Shown: piece after piece, positions 1 to 64,000 of the stretch
Numbering within the stretch: the first letter of the stretch is position 1
How the letters are laid out: each line of letters opens with the position of its first letter
Assembly (NCBI RefSeq): GCF_964188315.1
Contig: NC_135662.1
Location: forward strand, 85,312,001-85,376,000
From: Podarcis muralis
Lineage: Eukaryota
Length of the DNA stretch: 64,000 nucleotides
Reading direction: 5' to 3'
Notes under the pieces: generated by a model
What the model was told of the DNA's origin: nothing
Database searches by the model: none
What the model saw: the letters and a program-made list of their open reading frames with translations, nothing else
Program-made: the position numbers and the translations under genes

Positions 1-21
1 GTGGAATAGATCTGCACAAGT

Positions 22-361
22 AAAAGGTAAAGGGACCCCTGACCATTAGCTCCAGTCGTGACCGACTCTGGGGTTTGCGGCGCTCATCTCGCTTTACTGG
101 CCGAGGGAGCTTCTGGGTCATGTGGCCAGCATGAATAAGCCGCTTCTGGTGAACCAGAACAGCGCACGGAAACGCCGTTTACCTTCCCGCCGGAGCAGTA
201 CCTATTTATCTACTTGCACTGGCATGCTTTCGAACTGCTAGGTTGGCAGGAGCAGGGACTGAGCAACGGGAGCTCACCCCGTCACGGGGATTTGAACCGT
301 TGACCTTCTGATCAGCAAGTCCTAGGCTCTGTGGTTTAACCCACAGCGCCACCTGCGTCCC
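22..361 (-). mobile_element. Sauria SINE
   Basis: Characteristic ggtaaagggacccctgacc...acccacagcgccacc sequence; homologous to other copies in the window. Confidence 0.85.
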
Positions 362-762
362 TATCTGCACAAGTAGCTAAGTGTAAAGCAGTAAAAATGA
401 AAGTGCAACCTTGTGAGCAGAATACTCCACGAGTCTTGGGATCTTTGTGTAATAATTGTGCAAGTCAGTTGCATGTCTGTGCAACTCAAGACTAGAGGCA
501 AGTGCTGAAGGCACTTCAGGGCTGGCAACTTTTTCCCAATTCCACTGGGTCCCAACAACTGCATTAACACTTACCTGTACAGAATAGGCACCTGAACGTA
601 GAAGCAAATCCAAAGGGGTGGAAAAAGTAAATGGGATCTGTAAGTCCTTGGCGAGACTTTGAAGTGCTTGCCAGTCAACTAATAACAGTTCACTGGTTCC
701 AGGCCCTTCTCCCCTGACATTGTCCAAACAATAAAGTCTCTACCTCCAACTTCAGTCCTGCA

Positions 763-908
763 CAGTGGCGTAGCGTGAGTTGTCAGCACCCGGGGCAAGG
801 CAAGTAATTTGCGCCCCTGCCAGGTAGGGGCAGAGAGCTGCGAGTGCGAGCGCGCCCCCCCCAGATGTTGCGCCCAGCCCCCCCTGCACCCCCCACGCTA
901 CGCCACTG
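763..908. mobile_element. hAT-type MITE
   Basis: TIR CAGTGGCGTAGC; 8-bp TSD gtcctgca (755-762 and 909-916). Confidence 0.85.
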
Positions 909-1539
909 GTCCTGCAGCAGGAATCCCTGAAGTTCTTTGCGCTAGTCCTTGGTTCCCCTTTTCCAGCTTTCTACCAGCCTGTTTCTCTTGGCCTGCTCTT
1001 TCTGCAAGACCGTTCCAGCCTAGGCCTACCAACTGTATCTCTCCTTCCCCCCTCCCCTCTAGAAAAAGTACAGCAGAAAAGTTGTCCAAATATAAACAGT
1101 TAATTTATTAAATCTCGCAATAATTTCATAATTATCTCTATGCATTTCTAATAGCATAACCAGATATAACTGTAAAAACTACTCTGAATTTTTAAAATTC
1201 CAAATATGAAACCTTATACCAGCAAAAATGAATCTTTCTGTAAAATAATGATTTACGGTAAATCAAGCCTTACTGACTAGTGATTTAAATCGCTTTGATT
1301 TAAATCAAATCCACCCAGGCTTAGTGTAGCTGTCACTAGGGAGCAACATGTCAACTCAAACACAGAAAGATAGCAGCAATTGCAAGAGTTCAGTATCTTT
1401 GGAACTTGGATCTTATTGCATAGCAAAAAAAATTGTGATTTATTTTCCTGAGGGGACAGGGTGAGGCTGAGGAATAATGCAGGATTTCAGCATGTGGGTG
1501 CCAGGTGTAGGCTACCTTACTGTATGCTTGTGAAACATG

Positions 1540-2090
1540 GACCACTTATAAACGCCACCTCCAACTCCTCGATAGATTCCATCAACGGTGTCTCCGAAAA
1601 ATTTAACACATCACTTGGGAAAACAGGTGAATTGATGCCAGTGTACTGGAAGAAGCAAAGATCACCAGTGTCGAAGCAATGATTCTTACATCAATTTTGT
1701 TGGACTGGTCATGTTTGGATGCCTGATTATCATCTTCCAAAGCAGCTACTTTATTCCCAACTTTAGAATGGAAAGCGAAATACCGGTGGTCAACAAAAGA
1801 GGTTTAAAGCCTCTCTCAAGGCAAATCTAAAAAAATGTAGTATAAACACTGACAATTGGGAAACACTGGCCTGTGAGAGCTCCAGTTGGAGAAGAGCCAA
1901 TTCAGAATGAAATTCAGGATGAAAGGGAGAAACGTGCTAAGAGGAAGGCACGCTTGGCAAACCCACACTGATCAACTCCCGCCCGGAAACCAATGTCCCC
2001 ACTGTGGAAGGATGTGTGGATCCAGAACACTGTAAAAACTGTGTTCATGGAAGACAATCTTACTCGGCTACGAGTGATCGCCAAAGAAGA
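1540..2090 (+). mobile_element. RTE-clade LINE 3' fragment (non-BovB)
   Basis: Degraded [17 protein letters not shown] / LRWTGHV..MPD.RLPKQLLY / GGQQKRFK motifs. Confidence 0.75.
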
Positions 2091-2094
2091 AGTA

Positions 2095-2410
2095 CAGTGG
2101 TGCCTCGCAAGACGAAATTAATCCATTCCGCGAGTCTCTTCGTCTTGCGGTTTTTTCGTCTTGCGAAGCACGGCTATTAGCGGCTTAGCGGCTATTAGCG
2201 GCTTAGCGGCTATTAGCGGCTTAGCAGCTATTAACGGCCTTAGCGGCTTTAAGAAAAAGGAAACAAACTCGCAAGAACTCGCAAGACGTTTCGTCTTGCG
2301 AAGCAAGCCCATAGGGAAATTTGTCTCGCGGAACGACTCAAAAAACGGAAAACCCTTTCGTCTAGCGAGTTTTTCATCCTGCGAGGCATTCGTCTTGCGG
2401 GGCACCACTG
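2095..2410. mobile_element. Tc1/mariner-pogo MITE with internal 18-bp tandem repeat
   Basis: TIR CAGTGGTGCCTCGCAAGACG with TA TSD; same family as 9111-9341. Confidence 0.85.
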
Positions 2411-3439
2411 TATCCCTAGATGGATAGCCAGAGTGCCCATTAAGAAGCAGAAGAGTAAACCAGAGAGGTGGGATGCAAGTTTCTCAGAGGCCACGCCTTT
2501 CCACCACCATTCAGGCACCAGCTCAGCCAGAAATAGTATGCCTGATCTGATTCTAGCCATATTTTTTTCTAGATGCAATATTTACTTGTGTGCGCACGCA
2601 TATTCCCACACCCCTCATGACACTTGCCAAGTTCCTGCCTGTGTGATCACTGGACTGTATTTGTATTTGTAGAGACAGAGTGTTTATTCTGCTGCAGCTG
2701 GCTGCCCATTTCCCAACAACCAGAGCTGTTATGGAGGAGATTGAGAGACGTCTGCTAAGGTGGACCATGGAGCCCTACGCACAATACCAATTTTTGTACC
2801 AGCTAACCCTAATTCAGGAATATTTTTTCTCTGCCATTTCCCCCTTCGCAGCCTCCCAACTCCCTTTTTTTTTAGGTTTTGTGTTTCCATACAAAGGCTA
2901 CAACTTCTGGCGCACTTGACAGCAAGCATATTGCACTTGGTAATGCTTACATGTGAGTAGACATACATATGATCAGGAGGCATGCTCATTATGTCACCTA
3001 TAAGGTGTGTTTGTATATTTGTGTATGTGGGTGTCATATATTTTACACTGCATCCCCAACAGCCACTTGAGGCTATTATCTATAGTGTACAATTATATTT
3101 GTGCTAAATTCTGCACCTGGTGTGTGAATATAAAGATCTCATTTTCATGCTCACAACAGACCCTTCATTGTAGCTAAAGGAGGGGAAGAGAGAGACTGCC
3201 TCACAATGGCATATGACTTCTTGTAAAATGTGTAAGATTTTACATTTATGTTATGATTTGTAGTCTTTTGTCCTAATCTTTTTAGATGTTTCACTGACAA
3301 TTGACAAAAGGGTTCCTTGTGTTGTGCAGTTGTGCTGTCACCATTACTGCTAGTCTGGATTGCAATGTCACAAGCAAGTACATGTTGCAAACAATAGTTC
3401 CTTGCATTCCTGGGAGGGAAAGGGACAAATGGGATGCAC

Positions 3440-3800
3440 CCAGTGTTGTCCAACATCTTTAATAAACATCTTGCACGAAGGACTAGATGGGATGCTCATC
3501 AAATTTGAAGGTGGCACCAAACTGTGAGGGGTACCTAATACCTCAGAAGATAGAATGGAGATTTGAGATGACCTTAGCAGATTGGAAAACTGGGCCAAAA
3601 GTAAGAAAATCAATTTCAATAGGGGCAGATGTAGGCAGGAATAACTAGCAGAACAAATGGGACACCTAGCTTGACAGCAGTATATATGAAAAGGATCTAT
3701 AGTGGACCACAAGCATAACATGAGTCAACAGTGTGATGCAGCAGCAAAAAAAGCTATTGCAATTCTAGGCTGCATTAATAGAAGTCTAGTATCCAGATTG
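3440..3800 (+). mobile_element. CR1 LINE RT fragment
   Basis: Decayed KFADDTKL motif; MSQQCDAAAKKA.AILGCINRS. A related 3' piece lies at about 4690-4850. Confidence 0.8.
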
Positions 3801-4975
3801 CTGGTGGCAAGAAAAAATAGGTGTGAAAGGACAATTCCTGAATGCCAAGATCCAAGTTCCCTTTGGAGCAAGTTCTCTTTGGTGAGAGAACCCCAGGAGA
3901 GACTTAAAATAAGCAACAAAGCATGGAAATGTAAGCAGTTTGACCTCTTAACATATGCCCTTGTAAGCTCCTTCCCCTAGCATAAAAAAATACCACACAT
4001 TTGGTAAGTTAAAAACGGTTTACTTACAAACTCACCAAAGGTCAGGTTCATGTGAGAGCCAGCGGCTCTCGGGATTCCAGTCTATCCCAGCTGTACCTGG
4101 AGATTCTAAGGACTGAATCTGGGGCCTTTGCTATGCAAAGCATGTGCTCTACACTGAGCCACAGTCCTTTCTCTGATTTGAAACCAGGTGTCATACTCTA
4201 CCCACTATGCTCTACAGTCAAGACACTCCACAGCTAAGGTTTTGCTCACCTGCTTCTTTGGGTTATGTTAACTTGGGAGGCGCTGAAGTTGACCATCTCT
4301 GTAGTTCATGCAGCCCTGTTCACAAATGGATGGAAATGTGTGATTAGGTATGTAGCAGTAGCCATGGTGCTTGTATCTAGGTGCTGATGAACAGACAATG
4401 GTGTCTGGCCAGGAGATAGGATGCCTCAGATCTTAACATCCCCATCTTTCGGGGGAGGGCATTACATTTTATTTACATTACAGAAAAATACAAAAACACA
4501 CCCATTAAGTTATCATATATAGAGAGACATGAGTTATCATATAGAGAAATGATGAAAATTAGTTTATTGTTCCAAAATAATACAAACAGCAACCATTTAC
4601 AGAAAAAACAAATTCTGCTTCAATGGAGTTTGATTAAGTATCAGACATTGGCCCCAGAAACAGACTTTCAGTTAGTGCAGATGACAGGTAACTGGTATAG
4701 TATCACCAGGAGGGTAGACTCAAATCAATGGCTTCAAGTTACATGAAAGGAGATTTCCGACTAAACATCAAGAAAAACTTTCTGACATTAAGAGCTGTTC
4801 AACATTAGAACAGTCTTCCTTGGGAAGTTGTGGACTCCCCTGGTGACATACAAATGTAGTTACCAAGCCATCAATTAATTCATTTTGCTGCTGTTGTGGA
4901 GTAAGGCTTCTTGGGATTAGGAAGTATCCTGGCGAATCTATGAATTACTATGACTTTATTGAACAGTAATCATTC

Positions 4976-5300
4976 GGGTGGCACTGTGGGTTAAACCACA
5001 GAGCCTAGGACTTGCCAATCAGAAGGTCGGTGGTTCGAATCCCCGTGACAGGGTGAGCTCCCGTTGCTCAGTCCCTGCTCCTGCCAACCTAGCAGTTCAA
5101 CAGCACATCAAAATTCAAGTAGATAAAAAGGTACCGCTCCAGCGGGAAGGTAAACGGTGATTCCGTGCGCTGCTCTGGTTCACCAGAAGCGGCTTAGTCA
5201 TGCCAGAAGCTGTACGCCAGCTCCCTCGGCCAATAAAGTGAGATGAGCGCTGCAACCCCAGAGTCGGCCACGACTGGACCTAAAGGGGTCCCCTTTACCT
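4976..5300 (+). mobile_element. Sauria SINE
   Basis: Reverse complement of the 22-361 family. Confidence 0.85.
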
Positions 5301-6104
5301 AATCACTGTTTCAATTTATTATTGTGATTTCAATGTTTGTTTGTTTTTTAATGTTATTGTGGTTATTGTGAGCCACCTTTTTTGTTGGAAAAGTGGAATA
5401 CAATTATTAAATCAAATCAAATAAACTCATCTTTTTCTGTTGCAATACTAAGTTGCTTCAGCCAGTGGAATGAGAGTTACACTGCACATTTCAATATGTA
5501 AAACAGCCATGGAACATAGATGCCTATTACTATTGCAAGAGCAAAGAAGACTCCACATCAATTAAATGCTACATAAATCAAGAGTAGACATTTATTTTGT
5601 ATTCAAGAGTACATACACAGTGAATCAAAAAATATTGCAGTAGAGGTTTATGAAATTTAATGTTAATGCATTTCCTTATAAAACTGCAAAGCATTAGCTG
5701 TAGTCATTTGCACATGGAAATAGAGATATTTGGGTTATGGTATATATGCAACAGGCACCATGACAGATTGTAATTTCAAATCTTCCACTGCACAAACTCA
5801 TTTCCAGTGCTAAGGCATTTTTCCAGAAACCAGTTTCTTCCACAATAGTAATTTACCAGTTATCAAACTCATACACATATTGTTTGCTTACCCTGAGGTT
5901 TAACACGTCAGTGGAAATTCAAGCAAATCTATATGTAATACAATTTTTTTTATCATTGAGATCAATGCATTGGTGTCAGCTTGGTTAGGTTTTTAGCCAG
6001 AAAAAGGTGGTATAGAGAAACCAAGCTAGAAACAGTCCCATGCGGCCGTTTGAGTGCAATTTCCAAGTGCCTTCCTCACTCCACCGCCCACAGGTAAGTT
6101 GCCT

Positions 6105-30086
<23,982 letters not shown>

Positions 30087-30431
30087 GACAGCGCCTTGCC
30101 TCGGCGGCCCCCACTGCGCAGCCGCGGAGGCCCCCCGCGCGCCGCCTTTTCTGCCGCTCGGGAGGAGGAGGCGGCCCCGCCCTAGAGATAAGAAAAGGGT
30201 AGACGAGCCCCGTTTGCAGCTGCCCGCGCATCTTCTCCTCCCTAATCCGCCTTGAGTCCCGTGTCCGGGGATGGGGGGGAAAGGTGGGCAGCGCTGGCCA
30301 CCCAGGAGGAGAGCTGAGGCGACCGCCTTTCGGCGGCAGGACCCACGGGGCAGCAGGTCGCGATGAGTAAGCCTGGACAACACGCAACACTACACACCCC
30401 TCTATGGCCCAAGGGCTGCATTAACCCTTGG

Positions 30432-31173
30432 TTAACTTATATGCAGAATTCATCATGCGAAAGGCTGGGCTGGATGAATCCCAAGCCAGAATTAAGATTG
30501 CCAAAAGAAATATCAACAACCTCAGATATGCAGATGACACAACCTCGATGGCAGAAAGTGAGGAGGAATTAAAGAACCTTTTAATGAGGGTGAAAGAGGA
30601 GAGCGCAAAATATGGTCTGAAGCTCAGCATCAAAAAAACCAAGATCATGGCCACTGGTCCCATCACCTCCTGGCAAACAGAAGGGGAAGTAATGGAGGCA
30701 GTGAGAGATTTTACTTTCTTGGGCTCCATGATCACTGCATATGGTGACAGCAGCCACGAAATTAAAAGACGCCTGCTCCTTGGGAGAAAAGCAATGACAA
30801 ACCTAGACTCCATCTTAAAAAGCAGAGACATCACCTTGCTGACAAAGGTCTGACAAAGGTTAAAGCTAGTAGTGATGTACCCGGACACTGAGGTCCAGCA
30901 CCGAGGGCCTTCTGGCGGTTCCCTCACTGCGAGAAGCCAAGTTACAGGGAACCAGGCAGAGGGCCTTCTCGGTAGTGGCACCTTCCCTGTGGAACACCCT
31001 CCCACCAGATGTCAAAGAGAACAACAACTACCAGGCTTTTAGAAGACATCTGAAGGCAGCCCTGTTTCGGGAAGCTTTTAATGTTTGATGTATTATAGTA
31101 TTTTAATGTTCTTTTGGAGGCCGCCCAGAGTGGCTGGGGAGGCCCGGCCAGATGGGCGGGGTATAAATAATAA

Positions 31174-31239
<66 letters not shown>

Positions 31240-31648
31240 GAAGTGAAAGCTGGACCATAAAGAAGGCTGATCGCCGAAGAATGGATGCTTTTGAATTCTG
31301 GTGCTGGAGGAGACTCTTGAGAGTCCCATGGACTGCAAGAAGATCAAACTCATCCATTCTTAAGGAAATCAGCCTTGAGTGCTCACTGGAAGGACAGATC
31401 CTGAAGCTGAGGCTCCAATACTTTGGCCACCTCATGAGAAGAGAAGACTCCCTGGAAAAGACCCTGATGTTGGGAAAGATGGAGGGCACAAGGAGAAGGG
31501 GAAGACAGAGGACGAGATGGTGGGGCAGTGTTCTCGAAGCTACCAGCATGAGTTTGACCAAACTGCGGGCGGCAGTGGAAGACAGGAGTGCCAGGCGTGC
31601 TCTGGTCCAGGGGGTCACGAAGAGTCGGACACGACTAAACAACAACCT
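30432..31648 (+). mobile_element. RTE-BovB LINE 3' part, split by an L2 3' fragment (about 30880-31238)
   Basis: RT motif NNLRYADDTT (ORF 30428-30853) and C-terminal DAFEFWCWRRLLRVPWTARRSN (31281 onward); ends in a (CAA)n tail. The BovB sequence resumes right after an (ATT)n tail. Confidence 0.9.
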
Positions 31649-32099
31649 CGCAGGAGTCACCTGGCAGCGGTGGGTGTGGCCTCCAAATTCGCACCCCCAG
31701 GGCAGACTCCCTGCAGGTGAGCGGAGAGCGGGGGATGAGCTCTGATTCTCAGGTGACTGACCTGACGGCTTGCGTAGGGGGGCACTTTGCATCTCCAGGG
31801 GAAGCCGGGGTGGGGAGGGCCACCCGCATCGTGCAGCGGCTGCGTGGCGGGGCACTGGAAGAGCTGTCCAGGCATGCCAGTGGAGAGGCTGTTTGGGGGC
31901 GCTTTGCCGAGGCCCCCCTAAAACCTGGAACCCTGTCCCTTTGCGGTCAAAGACAAGAGGCTTGTGCGGATCCCTCCCGACACAGAAAGGACGCCCAACA
32001 CAGGAAAGCTTTTACTAAATCGCACTATGCAAAATGGCTTGAAGCACACAAAGAAGAAAATGCCCACGGAGTAAGGACAGGAACTATGTTTTGCTTCTG

Positions 32100-32500
32100 A
32101 ATTCCTCCCGTCGGGTGGGCGGGGAGAGGAAAGGTGAAGTGTATTGGAACCCGGAATATCCTCCCGCGCGTATCATTCAGTCTGTTCTATCTCTCGCCTT
32201 CTCCTTTCCCTCTCGCCTGTCTTCGCTTCCGGCGGACAAGGCGGGCGGAAGTGACGTCGTGCGTCGTGAGGCGAGCGGCTGAAGGAGTCCGTTGGGATGT
32301 TCGTCTGAGGCCGGCGTCGCTCCCGCGGGACGTGGAGGTCGAGCCGGGTGACTCCCGCCTCTTGTTCAGGTGGCTCTTAAGGAGTTGTCTTTCGCTCCAG
32401 CCGCTTAGACGCATCTTCTTCCCTCAGCCGCTTCCCATTTCGACTGCTCTTCTTCAGGGCTCCGGCTTTATTCAGCTGCGAAAGCGACCGTGGTGACTAC
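32100..32500 (+). promoter_or_regulatory. MGME1 CpG promoter and non-coding first exon, with an overlapping ETS-CRE motif
   Basis: CpG-rich; CGGAAGTGACGTC at 32246-32258 and CTTCCGG at 32226-32232; the coding exon begins after the acceptor at 32967. The exact first-exon donor was not determined. Confidence 0.7.
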
Positions 32501-32968
32501 AACTCCCATCATCCTTAGCTTGCAGGACTCATGGTCGGGGATGATGGGACTTGTAGTCCGAAAACAGCTAGAGACCCAGGTTTGGGGGGAAACGGGTTAT
32601 CTCTGATACTAATTGCACTTGCTTCTGAGGAAATGTGCCTCAGAGAGAATTGTCAGTGCAGCTAAGACATGATTGTAGTTGGAGAGCCCAATACATTTTA
32701 GGATTAAATTGTGCCCCTCTTGGTGGTAAAATGCAATTATTTCTTGAATATGTCATACTTTGCTGCACTTCACTGTTACCTCAAAATCTGCTATCTGAAG
32801 CATATTTGATGTATCACCCTGACAGTAGTAGTGGCAGACCCGATGACAGCACACAACAAATAACCAAAGCTTTTTATATTTATCTAATAGGAAAATTATG
32901 GGAAAGTAGAAGCATTTCTCAATGAAACACCTTCTGGAGTCAGCCTTTTGTAAATACTGTCTTGCAGT

Positions 32969-33517
32969 ATGATGTCATTTCTCTGCATTAACAGAAAATG
33001 TTGGAGAGTCCCAATGTTGCTGAGAGGAATGTTGAACCAGGAAGGATTCAGGTTTAGATCTCTTGCTGCTTCGTGCTCTCTCTATGGGAAGAAGAAAACA
33101 ACCATCCGGTATGAAAACATTGACCAAGAAAAATACAGAGATTTGATCAACTACCTCACATCCTACAAAGACAGTTCTCAAAGACCTGAATTGGTATTTG
33201 AAGAAGGTGACATGCTAAATGGACCAGAAAGGAAATATAAGAACTCATACCAGGAGGATGAACCAAAAGTTTGTAGGAACTGGTGTGCTCTAATGAATCC
33301 CAATAAGAGCTCTTTGCCTCAAGAAACTGCTCCGGGACAGCCTTTGCAAATCAGTTTGCAAAGGAAAAACTTGGCTAGTGTGACAGCTGTTCTACAACAG
33401 ACCATGCCTGTGGAGCAAGCTTTTTATCTGGAGAAGTGGAAACAGCGGATGATTCTAGAACTTGGGATAGAGGGTTTTGCAGAATACACTAAAAGTAAGC
33501 AATGACTAAATGCATTG

Positions 33518-33548
<31 letters not shown>

Positions 33549-36500
33549 AGGAACATCCTAGGGTGGGTTGATTGAAATCACCAAGAAAAAAAAGGGGTGA
33601 ATTAATCAATGATTCCATGTTCTGAGTTTAGTAAGAATCAGCAATGTAATTTAGTAAAAATCACCACTGCCTTTCCCCTACCCCTCTGCTGCTGGAGGCC
33701 TTGACTGCTTTTACTAATGCACACATCAGTAAGTTTAATCTGTTAGTCAAATCAGTGTCAGAAATGGAACCTCATTTTGCTCAACACCCACTCTGTATTT
33801 TCTTTCTGTGCTTTGCTATCAAAGCTGTGAGCTTTTCCTACCTGGATAAAGTGCATGTGTTTCAAGACAGCACTTCACACACATCCCCTTCCCTCCCCTT
33901 TTCCAGCTGTGCAAGCCCATCTGTTTGAACCCCCATCCTAACCGCATAACTATAACACACCCAGAAGGGTTTCTGTTGTTGTTGCAAGAACTTTACATTA
34001 AGGTCACATAGGACAGATGCAGCTTAAAAACGTTTTCAGCCGCAGATACTGCATCAGATACAAGCTAAACAAGGGATGAAATTTAAGAGTCACAGCATGC
34101 TCACAAATTTGGTTCATTCACCATCTAAAACCAGTCAAGCATGCAGCTGTCACAAAGTGATTGTTCAAAGAAGTTTGCAACTCCAACTTAAGCTGCAGCT
34201 GTGACTCAGCTTACGTGGAGTGGAGTTCAGTAGCAAAAGGAGTCCAGTTACTAGGCAGAGTTTCCAGCAATGTCAGCTTCAGGAAAAGCACCAGTGAGAG
34301 GAGCTGGGAACTGAGAGTGGCTTTATTTTTAAGTCACCCTTGCCTAGCACCTTTGTTGTTTGACAAGTGATTTGGGTGGGGTGACACAGCAGACTACAGG
34401 TGTCTGTTTTCACTTGTAACACTAAGTCATAGTTAATGTCAGTAAGCCAGCAACAAACCATGGCTTATTTTCATGAACTAGCCATCATTAGCAAACCATA
34501 GTTAAGGGACATACTCTGCAACCCCAGGTAAAAGGCACCCATTATAGATTTTATTAGTTTTCAGCAGCTGACTGGCTCAGTAGAAATTGGTGCAGGTTGG
34601 AACCATTATTGGTGAAGCCACATCAATCTGGACCCTTAACATAAAAAATTGGCCAAAGTCATACTAGAGTCACATTTTGGACCACCATCTTGATTAAAAA
34701 TGGTGGCTGGTGATCAGCTTTGATGAAAACTGCTGTGACCACTTTTGGAACCCTTGTGCAGAGTTTGGCAATGATATCTTGAGAGCTGTCTGAACACACA
34801 GAGAACAAATGCTAAGGGAGTAGAAGGGACTTTTCTTCAGGAGTCTACTGTGAATCAGGTCATTCTTGGCACTAGAATGCTTAGTTGCTTAGGCTGTTTA
34901 CAAATTATTGAGGGTCGGGTGCCTTGGGTCTTGGGTTATGAAGCATTTTCCCTATGAGTCCTAATTTAACAAGATGTTAAGTGAGAGTCCTTGAATGTGC
35001 ATTACAGCATATACTGCCCTTCTCTTGACACCCCAAGTTGTCTTCCCTCATTTTTGTTTTTATTACTTTCACACTCTGTATAGTGGACAAATTCACAAGC
35101 CATCAAAATATATAGTAGATGAATATGAATGTGCTACTGTTCAGTCACAGCAGTTCATACATTGATCTGCAAGTCATCAAGTTCCAATTAATCAGGTTAT
35201 GAAATAATATATGTTCAATATATGTGTGAAATGGTCTGCAGCATTAACCTTGCAAAGCCAAAGTTTGAATAAGTACTCGGTATAATTATTTTTTCTTGTT
35301 TTGCAGATATCTTTCAACAAGGTAAATTATTCCATGCAGCCATGGAAACTTTACTTTTAGCTGAAGAAATCTCTGTGGAGCAGGAAGAAGACACCAATGT
35401 ATCTGGCTACATAAGAAGTGTGCAGCATGTGCTGCAACATGTTACTGGAGTGAGAGTCCTTGAAAGTGCGGTACAGCATGAGACCCTTCATTACCAAGGC
35501 CTAGTGGATTGTGTGGCAGAATATCGGTGAGAGGCTAACTTTGCATAATACTGTACGTGAACGCTCCAAACAATGTTAAATGCTTTAAAGTCATGTTGAC
35601 TTAGGCATATGCTTTGCTTTCTCATTGAAACCAATGGGACAAAAGTGTCTTAACTTCAGGTGCCTTGTGCCCTAAATATTTAAAACTATCTAGATTTACA
35701 CCTGCCCTATGCTGCGAACTGAGACACAGGAGACCCCATCCCATTCGTCCTCTCCCAAACTCTGGGAGTTGAGTCAAGAGTGAAGCCAAGGTAGCTTGCC
35801 CAAAGTGACTCAATTAGATCATCCTTTTCCCTAATAATAAATTGGGTGGCTTTGTACTTACTAGACCAGCAAAACAGGCCACTCAGAGAAAAAATGTAGG
35901 GGTATTCTGCATAGTCATTGCCACCTTGCTTTTGTACCACCTTTGCATATATTTATTTCATGCATTAAATGGTTTGTGCTTTTTTAAAATGGTATAATAG
36001 CCAAGTACAGTGGTACCTCTAGTTATGAACTTAAATCATTCTGGAAGTCCGTTCTAAACCTGAAACTGTTCTTAACTAGAGGCCTGCTTTCGCTAATGGG
36101 GCCTCTTGCTGCCGCTGCGCTGCCAGCACGCACTTTCCATTCTCATATTGGGGCAAAGTTCTCAACTCGAGGTAACTCTTCCAGGTTAGCGGAGTTTGTA
36201 ACCTGAAGCGTTCATAACCTGAGGCGTTTGTAACTCGAGGTACCACTGTAGATCGATAAATTTTACATTTTTAAATTTTACTGCTGTAAAGCTACCTAGT
36301 ATTTGCTGTTATGGCAGCAAAGCTGCAGTACAAGCACCTTAAAAAAAATATTAAAATGCACACATAACAAATACATTAAATCTGATTTCTCTTCAGATTG
36401 TGTACAAGCACTCTTCAGGGGTACGTTGTCCACAGTTCTTCACTCTTGAAGGACCCTACATTCCTTAGTCCCTTCATCAGATGAAGGGACCATCAGGAGA

Positions 36501-38134
36501 GAGGCTCCAGAGAGTTTTGGCACATCTAAATTGCCACCTCTGTTGAAGTAACAAAACAGGAGAAGGAGCTGCCTCTGCCTTAGGCAGCTGAGTGGCTTCC
36601 ACAAGCTCTGCAGCCTGACATCAGCACAAGTCCCCACTCTTCACCTGGGCCCTGGGATGGAGGCTCTCTCTTATGTTGTGCTGATTTTAGAAGCACTTGT
36701 GTCAGTAATGAGTAACTTCGCTGGTGAATTTATACAACCGGAAGCAGCCTCATCTCACTGGGAGCTGGAGAAGAGGGGTTGTCCAACAGGGAGCCCCTTG
36801 CTCAGTGGTGTTGGACAAGCCCTCACCCCCCTCTCTCAGCAAGGAGGGTCTGTAACAAGCACACGCATTTTGGCTGGCTTCACAACTGTGTTTTCTTTTT
36901 ACGCTTGGGCACACAGAGGGAAATTATGTGCAATTGAATGGAAGACATCAGGGAAAGCGAAACCATTTCTTCGGAATACGTTTGACAATCCACTCCAGGT
37001 TGCAGCATACATAGGAGCCATTAACCATGATGCCAATTACAACTTTCAGGTCAGTAAAGTGGGCATGACAATTCAAATAATTTTTTGCACTTGCTGCCTC
37101 TTATTTCCACATGCTCATTCTGGAGGTGAATCTGTTTTATCCTATGACATTCCAGAAAAATAAGTCAAAACAAAAAAAATTCCTTCCAGTAGCACTTTAA
37201 AGACCAACTAAGTTAGTTCTTGGTATGAGCTTTCGTGTGCATGCACGCTTCTTCAGATACACTGAAACAGAAGTTGCCAGATCCTTCTATATAGTGAGAT
37301 GGTGGGGAGGGGTATTACTCAGAAGGGTGGTGGGAATGGGTGATTGGCAGATAGCTGTGATGAGCCTGTGACCTTAATGTAAAGCTGTTGACAGCTATCT
37401 GCCAATCACCCATTCCCACCACCCTTCTGAGTAATACCCCTCCCCACCTTCTCACTATATAGAAGGATCTGGCAACTTCTGTTTCAGTGTATCTGAAGAA
37501 GTGTGCATGCACACGAAAGCTCATACCAAGAACTAACTTAGTTGGTCTTTAAGGTGCTACTGGAAGGAATTTTTTTTGTTTTGACTATGGCAGACCAACA
37601 CGGCTACCTATCTGTAACCAGAAAAATAAGGACAGTGAAGGGTGGGACAGGGAAAAAGGTGTTCCTATACCTTGGGTGAGCTGGGGCAAAGTAGTTTGTT
37701 TGCTTAGTTTCTGTGATGGGCATGGGGAAAGAGGCCTCTTCCTGCCCTCCTCCAGAAGGAAACCAGGTAAGTTGCCTGAATAAGGACTGAGCTAGTAGAA
37801 AAAGCTTCCTCCACCCACAGAGAGCTCTACCACTCACTTGCCCAATCCACACTGTAGTGTTAGCTCTATGTGCATGTCTAGCAAATTCATTCTGTAGAAA
37901 GAGTCGAAGACTAAGTCTAGAACAAAAAAGTCACTTTGCCGAGCATTTCGCTTGCATAACTTCTGCTGAACTTGCTTTGTTCCTCAGGTTGACTGTGGCC
38001 TCCTTGTGGTCGCCTACAAAGATGGTTCTCCTGCACATGCACATTACATAGACTCTGAGCTATGCTGTCAGTACTGGAACAAGTGGCTGCTTCGCCTGGA
38101 AGAATATAAAGAGAAAGACTTTGGAATTGGGTGA
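32969..38134 (+). CDS. MGME1: Mitochondrial genome maintenance exonuclease 1, 4 coding exons, 341 aa
   Basis: Exons 32969-33494, 35307-35526, 36917-37049, 37988-38134 (1026 nt, GT-AG). Motifs [48 protein letters not shown] and [10 protein letters not shown] match MGME1; lies head-to-head with SNX5 as in mammals. Confidence 0.96.
33522..33549. repeat. (TG)n microsatellite near the MGME1 donor at 33494
   Basis: Direct reading. Confidence 0.9.
36008..36248. mobile_element. Tc1/mariner-pogo MITE
   Basis: TA-cagtggtacctc ... gaggtaccactg-TA. Confidence 0.85.
37223..37260 (-). ncRNA. Minimal hammerhead motif, inverted copy
   Basis: Reverse complement of the 37489-37526 motif with one stem II mismatch. 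Confidence 0.7.
37489..37526 (+). ncRNA. Minimal type I hammerhead ribozyme motif (Penelope-associated)
   Basis: GTAT-CTGAAGA-A-GTGTGCATGCACAC-GAA-AGCT-C-ATAC: stem I GTAT/ATAC, core CUGANGA and GAAA, stem II hairpin, palindromic AGCT stem III, CUC cleavage triplet. Confidence 0.75.
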
Positions 38135-38821
38135 CCCTTTTTAAATTTAAGCCCCTTTAAGGCAGACTGCTTTTTTTTACTTTGAAGCAAATGGAGGAAC
38201 TAAATGCTACCAGGGAAACATAGTGGGTGGTATTAATCTAAGAGTTGCTCATTCTGGCAGCCGTGGTTGCATACAGAATTTCCCTTCTGGTTAATTCTGC
38301 TTAGCTGAGTTCAATTGACTGCCTGGGCCTCTCATGCAGGGAGCACATCTGTGCCTTCTCCCTCTGACCAGTCATTGTCATCCCACCCCCAGTCCCCTGG
38401 TGGTTCCCTTGGGGGTTCCCCAGCTGGCGCCTCCCACCACTCTTTTGCATCCATGACAGGTGATTAACAACTCCCATCATGGTGAAGAGATCTTATGCTG
38501 GGTTTACTGTAAAAAAAAGGGGGAGGGTGGAATTCTTCTTGACACCAAAATCAGTCGTCCCTGGGGTCAGGACTACTCCTGCTGTAGAGGGATTCCACTG
38601 TAATTTCCATCGCGTGAAAAGTTTATAATGTGAATCATATTCCAAGCAGCAGATTAAATTGGAAATTGCACAAACGCTGACTGCCTTGCTCCAAACTGCT
38701 GAGGTGCTATTTTGAGGTGACCTGACTACAAACAGTATATTCTAGGAAGACATTGCCTGAATGAAAAATGGTTGCATAGATGGATTACATTGTGTTCCCA
38801 GGACATAGCTCTGATTCAATA

Positions 38822-38823
38822 GC

Positions 38824-38870
<47 letters not shown>

Positions 38871-39300
38871 TCTTTATACCCCGCCCATCTGGCTGGGTTT
38901 CCCCAGCCACTCTGGGCAGCTTCCAACAGAACACTAAAATTCAATAACCTATTAAACATTAAAAGCTTCCCTAAACAGGGCTGCCTTCAGATGTCTTCTA
39001 AAAGTTTGGTAGTTATTTTTCTATTTGACATCTGGTGGGAGGGTGTTCCACAGGGTGGGTGCCACTACCGAGAAGGCCCTCTGCCTGGTTCCCTGTAACT
39101 TGGCTTCTCGTAGCGAGGGAACCGCCAGAAGGCCCTTGGCACTGGACCTCAGTGTCCAGGCAGAACGATGGAGGTGGAGACGCTCCTTCAGGTATACTGG
39201 ACCAAGGCCATTTAGGGCTTTAAAGGTCAGCACCAACACTTTGAATTGTGCTCAGAAACGTACTGGGAGCCAGTGTAGGTCTTTCAAGACCGGTGTTATA
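38822..39300 (-). mobile_element. L2-type LINE 3' fragment
   Basis: MLVLTFKALNGLGPVYLKERL...; (AAT)n tail at about 38824-38870. Confidence 0.85.
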
Positions 39301-40467
39301 TGGTTATATAGCTGTGTGGAAATCCACACTTAAATCTATTGCTAATTTGGGTTCCATTCCAAAGCTAGCCAAGAGCCATCTGAGGATACAGTTGAGGTCC
39401 TGCCCTACCAGCAGAGAGGGAAGTCTGATGCAGGGAGGGGATTTACGCCACCCCATCCCACCCCAGTAAGCCTGCAGAAAGCTCCACAGCCATAGATGCC
39501 CTGCTAGTGTTGGCATTGGACGTACACTGCCATGACTGAGGATCCACAGGCACCTAAGCCCTTTTGTTCCCTGACATGCTCCCAGAAGCACCTCTGACAC
39601 CAGCCCTTTAGCTAGCATAGCTCAGTTCTCTTCCCACTAAGCACAATGGGAGCTGGGTGGGCACCACAGAGGGAGCGCCACCATAGGCTTGGACACAAAA
39701 CAGGCTTTCAAATAGAGTCATAAATAACTTTATTGGAATATTTCATAACAGACTTTGGTTTTTTGGTGGGGAGGGGGAATACAAATGATGGTTATTGTGT
39801 TATTGACACATATATTTTATTGGAATTCTAGGCCAGTTACCTGTATTCAAATTAAATACAGTTATTTTGGTCAAATACGTTATAGCCGTAGGTAACTGTT
39901 TCTTTATCAAAGGCGCGTATTTGATGTCTGTACAAAGGCTGAGAGAGAACGAAGCACAATTCAGATTGTGCCATGTACTGTGCTATGTTCGCCCCATACT
40001 GGGGAGATTTTATTCATGTTCAGAAATTAAGTACCTAGACAGTTTGATCAGACCAGGTTGAGTGCTGTCTTCCTTTTGAATTCAGTTCTGGTCAGGGTTG
40101 CTGTGTCTCCTAGAGTTCAGAGAATAGGGAGCTTAAAGGATGGCGCTTTGCAGCTCAGTAGGTAAATCCTGCAAGGTTATGAGCAGAGTTTAGTGACATC
40201 AGATGTAGGCTGAAGGCAGCACCTGTCAGGTCAAGGGAAGAATGATATAATGGGCCTGTGTGTACTAACAGCGAGAATAGTTAAAAACTCTTAAGCCAAA
40301 CAGATGCCAGCTTGCCTGCCCAAGAGATTTCAGTCTTCCCTTCCTCTAGAGATTTCAACGGGGCCACTAAAACCCTGAAACGTTTTGTCAGACCATGACA
40401 CTTGGCAACCCGACTTCAGACAATTGTAAACTTCCAACTCATTTGGCCACTACAATGCAGTGCAGTG

Positions 40468-48982
<8,515 letters not shown>

Positions 48983-51734
48983 GATGAGATCCGCGATTTC
49001 ACCTTTCCTCCTGGCCGTTCCGTTTTCTGGGAACTCCGCCCTTCCCTGGGGTTCCAGGTGAGGCGCGCTGGCAAGGGGTCGCGGCTTCTGCTGGCGCCCC
49101 CCGGGCCCGATCCCCCTCCTCAAGGAGAGCAAGAGACCCCACGCCGGAGCCGGAGGTGCCCCCCTTCACCCCCACCCCCTTTCCAAAGGTGTCTCTGAGC
49201 AAAGGCACCACCAGGAAACTTGGAGGGAGCATGCGTGCTGCAAACATAACGGTGTCAACAAGCCTCTCTACCTGTCCGACCGGTTGGAGCAGCTGCTTTG
49301 TTCCAGCCCTTCCTTAGGCATGAATGTTTGCAAAGAATGTAACGTCTGAAAATGAGGAGGGGGGATTCCTGGGACCGTAGACTTCCCTCCCCAGGTCATT
49401 TCTGTCACCAGCAAGAGCAAGCACCCCCCTCTCCTGACACTAGCCGAGACCCCCCACCAACCCAGATGGAGCCTTGGGGTTGCATGCTGCTGTCTCCAAG
49501 GTCCTGGAAGCTGATTTGGGCGCTGAGCTGCTCTCCCCTTGGGGCTCTAAATGTGTATCTGGTTGCCATGTACAAACACACCAGCTAATTTCATATTAAT
49601 ATCATGAATGCTTCTGCGGGACATGCAAGAATTTCCCTCTAGCTAGGTTTTGTGTGTGTGTGTGTGGACACGCAGTGCATCCATGGGAAGTAACTACAGG
49701 CTGACATTCAAAGCCAAGCAGCTCCAGGCACTTAAATTAAGTTATTTTTTTGCGTCTGCTTTGCATGCAGTCATCTTCAGAGGCCTCTCTCTCTCCTCTG
49801 AGTTTGGTGATGAAGATGCCTCCCAGCACTGCAAGGGGTAGGGCAAAGGGTGCTTCTCCAGCATGTAAGCGTCTAGATGAAACACGAGAGCCTACGTTTT
49901 AATGTGCATTAAAAAATAATAATGGATGGAGCTGCCTGCTATGTACATCAAGGACTCTGCTGTGTGTTTTATGTAGAGCTGCAAAGCAAATACTGTGGAG
50001 TATAGGCCGCTTCTCACTAGAACCAAAAGAAGGAAAAATGACCCCCGATTAATAAGGCAACAACATAAGATAAATAAATCAAGGGTAAGAAACTTAAATG
50101 AACTTTATAATCTATCTATATACACAAAATCTAACGGCTGTGATGCCCATAAATAATTTTTTTTTTACATAGAGTTGAATCTTATTATTAAAAAAGGCAC
50201 AGAAAGGCAATAAAACAAAAATCCAAAAAAGTGAGTACCAAATATATAAAACCTATAATACAATAACTGGGATGTATAGATCCATAAACAAAAAATGAAT
50301 ATGTGTGTCAATCACTGAAAAAAGTGGCAGGTACTCTATATCCCTTTGCACCAGAAGTCCCACCTTTTTATAGGAAAGGATATGAATTCAATATTAAATT
50401 ATATGCTGTATATATATTCTTTCCTGTGCATCTGGTTCTTCCAAGGTTGCTGCTTCCAAGTCCCCACAATGTACAGGCTCATGTTTAAAATGCCCCCGTG
50501 CCTTTAGTGACTTCCATGCCCCTAGCGTGGCGTCCTGCCCCTCATCCAATGACCAATACAGCATGGGATCAGACCCTGTTGTGGTGCTGAGGGGCCCATC
50601 TTGATCTCATGGCCACGATGGGCCTACTATCCCTAGGTGACTGACCCCTGGCCAACAGGAAGACATTTCAAAGCTCTGTTGTCCTGAGGCCTACATTTTT
50701 CTTTGTATTTTGTAGGAGACACATGGGACGATGTTATAACCATGTCGCAGTTAAGAACCCAAAATGTGAAATATGGTTCTAGACTTCCCTTGTCCTTAAT
50801 CCTAAACACACCTGCTCTTATTTCCAGCTGCGGAATTCAGACAGTTTTACTGACAAAGCCCTGTTCGTCCAAGGTTTGTGTTTAGAGTCTTCTGGTGGAG
50901 TTAGAAGGCAGCAAGAACAACATTTGATTTATTTGTTTTTCTTTTTAATATTTTTTTTACTGTACAACATCATGCACAAATGAAATAACACATCGCACTC
51001 TCGTCCAGAAGATGAAGTTTAGTCAATACAACAGAAATACAACCTAAACAGCATAATTACGGTAAGTTCCTACCCCAGACAACTATCTATATAGGGGGCA
51101 ATATACAGTTTATGCTAACCGAAAAGCCTCAGCAATTGGAGAATCGACTAAGGCAACACTCTCAAGGCCTCATCAGAGACTGTATTTACAGCAGCATCAA
51201 GATCAGCATGAAGGCGAGCCCTTCTGTCCTCAAAATGTCTAGCAATCTTGTCACAGCAGGTCTTTGACAGTTCTAGCACCCCATCAGTCAGGCAGCTTTG
51301 CTATTCAGTCAGCTGCACTCTGCCACTTCCACGCTAGCCAGCTGGACATTGCCTGGCCTGCTTCAGTCCTCATTAATTTTGAGGAAAACTAAGGAGCACA
51401 ATGAGTGGCGCAGTGTCCGGGTGGACGCTCCCAAGAGATTGAGTCAATAGCCCTCCTTATCTCCCTGGTCCACAGTGAGGTAAGGAGCTCAACGGGATTG
51501 CTGACATTGGAAAATCCCCATCAGATTCCATAAGTCATCCAGTTGGGGCGACCCAGGATGTTTTGGCACTGGAGGCAAAACAGAATATTCTGTCCCCCTG
51601 GGGCGCCGGATTAAAGGTAGTGCAAGCAGTTCCTCAGCACAGGGCTCTGAGCTAAGGAGAGGTAAAATTAAGAAGATCCATACTTGAGAAGATCCATTTT
51701 GGGGCACTGAATTTTGACCTCACACAGGGCACCA

Positions 51735-51744
51735 TAATAATAAT

Positions 51745-51794
<50 letters not shown>

Positions 51795-52335
51795 TTTATT
51801 TATATCCTGCCTTCCCAGTTAAAAAACCGGGCTCAGGGTGGCTAACAACAAAATTAAAACACTTAATTGTAAAAACAGCATAAAATACAGTATAAAAACA
51901 TGAATAACAATAAAATTCAAAATTCAGAAATAAATTTAGGGGGAAATAAACATTAGATAATCCCCAGGGCTAGCTGGCTGAATTGGTCCTACTTGGGCCA
52001 GCGAGGAGGCCAGGGGAGAATTAGCTGTGGGGTCTCAGAGCGAGTAATCTTCATAAAAGGGGAGGGGGAGGGAAGAGAAGGGAAATAAAAGATCAGGCTG
52101 AATTCAAATTAAAGGCCAGGCGTAAGAGTCTTACAGGCTCAACGGAAGGGCCCTAGTCTCATGGGACAGAGTGTTCCACCAGGTCGGAGCCATCACTGAA
52201 AAGGCCCTGGCCCTGGTGGAGGATAGTCTGACTTCCTTAGGGCCCAGGACCTCTAAACTATGGTTATTCATGGACCTTAAGGTCCTCTGCGGGGTAGACC
52301 AGGAGAGGTGGTCCCGTAAATACGAGGGCCCTAAG
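51735..52335 (-). mobile_element. L2-type LINE 3' fragment, second subfamily
   Basis: (AAT)n tail at about 51735-51790; homologous to about 14835-15210 and 28150-28250. Confidence 0.7.
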
Positions 52336-52741
52336 CCACATTACAAAATATTACCCAAGTCTACCCCTGCCTTCTCCTCTACTGTGCACCCAACTGCCAC
52401 CCACCCACTGCTGTCCCCCCACCTAGCAGCAGGTAGCAGCAGGTGGGTGCATGGTGGCAGGTGTCCATATTGCAGAGGAAGAGGCAATGGCAGCCCACAA
52501 GTGTCTGCTGCCCCTCCCAGTTGTCCGAAGGCTGCTGCTCTGCGGTCCCTGCTGCCCCTCGCCCCAGCCGTGTCCAACACCATGCCTGAGAGATGCCTTC
52601 TTAAGCTCCATCAGGGAGGCTGCTCAGTGTGGATAATACAGCACTAGCACCTCCACTGGACCTAATGAGATGTCTTTCAGACCACAGTGCACTGGTGGCT
52701 GCTACCCCCTGGACCAGTTGGGGTGACCAGTGGCCAGGGAG

Positions 52742-53004
52742 GAATCATAGAATTGTAGAGATGGAAGAGGGACCAAAGGGTCATCTAGTCCAACCCCCTG
52801 CAATGCGGGATTTTTTTTGCCCAATGTGGGATTTGAACCCACAACCCTGAGATTAAGAATTTCATGGAGAGCATGAGACTCTTAATCTCAGGGCTGTGGG
52901 TTCAAATCCCACATTGGGCAAAAGCTTCCTGCATTGTAGGGGGTTAGAATAGATGGCCCTTGTGGTCCCTTCCATCTCTGATTCTATGCTTGACTGAGCT
53001 ACCC
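52742..53004. mobile_element. tRNA-Lys-derived SINE with CR1-like tail, present as a fold-back inverted pair
   Basis: gagcatgagactcttaatctcaggg..tgggttc matches tRNA-Lys(CTT). Arms about 52746-52866 and 52872-52988. A related single copy lies at about 20817-20960. Confidence 0.75.
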
Positions 53005-53128
53005 CAGAAGTTACTTGTAGGGAAGGCCAATAAAGTCACATGGATGGGGCCAAGTTGTTTTGCTTTTTCCCCTCATCCTCCTCGCTTGCAAAGGTGTGGA
53101 CACAAAAGCGTTGCAGTTGCATAAAGTA

Positions 53129-53354
53129 CAGTGGTACCTCAGGTTACATACGCTTCAGGTTACAGACTCCGCTAACCCAGAAATAGTGCTTCATGTTAAG
53201 AACTTTGCTTCAGGATGAGAACAGAAATCGTGCTCCGGCGGCACAGAAGCAGCAGGAGGCCCCATTAGCTAAAGTGGTGCTTCAGGTTAAGAACAGTTTC
53301 AGGTTAAGAACGGACCTCCGGAATGAATTAAGTTCTTAACCTGAGGTACCACTG
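53129..53354. mobile_element. Tc1/mariner-pogo MITE
   Basis: TA-cagtggtacctcaggttacatac ... gaggtaccactg-TA; same family as 54704-54934, 56665-56881 and 56926-57140. Confidence 0.85.
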
Positions 53355-53477
53355 TACATAGTACCTAACTAAAACAAAAAGCGTCTGACCTTGGTTTAGA
53401 AGGGGTCCCTGACTCCCTGCTGTCAAAATTTATATTTTGAGTAACTGTCACTATAGCCATGCATTACTCTGAAATTT

Positions 53478-53866
53478 GTTGTTGTTTAGTCGTTTAGTCA
53501 TGTCCGACTCTTCGTGACCCCATGGACCAGAGCACGCCAGGCACTTCTGTCTTCCACTGCCTCCCGCAGTTTGGTCAAACTCATGCTGGTAGCTTCGAAG
53601 ACACTATCCAACCATCTCTGTCGTCCCCTTCTCCTTGTGCCCTCCATCTTTCCCAACATCAGGGTCTTTTCCAGGGAGTCTTCTCTTCTCATGAGGTGGC
53701 CAAAGTACTGGAGTCTCAGCTTCAGGATCTGTCCTTCCAGTGAGCACTCAGGGCTGATTTCCTTAAGAATGGAGAGGTTTGATCTTCTTGCAGTCCATGG
53801 GACTCACAAGAGTCTCCTCCAGCACCATAATTCAAAAGCATCAATTCTTCGGCGATCAGCCTTCTT
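53478..53866 (-). mobile_element. RTE-BovB 3' fragment
   Basis: MRREDSLEKTLMLGKMEG; gactaaacgactaaacaacaac tail. Confidence 0.88.
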
Positions 53867-54703
53867 ACTCTGAAATAAGCCCCATTAAATGCCATAGGGA
53901 TTACTCCCAGTTAGGACTGGAGCCTGAAATGGTTAGTTTTAAAGGTGCCACACAGAACTTCAATAGACCTTGCAACTCCCAGGAAGTAGGGTTCGGATTG
54001 CAGTTTATCCTGTAACTCTAAACCCATTTACCTGGGAGTAATCCTTTCCCTATAGACTTCAATGGACTTTACCTCTGAATAGAACCATGGTTAGGATTAA
54101 GCAGTTAGTTGTCAAATTCTCTTCTACCACTGGTGACCTGTTTTAAAGGGAATCCTACAGGCTGACAAAGCTTCTGTTATCTAGGGCTGAAACTGGATTA
54201 ACTGTCCAATTCCTAGCGCAAAGCACAATTCCTAACGGGGGGAGGTTTAATCCACTTGGAGACACTCACATGAAGGTTGTGCTTGTGTTTATTAAGGCTG
54301 CAGTAATAACAGCCGCTGCCCCCATGGGCTGGAGTGGGTTTATCCCGCAGTTAAGTGCAAAGGCCTACGCATGTCTACTCAGAAGTAAGCTTACTCCATG
54401 ATAAGTCTGTAGAGGCTGCTTGAAGCCTAACTTGGTTTCTTTTAAACAGTACTCTGGACTTATTTTAAATAATAAAATTAATGCCACTCCTCCCTTCTTC
54501 AGCCAGCGCCCCCCACATCACAATGCAAGCTTCTCCAGTCTCCAGAATTAACTATTGCTTTCTGTTGCCCCGCCTCCAGCAATAAGATAAAGAAAAATAC
54601 CCATCCCCTCTCAGCCAGATCCCTTTGCCATAACAAGACTCTCACAAGGGAACCACTCCCTGCATTTCCTAAGAAATGGCTGGCTCCTGAAGCATTGCAA
54701 TTA

Positions 54704-54934
54704 CAGTGGTACCTTGGGTTAAGTACTTAATTCGTTCCGGAGGTCCGTACTTAACCTGAAACTGTTCTTAACCTGAAGCACCACTTTAGCTAATGGGGCC
54801 TCCCGCTGCCGCCGCACGATTTCTGTTCTCTTCCTGAAGCAAAGTTCTTAACCTGAAGCACTATTTCTGGGTTAGCGGAGTCTGTAACCTGAAGCGTATG
54901 TAACCTGAAGCGTATGTAACCCGAGGCACCACTG
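54704..54934. mobile_element. Tc1/mariner-pogo MITE
   Basis: Inverted copy of the 53129-53354 family, TA-flanked. Confidence 0.85.
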
Positions 54935-55246
54935 TAATGGATGTAAAAGAGATTGGTGTCCTTTTCCTTCCAAATCATAGGAAGGACTTTGTATGGCAGC
55001 TTCACAGTTTCCTTCATTTGGGTGCAGAAATTTTATTTCCCATATAAAAAGGACCATGAGTGTAGCCAGGATTTTTGTTGGGGGGGGGCAGGCCTTTTGT
55101 TGTGGGGGAGAACCTCAGTTTGCTATGTATTTTTATTGATTTTTATTGATGGGGGGGTAGCTGCCCCTTCCCGTCCCCATTTGGCACTACGCTCACGAAC
55201 GGCACTCCGTTTTGGCACCTACACAGAGACACCACTCCCCAAAACA

Positions 55247-55522
55247 TAAAGGTAAAGGGACCCCTGACCATTAGGTCCAGTCGTGGCCGACTCTGGGGTT
55301 GCGGCGCTCATCTCGCTTTATTGGCCGAGGGAGCCGGTGTACAGCTTCTGGGTCATGTGGCCAGCATGACAAAGGCACTTCTGGCGAACCAGAGCAGCAC
55401 ACAGAAACACTGTTTACCTTCCCGCCGGAGCGGTACCTATTTATCTACTTGCACTTTGACGTGCTTTCAAACTGCTAGGTTGGCAGGAGCAGGGACCGAG
55501 CAACGGGAGCTCACCCTGTCGC
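55247..55522 (-). mobile_element. Sauria SINE, 5'-truncated
   Basis: Homologous to 22-361 up to gagctcaccc.gtc. Confidence 0.8.
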
Positions 55523-55899
55523 AGAGAGGAAAAAGGAAAACTGTCCCCCTTTTTCTCCTTCTCTGTCTTTCTTCTTCTAGTTATCTCCTGTGGGTGGTAG
55601 AGGCAGAGGATTCCACATTCTATTTATTCTGTTTGCATATTTTGGGTAGCTGTTTTGGTTTGTTTTTTGCTTAAGTTTTTATCGGTGGTTGCAAGAACCA
55701 GTGATCCCTATTATTCTGAACAAAATGCTTGTTTAACCTCGAGGTAGAATGTATGAATTGTGTATTGCTTTGTAACGATTTGTTGGGTCTCTGGACCATA
55801 GTAAAGATTGTTGTTCTTGTTGTTTGCTTAGATTAGTCTTCTATATATTACTGAATTATGAACCACGTCCATAAAAATCTTACATCGAACTGAAAAGCC

Positions 55900-56520
55900 C
55901 ATGTTTCTCCCTCCGACCTTCCCGGGGGGAGTTCAAGCCTCGTAGCTGCAGCAAAAAAACAGGGATTTCTGAAGCCGAACCAAATCTGTCATAAGACACG
56001 CGCTGCCCGCTCTTTGCCCCTCTCGCGGCGCGGAACGGCGAGCTCCGAATGGAACCGGAAATCGCGGCGGTCAGGAGAGCGTCCAGGGCCTTTGCCTCTT
56101 TGACGCCGAGCCGCTGGGCATGCGCAGGAGGCCGCGCATGCGCCTTGGGGTCCCAGCGGGCGCTGAGGGGAAGGCCGAGACCGCCGGGCATGTCGACGGT
56201 GTCCAAGGCGGTTCTGGCGGCCTCCGTCGCGGTCTCGGGCGCCGTCGTCGCGGGCGTCCACCTCCAGCAGAGCCGCGTCAGGGAGGTAGGCCTCTCCCTC
56301 CCCCCACCCGCACTCCCCCCCCCCTTGCAGGCGGGAGCATCGGGGGAGGGGCGGATTCGGCGGCAGAAAGAGCCCTTGACTTTCCGGGGCAGATGCGTTA
56401 TTATTAGGGGGAATGCATGTGACCCTTTTGCCGAGTAGGGACTGAACGGTGCGCGTGTAAACCAACGGGCAAGATGGCTGTGGGAGGGGCACAGGCAGCG
56501 GGCACGCCCCCTCCCCCCAA
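55900..56520 (+). promoter_or_regulatory. PET117/KAT14 CpG promoter with an NRF1 site
   Basis: GCGCATGCGC at 56134-56143, GCATGCGCA at 56118-56126, CCGGAA near 56056. Confidence 0.75.
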
Positions 56521-58676
56521 ATGTACACTGCTTTTTCTAAAAAAAAATATGTTTAGGGGTACTCTCATTTTGACTCAAGAAAATCACCATTGTACAGTTC
56601 AAGTCGGGGGAAATAAATACAGTAAATGGACAAAAGTACAAAGAACATGCATCATTACCTCATACAGTGGTACCTCGGGTTACATACGCTTCAGGTTACA
56701 GACTCCGCTAACCCAGAAATAGTACCTCGGGTTAAGAACTTTGCTTCAGGATGAGAACAGAAATCGTGTTCCAGCGGCGCGGCAGCAGCAGGAGGCCCCA
56801 TTAGCTAAAGTGGTGCTTCGGGTTAAGAACAGTTTCAGGTTAAGAACGGACCTCCAGAACAAATAACCCGAGGTACCACTGTATCATTCTTTCTTTTTGT
56901 CTTTTGTACCTGTCACTGGAGAATACAGTGGTGCCTCGGGTTACATACGCTTCAGGTTACATGCTCCGCTAACCCAGAAATAGTACCTCGGTTTAAGAAC
57001 TTTGCCCCAGGATGAGAGCAGAAATCGCGTGGCAGCAATGAGAGGCCCCATTAGCTAAAGTGGTGCTTCAGGTTAAGAACATTTTCAGGTTAAGAACGGA
57101 CCTCCGAAATGAATTAAGTACTTAACCTGAGGTACCACTGTATTACACAGCTGACAGCTCACAGTAATTTTCCTACTCATATTGAAATGCTGCCCCTCAG
57201 TGAGGCCAAACTTCCATTAATAAAACTCCACACATCCACATTCTACACTGCTTCATACATTAAACACTCACTTCCGTCTGAGACTCAGGAAATGAGGCCG
57301 CCGTTGGGGGGTAGCAACAGATTCACTGCACTAGAGAATATTTAATATTTTTAGTTTCTTCTCCTGTTAGATTGGCAAAATGTTTAGGGGTATGCTTACC
57401 CCTGCGTCTCCCCAGAAAAAAGCACTGCACAGGTTTAGCATATACACGCACATCACAACAAACCGAGAAGGAACCCCGAAATGTTGTAAAGATGTCACTG
57501 GAAAATCTCTCAAAGGGTGGGACAGGGTGTCTGCGGTCTTTTCCAGTGAGTTTTCAATCGTACGCAATTTCACCAGTGTGTGTGGTGCCTCGGAACCCGT
57601 GCTATTTTCCCTAGAAAAAGAGGTACCAGAACTCACCATGAACACCTCCCTCCTTCTCTTAGCATGGCAGTGGCACCCACTTGACAAAAAGCCCTGCTCC
57701 AAACGTAACCCCCACACAAATGGGAGATGGGGGGGGGGGCTGCCTGGACTGCCAAGTAGTCATGAGAATATTCCCTGGATTTCTGTCCAAAAGCCTGGAG
57801 GGGTAGAAGTAGGAAATTCTCCTATATAGCCAGATATTTTTTACACACGCACACATACACTTGCTATGAAGCCGTTTAATATGTTTCTTTTCAAAAAGGT
57901 GTATAGGAGCTGGAGAGAAAAGGAAGCAAAAATGAACAGAGGTATTTGACACTTTGCATAGAGGAGAAATTGCATCTGCTGTTGCTGCCCTTTCCCCCAA
58001 TTCAACCATTCCTTCTTCCATGTTATCTTTGCACTTTGTAACATAAATTTCCCCCAGCATTTTATGCCCCAGTGTTTCATATAGCCACAGAAGGCCTCTG
58101 ATTATTGGTTTGTGATATAGTGATCTTCAGGTAATGACCCTTTTCTTTATGATTTGCAGATGGCTCAGTCCTGTATTGGAATGAGGATGTATACTTCCTA
58201 CAGTTAGCAAAACCTTTGAAGTTACTTTTGCAACAGTATGATTGCGTTGTAAGATTCACAGTTGGCCTTAATTTCCTATAGCAGTACCTTTACACTTTCT
58301 CAAGTTTTTGAACAGTAGATTATTAAGAGATATATAGGAGAAGGGGGCGACAGAGGACGAGATGGTTGGATAGTGTTTTCGAGGTTACCAGCATGAGTTT
58401 GACCAAACTGCGGGAAGTAGTGGAGGACAGAGGTGCCTGGCGTGCTCTGGTCCATGGGGTCACGAAGAGTTGGACACGACTAAACGACTAAACAACAACA
58501 ACCATAATATGATGAGATTTCTCTTTCAGAGGCTACGTGAAGGAGTGCTGAGAGACTTTGAGAGGCAGCATCGTAAGCAAGAAAATCTTCGCATTTTGGA
58601 GCAACAGATTGCTTTGACTGAGCAACTTGAAATGGAAAGAAGCAAAATGCTCATGGGAAAAGAATCCTCACAGTAA
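56190..58676 (+). CDS. PET117: Cytochrome c oxidase assembly factor PET117, 2 exons, 80 aa
   Basis: Exon 1 56190-56285 (MSTVSKAVLAASVAVSGAVVAGVHLQQSRVRE, donor GAG|gtagg); exon 2 58530-58676 (RLREGVLRDFERQHRKQENLRILEQQIALTEQLE). Matches PET117 and synteny. Confidence 0.93.
56665..57140. mobile_element. Two tandem Tc1/mariner-pogo MITEs (56665-56881 and 56926-57140)
   Basis: Each has CAGTGGT(A/G)CCTC TIRs and TA TSD; 44 bp apart in the PET117 intron. Confidence 0.85.
58337..58500 (+). mobile_element. RTE-BovB 3' end, about 30 bp upstream of the PET117 exon 2 acceptor
   Basis: Homologous to 31495-31648. Confidence 0.85.
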
Positions 58677-58795
58677 GGGCCGGGAAGAGTTGGGATCTCC
58701 CTTTTCATTTCAGTTATTTAAATGTCTTCGTATTTGTTGGAACAGTCTTTGTTTTGCTGGGCTTCTCACATAATAAAAGTGACTGTCAATTCACA

Positions 58796-59051
58796 ATGGA
58801 TACTAATGTGTACATGAGCGAGATGATGAGCCGTCATGATGATGAAGCCACAAGGACATCGCCTTCAGAAGGGCTGGAAGAAGGAGAAGTGGAAGGAGAG
58901 ACTCTTCTCATAGTAGAGTCTGAAGATCAGGCATCCGTGGATTTGAGTCATGATCAGAGTGGAGACTCTATAAATAGTGATGAAGGGGACACATCCTGGA
59001 CAGAAGAGATGTCTTATTACTGTGAAAGATGTCAGAAATGGATACCAGCAA
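58796..59051 (+). CDS. KAT14: Lysine acetyltransferase 14 (CSRP2BP), first coding exon only; the gene continues beyond the window
   Basis: MDTNVYMSEMMSRHDDEATRTSPSEGLEEGEVEGETLLIVESEDQASVDLSHDQSGDS...YCERCQKWIPA matches the KAT14 N-terminus; donor A|gtaagg at 59051. No further KAT14 exon was recognised before 64000. Confidence 0.93.
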
Positions 59052-59867
59052 GTAAGGCTTCCTAATTCTTGGTTATTTTAAATAATAAAAATGTGTCCTT
59101 TGTTTTGCCCTTCTGACCTCAAGGCCTTGGTCAGGAAGACCTACAAGATTGTGACCCTTGCTAAGCTGGGCCTTCAGGAAGCAGATCAGACGAAAGCCAG
59201 TTGAAAGCACATCCTTCCCAAGGCACAAACCTAGCAAAAGGGGATTCCTTTTTCCACATGACTTGTAGTCCACAATTATGAGTGAGTGGCAGACCTCAGA
59301 AGCTTCCTGGGCCTCCTGCTTGCTGGTAAATCAGCTATGCCCCTTTCAGAAGAAAGAATGGGCGGATGCCCCATTCCTCTTTTTAAAACATGGGGAGGAT
59401 TTCCCGAAGAACCCCATTGACAGGAAGCCAGAGATCATGCTGCGCAGGACCCACAAGCCTTAGCCATTAGAACCTTTATGGCAGCTTCCTTCATGGCGAG
59501 TGTGTGCCTCCTCTAAGCTCAGCCCCTTCTGCTGGATGTTGCCCATAGCACCACCCATAAGCACTAGGGACTATGAAAACTAGTTAGCCTGTGCCTACAC
59601 AGAGATGCAACTGCATATGCTCTTCAGTTTTCAGCCCTAGCCGAGTCCACTGGCATGTGGACTTCAAGGCCAAGGCTAGCCTCTTCAGTGATCCCTTTAG
59701 AAGGGGCTAGACTAGCCTCTTAGGGAATGGCTGGATGGCGTTCACAAGAACTACATAAAAGCTATAGATAAGATTTTTTTTTCTATTTGAGAAAAAAAAA
59801 TCTGCATGCACAATTCTTAAGATTTCAAAAGGAATTGCACTTATGATACATCACATATATCACATAT

Positions 59868-60235
59868 TGTCGAGAAACCAGCTCGACATCAGTAAGAAAA
59901 TCAGTAAGAAATCAGTCTCACACCAAGATGACTTGAAGAAAAAGCTTTGGCTTCAGCCGTGCCATGTTTATTGTGTGCAGTAAAAAATAAATCATCCTCT
60001 CTCCTCCAGCACTGAGCTTGCTCTGCCTGGTACTCCAAGGTACCAAATCAAAGGAATGTAACCTTGCTTTTGCCCACAGACAAAGAGAGTGTTATGCTAC
60101 GTGAGCCAATCATTAGTCTAGCATGAGGTGTTCACGTGCTCATCATGCTCTTAGCAATATCTCGTGCTGTAAAATCACTCTGCAATAATAAGAACTCTGC
60201 TCATGCTCTTATGTACAAGCAATCATTTTCCCACA
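59868..60235 (-). repeat. ERV 3' LTR (368 bp)
   Basis: Direct repeat of 63536-63903. Viral-sense AATAAA at 59967-59972, CCAAT at 60106-60110; preceded on the viral strand by a PPT. Confidence 0.96.
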
Positions 60236-60249
60236 TGCCCTCTTTTCTT
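60236..60249 (-). promoter_or_regulatory. Polypurine tract
   Basis: Viral strand AAGAAAAGAGGGCA immediately before the TG of the 3' LTR. Confidence 0.85.
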
Positions 60250-60296
60250 GTTTATATTATAAGAGGGACCATTAGTCAGAATCGCATTCCCATTAC

Positions 60297-61200
60297 CTAA
60301 GCATTTATATTTTGCAACATAAATTCCCCTTGTAATCCCTGTGGTGGGCCTTGGTCGAAACCACCATGCAATATATTGGGAAATAAAAAAAAAGCAAGTA
60401 TTGAATACATAATAAAACCAACAATACATGCAATTACAATCAATAATATTTTTCTTAACCATACTCCATTAGGTAACCAAAAAAATAACCAATCCCATGG
60501 ATCAAAACCTTCAGGTGGATTCAAAGGATTATGGGTTATCATTTGTTCCATATAATCAATAGTAGCGGAGATATTGGTTGATTGATCAGTTATATACATG
60601 CAACAATGAAAATGAATTAAGGCATAAATTCCACCTTTAGAGGCAAGGATTACATTTAAAGCATAAAAATTTTATAAAGCAACTTCTCTCATTTCTGACC
60701 TTTTTTTTGTTTTTTGTTGATTATTTTTAAAACAAAGATGGTAGAATTAAAAACAAAGCTTCGGTCCAATTTGCCACAGAATAACCATAAATCAGATTGA
60801 AGTAAATATGCAGATTTACTGCTCTTTCTCATCCAGTCCAACCAAACATAAAAATCTCTACACGCAGCTTGTTGTTCATAGGTCATGTAGGTTGTGACAT
60901 TATCAACTGAGGCTTTTGGCCTATCACTCATAGTGGTAATAAAAAAAAAAAAAAACAAAAAGCAAAAAAAATCCATCAAAATACTCATAGGTCCAATTAC
61001 AATATGGATAATGACCTAAAAAGTTATTGCTATTATGATTAAAACGAAAACAATAAGACACTGTTTCTGCAAGCGATAAAAACACAGGCGATAAACATAT
61101 ACGATTGTCCTTTATATTATTGCTAATCTTATATGAAGCATTTACTGGAATGCTAGAATACCACCACCAAAAAAGGCTCAAAGCTTCGAGAAGCTTTTTA
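60297..61200 (-). pseudogene. env: Degenerate env (SU remnants plus gamma-type TM C-terminus)
   Basis: My translation of 60695 down to 60597 is EMREVAL*NFYALNVILASKGGIYALIHFHCCM, a decayed immunosuppressive domain plus CX6CC. It continues into ORF 60297-60599 with a membrane-proximal WDWLFFWLP and a hydrophobic anchor. The SU assignment is tentative. Confidence 0.75.
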
Positions 61201-61879
61201 AAATCATTTTTCTCAGCAGCTAAAAGGCACTAGCCAAGCATATTTCGCTTCAAGCATATTCCGCTTGCTGTAACTAAAAAGATTGCAACAAGGTCGAGAA
61301 CAGAGCCCATTGTATTCGCAGGTCTTGTTAAAAAAAACCATGTTGCAACTTGCTTTCTGTCCGGGAACCATGCCAAAGCACAAGAATGAAACAACTGGAA
61401 CACACTGAAATCCCTTCACCCCCTCCCTTGCCAAGAGTCCACAATAGTTCCAAGACAGCCCTCTGTACATGCTCAGGGGAATACATCATAAGGCAGGACT
61501 CCTGAGGGAGGAGAAAAAAAGAAGTGATCTGGGGGGTAAAATCCAAGTGATGTCAATAAGGATGAGAATGGTAAATTAGTCCAATGGCCACTTCCGAGCA
61601 ACCTGTGTGATATTTCGTGGCTCGATTATTGGCATGTAAAAACCACAATCCAGAAGAAGTCACACAACCATTTCTGCAGATACAGGAGCCCATTTGCTGT
61701 AAATAAGTCTGATGTATTGCTCCTTGTACTGCTGAGTCAAAAGTCCAAGCCCAATGAAGCGTGATGACACAGATGGGATGGTCGCTATTAGGAGGCAGCA
61801 AAACTGTAATGATGTTTGGTGGTTGAAGTGGCTTCCCAGGGAAAAGGGGGGCCAATGCAGTAGGGATGAAGATGGCCTT

Positions 61880-62192
61880 TCAGCGTGCCAGGAAACACTG
61901 GAACAGCTGTGGAAGAGCCTCTTCCATTGCAGAGGTGATTGTGATCTTGTCTGCTGGATCCTTATGTCCTTTAAGGGCAGAAAATAGTGGAGACAAAGTG
62001 GAGGTGGGCAGGTCCAAATAACTCTTTATCCAATTCAGCTGTCCAAGAATTTGTTGTAAATCCACCAGTTTAAGATGATGAGGAAACTGTAGTTGAGGCG
62101 TAACTGGAATGGCAGCAGATGCTGTCAGCTTGTGTCCCAGGTACATAATGGGTAAAGTCCGCTGGATTTTTTCCTTAGCCACTGTCAATCCA
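61880..62192 (-). pseudogene. pol: Retroviral RT fragment (post-YXDD palm/thumb), class II-like
   Basis: LTVAKEKIQ..YLG..LKLVDLQQILGQLNWIKSYL..LSPLFSALKG resembles betaretroviral KIQ...YLG...LNDFQKLLGDINWIRP. Joined directly to truncated NC; protease, RT N-terminus and integrase not recognised. Confidence 0.85.
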
Positions 62193-63290
62193 ACAGGTTT
62201 TATCCTTTGCAGGATTTTGGGACACGGCGGAGGACAGAGCCGTGGCTAGCAAGCGAGCTTTATGCATCTCAGTGCCCACTGACTGGCAGGCTTTAAGCAT
62301 GTCTGCAATGGCTATATTTGATGTTGCCATCAAAGGGCGCAGCACTTGCTTACAGTCCTCATGTGCATGATAAAACGCAAGCTGGCAAACAATCGCTTCT
62401 TGTGCTGCCAGGTCCTGAACTTGCCACTTGAAGGTATTGTACAAGCGATCAACAAATTGTCCATAGGGCTTTGCAGGGCCCTGTCTGATGCTGCCCCATC
62501 GGCCATTGCGCTCATTTTTTTCATCAGGCACGGCGGACAGGGCCTCCTGAGCAGCAGCGGTGGTGGCTGCCCAATACATAGGATCAAGGGCCAACTGTTG
62601 GGCAATAGGAAGAAAATTGCCTCCTCTCGTCAGCCCATCAAGAACATCAGTTTGGGTCAGCATGACGGGGGCTGGGGGTGCAGGAGCAATCACAGGAAAG
62701 AGATTTGGAGTATCAGAATCAAAAGGCAGCAACGGAGCAGTGGTACAAAGAGTCTCTTCTTGGAGAGGAATGGTAGAAGCGGTGCCAGGTGCCTTGGGCG
62801 GAGGAGGTGGAAGAGCGGGGGGTGCTGAATGCGAAGATTCTTGGAGAGGAGTAGTAACGGGAGGCGCAGGAAGCGAAGAATGCAGAGGAGGGACGACAGG
62901 AGCCGAAGGAGAAAAAATGTCTGCCTGTTTAGGAGGCTGATAAGACGGTGCTTCTGAAAACAGCATGAGGACTGGGAGGGGGGGCAAAGGAGCTGAAGCA
63001 GCGGCCAGGAGGAGATTTGTAGGAGTTAGGCTTGAGATAGCCTTATAAACCTTACAGCAGGCATGCAAAACTTTGACATCAATCTGAGGGTGGTTTTGGA
63101 AAAATTGTCCTATTTTTTCCCAGTCTTTTAAACTATAATTCCCATGCTGAGGAAACCAGGGACAGTGAGTATCCAAGGCTTCTATAAGCGACTTGATGTC
63201 AGCATCTGAGACGAGAAGGCTGTTGCTGGCCAAAAGAGATTTAAGGTCTTCAAAAAACTTTTTCTGTGGTGGAGAGAGAGACTGCCCCAT
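62175..63290 (-). CDS. gag: Betaretrovirus-like Gag (MA, late-domain region, internally deleted CA, NC truncated), 371 aa open frame
   Basis: MGQ myristoylation start; CPWFPQHG..LKDWEKIG matrix motif as in HERV-K/MMTV-type Gag; PSAP; MHR IRQGPAKPYGQFVDRL; ends at DKTCW, the start of a zinc knuckle. Confidence 0.9.
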   Translation of the reverse strand: MGQSLSPPQKKFFEDLKSLLASNSLLVSDADIKSLIEALDTHCPWFPQHGNYSLKDWEKIGQFFQNHPQIDVKVLHACCKVYKAISSLTPTNLLLAAASAPLPPLPVLMLFSEAPSYQPPKQADIFSPSAPVVPPLHSSLPAPPVTTPLQESSHSAPPALPPPPPKAPGTASTIPLQEETLCTTAPLLPFDSDTPNLFPVIAPAPPAPVMLTQTDVLDGLTRGGNFLPIAQQLALDPMYWAATTAAAQEALSAVPDEKNERNGRWGSIRQGPAKPYGQFVDRLYNTFKWQVQDLAAQEAIVCQLAFYHAHEDCKQVLRPLMATSNIAIADMLKACQSVGTEMHKARLLATALSSAVSQNPAKDKTCWIDSG

Positions 63291-63518
63291 AATGGCAAAA
63301 GAAAGGGGGGGGGGTTGGGAGCACTCACCAGGGATCCACTAGGTGGATGAACGACGCGTCTGCAGCCCTTGCCGGGCGAGATAAGTGCTGATAAGTCCGT
63401 AACGTAATCCAGAATCACATACACGGGGTACCAAGGGAGCACTCACCGGGATCCATAGCGGATGAAAGACGCGTGGTGAGCGCTGAACGATGAGAAACAA
63501 CGTGGAGTCCGAAGGTAG

Positions 63519-63533
63519 TCACACGGGGCACCA
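63519..63533 (-). promoter_or_regulatory. Primer binding site complementary to elongator tRNA-Met
   Basis: Viral strand TGGTGCCCCGTGTGA is the complement of the recalled vertebrate tRNA-Met(e) 3' end ...CTCACACGGGGCACCA (15 contiguous matches, 16/18 overall). Confidence 0.85.
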
Positions 63534-63535
63534 AA

Positions 63536-63903
63536 TGTCGAGAAACCAGCTCGACATCAGTAAGAAAATCAGTAAGAAATCAGTCTCACACCAAGATGAC
63601 TTGAAGAAAAAGCTTTGGCTTCAGCCGTGCCATGTTTATTGTGTGCAGTAAAAAATAAATCATCCTCTCTCCTCCAGCACTGAGCTTGCTCTGCCTGGTA
63701 CTCCAAGGTACCAAATCAAAGGAATGTAACCTTGCTTTTGCCCACAGACAAAGAGAGTGTTATGCTACGTGAGCCAATCATTAGTCTAGCATGAGGTGTT
63801 CACGTGCTCATCATGCTCTTAGCAATATCTCGTGCTGTAAAATCACTCTGCAATAATAAGAACTCTGCTCATGCTCTTATGTACAAGCAATCATTTTCCC
63901 ACA
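63536..63903 (-). repeat. ERV 5' LTR (368 bp)
   Basis: Direct repeat of 59868-60235, no difference seen on reading; PBS lies 2 nt inside it. Confidence 0.96.
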
Positions 63904-64000
63904 ACATATATATCTCCAAAATAGAGACAGATGTGCCCACCAATTGAGGTTATATGGATTTCTGTAAGAGGTGATTAACAAAGCAAAATGCAGAGTGGAT

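Follow-up and report, generated by a model that had tools for sequence, protein, structure and literature searches.

A defective class II provirus with identical LTRs in Podarcis muralis, probably recombined from defective copies and mobilised in trans

How does a provirus that encodes almost none of the retroviral enzymes come to have two identical LTRs? The question is raised by a ~4 kb element on the minus strand at 59868..63903 of a 64,000-nucleotide stretch of the Podarcis muralis genome (the window; NC_135662.1, positions 85,312,001 to 85,376,000), the features of which are listed in Table 1. A preliminary description had seen no difference between the LTRs on reading, and exact alignment bears this out, with 0 differences (368/368) and identity that ends at both edges. 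The LTRs are in direct orientation with TG...CA termini, and among the 34 self-matches of at least 150 nt in the window they are the only pair at 100%, the next being at 93%; a scan of the 368-bp LTR for TATA motifs found none. The 6-bp target-site duplication, described as intact, is indeed perfect and not extendable to 7 bp, and a 6/6 match has a chance of about 3e-4. An integrated provirus is recognised by direct TG...CA LTRs, a duplication of 4-6 bp, and a primer-binding site (PBS) and polypurine tract (PPT) adjoining the LTRs, all of which are present.

Table 1. Coordinates of the provirus, its remnants and its flanks within the window.
Feature	Position	Strand	Remarks
Host exon 5' of insertion	58796..59051	+	splice donor at 59052; provirus antisense to exon
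Target-site duplication, left copy, 6 bp	59862..59867	.	perfect vs right copy
3' LTR, 368 bp	59868..60235	-	identical to 5' LTR
Polypurine tract, 12 purines	60238..60249	-	2 nt before 3' LTR
Env TM remnant, gamma type	60292..60772	-	covers ISD region, membrane span and tail; broken by two frame changes and one stop; CX6CC not intact
SU/TM deletion junction	60772..60773	-	SU end, furin site and fusion peptide gone; junction and out-of-frame tail also present in P. muralis P0016
Env SU remnant, two frames	60773..61151	-	73-83% identical to Podarcis Envs
387-nt segment, origin unassigned	61166..61552	-	occupies place of CXXC-bearing part of SU in relatives
env start, 46 codons then stop	61553..61693	-	45/46 identical to P0016, 41/46 to P0022
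Stretch 5' of env	61694..61922	-	match to the N-terminal part of P. lilfordi P0021 from 61922 to about 61816
RT remnant: palm end and thumb, without active site	61923..62191	-	74/80 identical to P0014 over 62191-61952
Gag/RT deletion junction	62191..62192	-	nucleocapsid, protease and most RT gone; junction tail shared with P. muralis P0002
Truncated gag, open, 371 codons	62175..63290	-	matrix, proline-rich region, end of capsid N-domain, capsid C-domain
In-frame capsid N-domain deletion junction	62678..62679	-	same junction in P. muralis P0011
Leader	63291..63535	-	CpG-rich, internally duplicated, two splice-donor-like sites (63446, 63328)
Primer-binding site	63519..63533	-	2 nt after 5' LTR; incomplete match, first 15/18 nt, to tRNA-Met PBS
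5' LTR, 368 bp	63536..63903	-	AATAAA at LTR position 264
Target-site duplication, right copy, 6 bp	63904..63909	.	perfect vs left copy

The insertion had been placed in an intron of KAT14. Pfam identifies PET117 as the gene neighbouring the host exon, ahead of the provirus in window coordinates. The exon itself we take to be the first coding exon of KAT14, a name that tool searches did not confirm, and the provirus would be intronic because of the splice donor; the following host exon was not seen in the sequence read around the provirus. Lying antisense in an intron, such a copy would most likely affect its host little.

Coding capacity was compared with P0014, a Podarcis lilfordi gene model with all of the gag-pro-pol-env domains. 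The provirus covers 0/86 protease residues, 22/169 of the RT palm and fingers, 0/131 of RNase H and 0/35, 0/94 and 0/38 of integrase, which together with the broken env confirms the earlier statement that protease, most of RT, integrase and an intact env are missing. Gag, too, is incomplete, with 53/150 capsid N-domain and 1/40 zinc-knuckle residues covered, a defect absent from that list. Six-frame and frameshift-aware comparisons of 61152-61951 with P0014 found no remnants of integrase, RNase H, protease or env, scores being within the shuffle range; the best was to integrase, yet 3/30 shuffles were as high. The lower end of the RT remnant was set by the start of the P0021 match, and matches of this piece to TAL repeats were dismissed as summed weak repeats. 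By its sequence, the provirus cannot supply protease, RT, RNase H, integrase, nucleocapsid or a functional Env of its own, but it retains the termini of the LTRs along with the primer site, the leader and the polypurine tract. The leader, presumed to be the packaging region, has 17 CpGs (obs/exp 0.92) and a fold more stable than shuffles (z -2.3; 3/100 as good); it is the sole one of 39 folding windows with z < -2, a frequency near chance.

For Gag and Pol, Pfam gives Gag_p10, Gag_p24_C and RVT_thumb, and the best PDB matches are 8c9m for Gag, 7sr6 for RT and 3jca/7usf for integrase, entries that we take to be HERV-K and MMTV structures; there is also a match to the M-PMV matrix. On sequence grounds the element belongs to the class II (beta-like) ERVs and combines a gamma-type env with a tRNA-Met primer site. 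Betaretroviruses are primed by tRNA-Lys, and those of type B carry a dUTPase between gag and protease. The primer site here, corresponding to tRNA-Met, departs from the genus Betaretrovirus type B; no Pfam or PDB match to dUTPase was found for that stretch of P0014, which has no counterpart left in the window copy. The family Env is a TLV_coat protein with CXXC and CX6CC and not the beta-type Env of type B (MMTV/HERV-K-like) viruses, by the Env-type criteria for betaretroviruses (ISD, CX6CC) in PMC9967133. For the primer comparison we used the tRNA-Met PBS as printed in PMC1084362 and the tRNA-Met-CAT-1 end from PMC13338051. Type-D viruses (PMC9967133) and the python ERV PyERV (PMC3230843), compared by features, resemble the family in their beta-like gag/pol and in an ISD and CX6CC-type TM, but differ in the primer (tRNA-Met here, not Lys) and in that a dUTPase is undetected in P0014. 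The Podarcis EnvR group 1 (bioRxiv 10.1101/2024.03.17.585361) is similarly a Podarcis gamma-type Env without an N-terminal RBD; it has CX9CC whereas the window family has CX6CC, and the two are therefore distinct.

The match to P0021 just 5' of env scores 113, with shuffles at 40 or less. The 387-nt segment contains an acceptor-like splice site ending at 61502. Compared on both strands with nine family proteins, it gives no match beyond a marginal score of 42 to P0021 (maximum 40 in 15 shuffles); it has no second copy in the window and no Pfam match, and its 90-aa ORF has no Atlas match. A role as an RNA-export element, like that in PMC11379458, is unsupported, there being no Rfam match and no stable fold (z +0.5). 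We note that the env frame changes fall at homopolymer runs, which are also sites of sequencing error.

The relatives used are all predicted proteins, from P. lilfordi (P0014, P0012 and P0021) and P. muralis (P0002-P0011, P0016 and P0022). Gag counts refer to 11 named relatives, P0013 (one of 12 Gag matches) being left out throughout, and the Env junction test to 10 lacertid Envs, with 19 of the 29 Env matches left out. Identity within the Podarcis family is 74/80 for the RT piece, 82-93% for the retained part of capsid and 73-98% for the env pieces. The preliminary description had proposed a search for copies sharing the deletion junctions, and by protein comparison each of the three recurs in a different P. 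muralis copy: the Gag/RT tail in 1/11 Gag relatives (P0002), the capsid deletion in 1/11 (P0011), and the SU/TM junction with its shifted tail in 1/10 Envs (P0016). The full set was not found: at the protein level both gag junctions occur together in 0/11 Gag relatives and all three in no known copy. The window copy thus has these junctions in common with its family but combines what is elsewhere found separately, and its 387-nt segment is absent from the nine relatives tested. The capsid junction falls within a Pro/Ala repeat, so that the same deletion could have arisen more than once, and the gaps in P0011 could reflect gene-model splicing. Both zinc knuckles are present, without such a deletion, in two of the 11 Gag relatives (P0009 and P0012); nine of the 11 are open truncated Gags, but they were found because they are open. 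P0014, P0009 and P0022 are candidate helpers. P0014 has all domains and the RT identity given above, but is not proof of an intact helper because its spliced gene model skips parts of pol and env; P0022 is an Env of 500 aa with CXXC, furin and CX6CC motifs, in a cluster of 23 sequences.

The interior is unevenly decayed. Residues private to the window copy number 26/181 in 3' env against 9/252 in the 5' half (Fisher p 6e-5), a contrast weakened by the faster evolution of Env than of gag regardless; a relative-rate test in SU gives a weak result (18 vs 7, p 0.043). At the nucleotide level 3' env is about 7% changed (a rough estimate), and such decay, if post-integration, would predict about 49 LTR differences. 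C>T and G>A changes are equal (7 vs 7), as in genomic decay, which rules out APOBEC-type one-strand hypermutation. Gag is itself a mosaic, P0011-like at 11/13 informative sites in residues 167-212 and mostly P0002-like elsewhere, a pattern matched in extremity by 1/2000 permutations. Because the env decay exceeds what identical LTRs allow, and the junctions are present in other copies, the defects predate integration, as the preliminary description had proposed. Its wording of a very young provirus is overstated, as 368 identical bases set no more than a ceiling of about 2-4 My on the age (95% upper bound 2.1-4.1 My with published Podarcis rates; median 0.5-0.9 My with a flat prior). Its non-autonomous ERV likewise survives in that the defects are the older, though not yet as a uniform subfamily: with three junctions found singly and no copy having the whole set, we read it as a single recombinant drawn from a swarm of defective copies.

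We favour, with a probability of roughly 0.8, a non-autonomous lacertid class II ERV provirus that derives from a defective parent mobilised in trans and is a recombinant of defective copies. RNA of the defective parent would have been packaged by proteins from a competent relative, and template switching between co-packaged defective RNAs would have joined a little-decayed 5' half to a long-decayed 3' env and to a gag tract of another lineage. Two identical LTRs would then have been rebuilt during reverse transcription, and the integrase of the helper would have placed the copy in the host intron in antisense orientation, creating the 6-bp duplication, no more than 2-4 My ago; spread could have been either intracellular or by reinfection with a borrowed Env.

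Co-packaging with template switching is established retrovirology, and the mosaic gag and uneven decay fit it and gene conversion alike. A young provirus could have had its interior patched after integration by conversion from other defective loci, so that the mosaic arose at the DNA level; the lack of a copy with all junctions agrees with this, and HERV-K115 provides a documented case of conversion between ERV loci (PMC2760466). However, several independent events, some with kilobase deletions, would be needed in the short span allowed by 0/368, whereas co-packaging is one known process that accounts for everything, and patching seems improbable. That the insertion is old and decayed in place, its LTR identity coming from 5'-3' LTR conversion or from assembly collapse or polishing, would suit the extent of change in 3' env and the homopolymer position of its frame changes. 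It is nonetheless quite improbable: gag and the RT piece would both remain open at 5-7% decay with a chance of 7e-4 to 4e-5 (under the stated assumptions), the decay is uneven while the target-site duplication is perfect, an A-run frameshift and the three junctions are common to other copies, and no further repeat pair in the window is homogenised.

One round of reverse transcription can yield identical LTRs with large deletions, and an intact virus might have lost these regions in the very round that gave this insertion. This we regard as very improbable, as env decay is strand-symmetric and the junctions common to three other copies contradict it unless those are gene-model artefacts. Processed ERV copies mobilised by LINEs are exemplified by HERV-W, and such an origin would not require viral enzymes; both LTRs are complete here, a poly(A) tail is absent and the target-site duplication is 6 bp, making it extremely improbable.

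An extension of the favoured trans-mobilisation reading is that the defective class II ERVs of wall lizards form a swarm that is still active and recombining, with the truncated Gag kept open by selection and this insertion segregating in an intron of the PET117-KAT14 locus; as a whole this seems unlikely. The truncated Gag may in that case co-assemble with helper Gag or interfere with it. That gag and the RT piece are open and env is shattered has a chance of about 0.06 at 2% neutral change, only a hint of selection on Gag.

ETn/MusD and IAP I-delta-1 of mouse are non-autonomous, helper-dependent LTR elements. For mouse VL30, PMC4859993 reports identical LTRs in 42/86 full-length copies and tRNA-Met among the primers, and the likeness extends to a coding-defective interior, intact LTRs, PBS and PPT, and helper dependence. 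The present provirus differs from VL30, ETn and IAP-delta in its lizard host, its retained open truncated gag and its mosaic of separately deleted lineages, and in that its mobilisation is deduced.

The helper-dependent mechanism itself is well known, and as a strategy familiar in mice it is apparently undescribed in wall lizards; squamate ERV biology is thinly described. If confirmed genome-wide, these observations would extend the ETn/VL30 pattern of helper-dependent amplification to squamates, and the deletion junctions would serve as markers for dating and population work in Podarcis. If the insertion segregates, it would offer a testable source of regulatory variation at two genes, one for a mitochondrial assembly factor and one for a chromatin acetyltransferase.

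The LTRs of the provirus are equal at all 368 bases on exact comparison, with the identity stopping at each edge, and they form the sole 100% pair among 34 self-matches of at least 150 nt in the window (the runner-up is 93%). The termini are TG...CA, and the 4036-bp provirus, on the minus strand, is bracketed by a perfect 6-bp duplication; both observations agree with the preliminary description, which had reported LTRs without differences and an intact target site duplication. The primer-binding site begins 2 nt past the 5′ LTR, and its first 15 of 18 bases are those of the tRNA-Met site printed in PMC1084362 and are complementary to the end of tRNA-Met-CAT-1 as given in PMC13338051. A polypurine tract of 12 purines lies just ahead of the 3′ LTR. 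The leader has high CpG, an internal duplication and two donor-like sites, and folds somewhat better than its shuffles (z −2.3; 3/100 equally good), the only one of 39 scanned windows with z below −2. Read on the host strand, the provirus has acceptor-like sites and AATAAA motifs that serve as leads only.

Coordinates of features in the window
Feature	Position	Strand	Remark
Provirus	59868-63903	-	
LTR pair	59868-60235, 63536-63903	-	
Gag|RT junction	62191..62192		
Capsid N-domain junction	62678..62679		
SU|TM junction	60772..60773		
Segment within env	61166-61552	-	387 nt
Acceptor-like sites	63677, 60009	host strand	
PET117 exons	56190-56285, 58530-58676	+	Pfam
85-codon exon	opens 58796		donor 59052
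Presumed MGME1 and OVOL2 exons	32954-33505	+	
	40468-40833	-	
	48731-49165	-	
tRNA-Met primer motif (15 nt)	51720-51734		1 mismatch; adjoins (TAA)n run
	26025-26039		2 mismatches
tRNA-like sequence	52851-52920	+	Rfam 32.4 bits; no ARAGORN call
Repeat with terminal inverted repeats	53127-53356, 54702-54911, 56662-56884, 56923-57143		220-230 nt; about 88-91% alike

The gag reading frame (371 codons) contains Gag_p10 and Gag_p24_C by Pfam, and the piece downstream is RVT_thumb. With the RT piece as query we found P0014, a Podarcis lilfordi gene model of 1845 aa in which Pfam recognises 12 domains, matrix being the first and TLV_coat the last; the provirus covers 704 of its residues: matrix (58/58), capsid N-domain (53/150) and C-domain (71/71), zinc knuckles (1/40), RT palm/fingers (22/169, active site absent), RT thumb (43/50) and Env (228/333), with nothing of protease (0/86), RNase H (0/131) or any of three integrase domains. 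Directly past the thumb is sequence upstream of env, recognised by its match to P0021 of P. lilfordi. The env start runs for 46 codons to a stop and is followed by the 387-nt segment and then by SU pieces. A deletion taking out both fusion peptide and furin site separates these from a TM remnant with frame changes, one stop and a CX6CC motif that is not intact. An interior lacking protease, most of RT, integrase and an intact env, as first described, is thus borne out. Comparisons with family proteins, database searches and fold gave no origin for the 387-nt env segment, which has an acceptor-like polypyrimidine-CAG site and a short tandem duplication and is possibly captured host or other-element DNA.

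The deletion junctions recur in relatives, singly. The Gag search yielded 12 proteins out of 8000 scored candidates, and among the 11 named ones P. muralis P0002 ends in the Gag|RT junction tail (1/11), P. muralis P0011 has the same capsid deletion (1/11) and none has both (0/11). Among 10 lacertid Envs taken from 29 matches, P. muralis P0016 has the SU|TM junction and an identical out-of-frame tail; P0002 is listed on a 107.5-Mb contig and P0016 on a 101.8-Mb contig. Of the anticipated copies with the same junctions, one predicted protein is known for each junction. Seven of the 11 Gags have a smaller nested capsid deletion and two keep both zinc knuckles. Eight (P. muralis P0003-P0008, P0010 and P0011) share one different nucleocapsid truncation, so amplification took in more than one deleted lineage.

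Gag residues 167-212 are P0011-like at 11/13 informative sites and the remainder is mostly P0002-like (1/2000 permutations as extreme). Residues 131-212, a tract picked after the alignment was seen, are identical to P0011 at 70/76 positions and to P0002 at 51/66, and outside it the values are 178/235 and 260/284; alignment of the proline-rich region is uncertain in places. At sites where two relatives agree, provirus-specific differences number 26/181 in 3′ env and 9/252 in the 5′ half (p 6e-5). This 3′ decay, roughly 7% at the nucleotide level, predicts about 49 LTR differences if acquired in place, against 0/368 observed. C>T and G>A changes are equal (7 each), in keeping with long genomic residence rather than editing. 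In a relative-rate test SU gives 18 vs 7 (p 0.043) and Gag 12 vs 13, and faster Env evolution weakens the decay argument. Since junctions are shared, decay exceeds what the LTR identity permits and gag is mosaic, the defects are older than the integration, as had been proposed.

Zero differences in 368 sites limit divergence to ≤0.8%. The 95% upper age is 4.1 My (flat-prior median 0.9 My) at 1e-9 per site per year (PMC13219662) and 2.1 My (median 0.5 My) at 1.98e-9 (PMC8760935). "Very young" is too strong, the bound reaching 2.1 or 4.1 My, and present-day activity does not follow from it. Given P. muralis lineage splits at 6.24-2.5 Mya (PMC8760935), the insertion is likely specific to some P. 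muralis lineage.

What we observe is that enzymes are missing, cis signals kept, junctions shared and gag mosaic. Our preferred reading, with a probability of about 0.8, is that helper proteins packaged the defective RNA, that template switching among co-packaged defective RNAs would have joined parts of different history, and that the LTRs would have been regenerated and the product integrated by borrowed integrase. Conversion after integration, a process able to distort LTR dating (PMC2760466), could place the mosaic later and seems unlikely; an old insertion whose LTRs became homogenised or were collapsed in assembly, favoured by the env decay and opposed by the perfect duplication, is slightly less probable still. 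A one-off deletion, beside junctions found in three relatives, is very improbable, and a LINE-processed copy, beside complete LTRs at both ends, is hardly credible. For helper packaging, P0014 is identical to the provirus at 74/80 residues of the RT piece, P0009 and P. lilfordi P0012 are full-length Gags, and P0022 is a 500-aa Env with all motifs in a cluster of 23 sequences; these show competent-looking relatives at the level of predicted proteins. They are predictions and the P0014 model skips parts of pol and env, so an intact helper with the same LTR is hypothetical.

The best PDB matches (8c9m, 7sr6, 3jca) are to beta-like retroviral structures. CXXC and CX6CC both occur in the family Env and form a gamma-type signature (PMC9967133); a type-B betaretrovirus is ruled out by this Env and the tRNA-Met primer. 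In overall plan the provirus is similar to type-D and python ERVs (PMC3230843). The nearest relatives of the provirus are Podarcis proteins, and the Env search also gave relatives from Zootoca and from snakes, both elapids and viperids. The P. muralis Envs P0023 and P0028 are alike at the N-terminus and TM tail and unlike in SU, that of P0023 resembling P0022, pointing to probable env recombination across the family.

The provirus had been placed in a KAT14 intron. PET117 is its neighbour, and the 85-codon exon, presumably the first coding exon of KAT14, has a donor; Pfam, PDB and Atlas searches gave no support for the KAT14 name. No next host exon was seen past the donor in the stretch inspected, so the intronic, antisense placement is inferred. 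The PET117 stop and the ATG of the putative KAT14 exon are 119 nt apart in apparently a single exon, which suggests a bicistronic transcript; mammals have a similar arrangement. Pfam finds C2H2 fingers in the OVOL2-like exons, and the presumed gene order agrees with MGME1-OVOL2-PET117-KAT14 in other amniotes. Elsewhere in the window, the 51720-51734 motif could be a tRNA-derived fragment or LTR-element remnant, the tRNA-like sequence probably represents a SINE head of tRNA origin, and the four-copy repeat resembles a non-autonomous DNA transposon.

Literature searches, which covered subscription papers thinly and did not extend to repeat databases, turned up no account of this Podarcis family. 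The Podarcis Env treated in bioRxiv 10.1101/2024.03.17.585361 has CX9CC and is a different Env from the CX6CC type here; its supplements may list the family. PMC9723728 left retroviral transcripts out. The presumed working mode of the provirus is that of mouse ETn and IAP I-delta-1. Mouse VL30 also works in this way (PMC4859993). The provirus is real and well supported, and represents a further case of an already known type.
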